From assembly GCF_000027125.1 (NCBI RefSeq), contig NC_017626.1: DNA of 64,000 nucleotides, one strand, 5' to 3'. The stretch comes from Escherichia coli 042. GTDB taxonomy: Bacteria; Pseudomonadota; Gammaproteobacteria; Enterobacterales; Enterobacteriaceae. How positions within the stretch are numbered: the stretch's first letter is position 1; each line of letters begins with the position of its first letter. Below the pieces are notes generated by a model. The model was not told where the DNA came from and searched no databases. It saw only the letters and a program-made list of their open reading frames with translations. The position numbers and the translations under genes are program-made. Positions 1 to 64,000 of the stretch are shown here, one piece after another.

Positions 1-1121
1 TCCCCAAGACCAGCAGCGATAGCGTCGCCGATTGCTTTCAGCGCCTGTTCAGCATCTGCACCCTGGGCGGTAAAGCGTAGGCGATGACCTTTCTTAACGC
101 CAAGTGCCACAACTTTCATCAGACTACGTCCGTTTGCCGGTTTGCCGGTGCCATCAAGGTTTGTCACGGTAATATCACTGTTAAATTGTTTAATGGTATT
201 GACCAGCATGGTACCTGGACGAGCATGCAGGCCGTGTTCATTGCGCACCACAAACTCCGCGCTTAACACGTCGTCGGTCGGCGCATCATCGCTGGTCAGC
301 AGCGCCAGCAACGTTGCCGCATCCGCTTTCAGCAAGCGGTCAGCTTTATTGTCGAGTAACAAATCAGCGAGGCGCTTTAGAACCGCAATGGGCTGATCGT
401 CATTCATCGCCACACTCACCAGCATGGCTGCCGTTTCGCCGTCCACATCAAAAGCATTTGCCGCACGGCTTACAGCAATCGCGCTACGCAGATTGCCTTC
501 GGCGCTATCGCTCAGCCAGATACCCTGTCCGAGGTTCAGCGGTTGTTCATTGATGGCTTTGGTGACGAAAGTGGCGTCAACTGCCCCCGCCTCTTTCAGA
601 CGCGCAGCGTTCAGCGCCTGAAGAGTCAGCAGATCGCTGGCGACGATATCCAGCGTCAGCATTTCGTTGTCGAGCTTCAGCTGCTCACTCTGCTTTTCGC
701 CCATCAGCAATGCGCGAAGTTCTTCTGCTGTTGTTGCTGACTTCAGTTGTTCAGCAACGGAATCATCGCTCAGTACGTGGGTCAGCTGGCGTAGCAGGCC
801 CAGATGTTCATCCGAGCTGGCAGCAATACCGATCGCCACGTACGCTACCTGGCCGTCACCCCAGGTGACGCCTTCCGGGAACTGAAATACCTGAACGCCG
901 GTTTTCAGCACCTGATCGCGGGTGTCGGTAGTGCCGTGTGGAATAGCAATACCATTGCCGAGGAACGTAGAGGTTTGCTGTTCACGCGCCAGCATGCCAT
1001 TGACGTAGCCTTCAGCTACATTACCGGCCTGCACCAGCGCCGCAGCGACCTGGCGAATCGCCTCTTCTTTGTCTCCGGCCTTTTCGCCCGGATGGATGTC
1101 CTGTACGGATAACTGGAACAT
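1..1121 (-). CDS. fruB: PTS fructose multiphosphoryl transfer protein FruB (HPr-like/IIA fusion); 3' end cut by window edge
   Basis: Minus-strand frame is open from the ATG (complement of 1119-1121) to the window edge. Reverse translation of the first bases gives ...[11 protein letters not shown], which matches the FruB C-terminus. Missing from the ORF track because no stop lies inside the window. Synteny with setB. Confidence 0.85.
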
Positions 1122-1140
1122 AGTTCTCCTCTCTTGCTAA

Positions 1141-1223
1141 ATTGAAACGATTCAGCTTCTATGAGAAAAAAAGCGCCAACCTGGCTTAGGGTTAAAGACA
1201 AGATCGCGCTGAAACGTTTCAAG
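1141..1223. promoter_or_regulatory. fruBKA promoter region with two Cra (FruR) operator-like sites
   Basis: attgaaacgattcagc at 1141-1156 (reverse complement gctgaatcgtttcaat) and gctgaaacgtttcaag at 1208-1223, both fitting the Cra half-palindrome TGAAWCGWTTCA, immediately upstream of the fruB start. Confidence 0.6.
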
Positions 1224-1488
1224 AAAGCATAATACTTCTGTTTCAGCACGCAAGGAAAGCCGTAAAGTTATGAGCAAAAGTTTGATGTGCTGCACAATTT
1301 TTTGTCATTTTTCCTAATTGCTGATGGGAAAATCCGTTATCAGCAATTTCATTTCAGCAGCGTCAGCAGCCAATCAGCAACAGTGAAATGGCATTTTGAT
1401 TATTCGTGGCGCTTTTGATTTCGCTGTCTGTTTATTTTCTGACAAGCAGCGTAAACTCCGCGTCTTCCTCTTCCAGTGATCGACCAGC

Positions 1489-2670
1489 ATGCATAACTCC
1501 CCCGCAGTCTCCAGCGCGAAATCGTTTGACCTGACCTCGACGGCGTTTTTAATCGTTGCCTTTCTCACCGGTATTGCGGGCGCTCTGCAAACCCCGACAC
1601 TCAGTATTTTTCTTACCGATGAAGTACATGCCCGTCCGGCGATGGTGGGATTCTTCTTTACTGGCAGCGCTGTCATTGGGATTCTGGTCAGTCAGTTTCT
1701 CGCCGGGCGCTCTGATAAGCGCGGCGATCGCAAATCGCTGATTGTCTTTTGCTGCCTGTTAGGCGTGCTGGCCTGCACCCTTTTTGCCTGGAATCGCAAC
1801 TACTTTGTTTTGCTACTCGTTGGCGTCTTTCTTAGCAGCTTTGGCTCGACCGCTAACCCGCAAATGTTTGCCCTTGCCCGTGAACATGCTGACAAAACCG
1901 GACGTGAAGCGGTGATGTTCAGCTCTTTTTTACGTGCTCAGGTTTCACTGGCATGGGTCATTGGCCCGCCGCTGGCTTATGCCTTAGCGATGGGTTTCAG
2001 CTTTACGGTAATGTATCTGAGCGCAGCGGTAGCGTTTATTGTTTGCGGCGTGATGGTGTGGCTGTTTTTACCGTCGATGCAAAAAGAGCTTCCGCTGGCG
2101 ACCGGCACGGTTGAAGCGCCGCGCCGTAACCGTCGCGATACGCTGCTGCTGTTTGTCATTTGTACATTGATGTGGGGCTCGAACAGCCTGTACATCATCA
2201 ACATGCCGCTATTTATTATCAACGAACTGCATCTTCCCGAGAAACTGGCCGGTGTGATGATGGGGACCGCCGCCGGGCTGGAAATCCCGACCATGTTGAT
2301 TGCCGGATATTTCGCCAAACGTCTGGGTAAGCGCTTCTTAATGCGCGTTGCCGCCGTGGGTGGCGTCTGTTTTTACGCAGGAATGCTGATGGCGCATTCA
2401 CCTGTCATTCTGTTGGGCTTGCAGCTGCTAAATGCTATTTTTATTGGCATTCTGGGCGGCATCGGGATGCTCTATTTTCAGGATCTGATGCCCGGTCAGG
2501 CAGGTTCAGCCACCACGCTCTATACCAACACTTCGCGCGTGGGCTGGATCATCGCAGGATCAGTGGCGGGCATCGTCGCCGAGATCTGGAATTATCACGC
2601 TGTGTTCTGGTTTGCGATGGTGATGATTATCGCCACTCTGTTTTGCTTACTGCGGATTAAAGATGTTTAA
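1489..2670 (+). CDS. setB: sugar efflux MFS transporter SetB
   Basis: 393-aa ORF, multi-helix hydrophobic profile, N-terminus [25 protein letters not shown]..., divergent from fruB as in K-12. Confidence 0.9.
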
Positions 2671-2921
2671 GGCGCGGTCAGCATTTCCAGATCGATAAGC
2701 CAGGTCATTGCCTGCTGACGCGAGTTACCGCACATTTCAGCGCTGGCTTGTAAGCCCGCACAAACTTTCGGTCGCAGTGGCGAGGTGAAAATTTTACAGC
2801 GTTGCTGTTCATCAAGCTGAATGCAGGGCGTATTGGCGGGCTTGCCATCTGGCATACCGGGAATAGGGCTGGAAATTGAAGGGGCAGTGCAACACGCCCC
2901 GCAACCCGGACGGCATTCCAT
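2667..2921 (-). CDS. yeiW: UPF0153 cysteine-cluster protein YeiW
   Basis: 84-aa product from the internal start [28 protein letters not shown]... of the 128-aa track ORF 2667-3053; Cys-rich; position between setB and yeiP. Confidence 0.7.
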
Positions 2922-3075
2922 ACGTTGTTCTCTTAAGGTTAACCACCGGATTGATGAGCGCGCACAGTACCACCTTTTTTGCACCAGCAAAAGTGCGAAT
3001 ACCACTTGCCCGAAAGGCCCGTCGCGAGTACTTTGTCGCGATATTTTTGACATTTTCGACTACAGGAATTTTTCG

Positions 3076-3648
3076 ATGCCAAGAGCGAACGAAATTAAAA
3101 AAGGTATGGTACTGAATTACAACGGCAAACTGCTGCTGGTTAAGGACATTGATATTCAGTCGCCCACTGCCCGCGGTGCCGCTACGCTGTACAAAATGCG
3201 TTTTTCTGATGTCCGTACCGGGCTGAAAGTAGAAGAGCGTTTCAAAGGTGATGATATCGTTGACACCGTGACGCTGACCCGCCGTTACGTTGACTTCTCC
3301 TATGTCGATGGCAACGAATATGTCTTTATGGATAAAGAAGACTATACCCCGTATACCTTCACCAAAGATCAGATTGAAGAAGAGTTGCTGTTTATGCCTG
3401 AGGGCGGCATGCCGGACATGCAGGTGCTGACCTGGGACGGTCAACTGCTGGCGCTTGAGCTGCCGCAGACCGTTGATCTGGAAATCGTTGAAACCGCACC
3501 AGGCATCAAAGGGGCATCTGCCAGCGCCCGTAACAAACCGGCGACATTGAGCACTGGTCTGGTGATTCAGGTACCAGAATACTTAAGCCCGGGAGAAAAA
3601 ATTCGTATCCATATCGAAGAACGCCGTTATATGGGTCGTGCTGACTAA
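3076..3648 (+). CDS. yeiP: elongation factor P-like protein YeiP
   Basis: 190-aa product starting [22 protein letters not shown]... at the ATG at 3076; the track ORF from 2821 is an upstream extension overlapping yeiW. Confidence 0.9.
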
Positions 3649-3668
3649 CTTCAGCCGCATGCAGAAAA

Positions 3669-3694
3669 GGGATAGCTCAGGCTGTCCCTTTTTT
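3669..3694 (+). terminator. rho-independent terminator after yeiP
   Basis: Hairpin gggatagc/gctgtccc (one G-U pair) followed by a T6 run. Confidence 0.6.
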
Positions 3695-3870
3695 AATTTA
3701 TTATACCAATCTTCTATTTTGCGCTTCCTGAATATAGTTCTCCCGTAATATTCACCAGTTCATTGATCGCCCTCACACTTCATCGCATTAACAATCCAGA
3801 CCAATTTCAATTGCTGTCATATAACTTTACACTGTCATTGTTAATCAATCGTTACTAAGACGTGACTCCT

Positions 3871-5337
3871 ATGAATACAATCGCCTCCGCTACGCTCCCG
3901 CATCATGTACACGCTCCACGCTACGATCGCCAGCAGTTGCAATCACGTATCGTTCATTTTGGCTTTGGAGCCTTTCACCGCGCTCATCAGGCGTTACTGA
4001 CCGATCGTGTGTTGAATGCCCAGGGCGGCGACTGGGGGATCTGTGAGATCAGCTTGTTCAGCGGCGATCAACTGATGAGCCAGCTCCGCGCACAGAACCA
4101 TTTATATACCGTGCTGGAGAAAGGTGCGGACGGCAATCAGGCGATAATTGTCGGTGCCGTTCACGAATGCCTGAATGCAAAACTGGATTCCTTAGCGGCA
4201 ATTATTGAGAAATTTTGCGAGCCACAGGTGGCAATTGTTTCCCTGACGATTACCGAAAAAGGCTATTGTATTGACCCGGCCACCGGTGCACTCGACACCA
4301 GCAATCTGCGGATTATTCACGATCTACAAACCCCTGAAGAACCTCACTCCGCACCGGGTATTCTCGTCGAAGCACTGAAACGCCGCCGTGAGCGCGGCCT
4401 TACACCGTTCACCGTGCTCTCCTGCGACAATATTCCCGACAATGGCCATGTGGTGAAAAACGCGGTGCTGGGAATGGCAGAAAAACGTTCGCCAGAACTC
4501 GCCGGGTGGATAAAAGAGCACGTCAGTTTTCCGGGAACTATGGTCGACCGTATTGTTCCGGCAGCAACCGACGAATCACTGGCGGAAATCAGCCAGCATC
4601 TGGGGGTGAATGATCCCTGCGCGATTAGCTGCGAACCGTTTATCCAGTGGGTGGTGGAAGATAACTTCGTCGCTGGGCGTCCTGCCTGGGAAGTCGCAGG
4701 TGTACAAATGGTGAATGATGTCCTGCCATGGGAAGAGATGAAACTGCGGATGCTTAATGGCAGCCACTCTTTTCTCGCTTATCTGGGTTACCTCTCAGGA
4801 TTCGCGCACATCAGTGATTGCATGCAGGATCGCGCATTTCGCCATGCCGCCAGAGCATTAATGCTGGATGAACAAGCGCCGACACTGCGAATTAAAGATG
4901 TCGATTTAACACAATATGCGGATAAGTTAATTGCACGTTTTGCTAACCCGGCGCTGAAACATAAGACCTGGCAAATCGCAATGGATGGTAGCCAGAAATT
5001 ACCGCAACGCATGCTGGCAGGTATTCGCATACATCTGGGGCGCGAAACGGACTGGTCGATGCTGGCATTAGGCGTTGCAGGCTGGATGCGTTACGTCAGC
5101 GGCGTTGATGATGCCGGAAATGCCATTGATGTTCGCGATCCGCTTAGCGATAAAATTCGCGAACTTGTTGCGGGCAGCAGCAGTGAACAACGCGTCACCG
5201 CCCTGCTTTCTCTGCGTGAAGTTTTCGGTGATGATCTGCCAGATAACCCGCATTTTGTGCAGGCCATCGAACAAGCCTGGCAACAAATCGTACAATTCGG
5301 CGCACATCAGGCGCTATTAAACACCCTCAAAATTTAA
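3871..5337 (+). CDS. yeiQ: mannitol-dehydrogenase-family oxidoreductase YeiQ
   Basis: 488 aa from the ATG at 3871 (track ORF starts at a GTG at 3862); sequence MNTIASATLPHHVHAPRYDRQQLQSRIVHFGFGAFHRAHQ... with a Rossmann-like GFGAFHRAH motif. Confidence 0.9.
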   Translation: MNTIASATLPHHVHAPRYDRQQLQSRIVHFGFGAFHRAHQALLTDRVLNAQGGDWGICEISLFSGDQLMSQLRAQNHLYTVLEKGADGNQAIIVGAVHECLNAKLDSLAAIIEKFCEPQVAIVSLTITEKGYCIDPATGALDTSNLRIIHDLQTPEEPHSAPGILVEALKRRRERGLTPFTVLSCDNIPDNGHVVKNAVLGMAEKRSPELAGWIKEHVSFPGTMVDRIVPAATDESLAEISQHLGVNDPCAISCEPFIQWVVEDNFVAGRPAWEVAGVQMVNDVLPWEEMKLRMLNGSHSFLAYLGYLSGFAHISDCMQDRAFRHAARALMLDEQAPTLRIKDVDLTQYADKLIARFANPALKHKTWQIAMDGSQKLPQRMLAGIRIHLGRETDWSMLALGVAGWMRYVSGVDDAGNAIDVRDPLSDKIRELVAGSSSEQRVTALLSLREVFGDDLPDNPHFVQAIEQAWQQIVQFGAHQALLNTLKI

Positions 5338-5454
5338 CGATTTCTGCGGTTAAAGCGGATGAAGCTCGCCTTCGTCCGCTCTCCCCTTCTCTTTTCTGCC
5401 TTTTTTAGCCAGGATTAACGCTCAGTTAACTTACCAGAGTATTGCGGAGCCGTT

Positions 5455-6441
5455 GTGACCAGGACCAACCTCATCACCGGTTTTCTCGGCAGCGGGAAAA
5501 CCACGTCGATTCTTCATCTGTTAGCCCATAAAGATCCCAACGAAAAATGGGCGGTACTGGTTAATGAATTTGGGGAAGTCGGAATTGATGGTGCTTTGCT
5601 CGCCGATAGCGGCGCATTGCTGAAAGAGATCCCCGGCGGCTGCATGTGCTGCGTTAATGGTTTACCCATGCAGGTAGGGTTGAATACCTTACTGCGTCAG
5701 GGAAAACCAGACCGCTTGTTGATAGAACCGACCGGGCTGGGTCATCCGAAACAGATCCTCGATCTCTTAACCGCGCCAGTCTATGAACCGTGGATAGATC
5801 TGCGCGCCACCTTGTGCATTCTCGATCCACGCCTGCTGCTGGACGAAAAAAGCGCCAGCAATGAAAACTTCCGTGACCAGCTGGCTGCCGCAGACATTAT
5901 TGTCGCCAATAAATCCGACCGTGCGACGCCCGAAAGTGAGCAAGCGCTACAGCGCTGGTGGCAGCAAAATGGTGGCGATCGACAATTAATTCACAGTGAG
6001 CATGGGAAAGTTGACGGTCATCTTCTGGATTTGCCGCGTCGCAATTTAGCCGAGTTGCCCGCCAGCGCCGCGCATTCTCATCAGCATGGCGTGAAAAAAG
6101 GGTTAGCAGCGTTAAGCCTGCCAGAGCATCAACGCTGGCGTCGCAGTCTGAACAGCGGGCAAGGATATCAGGCCTGCGGCTGGATATTCGACGCTGATAC
6201 GGTATTCGACACCATTGGCATTCTGGAATGGGCGCGACTTGCACCGGTAGAACGCGTCAAAGGCGTGCTGCGTATTCCCGAAGGGCTGGTGCGAATCAAC
6301 CGTCAGGGCGATGACCTGCACATTGAAACGCAAAACATTGCGCCACCGGACAGCCGTATTGAGCTGATTTCCAGCAGCGAAGCTGACTGGAATGCCTTGC
6401 AGAGCGCGCTGTTGAAGCTTCGTTTAGCGACTACCGCGTAA
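5455..6441 (+). CDS. yeiR: COG0523-family zinc-binding GTPase YeiR
   Basis: 328 aa, GTG start, P-loop GFLGSGKTT near the N-terminus and a CxCC metal motif (GGCMCCVNG). Confidence 0.9.
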   Translation: MTRTNLITGFLGSGKTTSILHLLAHKDPNEKWAVLVNEFGEVGIDGALLADSGALLKEIPGGCMCCVNGLPMQVGLNTLLRQGKPDRLLIEPTGLGHPKQILDLLTAPVYEPWIDLRATLCILDPRLLLDEKSASNENFRDQLAAADIIVANKSDRATPESEQALQRWWQQNGGDRQLIHSEHGKVDGHLLDLPRRNLAELPASAAHSHQHGVKKGLAALSLPEHQRWRRSLNSGQGYQACGWIFDADTVFDTIGILEWARLAPVERVKGVLRIPEGLVRINRQGDDLHIETQNIAPPDSRIELISSSEADWNALQSALLKLRLATTA

Positions 6442-6479
6442 GGTTGCCTGCGTTTTTCAGTAAGATAATTAGAGAAAAT

Positions 6480-7193
6480 ATGATTAAAAATTTGCCGCAA
6501 ATAGTGTTGTTGAATATTGTCGGCCTCGCGCTGTTTCTTTCCTGGTATATTCCCGTTAATCATGGATTCTGGTTGCCGATTGATGCGGATATTTTTTATT
6601 TCTTTAATCAGAAACTGGTCGAAAGTAAGGCCTTTTTGTGGCTGGTTGCATTGACCAACAATCGCGCTTTCGACGGTTGTTCACTGCTGGCGATGGGAAT
6701 GTTGATGCTGAGTTTCTGGCTGAAAGAAAACGCCCCTGGCAGACGACGTATCGTGATTATTGGTCTGGTCATGCTATTAACTGCAGTGGTATTAAACCAG
6801 CTGGGTCAGGCATTAATTCCTGTAAAACGGGCCAGCCCAACATTGACTTTTACCGATATTAACCGCGTCAGCGAACTGCTCTCTGTCCCCACGAAAGATG
6901 CCTCACGAGATAGCTTTCCCGGCGATCATGGTATGATGCTGCTTATTTTTTCGGCATTCATGTGGCGTTATTTCGGCAAAGTTGCAGGCCTTATCGCCCT
7001 TATTATTTTTGTGGTTTTTGCGTTTCCCAGAGTAATGATTGGCGCACACTGGTTTACTGACATCATTGTCGGTTCGATGACCGTGATATTGATCGGTTTG
7101 CCCTGGGTGTTGCTGACGCCATTAAGTGATCGATTAATCACCTTTTTTGACAAATCACTACCGGGAAAAAACAAACATTTCCAAAACAAATAA
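6480..7193 (+). CDS. lpxT: lipid A 1-diphosphate synthase / undecaprenyl-pyrophosphate phosphatase LpxT (YeiU)
   Basis: 237 aa from the internal ATG, MIKNLPQIVLLNIVGLALFLSWYIPVNHGFW...; PAP2-type membrane protein; synteny. Confidence 0.88.
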   Translation: MIKNLPQIVLLNIVGLALFLSWYIPVNHGFWLPIDADIFYFFNQKLVESKAFLWLVALTNNRAFDGCSLLAMGMLMLSFWLKENAPGRRRIVIIGLVMLLTAVVLNQLGQALIPVKRASPTLTFTDINRVSELLSVPTKDASRDSFPGDHGMMLLIFSAFMWRYFGKVAGLIALIIFVVFAFPRVMIGAHWFTDIIVGSMTVILIGLPWVLLTPLSDRLITFFDKSLPGKNKHFQNK

Positions 7194-7604
7194 CTCACAG
7201 TAATTAACATCATCAGGGTTATTTTTATAGTGAGGATAATCCTGATGATGCGCACCGTGCTTTCATCTATCGAACGCAAAAATCATTCTCTAAGTAAATG
7301 AATGGATTGCATGCGCTTCACTCAATCGTACTTTAATTGACCAATCCCGCTTATTAACTTTCTGTATCACTTTTTCTTATAAAAAATCATGTAAAACCGC
7401 TCGCCAAGACCGCACCAATCGGGTAATCTCGAACTCGTTTTGCCTCGGCGGTAGATTATCCTCACAGCATATAATTTTGTGCGTTAGTCCACAGATTTGG
7501 CCTTAAGGAATTGTTTCAACATGCCCAGGTAATTAGTCTCGTGTCGCTTGGCATTTTTTTATAACGATATTTGTCGTTAAGGACTTCAAGGGAAAACAAA
7601 CAAC

Positions 7605-8171
7605 ATGGTCAAATCTCAACCGATTTTGAGATATATCTTGCGCGGGATCCCCGCGATTGCAGTAGCGGTTCTGCTTTCTGCATGTAGTGCAAATAACACC
7701 GCAAAGAATATGCATCCTGAGACACGTGCAGTGGGTAGTGAAACATCATCACTGCAAGCTTCTCAGGATGAATTTGAAAACCTGGTTCGTAATGTCGACG
7801 TAAAATCGCGAATTATGGATCAGTATGCTGACTGGAAAGGCGTACGCTATCGTCTGGGCGGCAGCACTAAAAAAGGTATCGATTGTTCTGGTTTTGTACA
7901 GCGTACATTCCGTGAGCAATTTGGCTTAGAACTTCCGCGTTCGACTTACGAACAGCAGGAAATGGGTAAATCTGTTTCCCGCAGTAATTTGCGTACGGGT
8001 GATTTAGTTCTGTTCCGTGCCGGTTCAACGGGACGCCATGTCGGTATTTATATCGGCAACAATCAGTTTGTCCATGCTTCCACCAGCAGTGGTGTTATTA
8101 TTTCCAGCATGAATGAACCGTACTGGAAGAAGCGTTACAACGAAGCACGCCGGGTTCTCAGCCGCAGCTAA
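7605..8171 (+). CDS. mepS: NlpC/P60 peptidoglycan DD-endopeptidase lipoprotein MepS (Spr)
   Basis: 188 aa, lipoprotein signal ending LLSACS, catalytic-Cys region GIDCSGFVQ. Confidence 0.92.
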
Positions 8172-8215
8172 TAAACCGTTTGGATGCAATCCCTTGGCTA
8201 TCCTGACGAGTTAAC

Positions 8216-8246
8216 TGAAAGCACTGCTTAGGCAGTGCTTTTTTGT
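8216..8246 (+). terminator. rho-independent terminator after mepS
   Basis: Hairpin aagcactgc/gcagtgctt followed by TTTTTTGTTTT. Confidence 0.65.
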
Positions 8247-8351
8247 TTTCATTCATCAGAGAAAATGATGTTTCCGCGTCTTGATCCAGGCTATAGTCCG
8301 GTCATTGTTATCTTTTAAATGTTATCGTAATTTCAGGAAATTAACGGAATC

Positions 8352-9908
8352 ATGTTCATACGCGCTCCCAATTCTGGACGTAAGCTCCTGCTTACCTGCA
8401 TTGTTGCAGGCGTGATGATTGCGATACTGGTGAGCTGCCTTCAGTTTTTAGTGGCCTGGCATAAGCACGAAGTCAAATACGACACACTGATTACCGACGT
8501 ACAAAAGTATCTCGATACCTATTTTGCCGACCTGAAATCCACTACTGACCGGCTCCAGCCGCTGACCTTAGATACCTGCCAGCAGGCTAACCCCGAACTG
8601 ACTGCCCGCGCGGCGTTTAGCATGAATGTCCGTACGTTTGTGCTGGTAAAAGATAAAAAAACATTCTGTTCATCTGCGACTGGTGAGATGGACATTCCAC
8701 TCAATGAATTGATTCCGGCGCTCGACATTAATAAAAACGTCGATATGGCGATCTTACCCGGCACGCCGATGGTGCCGAACAAACCCGCAATCGTCATTTG
8801 GTATCGCAACCCGTTGTTGAAAAATAGTGGCGTGTTTGCCGCGCTGAATCTCAATCTGACACCTTCACTCTTCTATAGCTCACGGCAGGAAGATTACGAT
8901 GGTGTCGCCCTCATTATTGGTAATACTGCGCTATCTACCTTTTCTTCACGTTTGATGAACGTTAATGAATTAACCGACATGCCGGTCCGTGAAACTAAAA
9001 TTGCGGGCATTCCTCTGACCGTTCGGCTTTATGCGGATGACTGGACATGGAACGATGTGTGGTACGCATTTTTACTGGGCGGCATGAGTGGAACTGTCGT
9101 TGGCCTGCTTTGCTATTACCTGATGAGCGTACGTATGCGCCCCGGCAGAGAAATCATGACCGCCATCAAGCGCGAACAATTTTACGTGGCGTATCAACCG
9201 GTGGTGGATACACAAGCTTTGCGGGTAACGGGCCTGGAAGTACTGCTACGCTGGCGGCATCCTGTAGCGGGAGAAATTCCCCCGGATGCCTTCATTAACT
9301 TTGCCGAATCGCAAAAGATGATTGTGCCGCTGACTCAGCACCTGTTTGAGTTAATTGCCCGCGATGCCGCAGAATTAGAAAAAGTACTGCCGGTAGGCGT
9401 CAAATTTGGCATTAACATTGCGCCGGACCATCTGCACAGCGAAAGCTTTAAAGCAGATATCCAGAAACTGCTCACTTCCCTGTCCGCACACCATTTCCAG
9501 ATTGTGCTGGAAATTACCGAGCGCGATATGCTGAAAGAGCAAGAAGCCACGCAACTCTTTGCCTGGCTACACTCGGTCGGCGTAGAAATTGCTATTGATG
9601 ACTTCGGTACCGGGCACAGCGCGCTTATCTACCTTGAGCGTTTTACGCTCGATTATCTGAAAATTGACCGTGGATTTATCAACGCCATCGGTACGGAAAC
9701 GATCACTTCACCCGTACTTGACGCGGTGCTGACGCTGGCGAAACGTCTCAATATGCTGACGGTTGCTGAAGGGGTCGAAACGCCGGAACAGGCGCGATGG
9801 CTAAGCGAACGCGGCGTTAATTTCATGCAAGGCTACTGGATTAGTCGCCCGTTACCGCTGGACGATTTTGTCCGCTGGCTGAAGAAACCGTATACGCCGC
9901 AGTGGTAA
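8352..9908 (+). CDS. pdeN: membrane EAL-domain c-di-GMP phosphodiesterase Rtn (PdeN)
   Basis: 518 aa, N-terminal TM segment, C-terminal EAL-type region (...QIVLEITERDML... IAIDDFGTGHSAL...). Confidence 0.9.
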   Translation: MFIRAPNSGRKLLLTCIVAGVMIAILVSCLQFLVAWHKHEVKYDTLITDVQKYLDTYFADLKSTTDRLQPLTLDTCQQANPELTARAAFSMNVRTFVLVKDKKTFCSSATGEMDIPLNELIPALDINKNVDMAILPGTPMVPNKPAIVIWYRNPLLKNSGVFAALNLNLTPSLFYSSRQEDYDGVALIIGNTALSTFSSRLMNVNELTDMPVRETKIAGIPLTVRLYADDWTWNDVWYAFLLGGMSGTVVGLLCYYLMSVRMRPGREIMTAIKREQFYVAYQPVVDTQALRVTGLEVLLRWRHPVAGEIPPDAFINFAESQKMIVPLTQHLFELIARDAAELEKVLPVGVKFGINIAPDHLHSESFKADIQKLLTSLSAHHFQIVLEITERDMLKEQEATQLFAWLHSVGVEIAIDDFGTGHSALIYLERFTLDYLKIDRGFINAIGTETITSPVLDAVLTLAKRLNMLTVAEGVETPEQARWLSERGVNFMQGYWISRPLPLDDFVRWLKKPYTPQW

Positions 9909-9989
9909 GGTGTGCTTACGTCCCTTATTATTCATAGTGAAAGCATGCCGGATTGCGGCTAATGATGAGTAAAAGGAAATCCGTTGCAG

Positions 9990-11819
9990 ATGATTGTGCG
10001 CATACTGCTGCTGTTTATCGCTCTGTTCACCTTTGGTGCGCAGGCGCAGGCTATCAAGGAAAGCTATGCCTTTGCCGTGCTGGGCGAACCCCGGTACGCG
10101 TTTAATTTCAACCATTTTGATTATGTGAACCCCGCCGCGCCAAAAGGGGGGCAGATAACGTTGTCAGCCCTCGGCACCTTCGATAATTTCAACCGCTATG
10201 CACTGCGCGGCAACCCGGGCGCACGCACCGAGCAGTTGTACGACACGCTATTTACGACTTCCGATGACGAGCCAGGCAGTTATTACCCGCTGATTGCCGA
10301 AAGCGCACGCTATGCTGACGATTATTCCTGGGTGGAGGTCGCTATTAATCCGCGCGCCCGTTTTCATGATGGTTCGCCCATTACTGCCCGCGATGTAGAG
10401 TTTACTTTTCAAAAATTTATGACCGAAGGCGTGCCGCAATTTCGTCTGGTCTACAAAGGCACCACCGTCAAAGCCATTGCACCATTAACCGTGCGTATTG
10501 AGTTAGCGAAACCCGGCAAAGAAGATATGCTGAGCCTGTTTTCGCTGCCGGTCTTTCCAGAAAAGTACTGGAAGGATCACAAACTTAGCGACCCGCTCGC
10601 CACGCCTCCGCTTGCCAGTGGTCCGTACCGAATTACGTCCTGGAAAATGGGGCAAAATATTGTCTATTCCCGCGTGAAAGATTACTGGGCAGCAAACTTA
10701 CCGGTAAACCGTGGACGCTGGAATTTCGACACCATTCGCTACGATTATTACCTCGATGATAATGTCGCCTTTGAAGCGTTTAAAGCCGGTGCCTTTGATT
10801 TGCGTATGGAAAACGACGCCAAAAACTGGGCCACGCGCTATACCGGTAAAAATTTCGATAAAAAATACATCATCAAAGATGAGCAAAAGAACGAATCAGC
10901 CCAGGATACGCGCTGGCTGGCGTTTAATATCCAACGTCCGGTATTCAGCGATCGCCGGGTGCGGGAAGCAATCACTCTCGCCTTTGACTTTGAATGGATG
11001 AACAAGGCGTTGTTTTACAATGCCTGGAGTCGCACGAACAGTTATTTTCAGAATACCGAATATGCGGCCAGAAATTACCCCGACGCCGCGGAGCTGGTGC
11101 TTCTGGCACCAATGAAAAAAGATCTACCGCCAGAAGTCTTCACGCAAATCTACCAGCCGCCGGTATCCAAAGGCGATGGTTACGATCGTGACAACCTGTT
11201 AAAAGCCGACAAACTTCTCAACGAAGCGGGCTGGGTGCTGAAGGGTCAGCAACGCGTAAATGCCACAACGGGTCAGCCGCTCAGCTTTGAGTTATTGCTA
11301 CCTTCGAGCAGCAATAGTCAGTGGGTATTACCGTTCCAGCACAGCCTGCAACGGCTGGGTATCAACATGGACATTCGCAAGGTGGATAACTCGCAAATCA
11401 CCAACCGCATGCGCAGTCGCGACTATGACATGATGCCGCGCGTATGGCGGGCGATGCCGTGGCCCAGTTCCGATTTACAGATTTCCTGGTCATCGGAATA
11501 TATCAACTCCACTTATAATGCCCCCGGCGTGCAAAGTGCGGTTATCGACTCGCTGATCAACCAAATTATTGCCGCGCAGGGAAATAAAGAAAAATTACTG
11601 CCGTTGGGGCGAGCACTGGATCGCGTATTAACGTGGAATTATTACATGCTGCCAATGTGGTATATGGCGGAAGACCGTCTCGCCTGGTGGGATAAATTCT
11701 CTCAACCCGCAGTGCGCCCTGTTTACAGCCTGGGTATCGATACCTGGTGGTATGACGTTAATAAAGCGGCCAAACTGCCTCAGCCAGACAACAGGGAGAA
11801 TAGATGGGCGCTTATCTGA
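9990..11819 (+). CDS. yejA: ABC transporter periplasmic substrate-binding protein YejA (microcin C / oligopeptide family)
   Basis: About 609 aa from the ATG at 9990 (track ORF starts at a TTG at 9984); signal peptide [21 protein letters not shown]; first gene of the yejABEF operon. Exact start is ambiguous. Confidence 0.88.
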
Positions 11820-24119: not shown

Positions 24120-25364
24120 ATGGCAAGAAAGGCGACCCCACTCACCACCACACAGATCAAAGCAGCTAAACCAGCGGAAAAAGAATACACCTTACAGGAT
24201 GGCGGCGGGCTTTTTCTCGTCATTAAGCCATCTGGTTCGAAACTATGGCGATTCAACTACTATCGACCATCGAACAAAAAACGAACAATCATTAGTTTGG
24301 GATCGCTCGATGAAGTCTCCCTGGCTGATGCCAGAAAACGCCGTAGCGAGTACAGGACGTTAATTGCGTCAGGGATTGACCCACAGCATCACGAGCGGCA
24401 AAAACGCGAAGCAGAGGCCAGAAGACAGGGCAACACGTTCGAAAATGTGGCCGCATCGTGGTACGAAATGAAAAAAAACCAGAATCTCGCCCACAATACG
24501 ATCAAGGACATCTGGCGCTCGCTAGAGAAATATGTATTCCCGTATATCGGAAACACACCGATAGATACTCTCACCGCTCGCCGCTTTGTTGAGATACTCA
24601 CGCCCATCAAGACACGTGGCAACCTGGAAACACTGAAACGCGTTTTACAGCGCATCAATGAAGTGATGGATTTTGCTGCCAACAGTGGACTGATTGACAT
24701 CAACACCGCTGCGAACGTCCGCAAGGCATTCCCTTCCCCCACCAAAAAACACATGCCAACCATCCGACCAGAACAACTACCGCAGCTAATGCACGATTTA
24801 TCGATCGCCAGCATAGAACGGCAAACCAGATTGCTGATTGAGTGGCAGTTGTTAACCGCAACCCGTCCAGCCGAAGCCTCCGCCGCACGGTGGGAAGAAA
24901 TCAACCTTGATGCGGCAACATGGACGATACCAGCCGGACGCATGAAGATGCGCCGTGATCATGTGATCCCTCTTTGCGCTCAGGCGATGGCAGTGCTTGA
25001 AGCCATGAAGCCGATTAGCGCACGAAGGGAGCATGTTTTCCCAAGTCTTAAAAATCCAGTGCAACCAATGAGCAGCCAGACAGCAAACGCAGCATTACGG
25101 CGAATGGGTTACACTGGTGTACTGGTATCTCACGGGCTACGCGCCATATTCAGCACAGCGGCGAACGAAGAAGGATTTGAGCCGGACGTAATCGAGGCCG
25201 CACTCGCACACGTGGACACGAACGAAGTTAGACGGGCATACAACCGAAGCAACTACCTGGAAAAACGTAAAGTGTTAATGTGCTGGTGGGGTGATTTTGT
25301 GGAAGCAGCCTCAACCGGAACAACCATCGCCAGCGGGCACAGGGGATTACGCGGAATAAAATAA
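24120..25364 (+). CDS. int: P4-family tyrosine integrase
   Basis: 414 aa; N-terminal arm-binding-type region (KEYTLQDGGGLFLVIKPSGSKLWRFNYY...), C-terminal catalytic region with HGLRAIFST and a tyrosine near the end (RAYNRSNY); adjacent to a tRNA gene in the same orientation. Confidence 0.85.
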   Translation: MARKATPLTTTQIKAAKPAEKEYTLQDGGGLFLVIKPSGSKLWRFNYYRPSNKKRTIISLGSLDEVSLADARKRRSEYRTLIASGIDPQHHERQKREAEARRQGNTFENVAASWYEMKKNQNLAHNTIKDIWRSLEKYVFPYIGNTPIDTLTARRFVEILTPIKTRGNLETLKRVLQRINEVMDFAANSGLIDINTAANVRKAFPSPTKKHMPTIRPEQLPQLMHDLSIASIERQTRLLIEWQLLTATRPAEASAARWEEINLDAATWTIPAGRMKMRRDHVIPLCAQAMAVLEAMKPISARREHVFPSLKNPVQPMSSQTANAALRRMGYTGVLVSHGLRAIFSTAANEEGFEPDVIEAALAHVDTNEVRRAYNRSNYLEKRKVLMCWWGDFVEAASTGTTIASGHRGLRGIK

Positions 25365-25377
25365 AATATTTAAAAAA

Positions 25378-25417
25378 TTATTGGTTCCTAATTGGTACCA
25401 ATTTGGAGCCAATTTGT
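25378..25417. promoter_or_regulatory. operator-like palindrome cluster in the int-alpA intergenic region
   Basis: ttattggttcctaattggtaccaatttggagccaatttg contains the perfect 14-bp palindrome aattggtaccaatt (25390-25403) flanked by CCAATT/AATTGG half-sites, in an AT-rich region upstream of alpA. Confidence 0.4.
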
Positions 25418-25616
25418 GTCTCTTTACTGTCTCATTTTGAGAAATATTTAAAATTCTTTTTATGTTAGAAAATTAAAAAATAACCAATCACATAACTCTT
25501 ATTAAATAATTCTTGACTTGCTTTTTTATAGATTTGTATTCTTTTTATATGTTTTTACATGTTTACCGTCATTTTCATTCAAAAAGCGGTATTTTACTGT
25601 CTATAGGAGAAATAAG

Positions 25617-25808
25617 ATGAGGGCTATTCTTTTACGACCAGAGGTCAAGGCCTTGCTACGCATTAAATCTGATTCAACCCTAACGGAGATGGTTAACAAA
25701 GGCGGGTTCCCCAAAGGATTCCGTATCGGGCTGCGTCGCATTGGCTGGTATGAAGATGAGGTACTCGCCTGGTTGAAAGAACGTGAGAGAGAAACTCGTG
25801 AAGCATAA
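25617..25808 (+). CDS. alpA: AlpA-family phage transcriptional regulator / excisionase-like HTH protein
   Basis: 63 aa from the ATG at 25617 with an AGGAGA ribosome-binding site; MRAILLRPEVKALLRIKSDSTLTEMVNKGGFPKGFRIGLRRIGWYEDEVLAWLKERE has the AlpA-like pattern (...IG.R.IGW.E.EV..WL). Confidence 0.7.
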   Translation: MRAILLRPEVKALLRIKSDSTLTEMVNKGGFPKGFRIGLRRIGWYEDEVLAWLKERERETREA

Positions 25809-26266
25809 GTGTGATTAACGCTGGCCTGATTACTATCAAGCAACAAAACAATTAAGAGAGAACATTATAAATACTGGCAAAAATGCCCAAACAGGGGCAG
25901 GTTTTCGTTCAACCATAAAAAATTATGGCTGATGTTATTATTCAGTTCAAACCGTACGAACGAATTAATTGAACTAATAGCACTTCCGTTTTAAACGGAA
26001 ACGTACAATCGCATAGCTTAAACGACAAAAGAAATATGTTGCTTACGAATAAAACAAAGGCGACCGCAGAGGGTCGCCAGAAGGCATATATTAAACTTGA
26101 ATGCATCGCCAACAATGCCATATTTCCGGCTGGTGAGCAATGTGATTTGTGTGGTGGGCACACCTTCAACACATCCGACCACATGAGCAAGAAAACGGGA
26201 TATACTCACCAAATCCCTTATAAAACGGGGATCGGGATTACCACCCCGCTGGAGTTAACGGCGATA

Positions 26267-26290
26267 CAGACGCGCCACGCGTCTTTTTTT
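26267..26290 (+). terminator. candidate intrinsic terminator inside the alpA-icd gap
   Basis: cagacgcgccacgcgtc followed by T7 (GC stem gacgcg/cgcgtc, short loop), preceded by further stem-loops at 26058-26079 and 26226-26248. Confidence 0.5.
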
Positions 26291-26454
26291 GTATCGACGC
26301 ACACGCACGCCTTATCAATGGTGGGCTGTATGGGGCTGACTTCGGTCAGGCTGGTTTCCGTTAACACCAGTTGTGGTAACCCTGTACAGTCCACCGCCAG
26401 CGAGCTTACCACCTCCTGCGGTGGGTATATCCCAACGTTAACGGAGGCTGCCAA

Positions 26455-26694
26455 ATGGCTACTATCCCTGCCCTCGCACATACTCAGAACGCCTTTATCT
26501 GGCGCTTTATCATCGTTAATCCGAGTGATTCCCGCGTCGTTCACGTCGTGGCGTCAACCGAACAGGAAGCGCGTAACCGTTGTCCGTCCGGTTGTGTTGC
26601 CGTATTCGCTGCCCGTATTCGTCAGGGGGTAAGTCATGCTCAAGCGATTCCAGATAACCGCACGCGCTGTAAATCATCAAGGCCACGTTATTGA
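26455..26694 (+). CDS. Icd-like (host cell division inhibitor-like) small phage protein
   Basis: 79-aa ORF with a GGAGG ribosome-binding site 8 nt upstream; MATIPALAHTQNAFIWRFIIVNPSDSRVVHVVASTEQEARNRCPSGCVAVFAARI resembles the Icd-like small-protein family as I remember it. The 3' end overlaps the next ORF by 58 nt in another frame, so the true C-terminus is uncertain. Confidence 0.5.
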   Translation: MATIPALAHTQNAFIWRFIIVNPSDSRVVHVVASTEQEARNRCPSGCVAVFAARIRQGVSHAQAIPDNRTRCKSSRPRY

Positions 26695-26821
26695 TATTCG
26701 GCAAAACGTGAACGCCACCAGCGTTAATGCAGCTATAGCAATATTGAAAGAAGAGTTAATCGGCTGTAGGTTCACGCAGGTGATGATCCGTGCCGTAGTT
26801 GAAGTGTCGACTGTTCATTAA
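26636..26821 (+). CDS. hypothetical small phage-island protein
   Basis: 61-aa ORF with a strong GGGGGTAAG ribosome-binding site; MLKRFQITARAVNHQGHVIDIRQNVNATSVNAAIAILKEELIG...; no function recognised. Confidence 0.45.
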   Translation: MLKRFQITARAVNHQGHVIDIRQNVNATSVNAAIAILKEELIGCRFTQVMIRAVVEVSTVH

Positions 26822-26860
26822 TCTCATTAATACAGCTTTAACAAAAACGTAATTCGACAA

Positions 26861-27148
26861 ATGAAAGCAAAAAATTCTGGCTTTACTGCCAGCGGTAAAA
26901 CTCGTCCTAAATTCATGCACGGCGATATTTACCGCGATAAATACGGCAGCACGGTAATGATTAAGGGCGTGAGTGAACGACGCATTACCTACCGCCGTGA
27001 AGGATACAAATATGACTGCGTGATGCCTGTTTATCAGTTCCAGCGTGATTTTACGCTGGTGGATCATCGTGAAACCGTAAATCAGAACCGTGCAGCAAGA
27101 TACATCCGCAAAATCTGCGAAATGATGGTTACTGGGGGCAAGAAATGA
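26861..27148 (+). CDS. hypothetical protein, translationally coupled to the primase gene
   Basis: 95-aa ORF whose TGA stop overlaps the ATG of the downstream 712-aa ORF (ATGA); basic protein; no recognisable domain. Confidence 0.4.
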   Translation: MKAKNSGFTASGKTRPKFMHGDIYRDKYGSTVMIKGVSERRITYRREGYKYDCVMPVYQFQRDFTLVDHRETVNQNRAARYIRKICEMMVTGGKK

Positions 27149-29283
27149 AACGCGCACCGAATTTAAAGCACCAGCCGAAAGACAAAATGACGGAGGTGAT
27201 TATCTTTGCGGGTAGTGATGCCTGGGCACATGCGAAAGAGTGGAGCGAATGGGCCGGAAAGCATATTGCGGCAGATGATACACATCCAGTTATTCTTGGA
27301 CCGGAACAACTGGCGAGTCTGGCAGACACGCAAATCATCGACAAAGGGCGCTATTACGTGCGCGTTTATCGTGCTGGTGAAATATCAGAGCAGCACCTTA
27401 CACAGATAGCGACACTGCTTGCAGTGGCGGGTGTGAAGGAGGCGCGTTGCTACCGCAGCTTTGTTGATCAGCAGCCGGAGGACTGGACACCGCGCATGGC
27501 TGGACTGAAGGATGATGCGGAACGCGGTAACAGTCTGGTGATCAACCTTCCGGCGAAGACAAATTTCACCGGAAATTATGATGACGAATTAAAGCCTCGT
27601 GTTGAAAGTCGCGTCGATGGTGTTTTCTGGGTAACGCCCAAAGTGGACAAGCAGTCAGGCGAAATTATCCGGCCTGAGACGTGGTTATGTTCTCCGCTTG
27701 AACTACTGGGAACAGGAACAATCGGCAAAGAGCATTACCGCGTGATGCGCTGGAAAAAACCAGCAAACCATGAGGTCATTACAATGGCGGTCCCGTGCGG
27801 AGGCATTGGTGACCGTGACGGCTGGCGGTTGCTGAAAGACCACGGCCTTAACGTGACGACCAACGGCAAATACAGGGCTATCCTGGCTGACTGGATGCAG
27901 TTAAGCGGAAACCATGAGGAATGGCAGTTAAGCACAACAACGGGGTGGCATTTTGGTGCGTACATCATGCCGGATGGTTCGATCATCGGTGAATCAGAGA
28001 AACCCATCCTGTTTACCGGAAAAACTGCCGCTGTTAATGGCTATTCCGTGGCGGGAACAGCGGAGGGCTGGCGCGATACCGTGGCACGGCTGGCTGGTGG
28101 TAATCCGTCCATGATGCTGGGTGTGGCGGTATCGCTATCTGCACCATTAATCGGGCTGGTGGGTGCTGACGGCTTCGGGGTTCATCTTTTTGAGCAATCA
28201 TCAGCAGGTAAAACCACCACACAGAACATTGCATCAAGTTTATGGGGAGAGCCGGACGCGCAACGGCTGACCTGGTACGGAACGGCGTTAGGTATCGCCA
28301 ACGAGGCCGAAGCACATAATGACGGGCTGTTACCCCTGGATGAAATAGGCCAGGCCGGAAACGCACGGGAAGTGTCCACGTCGGCTTATACGCTGTTTAA
28401 CGGTTCGGGGAAATTACAGGGGGCGAAGGACGGCGGCAACAGGGAGATAAAACACTGGCGAACAGTGGCAATCAGTACCGGAGAAATGGACGTTGAAACA
28501 TTCCTCAAAAGTGAGGGGATAAAAGTCAAGGCTGGGCAGCTTGTCCGGTTGCTTAACGTGCCGATGGAGAAGTCCACGCAGTTTCACGAATACAGCACAG
28601 GAAAGGCGCACGCAGACGCGTTAAAGGATGCCTGGACAGCAAATCACGGGGCGGCAGGTCGTGAGTGGATTAAATGGCTAGCAGCCCACCAACAGGAGGC
28701 TAAGGACACGGTAAGGGCATGCCGTGAACGGTGGCGCAACCTGATACCGGAGAGCTACGGCGAACAGGTTCACCGCGTAGGGGAACGATTCGCCATACTG
28801 GAGGCCGCGCTTGTGCTGTCAGGCAATGTTACGGGCTGGGATGTTCAGGCGTGCCGTGATGCCATTCAGCATAACTTTAATGCCTGGGTGAAGGAGTTCG
28901 GCACGGGTAACAAGGAACACAGGCAGATTATTGAACAGGCAGAGGCATTTCTTACTGCCTACGGCATGAGCAGGTTTGCGCCTGTCAATTATGACCCTGC
29001 AAGCCTGCCGATTTCAGAACTGTACGGCTACAGGGAAAGCGAGGGGCGTTACGGTGAGCCTGTTTTGTTTTACGTCCTGCCGGAGCCATTTAAATCGCAT
29101 GTGGCGAAGGGATTTAACAAGGATGCCGTAGCAAGAGCCCTTCACGAAGCCGGAATGCTGAAAAAGCCAGCCAGCGGGGAAGGATGGCAAATCAGAACAC
29201 CACGTCTTAAGCACATGAAGGGGGCACGACTAAGGGTGTACGGCCTTTTACTTGCACAGGATCATGATGATGAAGGTGGTTAA
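27145..29283 (+). CDS. primase/helicase-like replication initiation protein (P4 alpha-like; P-loop NTPase core)
   Basis: 712-aa ORF; central Walker A-like FEQSSAGKTTTQN followed by acidic DE-type motifs (LPLDEIG); the size and the iterons immediately downstream fit a satellite replication protein. An alternative start at 27187 (MTEVIIFAG) is possible. Confidence 0.65.
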   Translation: MKRAPNLKHQPKDKMTEVIIFAGSDAWAHAKEWSEWAGKHIAADDTHPVILGPEQLASLADTQIIDKGRYYVRVYRAGEISEQHLTQIATLLAVAGVKEARCYRSFVDQQPEDWTPRMAGLKDDAERGNSLVINLPAKTNFTGNYDDELKPRVESRVDGVFWVTPKVDKQSGEIIRPETWLCSPLELLGTGTIGKEHYRVMRWKKPANHEVITMAVPCGGIGDRDGWRLLKDHGLNVTTNGKYRAILADWMQLSGNHEEWQLSTTTGWHFGAYIMPDGSIIGESEKPILFTGKTAAVNGYSVAGTAEGWRDTVARLAGGNPSMMLGVAVSLSAPLIGLVGADGFGVHLFEQSSAGKTTTQNIASSLWGEPDAQRLTWYGTALGIANEAEAHNDGLLPLDEIGQAGNAREVSTSAYTLFNGSGKLQGAKDGGNREIKHWRTVAISTGEMDVETFLKSEGIKVKAGQLVRLLNVPMEKSTQFHEYSTGKAHADALKDAWTANHGAAGREWIKWLAAHQQEAKDTVRACRERWRNLIPESYGEQVHRVGERFAILEAALVLSGNVTGWDVQACRDAIQHNFNAWVKEFGTGNKEHRQIIEQAEAFLTAYGMSRFAPVNYDPASLPISELYGYRESEGRYGEPVLFYVLPEPFKSHVAKGFNKDAVARALHEAGMLKKPASGEGWQIRTPRLKHMKGARLRVYGLLLAQDHDDEGG

Positions 29284-29308
29284 TCTCTCGCGTGTAGGTT
29301 TAAAAACT

Positions 29309-29443
29309 CTTGTCCCACCTGTCCCAACCTGTGAGAAACACACATAACATACTGAATTATATTGGGTAATATCAGAAAAAGTGGGACAAGAGCGGGACAA
29401 GTTAAGGTGATTTTGGGACAAGTTAGGAGCATTTTGGGACAAG
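29309..29443. repeat. iteron cluster 1 (GGGACAAG repeats), putative origin of replication
   Basis: Inverted copies CTTGTCCC at 29309-29316 and ctgtccca at 29319-29326, an AT-rich spacer, then four direct GGGACAAG copies at 29383-29390, 29394-29401, 29415-29422 and 29436-29443; immediately downstream of the primase gene. Confidence 0.6.
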
Positions 29444-29519
29444 TCAGCAGGCGTTATTTTTTGCCTGGCTGGTGGACATTAAAAATCCAACCAACATTTA
29501 AAACCGGAGAGCAGACAAT

Positions 29520-29945
29520 ATGACGGCACAAATATCAGCTTACGGGCGGTTGGTGGCTGACCCGCAGTTAAAAACCACCAGCAAGGGAACACCAATGGCG
29601 CTGGTGAGTATGGCTGTTCCCCTTCCGTGCAGTCAGGCATATGACGGAACAGCGACGATGTGGTTATCCGTCCTGGCGTTTGGCAGACAGGCCGATGCAC
29701 TGGCAAAACACCAGAAAGGCGAACTGGTGAGCATGGCGGGTAACATGCAGATAAGCCAGTGGACAGACCAGAACGGGGAAATGCGGCAGGGCTGGCAGGT
29801 CATCGCAGACAGCGTAATCAGTGCGCGAACCGTGCGACCAGGAGGCAGGAAAGGACAGCAAGGGCAGGCTACTGACGCACTGAACAGAACAAAGCAGCAG
29901 ACGGGCCAGCAGGATGACCCGTATGAGGACGAAATACCATTTTAA
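29520..29945 (+). CDS. ssb: single-stranded DNA-binding protein (SSB-like, OB fold)
   Basis: 141 aa; SSB-like layout with conserved aromatic positions, a Gly/Gln-rich linker and the acidic tail ...DDPYEDEIPF that resembles the E. coli SSB C-terminal DDDIPF. Confidence 0.75.
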   Translation: MTAQISAYGRLVADPQLKTTSKGTPMALVSMAVPLPCSQAYDGTATMWLSVLAFGRQADALAKHQKGELVSMAGNMQISQWTDQNGEMRQGWQVIADSVISARTVRPGGRKGQQGQATDALNRTKQQTGQQDDPYEDEIPF

Positions 29946-29980
29946 CTGCCAGTGGATTCACTAACAGAGGTTAACAAATA

Positions 29981-30517
29981 ATGACTACACTGACTATTAG
30001 CAGAAAACCGAAAGGCATTTACGGCATACCACAGAAAAAGACACAGACGACACAGCAGCAGGATAAAACCACATCAGCGCATAAAGTGATACCCGGCAAT
30101 CAGAACGCACAGCAGAGCCGCAAACAGAAGCCCACAGGGGCGACACCGTGGCGGCATATGACCAAACGCCAGGGCAAAAACCGCAGGCGCGTTAACCGTC
30201 TTATTGAACTATGGCCTGAATTATTCAGCCTGGAATCACCGAAGCCGCTTAAGGTAGGAATATTTGAAGACCTGATACAGGATATTGCCGTCAGGGCGCT
30301 GGCTTTTGGGTCAGGGGCATTACGTGCGGCGCTAGCATCTTATGCTCATTCTCCGCGTTATTACCGTGCCTTAATGGCTGGTGGCGTGCGTTACGATCTG
30401 AATAGCCAGCCATGCGGCGAGGTGACACAACAGGAACAGCAGGACGCGGAAGCACGACTGATGGCACTGAAAGAGAAGCGCAAACGTAAGTCGAACAAGG
30501 AGCAAGCTGGCGTATGA
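29981..30517 (+). CDS. FinO/ProQ-family RNA-chaperone-like protein
   Basis: 178 aa; basic Q/K-rich N-terminus, then LIELWPELFSLESPKPLKVGIFEDL...RYYRALMAGGVRYDLNSQPCGEV, which resembles the FinO/ProQ N-terminal domain signature; assignment from memory only. Confidence 0.5.
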   Translation: MTTLTISRKPKGIYGIPQKKTQTTQQQDKTTSAHKVIPGNQNAQQSRKQKPTGATPWRHMTKRQGKNRRRVNRLIELWPELFSLESPKPLKVGIFEDLIQDIAVRALAFGSGALRAALASYAHSPRYYRALMAGGVRYDLNSQPCGEVTQQEQQDAEARLMALKEKRKRKSNKEQAGV

Positions 30518-30798
30518 GTATGATTCACGACAGCAAAGCGGAAGATCTGGAGGCTAAAGGCCTGTACCGGAGAGCGGCAGCCCGATGGGCTGAGGTCATG
30601 CAACAGGTGAACACCGATAAGGAGCGCGAACAGGCAGTAAAGCGTCGCGCGAAATGTATCCACAAGGCAGCACGTTCGCCCGTCATGCTGGATAATTTCG
30701 GGGGCTTGAGAGAGGCAGCAAACCGCACACAGGCGGATATGGGGATAGAAATCGCAAAATCTGTCTGGCGGAACTACCAGACAGACAAGGTTTTATAG
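30514..30798 (+). CDS. PerC-family transcriptional regulator-like protein
   Basis: 94 aa; AEDLEAKGLYRRAAARWAEVM matches the PerC/Pch-type motif (AE.LE..GLWRRAA.RW..VM); start overlaps the previous stop (ATGA coupling). Confidence 0.55.
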   Translation: MSMIHDSKAEDLEAKGLYRRAAARWAEVMQQVNTDKEREQAVKRRAKCIHKAARSPVMLDNFGGLREAANRTQADMGIEIAKSVWRNYQTDKVL

Positions 30799-30854
30799 TG
30801 GCAGTTCTGCATTATTTTTTGTGTTATTGAGTTGTAGAGCGTTTCAGGAGTTTT

Positions 30855-31064
30855 TTGAATCACATGAACGTTTCGCTGGTGGATATTCTTGACAAGTTGC
30901 AGCCAGGCCGACGCGTGCCAGCTCGCCGCAGTGCCTGGCATCTTCCGTACATCGTCTTTCTCGAACGGCGCGGAAACGATTTGATTGCGTTGAATCCCGT
31001 CACAAAGGATAGCGTTACGCTATCTCCTGAGAGTCTACTAGCCACAGACTGGGAGTACTGCTAA
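30855..31064 (+). CDS. hypothetical protein
   Basis: 69-aa ORF with a CAGGAG ribosome-binding-like site upstream; last ORF before the ~0.9 kb non-coding iteron region; no recognisable motif. Confidence 0.3.
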   Translation: MNHMNVSLVDILDKLQPGRRVPARRSAWHLPYIVFLERRGNDLIALNPVTKDSVTLSPESLLATDWEYC

Positions 31065-31597
31065 ACACAAACGCATCGAGGGTGCTGGCGTGTTGCCAGC
31101 CCCACCCCCTCCGAAATGATCCCCCAAAAAGTGCAAAATGATCCCCCATTAACGAACAGAAAACAAACAAAGAGCAACAAATAATCATTATTTACAATTC
31201 TTGACAAAAACACCCCCTATTTATAACCCTACCAAATTTAAAATTACATCTACAAAACAATAAGTTACAAAATCAGCAACGGATCATTTCGGAAAAAACG
31301 GTTAGTCCCTTTTTCGAAAAGGGATCATTTTGTTGCTTAAACTCATATGCGGATTACATATCAATACGCTAGTGATAGCCGTTCTGGAATGCCACAGAAA
31401 CGCGCTGTAATCGATTCTGGCGCAATTAGCTGTGCTAGGTAATGATTTACCTATCTGGGGATGTTGCGCACGTCTGGATTGCGTTACCACCGAAGATTGT
31501 GCGCATATGGTGGCTGTTACGGTGGCCTCCCGACAACGCAAAATTGCGGCGGCACAGTCGGTTTACCGCGCTAACACGGCTTGATTCACTCGCTCGA

Positions 31598-31717
31598 CTT
31601 GTCCCACCTCCCCCCCCAACTTGTCCCAAAACAGCCTAGACTTGTCCCACCTTACCTAATTTATTTCTAACAAAATCAATTTGTTAGGTGCTGGTGGGAC
31701 AGGTGGGACGGGTGGGA
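31598..31717. repeat. iteron cluster 2 (CTTGTCCC x3 and GGTGGGAC x3 flanking an AT-rich spacer), putative second cis-replication site
   Basis: CTTGTCCC at 31598-31605, 31618-31625 and 31640-31647; inverted GGTGGGAC(A/G)G at 31692-31699, 31701-31708 and 31710-31717; followed by (TA)n at 31729-31740. Confidence 0.6.
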
Positions 31718-31998
31718 CGGGTGGTTTTGTATATATATATACGAAAAATTGCATTCAGGAGGGGGGCGAAATTCCTGCAATCCATTACTTATGGAACTGT
31801 CCGCCCCGTCAAATTTTTACGCCCGCGCAATTAAAAAAATGCGTCACGCAGGTGGGCATGATGCCGATATGCTTGTCGGGTTCAGCTTTTTAAGGCGGCT
31901 GTAGATGTCAGGTTATCCGTGCTCATCCACCAGCCAGCTTCATAGCGGATAGCCGGAAAATGGTAACGGTTAAAGCTGTACATTTTTGCAGCAAATCA

Positions 31999-32023
31999 TT
32001 TTAGTTATACGTTTAGATATACG
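31999..32023. repeat. right boundary direct repeat (putative attR)
   Basis: ttttagttatacgtttagatatacg, 23 of 25 identical to 24034-24058. Confidence 0.5.
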
Positions 32024-32103
32024 ATTTCAAAACTCAATTAATCTACATCTTTAAAATCATGCAGTTACAGAATCAATTAAACTACTCTCGTGGCCAAAAA
32101 TCC

Positions 32104-32137
32104 CCAAAAAAACCAACCGTAAAGGTTGGTTTTTTTA
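32104..32137 (-). terminator. rho-independent terminator downstream of yejO
   Basis: aaaaaaaccaaccgtaaaggttggttttttt: hairpin with flanking A and T runs. Confidence 0.7.
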
Positions 32138-32197
32138 TATCTGCATTTAATTCGATAAACAGACCGCGACACATCACGGCCTGTTTATTTTCTGTTA

Positions 32198-34789
32198 TCA
32201 GAACGTCCAGACCACACCCGCCTGAGTATTCCACGGCGATTCTACCCCTGCGCCATTGCCATAACTGACAGACAAATGACCGCTTAACGTCGGGGTAAAC
32301 GATGACCTTATCCCAGCCTGATAAACGCCACTGGTTCCAGCCACATCATTATTAAATTTGCCATCGTCATTAACTTTCACCTGGTTAGAATCGGCGTATT
32401 CCTGACGCACGGCGGCTTTCAGCCAGGGTTCCAGCGTCGTACCGTTTTGCAGGTCCATGTGATAGCTTACCGCCGTTCCCGCTTCAGCCCGTAATATGCG
32501 GGTATTTCCCACATCCGCGCGCATGCCGTTTGATAACGTGTAGTCCTGACCATCAGTGGTAAAGCCGGTAAAGGCCAGATAGGGTCTAACACTCCACAAT
32601 CCGTCAACCCAACGGAACCCGCTCTCGACATGAGCACCCGCGCCGTTACTATTGTAATCGCCAAACGCTGTTGCCCCATTACTCATCTTGCCATGGATGG
32701 TGTTGGCAAAACGGTCAACTTTCACCACTCCATCAACATAGGCACCGTTCTGATGCTCCCAACCGGCATAAGCCCCCAGGGTGTAGCTATCGATATTGCC
32801 TTTGCCGCCGCGATCAAAACCAATATCAGAATGAGAGTAACCAAAGAACAAGCCGCGAATTGTGCTGCTTTCTTCACGGGAGAAACGGCTATCGATACCG
32901 AGCGTCAGGCCCGTCAATGTTTGCTCAAAGCCAGCTCCCGCATCAGTGGTCACGTTGTTGCGGGTGTTAATTGCCGAACTCCACATCGCCGTATCGTAAT
33001 TAACGCCTTTTACGCTACCAAGACGCTCACGCACGGTGTCCAGTTCTGCATCAAATACCAGCGGTTGTGCTGCCGCCATATTCAGCACATCAGTGGTTGA
33101 AGGGGTAATTTGCGCGCGATTCTCTGCCAGACTCCAGCTATGGTTGCCATTATCCAGCAAGGTATATTCATACGTACCGATATCAACAACGCCTCCGGCA
33201 TTGCCCAACGTAAATGCAGCATCACCGCCGCCCGTTGTTACCAGTGTAAGGCTATCTCCTGCTGCCGGGCTGGCACCGGTGTCCGTCACGAATATTTTGA
33301 AATCACCTGTTGCCTGACCGGTGACGTTGAGCTGATCGCTCTGATGATTAGCCATATCGGTACGCATATAAAAATTGCCGTTTCCCGACAGGGTATTGGT
33401 GGTCAACGTAATGAAATTTTCCGCACTTGCCGTCACTGATGAACGAGTCACTGGCTCAGCCATCATAATCACATTTGCGCCGGACATCGCAAGGTTGGCT
33501 AAGTTGAGGCGAGTGTTTTGGTTCGTCGTACTGTTATCGGCAATGATGGTCCATGCGCTATTTTCGAGCGAAACATCCGCTTTGCTGGTATCCACGGCAC
33601 CATGCGTTCTAAAAGAAGCGCCCTCAGAAACCACGACCTTACCCACCAACATAGCGGGTGCATAATTTATTTGCGGCTTCATGACCTCAAGAATGCCATC
33701 ATTCCCTCTGACTGAAACGTTAACCATTGTGCCAGCCCAGACATTAGCGCGACCATTGTTGATAACCATATTTTCAGAGATGGCTTTAGAGGAATACGTT
33801 ATACTTCCATTCTGATCTGATCGACCGAGATCATATACCGCATTTGCCTGCACTCTCGTACCAGTATCCTTTCCCAGCGATTGCATAGTGGCATGCTCAT
33901 CAAGGATAGTATCAATGGCCTGCGTGTCCTCCATAACAATGAGCCCGGAACCATCATCCAGTTCATAATTTTTTGACACACCATCTTTTATACTAAATTG
34001 GCCTTTACTGTTTGTACCACTCACTTCCAGCGCATTCGTTGAGACAATTAATTGTCCGCCTGCTTTTTTATCAACGCCAGTTGCAGTCCCGCCATCCATA
34101 ACCTCCAGTAAGCCGCCACTATCCACAGTGGTATTATAAGCGAAGTCATTTTCTTCAACTCGCAAACTTCCGCCGTTTTCCAACAGCATATTATTAGCAA
34201 TACCATCCTTGATATCGAACTGACCGAGACGGTTTGTTCCGAATACCTCCATGGCCCGCGTGGTTGTTTTAATCGCACCGCCGGCTTTCTGATCTACCGC
34301 AAATGCTAATCCCCCCTCTTTAACCTCCAGTAATCCTCCCTTTTCGATAGCGGCAAAGACGGTAATCCCATCTTTTTCAATAATTAAGCGCCCGCCTTTA
34401 ATGGTGGTATCATTCGCTGCGCCATAAACCTGTAGCACACCATTATTAAGGGTAGTCTGGTTTGCCGCGCCACCCATTTGAACAATTTGATAACCGTCAT
34501 TTAATACTGAGTATTCTGCGGTGCCATTCATTTCAATGTACTGATACCCTCCGTTAATTTCAGTATTACTACTTACACCAAATTCTTTTATATGCTGTTC
34601 TCCGCCAGGATTGATTTTCGTATTATTGGCGGTCCCATAAACCAGCTGGATATCTTTTTCCAGGACAACACCATCAACTGTCTCACCATACTCAACAGTT
34701 GATGCCAATGCTATGGGTGAATATAACGCTGTAGCCACCAGAACAGATATTGCGGAACGACAAAGAGAAACAGAACCAGATTGATGCAT
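32198..34789 (-). CDS. yejO: AIDA-I-type autotransporter adhesin YejO (apparently intact)
   Basis: 863-aa ORF; signal peptide, Gly/Asn/Thr-rich repetitive passenger (repeats of ...GG.L.V..GG.A.....), C-terminal beta-barrel ending in the aromatic residues ...VVWTF; located between proL and narP. Confidence 0.85.
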   Translation of the reverse strand: MHQSGSVSLCRSAISVLVATALYSPIALASTVEYGETVDGVVLEKDIQLVYGTANNTKINPGGEQHIKEFGVSSNTEINGGYQYIEMNGTAEYSVLNDGYQIVQMGGAANQTTLNNGVLQVYGAANDTTIKGGRLIIEKDGITVFAAIEKGGLLEVKEGGLAFAVDQKAGGAIKTTTRAMEVFGTNRLGQFDIKDGIANNMLLENGGSLRVEENDFAYNTTVDSGGLLEVMDGGTATGVDKKAGGQLIVSTNALEVSGTNSKGQFSIKDGVSKNYELDDGSGLIVMEDTQAIDTILDEHATMQSLGKDTGTRVQANAVYDLGRSDQNGSITYSSKAISENMVINNGRANVWAGTMVNVSVRGNDGILEVMKPQINYAPAMLVGKVVVSEGASFRTHGAVDTSKADVSLENSAWTIIADNSTTNQNTRLNLANLAMSGANVIMMAEPVTRSSVTASAENFITLTTNTLSGNGNFYMRTDMANHQSDQLNVTGQATGDFKIFVTDTGASPAAGDSLTLVTTGGGDAAFTLGNAGGVVDIGTYEYTLLDNGNHSWSLAENRAQITPSTTDVLNMAAAQPLVFDAELDTVRERLGSVKGVNYDTAMWSSAINTRNNVTTDAGAGFEQTLTGLTLGIDSRFSREESSTIRGLFFGYSHSDIGFDRGGKGNIDSYTLGAYAGWEHQNGAYVDGVVKVDRFANTIHGKMSNGATAFGDYNSNGAGAHVESGFRWVDGLWSVRPYLAFTGFTTDGQDYTLSNGMRADVGNTRILRAEAGTAVSYHMDLQNGTTLEPWLKAAVRQEYADSNQVKVNDDGKFNNDVAGTSGVYQAGIRSSFTPTLSGHLSVSYGNGAGVESPWNTQAGVVWTF

Positions 34790-35108
34790 TGAGCTTTCAT
34801 CCTATGAAATTAATTGCTGTTAAAAGCATTGGGTAAAGAAAATACCCATAGCTCCATACCCGGAGTCAGTTTTTAAAAACTGTTTAAAGAAATGCACAAG
34901 TATTGTGATTGATTTTTTAGTTGTTTTTCTTGATGAGAAGCTGATGCAAAATTCCGTCTTTATAATGAAAATGATGCCAAAGCGAACGACAAGGTTGTAG
35001 TTTTCACTACATGTCCATACATAAAATGGGGTAACATTCACGCGCCTGGTAGCGTTACCAACGCTACGCTCAAACATAATGATTCTAATAAAACCTCAGG
35101 AGACTACT

Positions 35109-35756
35109 ATGCCTGAAGCAACGCCTTTTCAGGTGATGATTGTGGATGATCATCCACTTATGCGACGCGGTGTTCGTCAGTTACTGGAGCTTGATCCTGG
35201 CTTTGAAGTGGTCGCCGAAGCGGGCGACGGCGCGAGCGCGATCGATCTGGCGAATAGACTGGATATCGACGTGATCTTGCTGGATCTCAATATGAAAGGT
35301 ATGAGTGGCCTGGATACCCTCAATGCCTTGCGCAGGGATGGCGTTACCGCGCAAATTATTATCCTGACCGTATCAGATGCCTCCAGCGATGTCTTTGCGC
35401 TGATAGACGCAGGCGCAGACGGTTATCTGTTGAAAGATAGCGACCCGGAAGTGTTGCTGGAAGCGATTCGTGCCGGAGCGAAAGGCAGCAAAGTCTTTAG
35501 CGAACGCGTCAATCAGTACTTACGTGAACGTGAAATGTTTGGCGCGGAAGAAGATCCCTTCAGCGTGCTGACGGAGCGCGAGCTGGATGTTCTGCACGAG
35601 CTGGCACAGGGGCTGTCAAATAAACAGATTGCCTCGGTGTTGAATATTTCCGAGCAGACAGTAAAAGTACACATTCGCAATCTGCTGCGTAAACTCAATG
35701 TCCGCTCACGCGTGGCGGCCACCATTCTGTTCCTGCAACAACGCGGGGCACAATAA
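35109..35756 (+). CDS. narP: nitrate/nitrite response regulator NarP
   Basis: 215 aa from the internal ATG MPEATPFQVMIVDDHPLMRRG...; receiver domain plus LuxR-type HTH. Confidence 0.93.
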   Translation: MPEATPFQVMIVDDHPLMRRGVRQLLELDPGFEVVAEAGDGASAIDLANRLDIDVILLDLNMKGMSGLDTLNALRRDGVTAQIIILTVSDASSDVFALIDAGADGYLLKDSDPEVLLEAIRAGAKGSKVFSERVNQYLREREMFGAEEDPFSVLTERELDVLHELAQGLSNKQIASVLNISEQTVKVHIRNLLRKLNVRSRVAATILFLQQRGAQ

Positions 35757-35761
35757 AAATA

Positions 35762-35792
35762 GCCCGATGGCATCACCATCGGGCCTCTTTTT
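35762..35792. terminator. bidirectional terminator between narP and ccmH
   Basis: gcccgatggcatcaccatcgggc hairpin with flanking A and T runs. Confidence 0.7.
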
Positions 35793-36843
35793 ATTTACTC
35801 TCCTGCGGCGACAAATGTTGCATCGCCTGCGCGATACTACGTTCAATCACCGCACGGCGAGTATCGTTGGCAGGTAAGAGTTTCAACATCATCTCCCACG
35901 CGGCAACGGCTTCGCCAAATCGCTGCTGCTCAAAGGCATTAAACGCATACATGCTTAACACACGGATATTGCTGTGGTCAGTTCTCACCAACTGGCGTAG
36001 CAGTTCACCACCGAGGCGGTTGTCGTTGGGATCAGATGAACGTGTCAACGCTTCAGCGTATCCCAGTGCAGCATCACTGTTCTTCGGATCGAGGCGATAT
36101 GCAGTAGCGTATGCATCGGTGGCAATACTGGCGTTACCCAGCGCCATGCCAACGCGGCCCAACATAATCCAGCCTTCTATATCTCCCGGATTTTTTTGCA
36201 GTTGAGTACGCATCCCCAGCGCCAGGCGCGACATCTCTTCTTCGTTGAGCGGATCGGCTTTCGGATCCAGCGCCCTGTCCAGCAACGCCGGAGCCTGTGC
36301 CGTGGCTTGCTGCCAGATTTTCACCTGCTGATAATTGCCAGTATGGTAGTAGCTGACGCCAGCTACAATTAACGCCACCACAATACCCGGCAGATAAACA
36401 ATATATCCGGCACGCTTACCTTCCGGCACGCTTTGTTCAGGAAACGCGTCCGGCACCACGCGTACCCGACGCCGCGAACGGGCGTATATGACCCAACCGC
36501 CAATGCCAATAGCCACTACCGGAAGCACCCACAGCAGCACGGTCAGCGGCGTTAACGGCGGATCGTAAGTGACGAAGTTGCCGTAACGCGCCACCATATA
36601 ATCGACAATCTCTTTCTTACTTTTACCTTCCTGCATCAGTTCATACACTTTCTGGCGCAGGTCGGTGGCAATCATCGAGTTGGAATCGGCAATGCTGTTG
36701 TTCTGGCATTTCGGGCAGCGTAGTTCTTCAGTGAGTTGCCGGAACTGCTGCTCCTGCGCTTCATCCTTAAACTGCAACACGTCGATGGTCGCCAGCGCTG
36801 AGCCGGAGATCATCAGCATCAGCACGCCCAATAAAAACCTCAT
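35791..36843 (-). CDS. ccmH: cytochrome c maturation protein CcmH
   Basis: 350 aa; LRCPKCQNNSIADS motif; TPR-like C-terminal half; last gene of the ccm operon. Confidence 0.92.
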   Translation of the reverse strand: MRFLLGVLMLMISGSALATIDVLQFKDEAQEQQFRQLTEELRCPKCQNNSIADSNSMIATDLRQKVYELMQEGKSKKEIVDYMVARYGNFVTYDPPLTPLTVLLWVLPVVAIGIGGWVIYARSRRRVRVVPDAFPEQSVPEGKRAGYIVYLPGIVVALIVAGVSYYHTGNYQQVKIWQQATAQAPALLDRALDPKADPLNEEEMSRLALGMRTQLQKNPGDIEGWIMLGRVGMALGNASIATDAYATAYRLDPKNSDAALGYAEALTRSSDPNDNRLGGELLRQLVRTDHSNIRVLSMYAFNAFEQQRFGEAVAAWEMMLKLLPANDTRRAVIERSIAQAMQHLSPQESK

Positions 36844-37397
36844 TGTGCGGCCTCCTTACTGTATTTCTCCCACAGCGGCTTGATCTCTTCTTCCCAGACG
36901 CGAGGATTGAGATCGCCCGCATGGCGATAGCGAATGATGCCGTTGCCGTCGATGAGGAACGTTTCTGGCGCGCCATAGACACCGAGATCCAGTCCTAACA
37001 TGCCGTCGCCATCAAACAGGCTTAGTGCGTAAGGATTGCCCAGCTCTTTCAGCCAGCTGATTGCCTTCTGGCGATCGTCTTTATAGTTCATGCCGACCAC
37101 GCGGATGCCCTGCGCAGAAAGCTGATTCAGATATTGATGTTCCGCACGGCAGGTCGGACACCAGGTCGCCCAGACGTTAAGCAGCACTGGTTTGCCCTGA
37201 GTCAGCACATCCGCCTGATAAAACTGCCCCGGATTGTCCAGTGATTCGAGGCGAAACTTCGGCACTGGCTTGCCAATGAGCGCCGATTCCAGATTGGTCG
37301 GATCATCCCCTTCGGCATTACGCGCCAGCTGCCACAGCAGCGCCGCGGCAATCGCCAGGAAGATAATCAACGGAATTAACAATACTTTGCGCTTCAT
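36840..37397 (-). CDS. ccmG: thiol:disulfide interchange protein CcmG (DsbE)
   Basis: 185 aa; thioredoxin-like WCPTC active site. Confidence 0.93.
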   Translation of the reverse strand: MKRKVLLIPLIIFLAIAAALLWQLARNAEGDDPTNLESALIGKPVPKFRLESLDNPGQFYQADVLTQGKPVLLNVWATWCPTCRAEHQYLNQLSAQGIRVVGMNYKDDRQKAISWLKELGNPYALSLFDGDGMLGLDLGVYGAPETFLIDGNGIIRYRHAGDLNPRVWEEEIKPLWEKYSKEAAQ

Positions 37398-39337
37398 ACA
37401 GCCTCCGGCGCAGTTTTCTGCGGGTTCACGCGCTTACGATAGCGAGGATCAAACAAACACAGCAGTCCGCCCAACGCCATCATCAGCCCGCCCGCCCAAA
37501 TCCAGCGAACAAACGGTTTGTAGTAAAGACGCACGGCCCACGCGCCGTTTTCCAGCTCTTCACCGAGCGCGGCGTACAGGTCACGCGTGATGCCACCGTC
37601 AATCGCCGCTTCGGTCATCATCGACCCGGCAGTGTTGTAATAACGTTTTTCCGCATACAGCACCGTTTCCGGTTTACCCTCTCGCGTTACGCCAATAGTC
37701 GCCACACCGCCGCGCCAGTTCGGGCCAGTCACCTCTTTGACATCACGGAAGGTGAAGCGATATTCATGAATATCGACGCTATCGCCGGACTTCATGCGCA
37801 CATCACGCTCAACGCTATAATTCTGGCTAAAGGCAATGCCAACAATTGTCACTGCCAGCCCCAGGTGAGCCGCCACCATCCCCCAATAACTGAAGGTGGT
37901 TTTCGTGCCGCGTGAAATACGCAGCGCAGCTTCCGCAATTGCCAGTACCGCAATCCAGCAGGCCATTGCCAGGCCGAGTACCGTCATCGCCACAACTTTG
38001 CTTTCGAACAGCCACGGCAACAGCAGAGACAGCACCAGCGTAGAGATGAAGGCGATAATCAATAAATTGCGGATTTTACGTGGGCGATCGCGCCCCCAGC
38101 GCACCAGAGGACCGACACCAAGCAGCAGCGCAAACGGCACCATCAGCCAGGTAAACATGGTGTTGAAGAACGGTTCGCCAATCGAAATGCTGCCCAGTCC
38201 CAGTTGCTTGTGCACCAGCGGCAGCAGCGTCCCCAGTAATACCACCAGCATCGCGGCGACCAGCAAAACGTTGTTCGCTAACAGCAAAGATTCCCGCGAC
38301 CACAGCGCATTGTTTACGCGTGAGCGAACTTTGTGTCCACGCGCGGCAAACAGCAGCAGCGAACCGCCAATCACCAGCACCATAAAGGCGAGGATAAACA
38401 TGCCGCGCGCCGGATCAGAGGCAAACGCGTGTACCGATACCAGCACGCCGGAACGCACGAGGAAAGTCCCCAGCAGACACAACGAGAAGGCACTGATTGC
38501 CAGCAGTAATGTCCACGCTTTGAAGCTGGCGCGTTGTTCAGTGACCGCCAGTGAGTGCATCAGCGCAGTCCCCACCAGCCACGGCATAAACGAGGCGTTT
38601 TCTACCGGATCCCAGAACCACCAGCCACCCCAGCCGAGTTCGTAATAGGCCCATGCGGAACCGAGCACAATGCCGAGCGTCAGGAAGATCCACGCTGCCA
38701 GTGTCCACGGACGAGTAAAACGCGCATAAGTGCTGTCCAGACGCCCGCTCAGCAAAGAAGCAATGGCAAAAGCAAACGCCACCGAGAAACCGACATACCC
38801 CATATAAAGCAGAGGCGGATGAAAGATCAGCCCCGGATCCTGCAACAGGGGGTTAAGATCGCGCCCTTCAATCGGGAAGTTCGGCAACGTGCGTGAGAAC
38901 GGGTTAGAGGTAAAGAGAATGAACAGCAAAAAGCCGACGCTGACCATCCCCATTATCGCCAGTACGCGGGCCACAATATCCAGCGGAATACGCTGACTAA
39001 AAATCGCCACCGCAAAGGTCCAGCCGCTCATCAGCAGCACCCACAGCAGAAGCGAACCTTCATGCGCGCCCCAGGTAGCCGCCACGCGATACCACACCGG
39101 AAGCTGGGTATTGGAGTTGCTGGCAACATAGGTGACGGTAAAGTCGTTGACCACGAAGGCATTGACCAGTACCAGAAATGCGCCAGCCACAGACATAAAC
39201 AGCAGCCAGGCAAACAAGCGGGAAGACGCCATCATGCGCGCATCTCCGCGCGCTACGCCCCATAGCGGATACACGGACAGCAGCAGCGCAACTCCTAGCG
39301 CCAGACACAGCAGTCCGTTACCAATTTCCGGCATCAT
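37394..39337 (-). CDS. ccmF: cytochrome c heme lyase subunit CcmF
   Basis: 647-aa polytopic membrane protein; operon position. Confidence 0.93.
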
Positions 39338-39813
39338 GATGCTGTGTCCTTATAAACACTCGCCGGGCGACGGTGATTGGCTTCCATCGCTTTCTCAACT
39401 TCTGGCGGCGTGTAGTTTTCATCGTGTTTCGCCAGCACTTCTTTCGCGAGGATATGATTGCCTTTTTCCAGTTCACCCTGCACCACAACGCCCTGCCCTT
39501 CACGGAACAGATCCGGCAAAATGCCTTCGTAAGAGACATCTACTGAACCTTCAGCGTCGTAAATGGTGAAAGTTACTTTTAGCGAATTGGGATCGCGCTG
39601 CACACTACCCGGCATCACCATCCCGCCAACGCGCAGACGCTGACCGACTTCCGGCATTTGCTGAGTTTCACGCTTGCCGTAGAGAATTTCCCCCGGCGTA
39701 TAAAAGAGATCGATATTCGAGCGCAGTGCATATAGCACCAGACCGATAGTCAGCGCCAGCCCCGCCAAAACGGCACAGGCAATCCACAAGCGGTTTTTAC
39801 GGCGAATATTCAT
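39334..39813 (-). CDS. ccmE: heme chaperone CcmE
   Basis: 159 aa; [40 protein letters not shown]... Confidence 0.93.
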
Positions 39814-40019
39814 GCAGCCTCCTGCTGTTGCGCAGCACGTAAACGCGCCTCACGCGCCCGCTGTTGCGCCACGCCACGCAGAATTGCGCGATGCTGCATC
39901 ACCGAGTGCACGACCAAAACCACCAGCGGAATAACGGTCATCACCACCGCCAGCCAGACAAAAAAGGCGTAACCGCCCATTGCGAAAAATTCATTCCAGG
40001 AAGCAAATGCAGGGGTCAT
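39810..40019 (-). CDS. ccmD: heme exporter protein CcmD
   Basis: 69-aa single-TM protein between ccmC and ccmE. Confidence 0.9.
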
Positions 40020-40753
40020 TTACGGCCTCTTTTCAGTATCAGTTCACTCACCCACGGACGGCGTTTTTCCATCAGCAAAATCAAATTACGCATCCGCATC
40101 AGCGTCAGCGTGGCAGACAGCAGCAGGAAGCCAAAAATCGACCAGCGCAGCGGCGAACGCATCGCCGGATCGATACTTTGCTGCATCCGCGTTGATCCCT
40201 GATGCAGGGTGTTCCACCACTCCACGGAGTAATGAATAATCGGCAGATTCACCACGCCAATCAGCACCAGAATACCTGCCGCACGGCCCGCCAGACGGCG
40301 GTCGTCGAAGGCGTGCCACAGGGCAATTACACCAACATACAGAAACAGCAGCACCAGTTCAGAAGTCAGGCGTGCGTCCCATACCCACCAGGTGCCCCAC
40401 ATCGGTTTTCCCCATGCAGAGCCGGTAACCAGGGCAATAAAGGTAAACACGGCACCAATGGGGGCCATCGCCGCCACCGCCAGGTTGGCCATTTTCATCT
40501 GCCAGACAAGGCCAATAAACGCCGCCACCGCCATTGATGCATAAATGCCCATCGACCAGATCGCCGCAGGCACATGCAGGTAGATAATGCGGTAGCTATT
40601 TCCCTGCTGATAATCAGCCGGAGCAAAGCCGAATCCCCAGATCCAGCCGACGGTAAGCACGACCACACTGGCAATTGCCAGCCACGGTATAAACCAGCCA
40701 CAGATTTGATACAGCCGTGGTGGGATCGCCAGTTGATGCAGTGTTTTCCACAT
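40016..40753 (-). CDS. ccmC: heme exporter protein CcmC
   Basis: 245 aa from the internal ATG MWKTLHQLAIPPRLYQICGW...; WGxxWxWD-type tryptophan-rich motif (WGTWWVWDARL). Confidence 0.92.
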   Translation of the reverse strand: MWKTLHQLAIPPRLYQICGWFIPWLAIASVVVLTVGWIWGFGFAPADYQQGNSYRIIYLHVPAAIWSMGIYASMAVAAFIGLVWQMKMANLAVAAMAPIGAVFTFIALVTGSAWGKPMWGTWWVWDARLTSELVLLFLYVGVIALWHAFDDRRLAGRAAGILVLIGVVNLPIIHYSVEWWNTLHQGSTRMQQSIDPAMRSPLRWSIFGFLLLSATLTLMRMRNLILLMEKRRPWVSELILKRGRK

Positions 40754-40794
40754 AGTTTCGATACCAGACTCGAACAAAAATCAGTAATCCAGCG

Positions 40795-41457
40795 TTATTG
40801 AATGCTGATTCGTAACGCTGCCGCCGTCGCAAAAGGACTTAATGTCGCGGTGCCTGCCAGCAACGCGCCTAAAATTGCCAGATACCCATCAACGGGCAAA
40901 TGCATAGAAGCCGCGTCCATCGCGGCGGTGGCAAAGATGAGTAATGGGATAGTCAGCGGTAATACGAGAATGCTGAGCAGCACACCACCGCGCTTAAGTC
41001 CCACTGTCAGCGCCACGCCCGGTGCACCGAGAAAGCCAAGCGTAGGCGTTCCCAGCAGCAGCGTTAACGCCATCACTTGCCAGCCATAAACATCCATTCC
41101 CAGTAGCATTGCTACCAGGGGCGAAAGGATGAGTAACGGCAGACCGGTTACCATCCAGTGCGCCATCACCTTCGCCAGCACAACGGCGGGCAAGGGTAAC
41201 GGCAACAACATCAATTGTTCAAGACTGCCGTCCTGCAAATCGTCACGGAACAGACGCTCCAGTGCCAGCAAGGATGAAAGCAGCGCAGCAACCCAGATAA
41301 TGCCCGGCGCAATACGCGCCAGCAGTTGCGGCTCCGGACCGATACTGAGCGGAAAAAGGGTAATGACAATCAGGAAGAACCACAGCGGGTTGGCGATTTC
41401 GGCGCTATGGCGAAACGCTACGCGCAGCTCAAGACGGAAAATGCGCCAGAACATCAT
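40795..41457 (-). CDS. ccmB: heme exporter membrane protein CcmB
   Basis: 220-aa membrane protein; operon position. Confidence 0.92.
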
Positions 41458-42077
41458 GCGGCCCTCGTTTGCGTCAGTGAAATGCGGCGAATTTTACTTT
41501 CAGCAACGTTGAGCGGCTGGTGGGTAGTCAGAATCACAATCCCCCCCTGCTCCGTATGCTGCGCCATACGCTGGGTCAGACGATCGACGCCGTTAACGTC
41601 AATCGCGGTAAAAGGCTCGTCGAGGATCCATAACGTGGCACGGGTTAGCCACAGACGCGCTAAAGCGACGCGGCGTTGTTGCCCGGCAGAAAGTTGATTT
41701 ACCGGAATATCTTCGAATCCGGCAAGCCCGGCCTGCGCCAGGGCTTCCAGACATTGTGCGGTATCGCCATCGCGATGATAAAAGTGCAGATTTTCTAACG
41801 CCGTCAGCCGGGTTTTGATCCCCGGCTGATGGCCTATCCATAACAGGTTTTGATGGTAGCTGTCGCGTACCTGATGCAAGGGCTGCCCTTGCCAGAGAAC
41901 GTCACCCGCATCAGGGCGAGACAACCCCGTCAGCAAACGGAGAAGCGTTGTCTTCCCCGCGCCGTTGCTACCGGTGATTTGTACCCACTCTCCTGCGTTC
42001 AGCGTAAATGACAAGCCACTAAATAAGGTTCGTTCATCCCGCTCGCAAAGTAACTCTCTGGCTTCAAGCATACCCAC
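41454..42077 (-). CDS. ccmA: heme exporter ATP-binding protein CcmA
   Basis: 207 aa; Walker [10 protein letters not shown] and LSAGQQRR signature. Confidence 0.92.
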
Positions 42078-42089
42078 GCAATAACCCTG

Positions 42090-42692
42090 TTAAAAACCTG
42101 GCTCGACTTCGCGCATATCGGGCAGCTTGTGCGCTATCCCTTTATGGCAATCAATACAGGTTTGCCCATCTTTCACCGCCTGGTCATGCATCTTCGCGGC
42201 AACCGATTTCTGGGCGGTTGTATCCATATACTCGAAGTTGTGACAGTTACGGCACTCCTGCGAGTTATTGTCCTTCATGCGCCGCCACTCATTCTGTGCC
42301 ATCGTCAGGCGATGAGCTTCAAATTTCTGCGGCGTGTCAATAACGCCAAAAATTTTACCATACAGCTCTTTACTTGCTTTGAGCTTGCGTATCATCTTCG
42401 GCACAAACTCGTGCGGAACGTGACAATCCGGACAGGTCGCACGAACGCCGCTACGGTTGTTGTAGTGCACGGAATCCATGTATTCCTGATACACCGTGTT
42501 ACGCATTTCGTGGCAGCTAATGCAGAACTCTTCGGTATTGGCTTTTTCCATCCCGGTGTTAAAGCCGCCCCAGAAGACGATGCCGCCAACAAAGCCGATC
42601 AACAGCAGCGTCCCCAGCGCCAGACGGCTGGGAGTACGCCACCATTTCCACAGGCGCTTAATCAGACCAGGCTTACGGTCAGAATTTCCCAT
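42090..42692 (-). CDS. napC: membrane tetraheme cytochrome c NapC
   Basis: 200 aa; four CxxCH heme motifs (CISCH, CPDCH, CRNCH, CIDCH); N-terminal TM anchor. Confidence 0.93.
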   Translation of the reverse strand: MGNSDRKPGLIKRLWKWWRTPSRLALGTLLLIGFVGGIVFWGGFNTGMEKANTEEFCISCHEMRNTVYQEYMDSVHYNNRSGVRATCPDCHVPHEFVPKMIRKLKASKELYGKIFGVIDTPQKFEAHRLTMAQNEWRRMKDNNSQECRNCHNFEYMDTTAQKSVAAKMHDQAVKDGQTCIDCHKGIAHKLPDMREVEPGF

Positions 42693-42701
42693 AATAACCT
42701 C

Positions 42702-43151
42702 TTATTTCCCGTAACCTTTTGACGGGGTAAAGGTATTCCCCACGATTGGCGCGGTATCGGCCTGCGGTACGTGACATTGCAGACAGAAATAACGACGCGG
42801 AGCCACTTCCGCGCCCACTTTGCCGTCGCTGTCCATAAAGTGAGTAGGACTGATGCGCGGCGCGCCAGTGGTGCGATAGCTTTCGACACCGTGGCACTGC
42901 AAGCAGCGGTTGGTATTGGTCGTTACCTGATAACCTTCAACGCTATGCGGGATCATTGGCGGCTGATTCACATAGTTCAGCGGCATCCGTTCCTGCTCTT
43001 TTGGCATCCGAATGGCCCCTTCCTGCGTCCCGGATACTTCCGGCGACTGGCTAAAATCGACGCCATTAGCCGCCCAAACCGCGCCGCTCACCACCAGGGC
43101 CAGCATCGCCGTCCATTGACACAGCGCTTTCTTCAGGTCATGGCTTTTCAT
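42702..43151 (-). CDS. napB: periplasmic nitrate reductase diheme cytochrome c subunit NapB
   Basis: 149 aa from the internal [16 protein letters not shown]...; two CxxCH motifs (CLQCH twice). Confidence 0.92.
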   Translation of the reverse strand: MKSHDLKKALCQWTAMLALVVSGAVWAANGVDFSQSPEVSGTQEGAIRMPKEQERMPLNYVNQPPMIPHSVEGYQVTTNTNRCLQCHGVESYRTTGAPRISPTHFMDSDGKVGAEVAPRRYFCLQCHVPQADTAPIVGNTFTPSKGYGK

Positions 43152-44011
43152 GATTTCGCTCCCGAACTCCATCGTGTAGTTATTGTAAATACATCCTCAG
43201 AACAGACATCCACGCAGCGACCGCACGTCATGCAATCGCGGCTGGTGACCTGCACCGGGCTTTGTTCATCCAGCACCGGGGCACGTAGCACATGCGGTTC
43301 CGGGCAAACATGAAAACAATCCATACAGCGGTTACATTTCTGCCGATCGGTGGCCGCAACGGTAATGACACCTTTGCTACCCAGCACGCCATACAGCGCG
43401 CCAACCGGACAAATGTGCCCGCACCAGCCGTGTTCAACGACCAGTAGATCAAATAAAAACAGCGCGAGAATAAGCAGCGCGCCGCTGCCGAATCCCATTA
43501 CCAGACTGCGCCCCATCAGGGAAACGGGGTTGATCCATTCCCAGATGAGTGTGCCGGTTAAGGCCGATCCCAGCAGAATGACCACCAACAGCACGTAGCG
43601 AATGTGGCGAGGGATCGTCGCAGACTGATTGAGGTCAAAGCGCCTGCGTAACCAGTTCGCTAAGTCGGTAATCGGGTTCAGCGGGCAGACCCAGCTGCAA
43701 AATAATCGCTTTCCTGCCAGGGCGTAGAGCACGGTGATAATTACCGCACCGGTCAACGCCACCGTGGCAGGCAGATGACCGCTGGCAAGACTTTGCAGCG
43801 TCATCAGCGGATCGGTCAGCGGAACGGTGTCGAATAACAGGCTACTGCTGTAGTTGCCGTGCAAGATCCACACACCAAACCACGGACCGCTCAAAAACAT
43901 CCCCAGCACGAAGAACTGACAAAGGCGACGTAACACCAGCCAACGGTGGCTGCGCCACCAGCCTTTTTTCTCCAGCGCCTCGCGCCCGGCGTCACGTTTA
44001 CGATTTGCCAT
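43148..44011 (-). CDS. napH: ferredoxin-type membrane protein NapH
   Basis: 287 aa; TM helices plus C-terminal 4Fe-4S Cys clusters. Confidence 0.92.
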
Positions 44012-44693
44012 TGTTCCCCTCCAGCCAGCCGAAGCGGTAATGGTGACCTAACTCCCCTTTCGCCAGTGACAGCGGTAACACCTTGATTGCCGGTTGTTCC
44101 AGCACGCACACTTTTTCGCACTTACCGCAGCCGGTACAGGCGTCGCTGTGAACCGTCGGCAGAAAGCGGGCGTGCTTACCGGTACGCGTGTTGCGCTCCA
44201 GCTCCAGGGTGATTGCCTCATCAATTTTCGGGCATTCGCGATAACAAACATCGCAGCGCAGCCCCTGAAAGTTGAGACAGTTTTCCTGGTCCACCAGTAC
44301 CGCCAGCCCCATCCGCGCGTCGTCGATCGATTCGATCTCACGATCCAGCGCACCGCTCGGGCACACTTTGGCGCACGGAATGTCCTCACACATTTCGCAA
44401 GGAATATCCCGTGCGACAAAATATGGCGTGCCCGCCGACAGGCCAGAAGCCAGCGTCGCCAGTTTTAAGGTGTCATAAGGGCAAGCCTGAACACACTGAC
44501 CGCAACGCACACAGGCACTGGCAAAGGCGTTCTCGTTTATGGCTCCGGGCGGGCGCAACCGCACGCCAGATGCGCGTGCGGTTTGCTGTTGTAACCCCAG
44601 CGCCACACCCACGGCAGCCAGCCCGCCAGCTGTGCGAACGACATCGCGCAGAAAGCGGCGGCGACCATTTTGAGGTTTCGCTGACCGGGACAT
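43998..44693 (-). CDS. napG: ferredoxin-type protein NapG
   Basis: 231 aa; Tat-like RRRFLR signal; multiple CxxCxxCxxxCP motifs. Confidence 0.92.
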
Positions 44694-44699
44694 AATGGC

Positions 44700-47186
44700 T
44701 TACACCTTCTCCAGTTTGACCGCGCACTTCTTGAAGTCCGTCTCTTTCGAGAGCGGATCGGTCGCATCCAGCGTCAGTTTGTTAACCAGCTGTGCGGCGT
44801 CGAAGAACGGCATGTACACCAGGCCCTGCGGCGGACGGTTACGACCGCGCGTTTCGACAATCGAGATCACTTCGCCACGGCGAGAAACCACTTTCACTTT
44901 GTCGCCACGGCGCAGATCGCGCGCTTTCGCATCCAACGGGTGAATAAACAGGACCGCTTCCGGGAAGGCACGGTGCAGTTCCGGTACACGGCGAGTCATA
45001 CTGCCGGTATGCCAGTGCTCCAGGACGCGTCCGGTAGAGAGCCACAGGTCGTACTCTTCATCCGGTGCCTCCGCCGCCGGTTCGAACGGCAGCGCGAAGA
45101 TCACCGCTTTGCCATCCGGTTTACCGTAGAACTTGTAGCCTTCGCCCGCTTTCACGTATGGGTCGTTACCTTCGCTGTAACGCCACTGCGTTTCTTTACC
45201 GTTCACTACCGGCCAGCGCAGACCGCGTGCTTTGTGGTAATCATCGAACGGTGCCAGATCGTGACCGTGACCACGACCAAACCATGCGTACTCTTCGAAC
45301 AGCCCTTTTTGCAGATAGAAGCCCAGCTCGCGGGATTCATCGTTCAGCTGATCTTCCGCCAGTTCTGATACCGGGAATTTGCTCACTTCCGGGGTGGCAT
45401 ACAGAACTTCGTACAGCGTTTTGCCACGCAGTTCCGGTTTCTTCGCCAGCAGCTCTTCCGGCCATACTTCTTCAGTTTTGAAGCGGCGGGAGAACTGGAC
45501 TAACTGCCAGAGATCCGATTTCGCTTCGCCCGGTGCCTGTACCTGCTGACGCCAGAATTGAGTACGGCGTTCGGCGTTACCGTAAGCCCCCTCTTTCTCT
45601 ACCCACATTGCGGTCGGCAGAATCAAGTCCGCTGCCAGCGCACTGACTGTCGGATACGGATCGGAGACGATGATGAAGTTGCGCGGATCGCGCCAGCCCG
45701 GCATACGCTCTTCATTGATGTTCGGCCCGGCCTGCATGTTGTTGGTACACATGGTCCAGTAAACATTCAGCTTGCCGTCTTTCAGCGCACGGTCTTGTGC
45801 CACCGCGTGCAGACCGATTTTCGCCGGAATGGTGCCGCTCGGGATATTCCACTTCTTCTCGCAGATATCACGGTGTTTCTCGTTAGTCACCACCATGTCC
45901 GCAGGCAGACGGTGAGCAAAGGTGCCCACTTCACGCGCAGTACCACACGCGGAAGGCTGCCCGGTCAGGGAGAACGGACCGCAACCCGGCTGGGAAATTT
46001 TGCCGGTCAGCAGGTGCAGGTTGTAGACCAGGTTGTTGGCCCACACGCCACGAGTATGCTGGTTGAAGCCCATCGTCCAGTAGGAGATGACTTTCTTGTT
46101 CGGATCGGCATACAGCTGCGCCAGTTGTTCCAGCTGATCTTTTGGTACGCCAGTCATTTCGGCGGTTTTTTCCAGCGTATACTCGGCAACGAAGGCTTTG
46201 TAATCTTCAAAGCTCATCGGTTCGGAGGCGTCAGAACCCGGATTCTTCGCTGCTTTTTCCAGCGGATGGGTCGGACGTAAACCGTAGCCGATGTCCGTCG
46301 CCCCTTTGCGCAGGTTAACGTGCTTGCTGAAGAAGTCCTGATTTATCGCATTGTTTTGAATGATATAGTTGGCGATGTAGTTCAGGATCACCAGGTCAGA
46401 TTGCGGCGTAAAGATGATGCCGTTATCCGCCAGCTCGAAGCTACGATGCTGGTAGGTAGAAAGCACCGCCACGGTGACGTTCTGGTTAGAGAGACGACGG
46501 TTAGTGATGCGTGACCAGAGGATCGGGTGCATCTCCGCCATGTTAGCGCCCCACAGCACAAACGCGTCAGCCTGCTCGATGTCGTCATAGCAGCCCATCG
46601 GCTCATCCATACCAAAGGTACGCATAAAGCCAACTACTGCCGACGCCATACAGTGACGCGCGTTCGGGTCGATGTTGTTCGAACGGAAGCCCGCTTTAAA
46701 CAGCTTGGACGCGGCATAACCTTCCCAGATAGTCCACTGACCAGAACCGAACATACCGATCGACTCCGGCCCTTTTTCTTTCAGGGCGGTTTTGAATTTC
46801 TCTTCCATCACATCGAAGGCCTGATCCCAGGTGATTGGGGTAAATTCGCCTTCTTTGTCATATTTACCGTTTTTCATACGCAGCAGCGGCTGCGTCAAAC
46901 GGTCTTTACCGTACATGATTTTGGGCAGGAAATAGCCCTTAATGCAGTTCAGACCACGGTTAACCGGTGCGTCCGGGTCGCCCTGACAGGCCACCACACG
47001 CCCCTGCTGCGTTCCGACCAGAACGCCGCAACCAGTACCGCAGAAACGGCACGGCGCTTTATCCCATTTAATGGCTTCCTGCTGACCAACAACGGCGCGG
47101 GCAACGCCCGGCACGCTGAGACCGGCAGCCGCCGCAGCGGCCGCAACGGCGTTAGCTTTCATAAAGCTACGACGACTGAGTTTCAT
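44700..47186 (-). CDS. napA: periplasmic nitrate reductase catalytic subunit NapA
   Basis: 828 aa; Tat signal SRRSFMK; N-terminal Cys cluster CRFCGTGC; molybdopterin oxidoreductase size. Confidence 0.95.
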
Positions 47187-47446
47187 GGTGTTTCCTCACC
47201 TTGCTCTTCCTGCTGGTGATAAACCAGCGACACCGCCAGCACGCCCTCTACGTTGCGTACTGACTCAATGATTTGGATCAGCGTTTCGCTGTCTTCTGCT
47301 TCCACCACCACAATCAACTGACCGCTCGGCGCGTCGCTGACAGCAACTTCACAGCCGGGAAAGGCGTTCAGTTGGGTGCTGATGTCTGAAATTCGTTCGC
47401 TTTTGGCCTGCACGACCAGGCTGCAAACTTGCCAGTTAGTGTGCAT
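47183..47446 (-). CDS. napD: NapA chaperone NapD
   Basis: 87-aa ORF overlapping the napA start. Confidence 0.9.
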
Positions 47447-47930
47447 GGAGATACTCCGCAGTTATGGCTGATACCGGACAGCTGGCTGCACATGCTCCAC
47501 ATCCGTTGCAAAGTTGGCTATTAAGTTGCGGCTGGTAGATCCCGGAGAGCGTCGGGCGAAAGATAATTGCCATTGGCTCACAGCTATCCTGACAGCGGCG
47601 GCATTCAACTGACTGATACGCCAGGCACGCGTCCCCAATGGTGAACTGCAAATCCCAGGCCCTGGTGTGGCGCGGAGAAAATAGCGATTCGGGGCAAGCC
47701 TGCGCGCAGGCGTAACAGAAGCTGCACTCGTTATTTTTGAAGTTAACGCTCGGATAGCCGCCCGCGCCGCGTTGCAGAATGTTGTTTTCACAAGCATTAA
47801 TACAGGCGTCGCAGCGAGTGCAATGGGTCAGAAAATGAGATTCATCACCGGACCAGGGCGGACGGATACCGTTACTGGCTTTGCGCCAGCGACCAGTGAG
47901 TATGCCCCGACGGGATGCATCAATCTTCAC
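47436..47930 (-). CDS. napF: ferredoxin-type protein NapF
   Basis: 164 aa; several 4Fe-4S CxxCxxCxxxC motifs; first gene of the nap operon. Confidence 0.92.
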   Translation of the reverse strand: MKIDASRRGILTGRWRKASNGIRPPWSGDESHFLTHCTRCDACINACENNILQRGAGGYPSVNFKNNECSFCYACAQACPESLFSPRHTRAWDLQFTIGDACLAYQSVECRRCQDSCEPMAIIFRPTLSGIYQPQLNSQLCNGCGACAASCPVSAITAEYLHAH

Positions 47931-48043
47931 ATTGACCTTCCATCATTAACGCGCTCTGAAAATTGAGAGCGACCAAATAAACCGCATAATTAATAAGCCA
48001 TTTTTATAGCCGCTAAGATATTAAAGGATGTGTCAAAGATGCA

Positions 48044-48059
48044 TACCCCGATCGGGGTA
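48044..48059. promoter_or_regulatory. NarP/NarL 7-2-7 heptamer pair in the napF promoter
   Basis: TACCCCGATCGGGGTA is a perfect inverted pair of TACYYMT heptamers with 2-bp spacing, about 115-130 bp upstream of the napF start codon (plausible -44.5 position). A weaker FNR-like half-site pair lies nearby at about 48066-48079. Confidence 0.7.
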
Positions 48060-48337
48060 AAACCTGTAGCAGGATCAAAAGAGTGGCGGGAAGCGTGGCA
48101 AAAACGGGCTTTTGCTCACATTTCAAATGGTTATAAACATACTTATATAGCGATTAATTCACCAGAGATATTTATGTCGGTTTGTTCTCTCACCAGAATT
48201 TAACACTAAAAGAGCAGGTAAAATTGTCTGAATGTTCTTTAAGTTATTCATAAAGCAAATTAATAAATCTGATGAATATGTTAACCTTCAGCGACATCAT
48301 CGGTGAAAACCTATAAATGAAGAAGGAAAGCAAAAAA

Positions 48338-48826
48338 ATGAAGACCATTCTACCTGCAGTATTGTTTGCCGCTTTCGCCACCACTTCCGCCTGGGCGGCA
48401 GAAAGCGTCCAGCCACTGGAAAAAATCGCGCCTTATCCACAAGCTGAAAAAGGCATGAAGCGTCAGGTGATTCAGTTAACCCCGCAAGAAGATGAATCTA
48501 CCCTGAAAGTAGAACTGTTAATCGGCCAGACGCTGGAAGTCGATTGCAATTTGCATCGTCTCGGCGGGAAGCTGGAAAGCAAAACGCTGGAAGGCTGGGG
48601 CTATGATTATTACGTCTTTGATAAAGTTAGCTCGCCGGTTTCCACGATGATGGCCTGCCCGGATGGCAAGAAAGAGAAGAAATTTGTCACCGCGTATCTG
48701 GGCGATGCCGGAATGCTGCGTTATAACAGCAAGCTGCCGATCGTGGTGTATACGCCAGACAATGTGGATGTGAAGTACCGCATCTGGAAGGCGGAAGAGA
48801 AAATTGACAACGCGGTAGTTCGCTAA
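48338..48826 (+). CDS. eco: serine protease inhibitor ecotin
   Basis: 162 aa from the internal [23 protein letters not shown]... (signal peptide). Confidence 0.93.
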
Positions 48827-48840
48827 ACTGCTGTGAAGTG

Positions 48841-48975
48841 CGGCACCCCGTAGGTCGGATAAGGCGGTCACGCCGCATCCGACATCTAACGCCCGAGCCG
48901 GTTGACTGATGCGACGCTGACGCGTCTTATCTGCATATGCCACATCCGGCATACCATGCCGGATGTGGCATATCA
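48841..48975. repeat. REP/BIME-type repetitive extragenic palindromes
   Basis: Contains ...ccggttgactgatgcgacgctgacgcgtcttatctgcatatgccacatccggc... with the typical REP consensus (GATGCGACGC...GCGTCTTATC) and the inverted repeat gccacatccggcat/atgccggatgtggc. Confidence 0.75.
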
Positions 48976-50634
<1,659 letters not shown>

Positions 50635-50839
50635 TTACTTTTAGTCGCTTTATTGCAGGTGAGATTTGCGCGGCATCAACGGTAACACTTAAGTAACAAC
50701 ATTTAAATAATGTTTATAAATTATATTCTAATTTTAGAAACATTATAATTTCGTTGATTAATTATAGGGTTATTAGAAACGAAGGTATTTTTAGAATATT
50801 GACCTGGCGGCAGCAGTCCGCCAGGTCAGCGTCGTAATA

Positions 50840-52483
50840 TTATGCCGTCCGGGCAACAGCATCACGCGAAGCAGCATCGCGCTCTTCGCCCGTCAGCTCG
50901 CTAAGTTGCCCGTTGCGCATTTCCAGCAGGCGGTCGGCGTGGATAAAGTAATGATCATCATGACTGATGGCGAAAATAGTTTTACCCATCTCCTGCATCA
51001 GCGGCAGCAACACCTGATAAAACTCACGACGGAAGTGTGGATCCTGATCCGCCGCCCATTCATCCAGCAGGATAATATCGCGTTCTTCTGCCAGCGCCAG
51101 CAACAGCGCCACGCGTTTTTTCTGCCCTTTCGATAACTTCAGGTTAACAATACGCCCGTTACTTAACTCAAGCTTATGAGCCATTTTCAGCTGCGCCAGC
51201 CACTTCTCAACCAGTTGCGGGTTAGCGGGTTGCCCCTCCGGCCCCAGCAGTTGATCAAACAGCCAGACATCGGTAAACACCGCCGAAAACAGTTTGCGAT
51301 AATCTTCCGGTTGTTCGCCGCTGACAGGTTTGCCATCCAGCAAGATTTCGCCGCTTTGTGGCTGATACAAGCCCGTCAGCAACATCGCCAGCGTCGATTT
51401 TCCGCTACCGTTGCCGCCAATCAGAAACAGCAGCTCGCCACGTTTGATGGTGAGATTAATCGGACCAACGGAAAACGCGTTATCCTGATAAGCAAACGTC
51501 ACGTTACGCAGCTCCAGCGTTTGCCAGTTGGGAAACGCCTGCGGGCGCGGAAACTCTGCTTTGAAAGGCGCGAGCGCGAATTTGTTCAGCTTGTTAAACG
51601 CCACCTGCGCCGTCAGCAGCGTCGGCAATGCGCCAACCGCCGAAAGCAGCGGCGTACGCAGGAATAACAACGTCAACGAATAGGTCGCGGCAACGTTGGT
51701 ATCAGCCCAACCGAGACTGTTCGCCATCCAGAACACCAGGCCGATTGCGCCCAGCATCATGATGTTTGACCAGTTCACGGCACTAAGATGGAAGGTGTCT
51801 GCGCGGATAATATGATGGCGATACTCTTGCGCATCAGGAATGTAGAGGTTGTTAAACACATACTCGGCGCGTTCCCGGTTCAGAGTCAGCTCTTTGCGCC
51901 CTTCGAGTACGGTTTGAAAATCCGTGTACAGCTTGTCTTCGGTTTCACGCAGGGTCGCCATGTGTTTGTACACCCGCGCCACCAGTACAAAACCACCCCA
52001 GATGGTGACTGCCATCCAGATAGCCGTTACCAGCAACATTTTGCCCGACAGCATCCACAGATACGCCGCTGAACCGATAGTGAGAATGATCCCCTGCACC
52101 AGTTCCGGCAGACGCACAAAAGCAATGGTGATATTGCGCACATCGCTGGTTAACCCCGCCAGCAACGAGGCGCTACCGAGTTGTTCAATGCGCTCGACGT
52201 GGGTATCCAGAATCCGCTTGATAAATTCACTACGCAGTCGGTAAACGAAGTGATGCCCCAAAGTGGTGAGCGCCAGTTGCGATCCGAGAGTGACTGCCAT
52301 CAACAGCAGCAATAATCCCAGAAACTCCGGTAACACCAGCAGACTGGTATCCGCCGTTTCGATAAGGCGCTGATTGATAAAAGCAATTAAGCCAATGCCT
52401 AATGCCGCACTGGCGAGGCTTAGCGCCATCACACTGATAAATGGCCAGCGATACTGCCGCCAGACAAGTACAAGAAGTTCCAT
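50840..52483 (-). CDS. yojI: ABC-type efflux transporter YojI (microcin J25 exporter)
   Basis: 547 aa; N-terminal TM domain; C-terminal ABC domain with Walker [10 protein letters not shown] and LSKGQKKR signature. Confidence 0.92.
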
Positions 52484-52558
52484 GCAGAAAACCCGGACAA
52501 TGAATTACAGCCCGCAGTTTAAACATCTTCGCGCGCACAGCAATAATAATTCTTATTT

Positions 52559-53209
52559 TTATTCTTTTTTACCTGCCTGACGGAATGTCAGGTTGTAGCG
52601 GCAGTCGGCGGTGAGTGGATGAAACCCCGCTTTCAACGGTTGAATACCGTGATAAAACAGCCGCGATTCACCGCCCCATACCACCACATCGCCATGTTCC
52701 AACAACAAACGTTTGAGCGGATCATTTCGTTTCAGGCCGCCAAATTGAAAAATCGCGGGTAAGCCCAGAGAAACAGAAACAATCGGCGCGCGCAGATCCG
52801 GTTCGTCTTTATCCTGATGCAGCGACAGTTTCGCGCCAGGAGCGTAGCGGTTGATAAGACAAGCATCTGGCTGGAAATCTGGATAGCCCGCCGCCGTAGC
52901 CGCACGTTGACATAAATCATGAAAGCTTTGTGGCATGGCGGGCCACGGTTTATTTGTTTGCGGATCAATGGGCGAATAGAGATAACCTTGCCGATGGGTC
53001 GTCCAGCCCAGATGCCCACAGTTGGTCATCGCCACCGACATGGTATATCCGCCTGGAGTGACCATCTGGCGAAACGGCGACTGGCTGGCAACATCATTAA
53101 TATCGCGGATCAGTTGCTCCGCAGCGTTAAAAGCAAAACGCCGTAAAATCACCGCTCCAGCCGCCAGTGGCTCTTGCCACGGTTCAGCATCGGCAAACAG
53201 ATCCAACAT
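52559..53209 (-). CDS. alkB: alpha-ketoglutarate-dependent dioxygenase AlkB
   Basis: 216 aa; MLDLFADAEPWQEPLAAGAVILRRFAF...; HxD...H iron-binding pattern; overlaps the ada stop. Confidence 0.95.
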   Translation of the reverse strand: MLDLFADAEPWQEPLAAGAVILRRFAFNAAEQLIRDINDVASQSPFRQMVTPGGYTMSVAMTNCGHLGWTTHRQGYLYSPIDPQTNKPWPAMPQSFHDLCQRAATAAGYPDFQPDACLINRYAPGAKLSLHQDKDEPDLRAPIVSVSLGLPAIFQFGGLKRNDPLKRLLLEHGDVVVWGGESRLFYHGIQPLKAGFHPLTADCRYNLTFRQAGKKE

Positions 53210-54273
53210 TACCTCTCCTCATTTTCAACTTCGCGGCGCAGCAGTTGCGCTTTGCGCGACACGCCCCAGCGGTAACCGGAAAGTGTGCCATCACCACGGA
53301 CCACCCGATGACAGGGTATTATGATAGCCAGCTTGTTGGCGGCACAGGCGCTGGCAACGGCCCGTACCGCTTTCGGTTTGCCGATGGCGTTAGCCAGTTG
53401 CTGATAACTGACGGTTTCACCGCAAGGTATCGTGCGCAGTGCCTGCCAGACTTGTTGCTGAAAAGCAGTGCCGTGAATGTCCAGCGGTAACGTCAGCGGC
53501 GTATCGCGTTGATTGAGGCTGGCGATCACGTCACGCACATGTTGTTGAAACGTCAAATCGGCAGGCGCGTTGTCGGCAGCGGGAAACATCTGCTGCAACT
53601 CGCTGATTAATGTCGCGTCATCATCGCCCAGCAATATCGCGCAAATCCCCCGCTCGCTTTCTGCCACCAGGCAACGGCCCAGCTCACAATCAGCCAGCGC
53701 GTAACGCACCGCCAGATTTTCGCCACCGTGACGGAATTGTTTAGCCGTCATGCCCAGCGTTTCGTCGGCTTTGCGGTAGTAACTGCTGCTGTCGGGAAAT
53801 CCGGCGTTAAGAATAGATGTAGTCACGCTCTCCCCTTTCGCCAGCGATTCGCGCAAACGGCGAGCGCGCCAGGCCTGTTGCCAGGCTTTAGGCGTCATTC
53901 CGGTAGTCGCTTTAAACAACCGATGCAGATGGAACGGACTCATCGCCACCTGGTCGGCTAAGGCTTCCAGCGTTACAGGCGTTTCCTGTTCCAGAAGTCG
54001 GCAGGCGTGGGTAATTTTATCAAGCCGATGTTGCTGGGCATTGGCTTTGTCTGGCTGACAACGTTTGCAGGGGCGAAATCCGGCGGCGAGTGCCTCGCTG
54101 GCATTTGCGTAGAAGGAGACATTTTCCCGCAAGGCATGTCTGGCGCGGCAAGACGGACGGCAAAAGATACCCGTGGTGCGCACGGCGAAAACGAATTCGC
54201 CGTCGGCATTCGGGTCGCGGGCTAAGACAGATTGCCAGCGTTGATCGTCAGTTAAGCATGTGGCGTTTTTCAT
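53209..54273 (-). CDS. ada: bifunctional regulator / O6-methylguanine-DNA methyltransferase Ada
   Basis: 354 aa; N-terminal Cys cluster (CRPSC...CKRC); AraC-type HTH; C-terminal PCHRV active site. Confidence 0.95.
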   Translation of the reverse strand: MKNATCLTDDQRWQSVLARDPNADGEFVFAVRTTGIFCRPSCRARHALRENVSFYANASEALAAGFRPCKRCQPDKANAQQHRLDKITHACRLLEQETPVTLEALADQVAMSPFHLHRLFKATTGMTPKAWQQAWRARRLRESLAKGESVTTSILNAGFPDSSSYYRKADETLGMTAKQFRHGGENLAVRYALADCELGRCLVAESERGICAILLGDDDATLISELQQMFPAADNAPADLTFQQHVRDVIASLNQRDTPLTLPLDIHGTAFQQQVWQALRTIPCGETVSYQQLANAIGKPKAVRAVASACAANKLAIIIPCHRVVRGDGTLSGYRWGVSRKAQLLRREVENEER

Positions 54274-54346
54274 AATCAGCTCCCTGGTTAAGGATAGCCT
54301 TTAGTCTGCCCGGTCACCATCACGCAAAAACCAACAATCTTGCGCT

Positions 54347-55402
54347 TTAATTTTTTTCGCTGATAAGGAAGCTTTTAAACTGCGGCGACATCCAGGTTTT
54401 AAAATTATCGCCCTCTTTGGTGATCATATAAACCGCCAGCCCTTCCCGACGAACAACCTCTTTGGCTTTCTCCGGCCCCAGTACCATCAAGCCAGTATCC
54501 CAGGCATCGGCTTCCAGCGCCGTCGGAGCAATCACCGTCACGGATACCAGATTGTGTTCGATGGGACGCCCGGTTTGCGGATCGATAACATGAGAAAGAC
54601 GTTTGCCGTCCAGTTCGTAATAGTTACGGTAGCTGCCAGAGGTACTAATCCCATGACCGTTGATATCCACCACGGCCTGAACCGCGTTTTCTTTATCGGT
54701 TGGTTTTTGAATCGCTACCCGCCACGGCTGGCCTGCACCGTTCATACCACGGCTGTTCAGCGCGCCGCCCACCGACACCAGATAGCGGGAAATCCCTTCC
54801 TGCTCCATCAAGCGTGCCAGGTGATCCGCCGCATAACCTTCACCGACGGTAGAGAGATCGACATATAAATCCGGCAGGTCTTTTTGCAGATATTGCTGGT
54901 GGGACTGATTAATCACCGTCAGGTGCTGTAAGCCGGTTTTGGCTTTCATCGCATCGATCTGTTCCTGGCTCGGAATTTGAATCGGCTGTTGTTCCGGGCC
55001 AAAGCCCCACAGATTCACCAGCGGCCCGACGGTTATATCCATCGCACCATCGGTCCTTGCGCCAATGCGCAGCGAGGTGGTGACGATATCGGCCATCGCT
55101 TCACTTACCGGCCACGGCGATAAACTTTGCGAGTCGTTAAATCGCATCAGCGCGGAATCTTTTTTATAGGTCGAAAGCAGCTGATCGTCGGCGTCCAGCT
55201 GGGTCTGAATCTTTTCTTTAAGTTCGGCACTGCGTTTGGCGTCAATGCCCGGAATGCTGGCACGCCAGAAGGTACCCATGGTTTTGCCTTCAAGAACGAT
55301 AACTTCAGTAGCGTGGGTTTTGGCGGGTTGTGGTTTTTGATCGCAACCAACAAAGAAGAGCGCGGCAGCCAGCAGTGCCACGCGGGTAAAGCTTATTTCC
55401 AT
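54347..55402 (-). CDS. apbE: FAD:protein FMN transferase ApbE (lipoprotein)
   Basis: 351 aa; lipoprotein signal ...LFFVGCDQ; synteny. Confidence 0.92.
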   Translation of the reverse strand: MEISFTRVALLAAALFFVGCDQKPQPAKTHATEVIVLEGKTMGTFWRASIPGIDAKRSAELKEKIQTQLDADDQLLSTYKKDSALMRFNDSQSLSPWPVSEAMADIVTTSLRIGARTDGAMDITVGPLVNLWGFGPEQQPIQIPSQEQIDAMKAKTGLQHLTVINQSHQQYLQKDLPDLYVDLSTVGEGYAADHLARLMEQEGISRYLVSVGGALNSRGMNGAGQPWRVAIQKPTDKENAVQAVVDINGHGISTSGSYRNYYELDGKRLSHVIDPQTGRPIEHNLVSVTVIAPTALEADAWDTGLMVLGPEKAKEVVRREGLAVYMITKEGDNFKTWMSPQFKSFLISEKN

Positions 55403-55471
55403 ACGTGATTATCCTCATGCGAACGGTCGCAAGAGTACACCAAAAAACTGTGTTTGTACGCTGAAAACAAT

Positions 55472-55497
55472 GAAAAAAGGGCCCGCAGGCCCTTTGT
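55472..55497 (-). terminator. rho-independent terminator of ompC
   Basis: aaagggcctgcgggccc followed by a T-run on the minus strand. Confidence 0.75.
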
Positions 55498-55513
55498 TCG
55501 ATATCAATCGAGA

Positions 55514-56635
<1,122 letters not shown>

Positions 56636-56754
56636 TTATATGCCTTTATTTGCTTTTTTATGCCACTGCATACTGATTAACCCTCATTAATCAGTCGGCA
56701 AGTCCATTCTCCCCAAAAATGCAGAATAATCCAACACGAATATGATACTAAAAC

Positions 56755-56810
56755 TTTTAAGATGTTTCATTTATCGCTATAGATGTTTCAAAATGTAAAT
56801 GCAAGGGAAC
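56755..56810. promoter_or_regulatory. OmpR-binding region of the ompC promoter
   Basis: Reverse complement reads ...ttgcatttacattttgaaacatctatagcgataaatgaaacatc..., with tandem TTTACATTTTGAAACATCTA-type OmpR boxes upstream of ompC. Confidence 0.65.
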
Positions 56811-56954
56811 TTTTTAAGATTATTGCGGAATGGCGAAATAAGCACCTAACATCAAGCAATAATAATTCAAGGTTAAAATCAATAACTTATTCTTAAGTAT
56901 TTGACAGCACTGAATGTCAAAACAAAACCTTCACTCGCAACTAGAATAACTCCC

Positions 56955-57047
56955 GCTATCATCATTAACTTTATTTATTACCGTCATTCATTTCTGAATG
57001 TCTGTTTACCCCTATTTCAACCGGATGCCTCGCATCCGGTTTTTTTT
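56955..57047 (+). ncRNA. micF: MicF antisense sRNA
   Basis: gctatcatcattaactttatttattaccgtcattcatttctgaatgtctgtttacccctatttcaaccggatgcctcgcatccggtttttttt: recognisable MicF sequence with intrinsic terminator, divergent from ompC. Confidence 0.9.
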
Positions 57048-57358
57048 ACCCTTCTTTACACACTTTTCATTATTCTGTGCTACCACAGAAAAACTATAAC
57101 GCTTGTTAACTATTTCACAAATAATTAACATCAGCATAATTTCCAGCAATCTTCGTTTATTTGCAATTAATTTCGTTGGGCTTTTTGTAGGTTATTTGTA
57201 CAGCAAAATGGCGCTTGTACATCTATTTCCCCCAATGCAGGATGATAAATATCACGGGAGAATAGAGAATCATCAATCAGGTAAGAGTCTGGAATTTCAC
57301 ACTGTACCCTTTATACTGCCCTATCACTTCGCGAAGTTTTAACAGGTCATAAACACGA

Positions 57359-60031
57359 ATGCGTCAGAAAGAGACAACGGCCACGACCCGCTTTTCACTC
57401 CTACCGGGGAGCATTACCCGCTTCTTTTTACTGTTGATCATTGTGTTACTGGTGACGATGGGGGTAATGGTACAAAGTGCCGTTAACGCCTGGCTGAAAG
57501 ATAAAAGTTACCAGATTGTCGACATTACCCACGCAATCCAAAAGCGCGTCGATACCTGGCGTTACGTGACCTGGCAGATTTACGACAACATTGCCGCGAC
57601 GACCTCCCCCTCCTCCGGCGAAGGTTTACAAGAGACGCGCCTGAAACAGGATGTCTACTATCTGGAGAAACCACGCCGCAAAACGGAAGCGTTAATCTTT
57701 GGCTCTCACGACAACTCAACGCTTGAGATGACTCAACGGATGTCCACTTATCTGGATACATTGTGGGGCGCAGAAAATGTACCGTGGTCGATGTATTACC
57801 TGAATGGTCAGGATAACAGTCTGGTGCTGATCTCAACCCTGCCCCTCAAAGATCTCACCTCCGGTTTTAAAGAATCGACCGTCAGCGACATTGTTGATTC
57901 ACGTCGTGCAGAGATGTTGCAACAGGCCAACGCCCTCGATGAACGCGAAAGCTTTTCTAACATGCGCCGCCTGGCCTGGCAGAACGGTCATTACTTTACC
58001 TTGCGTACCACCTTTAACCAGCCGGGACATCTGGCAACGGTTGTGGCTTTTGATCTGCCGATTAATGATTTGATCCCACCGGGTATGCCGCTGGACAGTT
58101 TCCGCCTTGAGCCAGACGCGACGGCAACGGGAGACAATGATAATGAGAAAGAAGGGACGGATAGCGTCAGTATCCACTTTAACAGTACGAAGATTGAAAT
58201 CTCCTCGGCACTCAACTCTACCGATATGCGACTGGTCTGGCAGGTTCCTTATGGCACCTTATTGCTGGATACGTTGCAAAACATTCTGCTGCCACTGCTG
58301 CTGAACATCGGTTTGCTGGCGCTGGCGTTATTTGGCTATACCACATTCCGCCATTTCTCCAGTCGCAGTACAGAAAGTCTACCCAACACGGCGGTCAATA
58401 ACGAATTGCGCATTTTACGGGCAATCAATGAAGAGATAGTCTCACTGCTGCCGCTCGGCCTGCTGGTTCACGATCAGGAATCGAACCGCACTGTCATAAG
58501 TAACAAAATTGCCGATCATTTGCTGCCGCATTTGAATCTGCAAAACATCACCACCATGGCGGAACAGCATCAGGGGATTATTCAGGCGACGATCAATAAC
58601 GAGCTGTATGAGATCCGCATGTTCCGCAGCCAGGTCGCGCCGCGCACACAAATTTTCATTATTCGCGATCAGGATCGCGAAGTGCTGGTAAACAAGAAAC
58701 TCAAGCAGGCGCAGCGTCTGTATGAGAAAAACCAGCAGGGGCGGATGACCTTTATGAAAAACATTGGCGATGCGCTGAAAGAACCTGCACAGTCCCTGGC
58801 GGAGAGCGCGGCTAAACTCAACGCCCCGGAAAGCAAACAACTGGCGAATCAGGCAGATGTGCTGGTGCGGCTGGTCGATGAAATACAGTTAGCGAACATG
58901 CTTGCGGACGATAGCTGGAAAAGTGAGACGGTGCTGTTCTCCGTGCAGGATTTGATTGATGAAGTTGTGCCTTCAGTGTTGCCTGCCATCAAGCGTAAAG
59001 GTCTGCAACTGCTGATTAACAATCATCTGAAAGCACACGATATGCGCCGCGGCGATCGCGATGCCTTACGACGTATTTTGCTGCTACTGATGCAATATGC
59101 CGTGACCTCAACGCAATTGGGAAAAATCACCCTTGAGGTTGATCAGGATGAGTCCTCCGAAGACCGCCTGACGTTCCGCATTCTGGACACCGGAGAAGGC
59201 GTAAGCATTCATGAAATGGATAATTTGCACTTCCCGTTTATCAACCAGACCCAAAACGATCGCTATGGCAAGGCGGACCCGCTGGCATTCTGGCTGAGCG
59301 ATCAACTGGCACGTAAACTGGGCGGCCATTTAAACATTAAAACGCGGGATGGGCTTGGTACACGCTACTCTGTGCATATCAAAATGCTCGCAGCTGACCC
59401 GGAAGTTGAAGAGGAAGAAGAGCGTTTACTGGATGATGTCTGCGTAATGGTGGATGTTACTTCGGCAGAAATTCGGAATATTGTCACTCGCCAGTTAGAA
59501 AATTGGGGTGCAACCTGTATCACACCCGATGAAAGATTAATTAGTCAAGATTATGATATCTTTTTAACGGATAATCCGTCTAATCTTACTGCCTCTGGCT
59601 TGCTTTTAAGCGATGATGAGTCTGGCGTACGGGAAATTGGGCCTGGTCAATTGTGCGTCAACTTCAATATGAGCAACGCTATGCAGGAAGCGGTCTTACA
59701 ATTAATTGAAGTGCAACTGGCGCAGGAAGAGGTGACAGAATCGCCTCTGGGCGGAGATGAAAATGCGCAACTCCATGCCAGCGGCTATTATGCGCTCTTT
59801 GTAGACACAGTACCGGATGATGTTAAGAGGCTGTATACTGAAGCAGCAACCAGTGACTTTGCTGCGTTAGCCCAAACGGCTCATCGTCTTAAAGGCGTAT
59901 TTGCCATGCTAAATCTGGTACCCGGCAAGCAGTTATGTGAAACGCTGGAACATCTGATTCGTGAGAAGGATGTTCCAGGAATAGAAAAATACATCAGCGA
60001 CATTGACAGTTATGTCAAGAGCTTGCTGTAG
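57359..60031 (+). CDS. rcsD: phosphotransfer intermediate protein RcsD (YojN)
   Basis: 890 aa; N-terminal TM segments; C-terminal HPt-like domain; immediately upstream of rcsB. Confidence 0.93.
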   Translation: MRQKETTATTRFSLLPGSITRFFLLLIIVLLVTMGVMVQSAVNAWLKDKSYQIVDITHAIQKRVDTWRYVTWQIYDNIAATTSPSSGEGLQETRLKQDVYYLEKPRRKTEALIFGSHDNSTLEMTQRMSTYLDTLWGAENVPWSMYYLNGQDNSLVLISTLPLKDLTSGFKESTVSDIVDSRRAEMLQQANALDERESFSNMRRLAWQNGHYFTLRTTFNQPGHLATVVAFDLPINDLIPPGMPLDSFRLEPDATATGDNDNEKEGTDSVSIHFNSTKIEISSALNSTDMRLVWQVPYGTLLLDTLQNILLPLLLNIGLLALALFGYTTFRHFSSRSTESLPNTAVNNELRILRAINEEIVSLLPLGLLVHDQESNRTVISNKIADHLLPHLNLQNITTMAEQHQGIIQATINNELYEIRMFRSQVAPRTQIFIIRDQDREVLVNKKLKQAQRLYEKNQQGRMTFMKNIGDALKEPAQSLAESAAKLNAPESKQLANQADVLVRLVDEIQLANMLADDSWKSETVLFSVQDLIDEVVPSVLPAIKRKGLQLLINNHLKAHDMRRGDRDALRRILLLLMQYAVTSTQLGKITLEVDQDESSEDRLTFRILDTGEGVSIHEMDNLHFPFINQTQNDRYGKADPLAFWLSDQLARKLGGHLNIKTRDGLGTRYSVHIKMLAADPEVEEEEERLLDDVCVMVDVTSAEIRNIVTRQLENWGATCITPDERLISQDYDIFLTDNPSNLTASGLLLSDDESGVREIGPGQLCVNFNMSNAMQEAVLQLIEVQLAQEEVTESPLGGDENAQLHASGYYALFVDTVPDDVKRLYTEAATSDFAALAQTAHRLKGVFAMLNLVPGKQLCETLEHLIREKDVPGIEKYISDIDSYVKSLL

Positions 60032-60047
60032 CAAGGTAGCCTATTAC

Positions 60048-60698
60048 ATGAACAATATGAACGTAATTATTGCCGATGACCATCCGATAGTCTTGTTCGG
60101 TATTCGCAAATCACTTGAGCAAATTGAGTGGGTGAATGTTGTCGGCGAATTTGAAGACTCTACAGCACTGATCAACAACCTGCCGAAACTGGATGCGCAT
60201 GTGTTGATTACCGATCTCTCCATGCCTGGCGATAAGTACGGCGATGGCATTACCTTAATCAAGTACATCAAGCGCCATTTCCCAAGCCTGTCGATCATTG
60301 TTCTGACTATGAACAACAACCCGGCGATTCTTAGTGCGGTATTGGATCTGGATATCGAAGGGATCGTGCTGAAACAAGGTGCACCGACCGATCTGCCGAA
60401 AGCTCTCGCCGCGCTGCAGAAAGGGAAGAAATTTACCCCGGAAAGCGTTTCTCGCCTGTTGGAAAAAATCAGTGCTGGTGGTTACGGTGACAAGCGTCTC
60501 TCGCCAAAAGAGAGTGAAGTTCTGCGCCTGTTTGCGGAAGGTTTCCTGGTGACTGAGATCGCTAAAAAGCTGAACCGCAGTATCAAAACCATCAGTAGCC
60601 AGAAGAAATCTGCGATGATGAAGCTGGGTGTCGAGAACGATATTGCTCTGCTGAATTATCTCTCTTCTGTGACCTTAAGTCCGGCAGATAAAGACTAA
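60048..60698 (+). CDS. rcsB: response regulator RcsB
   Basis: 216 aa from the internal ATG MNNMNVIIADDHPIVLFGIRKSL...; receiver domain plus LuxR-type HTH. Confidence 0.95.
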   Translation: MNNMNVIIADDHPIVLFGIRKSLEQIEWVNVVGEFEDSTALINNLPKLDAHVLITDLSMPGDKYGDGITLIKYIKRHFPSLSIIVLTMNNNPAILSAVLDLDIEGIVLKQGAPTDLPKALAALQKGKKFTPESVSRLLEKISAGGYGDKRLSPKESEVLRLFAEGFLVTEIAKKLNRSIKTISSQKKSAMMKLGVENDIALLNYLSSVTLSPADKD

Positions 60699-60702
60699 TC
60701 AC

Positions 60703-60897
<195 letters not shown>

Positions 60898-60902
<5 letters not shown>

Positions 60903-63747
60903 ATTCCCGCGATTTCCTGACCCTCTCGGCATATACCGTCAGCGTCTGTTTTATCACATCCAGCGTTACCGGCTTCGACAGGCAGCTGTCCATACCGGAC
61001 TCCAGACACCGCTGCTTCTCTTCAGCCAACGCATTAGCAGTTACTCCGATTACCGGCAACGTCAGTCCCAACTGACGAATGCGTTGCGTCAAGCGGTAAC
61101 CATCCATATTTGGCATGTTGACGTCGCTAAGCACGATATCAATATGATTCTTGCTAAGTACATTAAGCGCATCGACGCCATCATTCGCGGTTTTACATTG
61201 ATAGCCCAACGATCCCAACTGATCTGCCAGCAGACGTCGGTTAATCGGATGATCATCCACGACCAGAATCATCATATCGTCATTATCGCTGACCGCTTTG
61301 TCCGTCGACGGCAGAGCGTTAGCAGGATCGTCGCTCTCCATCTCGATCAAATAAATACGCGCCAACAATGCCGGTAGCTCATGCGGAGCAGCCACACTGT
61401 GTACCCACTCTCCTGGCGCTTTCTCCAGCGGAATACCAATATGTCGACGACAGAAGGTCACTACCGCTCTGCCCTGCCATTTTTTACTCACTACCTCGTC
61501 AGTGATTAACACATCTTCGGGAGTCGGTTCCTGCCCTTCGTATGTTGTTACGACGATGCCGCTGCGCTGCAAACTGTTTTCCAGGAACTGACAGAGCGAC
61601 GCATTGCGGACCGCCAGCCAGCAGCGTTTACCACTCAACCCTTCCACGCCTTTTTTCTGCGGGTACTGAGCGCCGTACAACGGAATACGCACGGTAAACT
61701 GGCTGCCCATTCCCGGTTCTGAATCTACCGAGATATCGCCGTCCATCATGCTGATCAGTTTTTCACAAATCGCCAGACCCAGACCGGTCCCCTGGAAGTT
61801 TCGCTGTACGCCCGTTCCGACCTGGAAGAAGGGATCAAACAAGCGCACCACTTCTTTCGCCGGAATCCCCACGCCGGTATCGCGAACACGGATAGAGAGA
61901 TAATCGCCATCAGCGCGAACATGTAGAACTATACAGCCGGTATCGGTGAATTTTATGGCGTTACTCAACAGATTGGAGATGACCTGCTGTAAACGCATCG
62001 GGTCGCCATTTAAGGCCACTGGCACATCCGGTTCAATAAAGCAGTACAAGCCTAGCTGCTTGCGTACCACCAGCGGTAAATAGTTGGCGGTGATGTGGTT
62101 CATCACTTCACGCGGTGAAAACTCACGCGGTTCGATCTTCAACTGTTCCGATTCAATCTTCGAGAAATCGAGAATATCGCTGATAATTTTCAACAACAGG
62201 CTGGAAGAGTTGTTCATTGCCGTCACCAGACGATCGACGCCTTTCGGTAACTCTTTGGTTTGCAAAAGATCCAGGTTACCGATAATGCCATACAGCGGCG
62301 TTCGCAGCTCATGACTGACGGTGGCAAGGAACATCGATTTTGACTGGCTCGCCTGTTCCGCTGCTTGTGCCATCTCCTGCAACGACTCTTCCATCTTCAC
62401 GCGCGAAGAAACATCCACCAGCACACAAATGGCCACGTTTTCATTACGATAGCGCGAATGGACGAAGCTGATTTGCAGATTGGTATTGTTGCTGGTCAGG
62501 ACATCAACAAAATTGACCTGCTGCCCACAGATAATTTGTGTCAGCCGTTGGCGGTCCTCATGCGTAAGCATATTGAGATAGGTATGCGCCAGTTCGTTAC
62601 TTAAAATATTGACGCCATCAGCGGTACGCAAAATGCAGATACCCACTGGCGCGGAGGCGACAATCTTGCGATTAAACTGCTCATGTTCTTCCAGTCGCAA
62701 GGCGTCGCTTTCCGCCGGAATGAAAATACGCCGCTCGTACATCCGCGCGAGAGTAAACAATGCAGCTCCGGCAAGCACATTCAGCAAAATTGCGTTAAGG
62801 ATCAACATGCGAATGCGTTCCAGCACCTTATCAACCGGCACCGAATACACGATGCTTAGCGATGAGGGTGGCAGATTTTTCTTCAGCACCAGCTCCCGGA
62901 ACCCTTCCGTATAGCCAAACCAGGAGCGTTCCTGCATCCAGCGAGGATCGCCCTTAATTTTGCTTTCTGGTCCGGTAAGCGAAATCAGGGTATGACCATT
63001 TTCATCAAGAATGGTAACCCCCATCGGCAACGTACCAGGTAAGAAAAAGTTCTCCATCCGGATGGTCTGCTCGACACCCAAAAGCGCCTGCAACCGGTTC
63101 GCCAGATAAACTGGCGTCAACGCGTAAAAATACCCGACGCCAGGGCGCGGACCTTCGCTGATCCAGTAGAGGTTACTGCCGCTATCATCTTGTGGTGCAT
63201 TTCGATATTTATTGATGCGTTCATGCAACGCTTTCAACGCGGTATCGCGTTCCACTGGCATATCACGCAGACCGAAATTGGCCATGCAGAGGTTATCGCT
63301 GCCGATTAAAAATACCCGGTTGAGATCGTAAGCTGCAGAGAAATTATCGCGCCAGTAGCGCATAAACCACGCCAATGACTCCAGAGAGCCTCGCCAGGTG
63401 TTACTCATTGCGGAACAATCGGAGTCGGCAAACAGCGGTTCAAACGCAGGCACATCCGCCTGCGTTTCTCGTCCACGCGGGGAAAGCACACCGTTTTCTG
63501 CCGATAAGCGATTTTCGGCGATGTACTTCAGCTCTTTCATCACATCAGAGGTGCGTTGAATAAAGCGCTGAGCCTGATCGGAACTCAGATTAAATTCCTG
63601 ACGAATTTCCGATTCTCGCTGATGTAACGCATTAACGATGTAAAAAACGGATGAAAAAGCAATCAACAGCCAGAGCACTAACGCCAATGCTCTGAACATG
63701 TAGCGCGAGGCTTTCAGGGTTGTACGAAAAGAAGCAAGGTATTTCAA
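60898..63747 (-). CDS. rcsC: hybrid sensor histidine kinase RcsC
   Basis: 949 aa; two TM segments; HisKA region with the H-box (VSHELRTPL); HATPase; C-terminal receiver domain. Confidence 0.95.
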
Positions 63748-63913
63748 AGGGGCGAAGCTCCGCCTCAGGTGACCGATGGAGTGTGGTTAAGGTAGCGGTA
63801 AAAGCGTGTTACCGCAATGTTCTCTCTTCTCTGGAATATGATACACCGCCGAGAAATCATCACCTTAACCTCTGATAATCGTCATATACCGGACAAGACT
63901 AGTGGATTTCAGC

Positions 63914-64000
63914 ATGCATTATATGAAGTGGATTTATCCACGCCGCTTACGCAATCAAATGATTCTGATGGCAATCCTGATGGTCATTGTCCCAACGCTT
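63914..64000 (+). CDS. atoS: sensor kinase AtoS, 5' fragment (continues beyond window)
   Basis: The ATG at 63914 opens MHYMKWIYPRRLRNQMILMAILMVIVPTL..., the N-terminus expected downstream of rcsC. Confidence 0.7.
   Translation, partial: MHYMKWIYPRRLRNQMILMAILMVIVPTL

Follow-up and report, generated by a model that had tools for sequence, protein, structure and literature searches.

What would a second cluster of replication iterons be doing at the far end of a phage satellite, kilobases away from the replication gene? The locus that raises this question lies in a 64-kb stretch of DNA from Escherichia coli 042, which was analysed at its full length and is called the window below. The 8-bp motif GGGACRRG occurs 12 times in the window: six copies form array 1 (29309-29443), six form array 2 (31598-31721), and none lies outside the two arrays, compared with 4.85 scattered copies in shuffled sequences. 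This confinement bears out the original prediction that the distal array uses the same iteron as a site 2.2 kb upstream. Three functions had been put forward for it: a second, crr-like replication site, a partition site or a packaging site. Partition finds no counterpart in the island, where no partition gene is present. The answer that we favour, and that we regard as likely, is that array 2 with its distal edge (31598-31747) constitutes one half of a bipartite, Rep-dependent replication origin, with array 1 as the mirror-image half.

The arrays belong to an island of about 8.2 kb, whose junctions were set by alignment to the empty K-12 site and to the attL in the window. Host DNA runs in the order yejM, tRNA-Pro(GGG) (23837-23913), island, yejO (32198-34789, - strand), narP and the ccm genes, an order taken from how a near-identical locus is annotated in strain PKF11. 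The + strand carries every gene of the island. The integrase (NF007246, E=3.9e-167) stands at one island end with a specific att site, and is followed in the same direction by alpA (Pfam Phage_AlpA, E=2.2e-5) and by rep (27145-29283), which encodes a 712-aa DUF927 primase-helicase (Pfam DUF927, E=1.7e-46; PHROG 'DNA primase', E=2.7e-166; PDB 8tch 'Pathogenicity island protein', E=9e-15). The order int, alpA, pri-rep is that of Gram-negative PICIs (PMC6092414) and, again as in PICIs, rep is followed by iterons around an AT-rich region, here array 1. The other products are an Icd-like protein, a DUF4222 protein, SSB, a ProQ/FinO protein and PerC. On its gene content and position, we classify the island as a PICI-type phage satellite inserted at the 3' end of tRNA-Pro. 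Of the induction, replication and high-frequency transfer by a helper phage that also mark PICIs, the sequence shows a cos-like site. Two adjoining Rfam matches, to isrK (52.9 bits) and to C4 antisense RNA (77.7 bits), fall in the ash/icd region (26213-26401); matches of the isrK/C4 type in PICIs have been read as relatives of the P4 CI/seqA RNA immunity system (PMC10111431). Outside the island, Rfam detects MicF RNA and two or three naRNA4 (REP-type) elements (56954-57047; 60708-60898), which are ordinary chromosomal features.

The non-coding tail in which array 2 lies had been delimited as 31064-31998. Its lack of any credible ORF is confirmed: no ORF there matched a PHROG family, and RefSeq places in it only a 50-aa hypothetical ORF, in some strains. 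Its right limit was drawn too early, as the non-coding stretch continues for about 100 bp beyond 31998, and the true right end of the island is the attR core (~32085-32100, + strand), a damaged copy of the tRNA-Pro 3' end (CTCTCGTGGCCAAAAA) identified by alignment with the empty K-12 site and attL. Compared with the tRNA end (23897-23913), attR has CTCGTGGCCAAA in place of CTCGTGCCGACCAAA. Depending on the position of the crossover, excision might leave the tRNA-Pro gene without an intact copy restored, a trait reported for PICIs (PMC10111431). Tandem TTTAGTTATAYG-like repeats (direct repeat family D2; 31985-32023, + strand), found also beside attL (24019-24057), probably bind the integrase as arm-type sites, judging from the analogous arm repeats of the P4 record. 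The left part of the tail holds a repeat set unrelated to the iterons: AAATGATCC occurs at 31114 and 31136 (+ strand) and at 31281 and 31322 (- strand), so that four of its five copies in the window fall within 31114-31330, where 0.66 would be expected, and one other lies elsewhere in the 64 kb. Between the direct pair and the inverted pair lies an AT-rich stretch that includes a TTGACA box, and a terminator-like hairpin followed by a T run is present at 31305-31335. Rfam gave no match for this region (31114-31335); with permissive thresholds over 30800-32200 it returned only weak chance matches, on the yejO-side terminator. An operator set could explain the repeats and hairpin, as could a gene for a small RNA. 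No DnaA box (TTATCCACA, at most one mismatch) occurs in the tail, an absence that counts against an origin.

Array 2 opens with the phased iterons (31598-31648, - strand), three copies of CTTGTCCC (equal to GGGACAAG on the - strand) at 31598, 31620 and 31641, spaced by 22 and 21 bp or about two helical turns. An AT-rich spacer (31649-31695) follows, which holds an IHF-consensus site, AATCAATTTGTTA (31674-31686), and then come the tight iterons (31696-31721, + strand), GGGACAGG, GGGACGGG and GGGACGGG, in which GGGAC(A/G)GG recurs at 31696, 31705 and 31714 with an exact 9-bp period. The conserved distal edge (31724-31747, + strand) is TGTTTTG-(TA)6-CGAAAAAT, which reads TGTTTTG(TA)6CGAAAAAT and is proposed here as a candidate DNA-unwinding element. 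Both sets of three repeats noted in the original prediction are confirmed, as is its G6 tract at 31761-31766; its C7 tract (31610-31616) is actually C8 (31610-31617), between the first two phased iterons, and the TA run that it placed at 31729-31740 is (TA)6 at 31730-31741, one base further right. Array 1 (29309-29443) starts directly after the rep stop codon with two iterons 9 bp apart (CTTGTCCC and CCTGTCCC), continues with an AT-rich spacer of about 57 nt and ends with four inverted GGGACAAG at spacings of 11, 21 and 21 bp. CTTGTCCCACC is common to both arrays, as is a 15-nt stretch that matches perfectly in inverted orientation (GTCCCACCTGTCCCA / TGGGACAGGTGGGAC). Alignment of array 1 with the reverse complement of array 2 scores 134, compared with 57 +/- 8 for shuffles and 75.5 for the direct orientation; judged by alignment, array 2 is an inverted, diverged copy, or mirror image, of array 1.

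Two further properties are of the kind met in origins, and support the prediction of a second replication site. The IHF consensus WATCAANNNNTTR is present in 36 of the 53 distinct array-2 spacers from related islands, compared with 21 of 1060 background windows (2%). The TA run is highly unstable: the 20-mer at 31730-31749 is the second least stable of the 8.2-kb island, at -17.7 kcal/mol (mean -26.8, sd 2.9), and the spacers of both arrays are among the ten least stable island 20-mers.

If array 2 is part of an origin, its iterons should be tied to the initiator. Relatives of the island were gathered from complete E. coli genomes and from IMG/VR, and the two-array design recurs in them with at least seven other iterons: GCGGGTTA, GGGACAAC, GAGACAAC, TGAACCAAC, GTGGGTTA, GGGAYAAG and GAACCACG. 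For each of these variants, the iteron of array 2 is that of array 1. Rep itself is mosaic in structure. Its central part shows at least 85% identity across all relatives, whereas the last ~110 residues can be sorted into classes that follow the iteron. In one locus (L021/L049, IMGVR_UViG_2541047875_000009), the first ~420 residues of Rep are 100% identical to those of the window Rep, whereas the C-terminal ~110 residues and the iterons are of the GCGGGTTA class. Because this natural chimera combines a different C-terminus with different iterons, we place iteron recognition in the C-terminal domain, and Rep is presumed to be an iteron-binding initiator with its specificity in the last ~110 residues. 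A profile search of the PDB with the C-terminal 150 residues gave no significant match, and AlphaFold modelled them, from a 19-sequence alignment, with a pLDDT of 43.6. The co-variation of array 1, array 2 and the Rep C-terminus indirectly supports binding of Rep to both arrays, and argues for a second replication site that uses the upstream iteron.

The relatives show two layouts of the origin. By our reading of a table of 80 Rep-bearing loci, about 12 of which end too early to tell, the arrays are contiguous in about 55, where they form one unit of about 300 bp, and the rep stop codon precedes the TA run by about 310 bp. A split layout, with array 1 after rep and array 2 2.2-9 kb downstream, is found in 13 or 14 loci and in the family of the window island; in the window, ssb, proQ/finO and perC lie in the 2.2 kb that separates the arrays. 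The second array, whose lack in homologous elements would have refuted the original prediction, is present in them, either contiguous with array 1 or displaced to a cos site, which is described below; the displaced form stands at the far end of the window island and of capsid-forming PICIs. Where a split layout includes the cos motif, the iteron on the cos side is that on the rep side in 12 of 12 IMG/VR loci, in L006 and L007 and in the window family, a match that covers only two iteron classes and loci that are not phylogenetically independent. The split-layout islands examined contain no second cognate array 2, and in three islands in which the cos-side array is foreign to the DUF927 Rep (L004, L005 and L043), a cognate array 2 is kept beside array 1. 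Taken together, these loci indicate that array 2 belongs to the replicon as a part specific to Rep, and that an island retains exactly one cognate copy of it.

For this composite origin we infer binding by Rep and IHF, a melting site, looping between the arrays and a requirement in cis. The C-terminal ~110 residues of Rep would first bind the 8-bp iterons; IHF would bend the AT-rich spacer, bringing the phased and the tight inverted iterons together; the duplex would open at the (TA)6 run or in the spacer; and the helicase would be loaded at the opened duplex. The two halves would cooperate side by side in most relatives and, here, across 2.2 kb through looping that is presumably mediated by Rep.

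Variation among close homologues brings in another possible role. Six islands at this locus, up to about 5% different elsewhere, were compared. All six agree in the three phased iterons, and the cos segment is nearly invariant. Conservation of repeat number holds for the phased iterons but not for the tight 9-bp iterons, which are present in 2, 3 or 4 copies. Homopolymer tracts differ in length, as had been thought worth checking (C7-C10 and G6-G7), and the TA run varies between (TA)5 and (TA)6. A G/C homopolymer of 4-10 nt between the first two phased iterons is found in the window (31610-31617) and in L002, L005, L006, L007, L010 and L031, and its presence in several iteron classes hints at a conserved but length-variable spacer. 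A tight iteron number that changes from 2 to 4 between close strains is what one would see in a dosage element, and array 2 might be a copy-number control or handcuffing locus of the P1 incA or F incC type, which titrates Rep and pairs with array 1. Such a locus would restrain initiation and not be a replication start. A second cluster of the same iterons away from the rep-proximal site would suit this role, and so would the results obtained with EcCICFT073, in which Rep and the region just 3' of rep maintained a plasmid, and colony numbers were significantly reduced when that region was deleted (PMC6092414). The same plasmid maintenance is the only functional data behind the origin reading. 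Handcuffing is nevertheless unlikely in our view: array 2 is origin-like, with an enriched IHF consensus, an AT-rich spacer and the second least stable 20-mer start, and it mirrors array 1, with which it forms a contiguous unit of about 300 bp in most relatives. P1 incA, for its part, is a plain run of iterons.

The TA run also invites a reading as a promoter. In contiguous-layout islands of several iteron classes, the start codon of the next gene lies 20-26 nt after the TATA(C) motif, and Rep autoregulation at iterons is common in plasmids. Array 2 would then be a Rep-controlled promoter/operator, in which the tight iterons overlap the promoter and the TA run provides the -10 element; it would drive the next gene in contiguous layouts and, in the window island after circularisation, transcription that reads through cos and attP to reach int. 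A consensus scan, however, detects no sigma-70-like site at the TA run, no gene lies between the TA run and attR in the window, and the phased iterons and the IHF site would be left unaccounted for. We judge it very unlikely that this is what array 2 is for; a promoter role could exist alongside the origin role.

A bipartite origin must further be distinguished from a mere passenger. The TGTTTTG-(TA)n motif follows array 2 beside cos, and it is also found in contiguous layouts with no cos nearby; homology of the window to islands with other iterons starts exactly at TGTTTTG. Array 2 could be a relic of module shuffling: an origin half without present function that was duplicated or translocated, and that travelled with the cos end when islands recombined at their common TGTTTTG(TA)nCGAAAAAT motif. 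Several islands do have non-cognate arrays beside cos: an intact GCGGGTTA array 2 occupies this position in the F11 island (L002), in L004, in L005 and in the RepA-type capsid-forming PICI L120. The initiators of these four islands have another specificity than the cos-side array, or even belong to another family. Their iterons are without decay, and the junction of array with cos is constant, CGAAAAAT abutting TGCATTCAGG. Such arrays count against the bipartite origin; they may reflect recent recombination at the shared TA motif, or a functional link between the origin half and cos, and there is a slim chance that they allow replication in trans by the Rep of a co-resident island. Decayed islands, described next, point towards a relic as well: array 2 and cos remain in them, and either the fetched locus lacks a Rep gene (L045, L046) or int is down to a fragment (L119). 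Two observations are hard to reconcile with a functionless passenger: split-layout islands lack any further cognate array 2, and the one that they have matches Rep in every case; and the phased iterons do not vary among the six homologues. There is, in our estimation, little chance that array 2 is a relic.

The decayed islands are of two kinds. In L119 (E. coli 2017-02-1CC, 2528-3623), as in H18, H85 and H86, only a stub of the island is left, in which the initial 477 nt of int are joined to sequence that corresponds to the window from position 31374 on; array 2, cos and attR are kept and the rest is lost. In L045 and L046 (strains Br_112_kylling and MRE162), array 2 and cos are preserved, and the place of the replication module ahead of the tail is taken by an IS3-family element that has genes of a group II intron or a methyltransferase nearby; the 2.6 kb fetched upstream contain no Rep gene.

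The neighbour of array 2 was missed in the original prediction. The segment from 31748 to 31845 (+ strand) begins TGCATTCAGGAGGGGGG and matches the 3' end of many PICIs. It is 79.5% identical to phage phiP27 over 80 nt, across the annotated 10-nt cos-site and both its flanks, and 92.6% identical to the 3' end of the F11 island; it is also the 3' end of a capsid-forming PICI that encodes a TerS of the 'P27 family', TerL and HNH. By this homology we identify 31748-31845 as a cos site of the phiP27/HK97 type, with the equivalent of the cohesive end, TGTCCGCCCC, at 31798-31807 and cleavage predicted there. This cos type is present in 507 of 5426 E. coli genomes and in one phage only among 50,697 phage records. 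Since array 2 lies directly upstream of cos, no more than about 200 bp would separate this origin half from the point at which the packaged DNA ends on the right. The lambda-type cos1 and cos2 of EcCICFT073 were considered as the same site and rejected, as their sequences do not match.

With a cos site in place, the packaging function once proposed for the iterons needs to be weighed anew. Array 2 was tried as a lambda-style cosB, a reading suggested by a cosN-like cohesive end on the - strand and by an IHF site between inverted repeats. In such a packaging signal, the inverted repeats would act like the R-elements of lambda cosB and be bound by the small terminase or by a redirecting protein. 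Array 2 does abut the cos site, its layout resembles lambda R3-I1-R2 (PMC6739421 Fig. S1), and the GCGGGTTA array is linked to cos across islands with at least five Rep types. Yet lambda-type cosB repeats are specific to the terminase or cos type and lie on the side of the terminase genes, and array 2 departs from this on each count: its repeats co-vary with the Rep C-terminus and not with the cos variant, array 2 and the TA run occur with no cos nearby in about 55 of the 80 loci, the same cos type stands without any array in L121, L122 and phage phiP27, and the phiP27 terminase genes are on the other side of the cohesive-end sequence. The island, moreover, has no Rpp or TerS gene. The cosB reading was dropped on account of the phiP27 orientation, the co-variation with Rep and the cos sites that lack an array, and we hold it extremely improbable that the iterons form part of the packaging signal. 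What stands of the earlier proposal is a packaging site next to the iterons, but distinct from them.

How the island is packaged is a separate matter from how its origin is built. Its genes include no terminase (TerS or TerL), HNH, capsid or Rpp, and it must consequently borrow the whole packaging machinery. As its cos type is found mostly in PICIs, it might be packaged by the terminase and into the small capsids of a capsid-forming PICI, which would make it a satellite of a satellite. Beyond the single island, the origin half and cos together could be a 'replicate-and-package' end cassette that satellites share and that ties them into a network, a conjecture that we think has only a slim chance of being correct. 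In L120 (E. coli 06-00048, 1087-11272) and in L008, both capsid-forming PICIs, the cos end directly adjoins prophage DNA, first a truncated terminase gene and then head and tail genes, an arrangement that resembles a helper-embedded satellite (PMC10111431).

The closest parallel to the bipartite origin comes from P4. In the P4 GenBank record, crr immediately follows the alpha gene, ori is 4.5 kb away, and the same 8-bp repeat is present in both; the window likewise has two separated clusters of one iteron, one of them beside the replication gene. The island and P4 have in common an 8-bp iteron that is the same within each element and occurs in both orientations, partly at 9-11-bp spacing, in clusters kilobases apart; each is a satellite that depends on a helper and carries int, a cos site and a multifunctional primase-helicase. 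P4 alpha binds through a C-terminal domain, and ori and crr are both needed in cis. The differences are equally clear: the iteron sequences are not the same, P4 crr is a tandem 120-bp duplication whereas the island arrays are mirror images of each other, and the two origin halves are contiguous in most of the island's relatives. Rep is a DUF927 protein with no detectable sequence similarity to P4 alpha (best BLASTP E=1.3). By analogy, the origin in the window would work like that of P4 while standing outside the P4 family. The crr-like label given to array 2 is apt for the two-site design but misplaced by position, where array 2 corresponds to P4 ori and array 1 to crr.

Among PICIs, the rep-side half agrees with the Gram-negative origin described by Fillol-Salom et al. 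2018 (PMC6092414), two iteron sets around an AT-rich region 3' of rep. That origin is confined to the rep side, whereas the far end of the present island has another array, inverted and equipped with an IHF site and TA run, against cos; by comparison of the related loci, we regard this distal array 2 as one half of a composite PICI origin. The full-text searches made turned up no description of a second, distal, inverted PICI origin array. The cos segment is held in common with phiP27 and with capsid-forming PICIs, whose packaging is HNH-dependent and of the HK97 type; unlike the latter, the island has none of the terminase, HNH, capsid or Rpp genes. Its cos also sets it apart from EcCICFT073.

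PICIs move virulence and defence genes at high frequency, and their origin has so far been described only as iterons next to rep. If the origin is indeed made of mirror-image halves that can be separated by 2-9 kb of cargo, origin-deletion and minimal-replicon experiments would need to include both halves, and so would engineered PICI vectors. The specificity of Rep would then be readable from its last ~110 residues, and could be reprogrammed there. Finally, the exact junction of array 2 with cos offers a testable lead on how replication and packaging modules may be shuffled among satellites.

What the first reader, a model, noticed from the sequence alone, without database searches (positions are those of the whole stretch)
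31100..31340. Duplicated AAATGATCCCCCA motif and a strong palindromic hairpin in the island tail
gaaatgatccccca and aaaatgatcccccat occur about 22 bp apart (around 31113-31150). At around 31303-31335, gttagtccctttttcgaaaagggatcatt contains the palindromic hairpin tcccttttt-cg-aaaaggga, preceded by a copy of gatcatttcg that is inverted relative to cgaaaagggatcatt. These look like protein-binding or small RNA/terminator elements rather than random sequence, but no function can be assigned.
Basis: seen in the sequence. Interest (0 to 1): 0.3.

Follow-up and report, generated by a model that had tools for sequence, protein, structure and literature searches.

The report
Orphan origin-like repeat module in satellite
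The flagged motifs are four copies of one 9-base protein-binding-type repeat arranged head-to-head around an AT-rich core, the layout used by replication origins of phage-parasitic islands, sitting in the non-coding tail of a small 8 kb E. coli satellite island; the "strong hairpin" is mostly a by-product of one repeat copy and is not conserved.

Summary
AAATGATCC occurs four times in 217 bp: 31114 and 31136 on the + strand, 31281 and 31322 on the - strand. About 0.66 copies are expected in the whole 64 kb. The copies flank a 131-bp core of 27.5% GC. It is the only 9-mer in the window with this 2+2 inverted layout.

The element lies in the roughly 1 kb non-coding tail of an 8.2 kb PICI-like phage satellite. 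The island is inserted at tRNA-Pro between yejM and yejO. It encodes int, alpA, an icd-like gene with a C4 RNA, a DUF927 primase-helicase, ssb, ProQ/FinO and PerC. Its cos site (31758-31837) matches that of phage phiP27.

"Two iteron sets flanking an AT-rich region" is the published signature of PICI replication origins. However, this island's own Rep-type iterons are GTCCCA (29302-29445 and 31596-31723), and that iteron type covaries with the Rep clade in 80 related loci. None of 160 related islands has AAATGATCC.

My best reading, at about 0.4, is an accessory or orphan origin-type iteron module with an unknown binding protein. The hairpin (-9.5 kcal/mol here) is disrupted in 10 of 14 haplotypes, while the repeat copies stay nearly invariant. 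No function is shown. Interest is low to moderate.

The parts
31111..31125 (+). Repeat copy 1 (TCCGAAATGATCCCCC; core AAATGATCC 31114-31122; contains GATC 31118)
   Evidence: core invariant in 14 of 14 haplotypes
31133..31147 (+). Repeat copy 2 (GCAAAATGATCCCCC; core 31136-31144; GATC 31140), 22 bp after copy 1
   Evidence: one variant (GATC>GCTC) in 2 of 14 haplotypes
31150..31280 (.). AT-rich, strand-asymmetric core between the two repeat pairs (27.5% GC; A66 C29 G7 T29). The left half, 31150-31213, is hypervariable with AAAC-unit indels. TTGACA (31201-31206) and CCCCTATTTATAACCC (31214-31229) are invariant.
31281..31292 (-). Repeat copy 3 (reads CCGAAATGATCC on the - strand; core 31281-31289; GATC 31282)
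   Evidence: one variant at the last core base in 2 of 14 haplotypes
31305..31325 (+). Palindromic hairpin GTCCCTTTT-TCG-AAAAGGGAT followed by CATTTTGTTG. Its 3' arm overlaps repeat copy 4. It is specific to certain haplotypes.
   Evidence: terminator-like; -9.5 kcal/mol here, -4.9 to -5.2 in variants; perfect in 4 of 14
31320..31333 (-). Repeat copy 4 (reads CAAAATGATCCCTT on the - strand; core 31322-31330; GATC 31323), 41 bp after copy 3
   Evidence: core invariant in 14 of 14 haplotypes
31330..31410 (+). Small ORF (TTG start, 26 aa, LLKLICGLHINTLVIAVLECHRNAL, hydrophobic) immediately after the hairpin. A GGGA Shine-Dalgarno-like sequence lies in the hairpin 3' arm. Status uncertain.
   Evidence: identical peptide in 8 of 8 sequences with two synonymous changes, while all other tail ORFs are broken in some haplotypes. 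No Pfam or NCBIfam match.
30855..31064 (+). orf69, the last gene before the module. It is an orphan found only with this module.
   Evidence: no homologue outside this island in 1.84 billion representatives; small beta-barrel model, no structural match
29302..29445 (.). Context: Rep-proximal origin sub-module 1 (GTCCCA x2 on +, AT-rich core, TGGGAC x4 on -), directly 3' of the DUF927 primase-helicase gene (27145-29283)
   Evidence: this iteron type covaries with the Rep clade in 80 loci
31596..31752 (.). Context: origin sub-module 2 (CTTGTCCCA x3 spaced 22 and 21 bp, AT-rich core with an IHF consensus at 31674, GTGGGAC x3 spaced 9 bp) plus the conserved TTTTGTATATATATATACGAAAAAT element
31758..31837 (+). 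Context: cos site of the island, homologous to the annotated cos-site region of Stx2e phage phiP27
   Evidence: E = 9e-8, feature 'cos-site'; alignment
31999..32023 (+). Context: probable integrase arm-type repeats (TTTAGTTATACG TTTAGATATACG), also present next to attL at 24035-24090
   Evidence: family D2. Assignment to the integrase is inference.
32085..32100 (+). Context: right island boundary (attR); genomes without the island resume matching here
   Evidence: tRNA-Pro(GGG) at 23837-23913

Best explanation
The element at 31111-31333 is an origin-type iteron module. It has four copies of a 9-13 bp recognition sequence (TCCGAAATGATCC / CAAAATGATCCC). Two point rightward and two leftward, spaced 22 and 41 bp (about 2 and 4 helical turns). 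They bracket a 131-bp AT-rich, easily melted core.

Proposed mechanism (inferred, not shown): a sequence-specific initiator-type DNA-binding protein occupies the two repeat pairs, bends or loops the DNA, and destabilises or organises the core. This is what PICI and SaPI Rep proteins do at their origins.

The island's own DUF927 primase-helicase is associated with a different iteron (GTCCCA). The module is therefore most likely an accessory or orphan origin sub-module acquired by recombination. It would be used by an initiator the island does not obviously encode, or it may be no longer used.

The palindromic hairpin is largely a by-product of repeat copy 4 plus a fortuitously complementary upstream flank. 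It is not the functional unit.
For: Shown:
- The four-copy 2+2 inverted family is far beyond chance and unique in the window.
- The core is 27.5% GC, among the most AT-rich 60-bp windows of the island.
- The same architecture occurs twice more in this island with GTCCCA iterons. It also occurs directly 3' of rep in 79 of 80 related islands, with clade-specific iterons.
- Fillol-Salom et al. 2018 (PMC6092414, Fig. [quoted passage not shown]
- Repeat cores are nearly invariant (2 of 36 variable positions) while the core's left half is hypervariable in sequence, with AAAC indels. That pattern fits a region where composition matters more than sequence.
- Related PICIs do carry origin sub-modules of a foreign Rep clade. 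TTGCGGGTTA sits before cos in L127 and L203, whose own rep-proximal iterons are GGGACA and GTCTAC. So mosaic or orphan origin modules are a feature of this family.
- In unrelated IMG/VR phages, AAATGATCC(C) arrays with 21-27 bp spacing lie inside ORFs of about 170-365 aa. I read these as O-like initiator genes from their N-terminal sequences, without a family search. Other arrays lie next to AT-rich DNA.
Against: - No binding protein is identified.
- The module is 1.83 kb from the rep gene, not directly 3' of it.
- Its iteron does not match the Rep-associated GTCCCA.
- It lacks the TTTTGTATATATA...GAAAAA element that ends canonical origins of this family.
- No AAATGATCC cluster is found in 160 related islands, in phiP27, or in a P27-terminase prophage of an island-bearing strain.
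- Apart from the same island in E. albertii, no enterobacterial genome among 100,044 species representatives has it.
- Only two copies per side and a 131-bp core differ from the 3+3 copies and 40-75 bp cores of the canonical sub-modules.
- The conservation contrast is only suggestive (Fisher p = 0.08). All copies are 92% or more identical, so conservation could reflect recent spread.
Confidence: 0.4

Rival explanations
1. The module is a transcription control region. The repeats are operator sites for a regulator from the host, the island (PerC, AlpA, orf69) or the helper. They would control a rightward transcript that begins at or within the module and carries the 26-aa hydrophobic ORF (31330-31410). 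The hairpin would sequester the ORF's GGGA Shine-Dalgarno sequence, giving a type-I-toxin-like small-peptide locus.
For: - A sigma-70-like TTGCCA-16-AATGAT lies at 31093-31120, overlapping copy 1.
- A perfect TTGACA at 31201 and the downstream CCCCTATTTATAACCC are invariant, while the 8 bp between them vary in sequence but not in length.
- The 26-aa ORF is the only tail ORF intact in all sequences, and both of its substitutions are synonymous.
- The peptide is strongly hydrophobic (my calculation).
- The Shine-Dalgarno-like GGGA lies 5 nt upstream of the TTG start and inside the hairpin 3' arm.
Against: - TTGACA has no acceptable -10 at 16-18 bp; the best is TATAAC at 15 bp.
- The promoter scan finds no more sites than shuffles do (2 found versus 3.2 expected).
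- The start codon is TTG, and no terminator follows the ORF.
- The ORF has no Pfam or NCBIfam family, and no Rfam toxin or antitoxin RNA matches.
- The sequestering hairpin is broken in 10 of 14 haplotypes.
- No further copies of the repeat lie near any island promoter.
- Two synonymous changes are weak evidence.
Confidence: 0.15
2. The module is a docking site for a helper-phage-encoded protein: a helper replication initiator (origin piracy), a helper factor that times satellite induction, or a methylation-sensitive (Dam/SeqA) binding site. All four GATC sites of the tail lie inside the repeats.
For: - The island has a phiP27-type cos and no packaging genes, so it depends entirely on a helper.
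- The only GATCs in 30800-32100 are the four in the repeats.
- phiP27, and a P27-terminase prophage in island-bearing strain EC1722-1, both carry CAAAACATGATCCG next to the iterons inside the gene I take to be their replication initiator. That identification rests on gene position and on the iterons lying inside the gene; the genes are annotated only as HTH proteins. The sequence shares ATGATCC and an A-rich 5' flank with the island repeat.
- AAATGATCC-type arrays sit in putative initiator genes of unrelated phages.
Against: - The shared core is only 7 bp with a 1-nt register difference. The main iterons of those phages are different (TGACCC.TCA.AATCTG).
- No AAATGATCC cluster occurs in either candidate helper or in any E. 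coli-like IMG/VR contig.
- Any 9-mer may be an iteron somewhere in 2.9 million viral contigs, so those hits may be coincidence.
Confidence: 0.15
3. The hairpin is an intrinsic terminator, either for the rightward island operon or as the 3' end of a small RNA. The repeats would be incidental or part of that RNA.
For: - The scan calls the site terminator-like: 9 pairs, then CATTTTGTTG.
- The hairpin is -9.5 kcal/mol with z = -2.3 in this window.
- It is the first such site after the last gene.
- A ProQ/FinO-family RNA chaperone is encoded 0.8 kb upstream.
Against: - The stem is disrupted, without compensation, by two independent substitutions in 10 of 14 haplotypes, dropping to about -5 kcal/mol with z about 0.
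- The U-tract is interrupted and starts 3 nt after the stem.
- There is no Rfam hit.
- Whole-transcript folds are marginal.
- The two variants inside the repeats have no compensatory partner.
- Related PICIs have ProQ/FinO but lack this element.
Confidence: 0.1
4. The module is a non-functional relic: a decaying fragment of another element's origin or regulatory region, carried along with orf69. It looks conserved only because all known copies diverged recently.
For: - The distribution is narrow: 67 of 5,426 E. coli genomes plus E. albertii, all 92% or more identical and always single-copy.
- No cognate protein was found.
- The neighbour orf69 is an orphan.
- IS66 insertions next to the module are tolerated in two strains.
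- One GATC core is lost in 2 of 14 haplotypes.
Against: - The repeat cores are about three times less variable than the surrounding 200 bp, even though a hypervariable stretch lies between them.
- Helical phasing and the inverted 2+2 order are intact in all 14 haplotypes.
Confidence: 0.2

Closest known systems
Replication origins of phage-inducible chromosomal islands (PICI/SaPI ori; Fillol-Salom et al. 2018, PMC6092414; SaPI ori from my own knowledge of Ubeda et al. 2007)
   Same: Both have two sets of short iterons in opposite orientation flanking an AT-rich putative melting region. Both sit in an int-alpA-pri/rep island with unidirectional genes. The iteron spacing of about 21-22 bp matches one arm of the canonical sub-modules.
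   Different: - The module is not directly 3' of rep; it lies 1.83 kb away, after ssb, proQ/finO, perC and orf69.
- Its iteron is unrelated to the Rep-clade-specific GTCCCA.
- It has 2+2 rather than 3+3 or more copies.
- Its core is 131 bp rather than about 40-75 bp.
- It lacks the terminal TTTTGTATATATA..GAAAAA element.
- No cognate initiator is known.
Satellite phage P4 ori / crr (alpha-protein type I repeats at two distant loci; my own knowledge, and mentioned in PMC6092414)
   Same: It is a small helper-dependent satellite with a primase-helicase and more than one cis-acting repeat cluster, kilobases apart. This island's two GTCCCA clusters, 2.15 kb apart, resemble the ori plus crr arrangement.
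   Different: In P4 both loci carry the same repeat, bound by the same protein. The AAATGATCC module is a third cluster with a different repeat. The cos type also differs: phiP27-like, not P2-like.
Lambdoid phage origins (iterons bound by O-type initiators, followed by an AT-rich region, inside the initiator gene)
   Same: Both combine short repeats containing an ATCC(C) core, phased by about 2 helical turns, with adjacent AT-rich DNA. AAATGATCC arrays occur inside ORFs I read as O-like in unrelated metagenomic phages. The ori regions of phiP27 and an e14-like prophage contain CAAAACATGATCCG.
   Different: The module is intergenic, with inverted rather than tandem arrangement. No O-type gene is in the island. 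The candidate helpers' main iterons are different.
Dam/GATC-dependent epigenetic switches (pap, agn43, gtr/opvAB; my own knowledge)
   Same: Several GATC sites are embedded in repeated regulator-binding boxes, in two groups about 100-150 bp apart.
   Different: No Lrp or OxyR motif was recognised by eye (not formally scanned). There is no adjacent regulated operon. The conserved flanks (AAAT..CC) imply a different, unknown binder.
Rho-independent terminators / ProQ-FinO-bound small RNAs
   Same: In this window the stem-loop has a trailing U-rich run, and a ProQ/FinO-family gene lies nearby.
   Different: The stem is not conserved in most haplotypes. No Rfam family matches.

Membership tests
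PICI/SaPI-type replication origin | [quoted passage not shown] | tested here: met
   Copies lie at 31114+, 31136+ and 31281-, 31322-. The core 31150-31280 is 27.5% GC. The feature is as described in PMC6092414.
PICI/SaPI-type replication origin | Located immediately 3' of the replication initiator (pri-rep) gene | tested here: not met
   The rep gene ends at 29283. The module starts at 31111, after ssb, proQ/finO, perC and orf69. The position 3' of rep is occupied by the GTCCCA module.
PICI/SaPI-type replication origin | Iteron sequence is cognate to the island's Rep and covaries with the Rep clade | tested here: not met
   In 80 loci with DUF927 Rep relatives, the rep-proximal iteron tracks the Rep clade (GTCCCA, TTGCGGGTTA, TGAACCA, GGGTTAC, GGGATAA). 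None of these loci, nor 80 loci of a second primase family, has AAATGATCC clusters.
PICI/SaPI-type replication origin | Supports initiator-dependent replication | not testable with these tools
   This needs a plasmid-maintenance or 2D-gel assay like the one in PMC6092414, Fig. 2b.
Intrinsic (Rho-independent) terminator | Stable G+C-containing stem-loop followed by a U-tract | tested here: inconclusive
   Met in this window (-9.5 kcal/mol), but the tract CAUUUUGUUG is interrupted.
Intrinsic (Rho-independent) terminator | Stem maintained in homologous copies | tested here: not met
   31307 C>G (9 of 14 haplotypes) and 31308 C>A (1 of 14) break pairs without compensation. The variants fold at -4.9 to -5.2 kcal/mol with z about 0.
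Known small RNA / cis-regulatory RNA family (Rfam 15) | Covariance-model match | tested here: not met
   No match at E <= 1 in 31000-31700. The only island hits above the gathering score, apart from the flanking tRNA-Pro, are C4 and isrK at 26213-26401.
cos packaging site | Homology to a helper phage cos region | tested here: not met
   The island's cos is elsewhere, at 31758-31837, and matches the annotated phiP27 cos-site. P2 and lambda cosN searches were negative in the island.
Type I toxin-antitoxin locus | Small hydrophobic toxin ORF of a known family, with an antisense or complementary small RNA | tested here: inconclusive
   A conserved 26-aa hydrophobic ORF exists. However, it matches no Pfam, NCBIfam or Rfam family, and an antitoxin RNA cannot be tested here.
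MITE / IS-derived element | Multiple copies per genome with terminal inverted repeats | tested here: not met
   Exactly one place per genome in all 67 genomes.
Phage-inducible chromosomal island (the host element) | int + alpA + pri-rep with ori 3' of rep, unidirectional genes, tRNA or att-specific insertion, helper cos or pac site, no structural or lysis genes | tested here: met
   Helper-dependent induction and transfer were not tested. With no capsid or terminase genes, my judgement is that it would fall into the incomplete 'type C' class that PMC11773190 applies to EcCIMP1.

The most novel reading that the evidence does not exclude
The module is a working second origin with a specificity different from the island's own Rep. 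A minimal satellite with no packaging genes would then carry an 'orphan' origin so that an initiator it does not encode can replicate it. That initiator could come from a helper phage or from a co-resident satellite. The module could also titrate that initiator as a form of interference.

Related PICIs (STEC316, Rb-3) carry an origin sub-module of a foreign Rep clade right next to cos. This hints that cross-specific origin carriage may be a general, undescribed strategy in this family.
Probability: 0.15. Interest if true: 0.6.

Novelty: new member of a known kind. Interest (0 to 1): 0.3.

Why it matters
If the module is a functional origin-type site, this 8 kb island carries cis elements for more than one initiator specificity. 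Satellites of this family could then be replicated, or sabotaged, by proteins of other mobile elements in the same cell. That would add a layer to satellite-helper-satellite conflict.

Practically, the work gives a complete cis-element map of a very small cos-type satellite: attL/attR, integrase arm repeats, a split GTCCCA origin, a phiP27-type cos, and the extra AAATGATCC module. It also shows that a locally 'strong' hairpin can be an accident of a repeat copy.

As it stands, the finding is a well-defined but functionally unassigned repeat module in a narrowly distributed island.

Tried and rejected
- **cos site:** P2 and lambda cosN searches were negative in the island. The true cos is at 31758-31837.
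- **Known RNA:** Rfam at E <= 1 finds nothing in the region. RNA folds of both strands are marginal.
- **Homology to phages or plasmids:** none for the module.
- **Literature:** a search for the sequence string found only unrelated primers. The supplements of PMC6092414 hold no iteron sequences.
- **Regulator with sites elsewhere in the island (AlpA, integrase):** there are no further copies with one mismatch or fewer outside the module. The integrase arm-type repeats are a different sequence.
- **MITE:** rejected, because there is one copy per genome.
- **Sigma-70 promoter:** hexamer spacing does not fit, and the scan is not above shuffles.
- **DnaA boxes:** none.
- **Cognate Rep:** 80 DUF927-Rep loci and 80 loci of a second primase family show clade-specific iterons but never AAATGATCC.
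- **Helper-phage origin:**
  - phiP27 and an e14-like P27-terminase prophage from an island-bearing strain lack the cluster.
  - Three IMG/VR pattern scans gave no E. coli-like contig.
- **Wider distribution:** the genome-contig scan found only the same island in E. albertii among enterobacteria.
- **orf69 as the binding protein:**
  - There are no homologues beyond the island.
  - There is no Pfam, NCBIfam or PDB sequence match.
  - The AF2 model (pLDDT 70) is a small beta-barrel with no significant structural match.
  - I recalled a resemblance to DUF2829, but no test supported it.
- **Other tail ORFs:** these, including the RefSeq-annotated 50-aa ORF at 31432-31584, are frameshifted or stopped in other haplotypes.
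- **Long-range RNA pairing between repeat copies:** the two natural variants have no compensatory partner.

Full report
**What is in the sequence**

The two AAATGATCCCCCA copies lie at 31113-31126 and 31135-31149. The palindrome TCCCTTTT-TCG-AAAAGGGA lies at 31306-31324. These are not separate features. The 9-mer AAATGATCC occurs exactly four times within 217 bp: 31114 (+), 31136 (+), 31281 (-) and 31322 (-). Only 0.66 copies are expected in the entire 64 kb.

Copies 1 and 3 share the longer form TCCGAAATGATCC. Copies 2 and 4 share CAAAATGATCCC. Spacings are 22 bp on the left and 41 bp on the right, about two and four helical turns.

Between the pairs lies a 131-bp core (31150-31280) of 27.5% GC. 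Its top strand is strongly A+C-rich (A66 C29 G7 T29). The only GATC sites in 30800-32100 are the four inside the repeats.

An exhaustive k-mer scan shows AAATGATCC is the only 9-mer in the window with at least two copies on each strand within 300 bp. Markov controls gave none. At k = 8 and 7 the only other island hits are the two GTCCCA(C) modules of the same island.

**Where it sits**

The region is the non-coding tail of an 8.2 kb island inserted at tRNA-Pro(GGG) (23837-23913), between yejM and yejO. Genomes without the island resume matching at about 32085.

A 99% identical copy in strain PKF11, together with family searches, gives the gene list:
- integrase and AlpA
- an ash pseudogene and an Icd-like gene
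- DUF4222
- a 712-aa DUF927 primase-helicase (27145-29283)
- SSB, a ProQ/FinO-family protein and PerC
- an orphan 69-aa ORF (30855-31064)

Rfam finds isrK and a C4 antisense RNA at 26213-26401.

The island has no capsid, terminase or lysis genes. It is a PICI-like satellite of the incomplete kind discussed for EcCIMP1 (PMC11773190). Its tail at 31758-31837 matches the annotated cos-site region of Stx2e phage phiP27 (E = 9e-8). The island is therefore a cos-type satellite whose helper presumably has a P27-family terminase. The flagged element is not the cos site.

**The island's own origin**

GTCCCA repeats form two further 'iterons / AT-rich core / inverted iterons' modules. One lies directly 3' of the rep gene (29302-29445). 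The other lies at 31596-31723, followed by TTTTGTATATATATATACGAAAAAT and then cos.

In 80 IMG/VR loci encoding DUF927 Rep relatives, the module directly 3' of rep changes with the Rep clade:

| Rep identity to this island | Iteron 3' of rep |
|---|---|
| 83-93% | (C/T)GTCCCA |
| 75-79% | TTGCGGGTTA |
| 62-66% | TGAACCA |
| other clades | GGGTTAC, GGGATAA |

In these loci the full canonical origin consists of two such sub-modules ending in the TATATA element.

GTCCCA is therefore the iteron associated with this island's Rep clade, by covariation rather than by a binding test. Here its two sub-modules are split by ssb, proQ, perC, orf69 and the AAATGATCC module, which recalls P4 ori/crr.

Two related E. 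coli PICIs, STEC316 (L127) and Rb-3 (L203), carry a TTGCGGGTTA sub-module before the same cos. Their own rep-proximal iterons are GGGACA and GTCTAC. Origin modules of foreign specificity do therefore occur in this family.

**What the AAATGATCC module most likely is**

Its layout is the one Fillol-Salom et al. [quoted passage not shown]

Across 14 distinct haplotypes (13 E. coli and 1 E. albertii, 92-99% identical):
- The four 9-mer cores show 2 variable positions of 36, against 37 of 205 in the rest of 31100-31340 (Fisher p = 0.08).
- The left half of the core is the most variable stretch of the whole tail, including AAAC-unit indels.

Conserved binding sites with a composition-constrained spacer is what an origin-type module predicts. 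I therefore read it as an accessory or orphan origin-type iteron module bound by an unidentified sequence-specific protein. Confidence is about 0.4.

The steps 'protein binds the four sites' and 'the core is melted or organised' are inference. Nothing functional is shown.

**What argues against full membership**

- The module is 1.83 kb from rep.
- Its repeat differs from the Rep-associated iteron.
- It has 2+2 copies and a long core.
- It lacks the TATATA terminal element.
- No AAATGATCC cluster exists in 160 related islands of two Rep families.
- None exists in phiP27, or in an e14-like P27-terminase prophage of island-bearing strain EC1722-1.
- None exists in any E. coli-like IMG/VR contig.
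- Among 100,044 species genomes, the only enterobacterial hit is the same island in E. albertii.

The element occurs in 67 of 5,426 complete E. coli genomes. It is always single-copy and always next to orf69.

**The hairpin**

In this window the hairpin is stable (-9.5 kcal/mol, z = -2.3) and terminator-like. However, its 5' arm carries 31307 C>G in 9 of 14 haplotypes and 31308 C>A in another. Neither change is compensated, and stability falls to about -5 kcal/mol (z about 0). Only 4 of 14 haplotypes keep the palindrome.

The 3' arm is conserved because it is repeat copy 4. The hairpin is thus not a conserved structural element. A role as terminator or small-RNA 3' end is unlikely (0.1).

**Other readings kept open**

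- **Promoter/operator region for a rightward transcript (0.15).** This transcript would encode a 26-aa hydrophobic peptide (31330-31410). That ORF is the only tail ORF intact in all sequences, and its two substitutions are synonymous. Against this, the promoter geometry is poor, the start codon is TTG, and no known family matches.
- **Helper-protein or Dam/SeqA-sensitive site (0.15).** This is suggested by the GATC cores. It is also suggested by CAAAACATGATCCG next to the iterons inside the putative initiator genes of phiP27 and the e14-like prophage. The shared core is only 7 bp.
- **Relic preserved by recent spread (0.2).**

**Verdict**

The 'hairpin / small RNA / terminator' guess is not.

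The element is a new example of a known architecture, the PICI-type iteron / AT-rich module. Its repeat is new and its binding partner is unknown. Interest is low to moderate unless it proves to be a working origin of foreign specificity.

Noticed in passing
window 31758-31837: The island's cos site is about 80% identical to the annotated cos-site region of Stx2e phage phiP27. The core is CCGCCCCGTCAAATTTTTAC(G/A)CCCGCG(C/A)AATTAAAAA. This points to a helper with a P27-family terminase for an island that has no packaging genes.
   Followed up: yes
window 29302-29445 and 31596-31752; loci L239-L318: The GTCCCA origin is split into two sub-modules 2.15 kb apart, which recalls P4 ori/crr. In 80 related loci the iteron 3' of rep covaries with the Rep clade (GTCCCA, TTGCGGGTTA, TGAACCA, GGGTTAC, GGGATAA). 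All complete origins end in TTTTGTATATATA..CG.GAAAAA.
   Followed up: yes
L127 13680-13867; L203 12840-13027: Two related E. coli PICIs carry, just before the same phiP27-type cos, an origin sub-module with TTGCGGGTTA iterons. That iteron belongs to a different DUF927 Rep clade than their own (GGGACA and GTCTAC). These are mosaic or 'foreign' origin modules. Both islands also encode a DUF1441 protein, so a packaging role for this module is not excluded.
   Followed up: partly
window 26213-26401: Rfam finds isrK (52.9 bits) and C4 antisense RNA (77.7 bits) in tandem, upstream of the Icd-like gene. This is a P1/P7 immI-type (c4-icd) regulatory cassette inside a PICI-like island.
   Followed up: no
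window 30855-31064: orf69 is intact in all copies but has no homologue outside this island in 1.84 billion representative proteins; the only outside signal is a PHROG match (phrog_7206, E = 1.3e-6). The AF2 model (pLDDT 70) is a small beta-barrel with no significant PDB match.
   Followed up: yes
window 31330-31410: A 26-aa hydrophobic ORF (TTG start) is the only tail ORF conserved in all haplotypes, and both of its substitutions are synonymous. It could be a small membrane peptide or type-I-toxin-like gene.
   Followed up: partly
window 31432-31584: The 50-aa 'hypothetical protein' annotated here by RefSeq (WP_001384688.1) is frameshifted in other haplotypes and is probably not a gene.
   Followed up: yes
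L405 about 543-556 (window about 31342); L125 / L130: IS66-family elements have inserted in the island tail in at least two strains, one immediately after repeat copy 4. Strain 214-4's island is further degraded by IS30 and IS3.
   Followed up: no
L129 10813-10856; L399 10632-10650: phiP27 and an e14-like P27-terminase prophage share the element CAAAACATGATCCG right after the iterons inside the gene I take to be their replication initiator (annotated only as an HTH protein). It has a GATC and resembles the island repeat over 7 bp.
   Followed up: partly
window 23944-23981: A perfect 14-bp inverted repeat, AAAAAAGCCCGCTA / TAGCGGGCTTTTTT, lies just downstream of tRNA-Pro. It looks like a bidirectional terminator at the attL side of the island.
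   Followed up: no
window 60709-60868 and 63471-63489: The ATCTGGC inverted clusters look like REP/BIME-type repeats in the rcsD-rcsB-rcsC-atoS region. The 16-of-19 match to the P2 cos sequence lies in that same core-genome region and is a chance match.
   Followed up: yes

Follow-up and report, generated by a model that had tools for sequence, protein, structure and literature searches.

The yejO locus and the adjoining island

The window, the whole stretch of 64,000 nucleotides of Escherichia coli 042 DNA that we analysed, carries yejO at 32198..34789 on the minus strand. In the ORF listing, the gene is a single open reading frame that begins with ATG and encodes 863 amino acids followed by a stop codon, with no internal stops; its assignment draws on the reading frame itself, Pfam and NCBIfam domains, alignments and an exact match of the protein, which is deposited at NCBI as "autotransporter YejO" (CBG35266.1 and others). 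Given its length and its domain scores, such an open frame is far beyond chance. The protein ends in AGVVWTF, and an aromatic C-terminus is typical for outer-membrane beta-barrels. Around the gene, yejM and, downstream of yejM, a tRNA-Pro gene lie on one side and narP, divergent from yejO, on the other, and this slot matches the canonical yejO position of annotated E. coli genomes. The neighbour that fixes the identity of the locus is narP (35109..35756, plus strand; 215 amino acids according to the RefSeq annotation of relatives), beyond which follow ccmH, dsbE and ccmF. The divergent yejO-narP intergenic region (34790..35108, unstranded) measures 319 nt, has a G+C content of 36% and is 99% conserved among four strains; the conservation is confounded, however, as the region also holds the narP promoter.

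Downstream of yejO, the window differs from most E. coli strains in carrying an integrative island of 8,169 bp (8.2 kb; 23916..32084, plus strand) between the tRNA-Pro gene and yejO, in agreement with the first-pass annotation, which had placed a mobile element directly beside the gene. The integration site is the tRNA-Pro gene (GGG anticodon; 23837..23913, plus strand), and the cargo comprises an integrase, an AlpA-like regulator, Ash, an Icd-like protein, DUF4222, a 712-aa DUF927 protein, SSB, ProQ/FinO and PerC. An imperfect att repeat flanks the island, with one copy (CTCTCGTGCCGACCAAA) at 23899-23915 and the other (CTCTCGTGGCCAAA) at 32085-32098, and from the end of the attR core it is 99 nt to the yejO stop codon; in island-free strains, the tRNA-Pro gene and the stop codon are 101 nt apart, and the only effect of the island on the slot is the lengthening of this gap. 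Between attR and the yejO stop lies a terminator-like hairpin (32105..32137, called on the minus strand in the scan) with a 14-pair stem and flanking runs of A and T. The hairpin is also present in island-free strains and, judging from the A-run upstream of it, could act in both directions.

Two further genomes, L008 and L010, have flanks 99.98-99.99% identical to those of the window, a precise empty att site and an identical YejO. The empty site and the identical protein in such closely similar strains indicate that the gain of the island was recent and unconnected with the state of yejO. An influence of the island on yejO was considered and rejected: the same protein is found without the island, and neither the hairpin nor the promoter side has changed. 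For integration, the tRNA-Pro/yejO junction is a recognised hotspot; in Shigella flexneri 1c, for example, the gtrIC region has used it (PMC4924310).

Predicted domain architecture and relatives

By curated models, YejO would be classed as a classical type Va autotransporter, with a predicted order of signal peptide, AIDA-type passenger, pertactin-type junction and barrel. Three Pfam families score above their curated cut-offs: the AIDA stalk repeats (PF16168; 172.7 bits over two stretches), Pertactin (PF03212; 152.7 bits at residues 431-555, cut-off 22) and the Autotransporter beta-domain (PF03797; 157.7 bits at residues 602-841, cut-off 26). In NCBIfam, the autotransporter barrel model TIGR01414 reaches 370.6 bits (E 1.1e-110, cut-off 16), and TIGR04415, a 19-residue strand-loop-strand repeat, reaches 64.7 bits over three stretches (cut-off 30). 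The run from signal peptide through repetitive passenger to C-terminal barrel that had been read from the translation alone was thus recovered by the models, the signal peptide as a prediction.

The predicted Sec signal peptide covers residues 1-29 (34703..34789, minus strand), with the cut at MHQSGSVSLCRSAISVLVATALYSPIALA/ST, and was recognised from the sequence and a hydropathy scan: the heuristic found R11, a hydrophobic core spanning residues 12-22 with a maximum of 2.5 (Kyte-Doolittle, 9-residue window), A-L-A at positions -3 to -1, and then Ser30. Behind it, the passenger extends over about residues 30-560 (33110..34702, minus strand), as delimited by AF2, Foldseek and phmmer, and contains two tandem 74-aa modules of the AIDA type at residues 165-238 and 239-312 (33854..34297, minus strand), identical at 31 of 74 positions (42%). 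The modules were revealed by protein alignment with a 789-aa allele and not otherwise; Tandem Repeats Finder reported no tandem repeats in yejO. The pertactin-type junction, or autochaperone region, is placed by PF03212 at residues 431-555 (33125..33499, minus strand), and the C-terminal translocator barrel at residues 602-863 (32201..32986, minus strand), up to the final Phe, by PF03797, TIGR01414 and homology to BrkA and Vag8. In the AF2 model, built on an alignment of 13 sequences, residues 1-27 are disordered and residues 30-500 form a beta-solenoid, which is regular and mostly above pLDDT 90 over residues 30-440; for residues 505-863, the pLDDT is below 30 and the barrel is not resolved, as an alignment this shallow is insufficient for the translocator.

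Among known proteins, Ag43 (Flu), an E. coli autotransporter that mediates self-association, is the top match to the passenger in both structure (Foldseek, 7koh, E 2.1e-20, ~25% identity) and sequence (phmmer, E 6.3e-37). The order of the Foldseek hits in the PDB was Ag43 (7koh, 7ko9 and 4kh3), TibA (4q1q, E 1.6e-9) and then SPATE and pertactin beta-helices. The type Va architecture of Ag43 is overall like that of YejO, but its locus is different, and YejO fails the Ag43/Cah equivalog NF033177, scoring 133.6 bits where the cut-off is 1200. With the glycosylated AIDA-type adhesins AIDA-I and TibA, YejO has in common the stalk repeats of PF16168 and TIGR04415 and a match to the TibA fragment; on the other hand, its passenger is much shorter, the genes beside it are narP and those of the island, with no heptosyltransferase gene, and with the AIDA-I model NF033176, for which the cut-off is likewise 1200, it scores 73.2 bits. 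The label "AIDA-like" in the first-pass annotation therefore fits the type of repeat and the fold, as seen in PF16168 and the Ag43 and TibA matches, but not membership of the AIDA-I family, and by its scores, its neighbours and the lack of upstream GATC sites YejO is neither Ag43 nor AIDA-I. The junction and the barrel, for their part, are homologous to those of BrkA, Vag8 and pertactin of Bordetella: the C-terminal 300 residues match the BrkA barrel (3qq2) with E 3.8e-19 and Vag8 with E 2e-26, and Vag8 aligns to residues 378-860 with E 4.4e-36. The N-terminal passengers of the Bordetella proteins, however, are unlike the AIDA/Ag43-type passenger of YejO.

Intact alleles, the K-12 insertion and decay in other lineages

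Compared with yejO genes that are annotated as intact and encode 863 amino acids, the locus forms a single gap-free alignment covering 100% of its length, so that neither a frameshift nor a premature stop separates it from its homologues; the best match, in GF60, has 98.8% nucleotide identity and 8 amino acid differences. RefSeq holds 2592-nt, non-pseudo genes named "autotransporter YejO" in GF60, O157:H7 MB9-1, BL21, NRZ88308, MS6198 and H9, and the start and stop of these six are the same as in the window; an intact 863-aa gene is likewise annotated in many wild strains. The identical protein occurs on 117 contigs, and its 90%-identity cluster has 16,859 members; a draft assembly, GCA_036599305.1, is 99.996% identical to the window across 22.6 kb, the island included. 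More distantly, an intact 862-aa orthologue with 76% amino acid identity lies in the same narP-yejO-yejM slot of a genome whose flanking genes are 90-91% identical to those of the window and which represents a different species-level lineage of Escherichia. The signal-peptide N-terminus is conserved in this orthologue and in all the intact alleles compared. For four intact alleles, pairwise dN/dS ranges from 0.11 to 0.29 over the whole gene, from 0.04 to 0.17 in the translocator and from 0.08 to 0.35 in the passenger; these values indicate purifying selection, so that YejO would be used under some conditions.

The copy in K-12 (b2190) occupies the same yejM - tRNA-Pro - yejO - narP slot, and E. 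coli YejO proteins of 863 amino acids there are 97-99% identical to ours. Published accounts describe K-12 yejO as a pseudogene that IS5 splits close to the start (PMC11005336, PMC11677980), and in the K-12 derivative ER1821R the gene is flagged as a pseudogene with the N-terminus missing, its two pieces lying on either side of an IS5 transposase gene. At the junctions, a 1195-bp IS5 with duplicated ATAA follows coding nucleotide 63 (codon 21-22), inside the signal peptide; in-silico excision of IS5 and one ATAA restores an open reading frame of 863 amino acids, and the repaired protein differs from that of the window by 22 amino acid substitutions, of which 20 fall in the passenger. In the window, the ATAA that is the target of IS5 in K-12 (coding nucleotides 64-67, codons 22-23; 34723..34726, unstranded) is unoccupied and present in a single copy, and no IS5 terminal repeat was found anywhere in the 64 kb with up to two mismatches allowed. 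The first-pass annotation had described K-12 yejO as a pseudogene disrupted by IS5 and had set against it an 863-aa frame with neither transposase nor IS ends; annotation, junctions and literature bear out the description, leaving no intact K-12 gene to set beside ours, and the alignments and the end scan bear out the rest.

To estimate how common the intact state is, 5426 complete E. coli genomes were surveyed; 4281 of them carry 80% or more of the yejO locus, and a 100-nt probe across the yejO::IS5 junction of K-12, a match being at least 80% of its length, was found in 356, the listed examples being laboratory strains derived from K-12, ER1709 and J53 among them. A sample of 40 records, drawn at regular intervals from the match ranking and rough rather than a census, gave 16 in which the gene was interrupted, truncated, deleted or reduced in length in frame; among the other 24, five were verified as intact. 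The K-12 insertion accounted for three rows, and two rows had in common a nonsense allele in the barrel, W789*. One row had a split yejO with an internal length increase of 471 nt, two had the 789-aa in-frame allele that has lost one 74-aa module, eight had short remnants with 40-47% of the query covered (the one inspected, from ST131, was frameshifted), and in one yejO was wholly deleted beside IS1. In the literature, yejO has been described as missing from ST131 (PMC5654935). Because 16 of these 40 rows are not intact, the fully intact 863-aa form can be present in at most about 60% of complete genomes, as far as so rough a sample goes. The lesions cited where antagonistic selection is considered are the K-12 IS5, W789*, the ST131 decay, the IS1 deletion, an internal duplication and the loss of a module. 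A relative of 935 amino acids (P0016) was also considered as a three-module allele and rejected: it has about residues 473-550 duplicated and comes from one metagenome assembly, possibly as an artefact.

Intact yejO is thus common, and the presence of an intact orthologue in the same slot between flanks of about 90% identity makes it ancestral; the K-12 lesion is an oddity of one lineage. With the intact state this common and the K-12 junction confined to 356 of the 5426 genomes, the contrast between the two strains is informative on K-12 and not on E. coli 042. Independent inactivation in many lineages, for its part, shows the gene to be dispensable; in certain niches, what it encodes may matter little or even carry a cost. 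The gene and its name, the intact form in most strains other than K-12 and the IS5 lesion are all already known from public annotation and literature.

Export, expression and possible function

We are highly confident that the locus holds the ordinary chromosomal yejO in its intact ancestral form, encoding a predicted type Va autotransporter, that the IS5 insertion belongs to K-12 only and that the island is independent of both. From knowledge of the type Va family, we infer a course in which the predicted 29-residue signal peptide would direct YejO to Sec export, and the C-terminal ~260 residues would enter the outer membrane as a beta-barrel, assisted by BAM. The passenger of ~530 residues would be threaded outward from C to N, its folding nucleated by the pertactin-type junction, and would form a right-handed beta-helix of the Ag43/TibA/AIDA-I type kept on the cell surface, where it would most likely serve in adhesion or cell-cell aggregation. 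As for the contrast with K-12, IS5 was gained in codon 21-22 by the K-12 lineage alone, and the island entered tRNA-Pro independently, leaving yejO, the terminator and the promoter side untouched. Open reading frame, domains and purifying selection are all compatible with yejO of E. coli 042 encoding a functional adhesin, which it may do, as a statement of capacity only. Functional studies of YejO were not found in the searchable literature; what came up there were papers that employ the K-12 pseudogene as a neutral site for deletion, work on IS5 and surveys of gene presence.

Many E. coli autotransporter adhesin genes are silent in laboratory culture, and yejO may be another: intact but cryptic, silent in ordinary conditions through, for example, silencing of its AT-rich 5' region by nucleoid proteins, so that no YejO would be displayed. 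We rate this as quite possible, if falling somewhat short of an even chance. It is in keeping with the low G+C content of the upstream region and of the 34500-34999 bin (37%), and with the promoter scan, which gave no match to the sigma-70 consensus in the yejO-narP intergenic region. Furthermore, across a K-12 compendium that gathers 3,376 sets of RNA-seq data, yejO comes about 4501st among about 4510 genes (PMC10392735); the copy measured is the one split by IS5, however, and we take the rank as a weak sign of a quiet promoter. Against silence speak the purifying selection on intact alleles, which implies that the protein is made and useful in some condition, and, if less clearly given the narP promoter within it, the strong conservation of the intergenic region. 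A cryptic, conditionally expressed yejO is a live possibility, and one compatible with the identification of the gene. A phase switch of the Ag43 Dam/OxyR type, or slippage tracts, were considered as well and rejected: neither the 319 nt upstream of yejO nor its first 300 nt contain a GATC site, no such switch is apparent upstream, and the gene is free of homopolymer runs that reach 7-8 nt.

Within the reading of yejO as an intact autotransporter gene, the main role of the protein could lie outside adhesion and aggregation, for instance in resistance to serum or complement as with BrkA and Vag8. These two are the closest solved relatives of its C-terminal half, Vag8 over the long alignment and BrkA on the barrel, but the likeness resides in the junction and barrel, which are common to the whole family, whereas the N-terminal passenger matches Ag43, TibA and the AIDA repeats in both sequence and model; such a role we consider improbable. 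Even less can be said for a frame that is open yet functionally dead, a pseudogene in waiting with damaging missense changes or a defective signal peptide. The repeated loss of yejO in other lineages and the single Arg in the n-region of the signal peptide may hint at it, but the N-terminus is conserved across the intact alleles and the 76%-identical orthologue, the protein is no more than 8-22 substitutions away from the other intact alleles compared, at a dN/dS far below 1, and it recurs unchanged on 117 contigs, all of which makes a dead product very improbable.

A more far-reaching proposal is that YejO is a genus-wide, syntenic, selectively kept and uncharacterised Ag43-like adhesin, that its recurrent loss reflects antagonistic selection on an exposed antigen or receptor, and that the allele of the 042 lineage measurably aids aggregation or colonisation. 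Taken as a whole, we consider this unlikely, if slightly less so than a principal role in serum resistance. K-12 is a poor reference for the yejO locus, and YejO itself is a fairly conserved, uncharacterised surface protein that is easily tested, with intact, truncated and module-deleted alleles existing in nature.

Divergence and loss of yejO

An intact, syntenic orthologue of yejO (window 32198-34789, minus strand), 862 aa long, is present in a more distant Escherichia genome (positions 4001-6589 of the comparison locus L011), sharing 76% identity with the window copy at the protein level and 82–86% at the DNA level, against 90–91% for the flanking ccm and yejM genes of the same genome; the rate of change is thus higher in yejO than in the genes around it. 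As the sequences of five loci from other genomes (L004, L006, L016, L017 and L018) show, the gene has been inactivated independently in many lineages. In ST131 O25b:H4, it is reduced to a frameshifted remnant, and in strain A37 it is split by an internal length increase of 471 nt; strains 673 and CH4804 have the nonsense change W789* (TGG to TGA) in common, while strain C21 carries an IS1-associated deletion of the gene that also truncates the adjacent island.

The passenger contains two 74-aa modules (residues 165-312; window 33854-34297), identical to each other at 31 of 74 positions. The YejO alleles of strains CAVP819 and KBN10P04869 are 789 aa long, that is, 74 aa shorter, and alignment of the former places the missing stretch, one module in length, at residues 168-241. 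The 789- and 863-aa forms represent natural, in-frame variation in the length of the beta-helix.

Lineage sampling and the narP start

The collection of 5426 complete E. coli genomes seems to lack the window's own lineage: its top match reaches only 98.8–99.3% identity, in yejO as well as in narP-ccm, yet two other assemblies, the public draft GCA_036599305.1 and the NCTC assembly LR134238.1, are 99.8–99.996% identical to the window. The accession CBG35266.1, a record of the exact YejO protein of the window, would point to enteroaggregative strain 042. For the divergent neighbour narP, mechanical ORF calling gave 225 aa, with a start 10 codons upstream (window 35079-35108) of the annotated one; this start is a trivial artefact of ORF calling, and all RefSeq relatives annotate a protein of 215 aa with its ATG at 35109.

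The island at tRNA-Pro

At the 3' end of tRNA-Pro lies an integrase-led island of 8.2 kb (window 23899-32098), found over at least 80% of its length in only 52 of the 5426 genomes; near-isogenic strains without it retain a precise empty att site. It encodes an integrase, AlpA-like, Ash, Icd-like, DUF4222, DUF927, SSB, ProQ/FinO and PerC proteins, none of its genes was recognisable as a capsid or packaging gene, and it has the look of a satellite of the P4-like or PICI-like kind. Counting its complement as well, the 64-kb window contains eight copies of the 8-mer GGGACAAG, every one inside the island and in one of two tight clusters, one directly 3' of the DUF927 gene (29309-29443) and the other at the gene-poor right end (31598-31648). 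The arrangement is iteron-like, and the paired clusters may echo the two-site ori/crr layout of P4.

What the first reader, a model, noticed from the sequence alone, without database searches (positions are those of the whole stretch)
47931..48337. napF control region retains a perfect NarP/NarL 7-2-7 site
TACCCCGATCGGGGTA (48044-48059) is a perfect inverted heptamer pair positioned as expected for the napF promoter. The adjacent FNR-like site is recognisable only as a degenerate TTGAT-N4-ATCAA half-site pair (around 48066-48079 on the minus strand). Worth confirming because this operon is the main anaerobic nitrate respiration system next to the mobile element.
Basis: partly seen in the sequence, partly recalled or inferred. 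Interest (0 to 1): 0.2.

Follow-up and report, generated by a model that had tools for sequence, protein, structure and literature searches.

The report
Known napF promoter NarP/FNR sites
This is the ordinary, long-characterised control region of the E. coli periplasmic nitrate reductase (napF) operon; its nitrate-regulator and oxygen-regulator binding sites are base-for-base the same as in the laboratory strain K-12.

Summary
Span 47931-48337 is exactly the intergenic region between napF (minus strand, GTG at 47930) and eco (plus strand, ATG at 48338) of an E. coli chromosome. TACCCCGATCGGGGTA sits at 48044-48059. From the napF start codon to 48137 the sequence is identical to K-12 MG1655.

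A ModE-type operator lies at 48129-48152, and overlapping -10 hexamers TAATAT/TATCTT at 48023-48015. With +1 placed at 48007, these centres fall at -44.5, -64.5 and -133.5. I recall those as the published K-12 positions; the primary papers could not be opened.

The 71-bp core is 100% identical in 4,929 of 5,421 complete E. coli genomes. All spacings are invariant in E. albertii, Citrobacter and Leclercia.

Three caveats apply:
- "Perfect" means perfectly symmetric. Each heptamer differs from the consensus TACYYMT at position 7.
- Nap is the low-nitrate system, not the main nitrate reductase.
- The mobile element, an ~8 kb island at tRNA-Pro, is about 16 kb away.

Verdict: already known, low interest.

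The parts
48044..48059 (.). NarP/NarL 7-2-7 site TACCCCG-AT-CGGGGTA. It spans -52 to -37, centre -44.5, relative to the inferred P1 start.
   Evidence: Sequence and coordinates. Identical in K-12. Literature position -40/-49: PMC4549865. The outer six bases of each heptamer are conserved across Escherichia, Citrobacter and Leclercia.
48065..48078 (-). FNR site TTGAT-CCTG-CTACA, a 7/10 match. It spans -71 to -58, centre -64.5.
   Evidence: Sequence. TTGAT is invariant in all 12 sequences compared, with constant 20-bp centre-to-centre spacing to the 7-2-7 site. The K-12 FNR ChIP-seq peak centre (2301669, U00096.2) maps about 7 bp from this site and carries a weak PWM score of -5.37: PMC3688515 Table S5.
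48015..48020 (-). Promoter P1 -10 hexamer TATCTT (-13 to -8).
   Evidence: Position follows from the geometry. Invariant in all species compared. Its assignment to P1 comes from my recollection of Stewart et al. 2003 (J Bacteriol 185:5862), which is not held in the library.
48018..48023 (-). Overlapping promoter P2 -10 hexamer TAATAT, 3 bp upstream of the P1 hexamer.
   Evidence: The first T is lost (AAATAT) in Citrobacter and Leclercia. The assignment is recalled from the literature.
48007..48007 (-). Inferred P1 transcription start (A on the minus strand). It corresponds to NC_000913.3 position 2303574.
   Evidence: Inference. This is the only position that places the 7-2-7, FNR and ModE motif centres at the recalled values -44.5, -64.5 and -133.5 together, with a -10 hexamer at -13 to -8. 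It was not measured here.
48129..48152 (-). ModE-type operator CGCTATATAAGTATGTTTATAACC, centre -133.5. Its central spacer differs from K-12 at two bases.
   Evidence: SNPs against K-12. The CG(C/T)TATATA ... TATA(T/A)AAC arms are conserved in Escherichia and Citrobacter and absent in Leclercia. The ModE assignment comes from my recollection of McNicholas & Gunsalus 2002, which PMC3688515 supplement file 9 cites when listing ModE as a napF regulator.
47931..48006 (-). napF 5' untranslated leader, about 77 nt, with Shine-Dalgarno GGAAGG at 47941-47936.
   Evidence: There is no significant RNA structure (z = -0.10).
47436..47930 (-). napF coding sequence (164 aa, GTG start), first gene of napFDAGHBC-ccm.
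35109..35756 (+). narP, the response regulator that binds the 7-2-7 site. It lies about 12 kb away in the same window.
   Evidence: Annotation of the collinear strain 118UI. The ORF carries Response_reg and GerE domains.

Best explanation
This is the wild-type, K-12-type control region of the napFDAGHBC (periplasmic nitrate reductase) operon.

Under anaerobiosis, FNR binds the weak site centred at -64.5 (48065-48078). With low nitrate or nitrite, phospho-NarP binds as a dimer to the symmetric 7-2-7 site centred at -44.5 (48044-48059). The two together activate the activator-dependent promoter P1 (-10 TATCTT, start near 48007), which has no usable -35 element. At high nitrate, phospho-NarL competes for the same 7-2-7 site but activates poorly, so expression peaks at low nitrate. 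ModE bound at -133.5 (48129-48152) adds a molybdate input.

Shown here:
- the sequences, their coordinates and their spacings
- identity to K-12
- conservation within E. coli and across genera

Taken from papers read here:
- the 7-2-7 site at -40/-49
- the logic of FNR and NarP activation with NarL antagonism
- an FNR ChIP-seq peak at this locus

Recalled from primary papers that are not held in the library:
- the exact start site
- the -64.5 and -133.5 values
- the P1/P2 assignment
For: Identity to K-12:
- The region is 100% identical to K-12 MG1655 from the napF start codon to 48137, covering the leader, the -10 hexamers, the 7-2-7 site and the FNR site. All 9 differences lie in 48138-48194.

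Literature read here:
- K-12 napF has a 7-2-7 site at -40 to -49 (PMC4549865).
[quoted passage not shown] A fusion carrying -85 to +19, wide enough to include both sites, showed nitrate-dependent expression peaking near 5 mM and dropped when sRNAs lowered NarP (PMC9262595).
- FNR ChIP-seq and ChIP-chip place a peak at napF/yojO, centred at 2301669 in U00096.2, with a weak motif score of -5.37 (PMC3688515). After coordinate conversion it lies about 7 bp from the predicted site centre.

Geometry:
- A single choice of +1 (48007) puts the three motif centres at -44.5, -64.5 and -133.5 and a -10 hexamer at -13 to -8.

Statistics:
- TACYYMNNNNKRRGTA occurs once, against 0.03 expected.
- No consensus sigma-70 promoter is found on the napF strand, as expected for an activator-dependent promoter.

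Conservation:
- The 71-bp core is 100% identical in 4,929 of 5,421 E. coli genomes.
- Across E. albertii, four Citrobacter and Leclercia, the block from -71 to -7 has 93-100% column identity, against 66% upstream of the ModE site.
- Every spacing from TTGAT to the 7-2-7 site to the -10 is invariant in the 11 of 12 sequences that matched the spacing pattern. The twelfth (MFDS1006657) failed only because its -10 block reads TATATCTTA, and it aligns without indels across this block.
- Two Citrobacter sequences change position 7 of both heptamers together (G..C to A..T), which keeps the dyad perfect.
Against: Nothing contradicts the explanation. The limits are these:
- No binding or transcription was measured, and the window strain itself has never been tested.
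- The transcription start was inferred from recalled literature values, so agreement with -44.5 is partly circular. The -10 placement and the ModE distance are the independent checks.
- The FNR site is too degenerate to be called from sequence.
- The window carries two SNPs in the ModE operator spacer whose effect is unknown.
Confidence: 0.95

Rival explanations
1. The conservation of this stretch reflects protein coding, not regulation. The annotated small gene yojO (48039-48203, plus strand) begins inside the 7-2-7 and FNR elements, and purifying selection on YojO would keep them constant.
For: RefSeq annotates yojO over exactly this stretch in K-12 and many other strains. The ORF is intact in the window (54 aa).
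Against: The reading frame stops after 15-20 codons in E. coli SCPM-O-B-8794, E. albertii, all four Citrobacter and Leclercia, and C. werkmanii also lacks a start codon there. Yet the DNA of the first ~14 codons, which holds the NarP and FNR sites, stays conserved. Against K-12, the 9 SNPs cluster in the 3' half of the ORF and change 6 residues. Conservation follows the regulatory block (-71 to -7), not the ORF.
Confidence: 0.03
2. The palindrome is a chance or structural palindrome, for example a PvuI/Dam-site-containing inverted repeat, with no regulatory role. Nitrate control would then be exerted elsewhere.
For: Perfect 16-bp palindromes are not rare here: the window holds 5. The full consensus at 2 mismatches or fewer is at chance level.
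Against: The specific NarL/NarP-type dyad occurs once, against 0.03 expected. It sits at the literature position. It is identical in K-12, and its outer heptamer bases and spacing are conserved across three genera, with symmetric co-variation at position 7. No other 7-2-7-type site exists in the intergenic region.
Confidence: 0.02

Closest known systems
E. coli K-12 napF (aeg-46.5) operon control region, promoters P1 and P2. Sources: Darwin & Stewart 1995 J Mol Biol 251:15; Darwin et al. 1998 J Bacteriol 180:4192; Stewart et al. 2003 J Bacteriol 185:5862; McNicholas & Gunsalus 2002 J Bacteriol 184:3253.
   Same: The sequence is identical from the napF start codon through the leader, both -10 hexamers, the 7-2-7 site, the FNR site and a further 59 bp upstream (47931-48137). 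The gene order narP-ccm-nap-eco-mqo is the same.
   Different: There are nine SNPs in 48138-48194: two in the ModE operator spacer, one beside it at 48156, and six further upstream. The exact 407-bp haplotype is a minority one, with 228 of 5,421 genomes at 99% identity or more. No functional difference is demonstrated.
Other NarL/NarP 7-2-7 sites: nirB -69.5, nrfA -74.5, fdnG, yeaR -42.5, and the engineered narG -89/-89 site TACCCCTAAAGGGGTA.
   Same: All have inverted TACYYMT-type heptamers with a 2-bp spacer, the only arrangement that NarP binds (PMC2718512; PMC1802743; PMC4549865).
   Different: The napF site overlaps the -35 region (-44.5) with FNR upstream of it, the reverse of nirB and nrfA, where FNR sits at about -41.5 and the 7-2-7 site lies upstream (my recollection). 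Position 7 of both heptamers is G rather than T.
O157:H7 / E. albertii allele of the same site: TACCTCGATCGGGGTA.
   Same: Position, spacing and flanks are the same, and it still fits TACYYM.
   Different: One C-to-T change breaks the perfect symmetry. The 71-bp core carrying it is found in 441 of 5,420 E. coli genomes. The window has the majority, symmetric allele.

Membership tests
NarL/NarP 7-2-7 binding site | Two heptamers in inverted orientation separated by exactly 2 bp | tested here: met
   TACCCCG-AT-CGGGGTA at 48044-48059, with perfectly complementary arms.
NarL/NarP 7-2-7 binding site | Each heptamer matches the consensus TACYYMT | tested here: met
   Each heptamer matches 6 of 7 positions, with G for T at position 7. 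Position 7 is the variable position across genera (G, A or C), while TACC(C/T)C and GGGGTA are conserved. The characterised K-12 site has the same sequence.
NarL/NarP 7-2-7 binding site | Bound by phospho-NarP and phospho-NarL (footprint or EMSA) | not testable with these tools
   This rests on the literature for the identical K-12 sequence. PMC9262595 states that NarL-P binding prevents NarP-P binding at napF. The primary footprint papers are not held.
K-12 napF control region (same locus, orthologous) | Located directly upstream of napF, between napF and eco, with sequence identity to K-12 | tested here: met
   The intergenic region is 97.8% identical overall and 100% identical across 47931-48137.
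K-12 napF control region (same locus, orthologous) | 7-2-7 site centred at -44.5 and FNR site at -64.5 relative to the P1 start | tested here: inconclusive
   The 20-bp centre-to-centre spacing was measured, and the -40/-49 heptamer positions are confirmed by PMC4549865. The start site itself (48007) is inferred, not measured.
FNR binding site | Match to TTGAT-N4-ATCAA | tested here: inconclusive
   The match is 7/10: the distal half is perfect and the proximal half matches 2 of 5. Sites of equal quality are abundant by chance (339 in the window). The K-12 PWM score of -5.37 is among the weakest of the ChIP peaks.
FNR binding site | Occupied by FNR in vivo | not testable with these tools
   The published K-12 ChIP-seq/ChIP-chip peak at napF/yojO lies about 7 bp from the site (PMC3688515). 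The sequence in the window is identical.
ModE operator | Inverted CGnTATATA ... TATATAnCG-type arms upstream of a molybdoenzyme operon | tested here: met
   CGCTATATA-AGTATG-TTTATAACC lies at 48129-48152. The arms are conserved in Escherichia and Citrobacter. The consensus and the -133.5 position are recalled from memory. ModE is listed as a napF regulator in PMC3688515 supplement file 9.

The most novel reading that the evidence does not exclude
The window-specific cluster of nine SNPs (48138-48194) might change the molybdate or other upstream inputs to napF in this minority haplotype. Two of these SNPs lie in the ModE operator spacer and create a consensus NarL heptamer, TACTTAT, at 48140-48146. 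Alternatively, the intergenic region's only two GATC (Dam) sites fall in the centre of the 7-2-7 site and in the FNR half-site, which could make NarP, NarL or FNR binding sensitive to methylation. Neither idea is excluded, and neither is supported beyond the sequence itself.
Probability: 0.05. Interest if true: 0.25.

Novelty: already known. Interest (0 to 1): 0.05.

Why it matters
It matters little beyond annotation. The result shows that nitrate, oxygen and molybdate control of periplasmic nitrate reductase in this strain should be wild type, and that the island at tRNA-Pro has not disturbed it.

The cross-species comparison adds a modest sequence footprint that agrees with the published architecture:
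- the P1 -10 hexamer is invariant, while the P2 -10 hexamer is not conserved outside Escherichia;
- heptamer position 7 is free to vary, but in two Citrobacter genomes it changes symmetrically in both heptamers;
- the yojO reading frame is not conserved.

Tried and rejected
Dead ends:
- Opening the primary papers by DOI and PMC id failed; none is held (Stewart 2003 PMC193976, Darwin 1998 PMC107417, Stewart 2009 PMC2632075, Wang 1999 PMC94036, Noriega 2010).
- Full-text searches for the site sequence and for '44.5' or '64.5' with napF or NarP gave nothing useful. The values -64.5 and -133.5 and the P1/P2 assignment therefore rest on my recollection.
- The supplements of MotifAdjuster and of PMC9262595 held no napF site data.

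Negative or uninformative results:
- The consensus scan for sigma-70 promoters found nothing on the napF strand. It found a chance-level plus-strand match at 47963-47990.
- A terminator-like hairpin in the leader (47985-47969) is not supported by folding (z = -0.10).
- The perfect TTGACA at 48036-48031 was considered as a -35 element and rejected. It lies at -29 to -24, only 7 bp from TAATAT, and is not conserved in Citrobacter.

An initial assumption corrected:
- I first assumed the window was collinear with strain 118UI, which carries IS4 next to tRNA-Pro. That is wrong left of yejO: the window carries a different island there.

Full report
**What is there**

The window is an E. coli chromosome segment. 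The 407 bases of the finding match 5,421 of 5,426 complete E. coli genomes, always on the chromosome. The best match is strain 118UI at 100%, and K-12 MG1655 matches at 97.8%. ORF listing and RefSeq annotation of K-12 and 118UI show that 47931-48337 is exactly the intergenic region between napF and eco. napF is on the minus strand (GTG at 47930, 164 aa) and is the first gene of napFDAGHBC-ccm. eco is on the plus strand (ATG at 48338). The small annotated ORF yojO lies inside the region at 48039-48203 on the plus strand.

**Checking the observation**

TACCCCGATCGGGGTA is at 48044-48059, as stated.

- A perfect 16-bp palindrome is not remarkable by itself. The window has five, against about 1.3 in simulations.
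- The full consensus TACYYMTNNAKRRGTA, allowing two mismatches, is at chance level, with 3 found and 2.56 expected.
- The reason is that both heptamers carry G instead of T at position 7. 'Perfect' is therefore true of the symmetry, not of the match to consensus.
- If position 7 is ignored, the NarL/NarP-type dyad TACYYMNNNNKRRGTA occurs once in 64 kb, against 0.03 expected.
- It is the only 7-2-7-type arrangement in the intergenic region.

It matches 7 of 10 consensus positions, with only the promoter-distal half intact. Sites of that quality are everywhere: 339 in the window.

**Comparison with K-12**

Aligned to MG1655, the window is identical from the napF start codon up to 48137. That stretch covers the leader, the -10 region, the 7-2-7 site, the FNR site and a further 59 bp upstream. 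All nine differences fall in 48138-48194.

PMC4549865 gives the K-12 napF 7-2-7 site as '-40 to -49', which are the heptamer centres, so the site centre is -44.5. [quoted passage not shown] A fusion carrying -85 to +19 showed nitrate-dependent expression peaking near 5 mM and dropped when sRNAs lowered NarP. PMC3688515 reports an FNR ChIP-seq/ChIP-chip peak at napF/yojO centred at 2301669 (U00096.2), with one of the weakest motif scores in the table (-5.37). It classes napF as co-activated by NarP. I converted coordinates through NC_000913.3, where napF starts at 2303497, using a version offset of about 1976 bp that I know from the two genome versions. On that basis the peak centre lies about 7 bp from the centre of the predicted FNR site.

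**Geometry**

The centres of the 7-2-7 and FNR elements are 20 bp apart. A ModE-type operator, CGCTATATAAGTATGTTTATAACC, lies at 48129-48152.

If the P1 start is placed at 48007 (A on the minus strand), the three centres fall at -44.5, -64.5 and -133.5. The overlapping hexamers TATCTT and TAATAT then fall at -13 to -8 and -16 to -11. These are the values I recall from Darwin et al. 1998, Stewart et al. 2003 (dual promoters whose starts differ by 3 nt, with P1 the regulated one) and McNicholas & Gunsalus 2002. Those papers are not held in the library, so this step rests on my recollection.

The start site is inferred, and agreement with -44.5 alone would be circular. The simultaneous fit of the -10 hexamers and the ModE distance is the independent check.

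No consensus sigma-70 promoter is detected on the napF strand, which fits an activator-dependent promoter. The perfect TTGACA at 48036-48031 lies at -29 to -24 and cannot serve as the -35 element.

**Conservation**

Within E. coli:
- The 71-bp core (48026-48096) is 100% identical in 4,929 of 5,421 genomes.
- The main alternative core, which differs by one base that makes the site TACCTCGATCGGGGTA, is found in 441 genomes, including O157:H7 and O145 strains. It still fits the consensus but breaks the symmetry.
- One strongly divergent E. coli (MFDS1006657) keeps the 7-2-7 site, TTGATCC and the ModE arms while its flanks diverge.

Across E. albertii, four Citrobacter genomes and Leclercia:
- The block from -71 to -7 has 93-100% column identity, against 66% upstream of the ModE site.
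- TTGAT, GGGGTA and AATATCTTA are invariant.
- Every spacing is invariant in the 11 of 12 sequences that matched the spacing pattern. MFDS1006657 failed only because its -10 block reads TATATCTTA, and it aligns without indels across this block.
- Position 7 of the heptamers is the variable one. In two Citrobacter genomes both copies change together (G..C to A..T), which keeps a perfect dyad.
- The P1 hexamer TATCTT is invariant. The first T of the P2 hexamer is lost outside Escherichia. That fits my recollection that P1 is the physiological promoter.

**The other strand**

yojO begins at 48039, so its first 14 codons are the NarP and FNR sites read on the other strand. The frame is broken after 15-20 codons in another E. 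coli lineage, E. albertii, Citrobacter and Leclercia. Against K-12, the SNPs cluster in its 3' half and change six residues. The conservation is therefore regulatory, not coding.

The leader RNA has no significant structure (z = -0.10).

**Mechanism**

This is the standard model, supported here as described above.

1. Anaerobic FNR sits on a weak site at -64.5.
2. Phospho-NarP binds as a dimer to the 7-2-7 site at -44.5.
3. Together they activate P1.
4. Phospho-NarL competes for the same site at high nitrate and activates poorly.
5. ModE at -133.5 adds a molybdate input.

I put confidence in this at about 0.95. The rivals are coding constraint from yojO and a chance palindrome. The conservation pattern, the site's specificity and its position argue against both.

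- Nap is the low-nitrate periplasmic enzyme (PMC9262595), not the main nitrate respiration system.
- The 'mobile element' is an island of about 8.3 kb inserted at tRNA-Pro(GGG). It carries a tyrosine integrase, an Ash-family protein, a DUF927 protein, SSB, ProQ/FinO and PerC (23837-23913 through about 32197). yejO, narP, the ccm genes and the whole nap operon lie between it and this promoter, a distance of about 16 kb.

**Verdict**

The feature is already known and wild type in sequence. Interest is low.

Noticed in passing
window 48039-48203 (+): The annotated small ORF yojO starts inside the NarP and FNR sites. The frame is broken after 15-20 codons in another E. coli lineage, E. albertii, Citrobacter and Leclercia, and the window differs from K-12 at six residues. 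It is probably not a conserved protein-coding gene.
   Followed up: partly
window 48138-48194: All nine differences from K-12 in the napF-eco intergenic region cluster in 57 bp. Two lie in the ModE operator spacer and create a consensus NarL heptamer, TACTTAT, at 48140-48146. Only 228 of 5,421 genomes are 99% or more identical to this 407-bp haplotype.
   Followed up: partly
window 48050-48053 and 48073-48076: The only two GATC (Dam) sites in the 407-bp intergenic region lie in the centre of the 7-2-7 site and in the FNR half-site (TTGATC). The count is not above expectation (2 against about 1.6). The GATC in the 7-2-7 site is lost in three of the four Citrobacter genomes and in Leclercia.
   Followed up: partly
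window 48025-48032 (-), ACACATCC at about -25 to -18: This block lies between the 7-2-7 site and the -10 hexamers and is invariant across Escherichia, Citrobacter and Leclercia. No known site was assigned to it here. It may be a spacer constraint or another regulator's site; IscR is listed as a napF regulator in PMC3688515 supplement file 9.
   Followed up: no
window 48018-48023 (-), compared with L010-L014: The P2 -10 hexamer TAATAT becomes AAATAT in Citrobacter and Leclercia, while the P1 hexamer TATCTT is invariant. This suggests that P2 is specific to Escherichia or dispensable.
   Followed up: yes
window 23837-32197: An island of about 8.3 kb is integrated at tRNA-Pro(GGG). It carries a tyrosine integrase (24120-25364), an Ash-family protein, a DUF927 protein (27145-29283), SSB, ProQ/FinO and PerC, a gene set that looks like a P4-like or phage-satellite element. 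Strain 118UI has IS4 at this position instead, and strain Ec-U7 has only a remnant.
   Followed up: partly
L005 (O157:H7), L006, L009 (E. albertii): A natural allele, TACCTCGATCGGGGTA, breaks the symmetry of the 7-2-7 site. The 71-bp core carrying it is found in 441 of 5,420 E. coli genomes, including O157:H7 and O145 strains.
   Followed up: yes
L014 (Leclercia) 691-760: In Leclercia the sequence upstream of the napF control region ends in a tRNA-like 3' end (GGTTCGAATCC...CCA) in place of the ModE operator and eco side. The upstream neighbourhood therefore differs, and the ModE site is absent.
   Followed up: no
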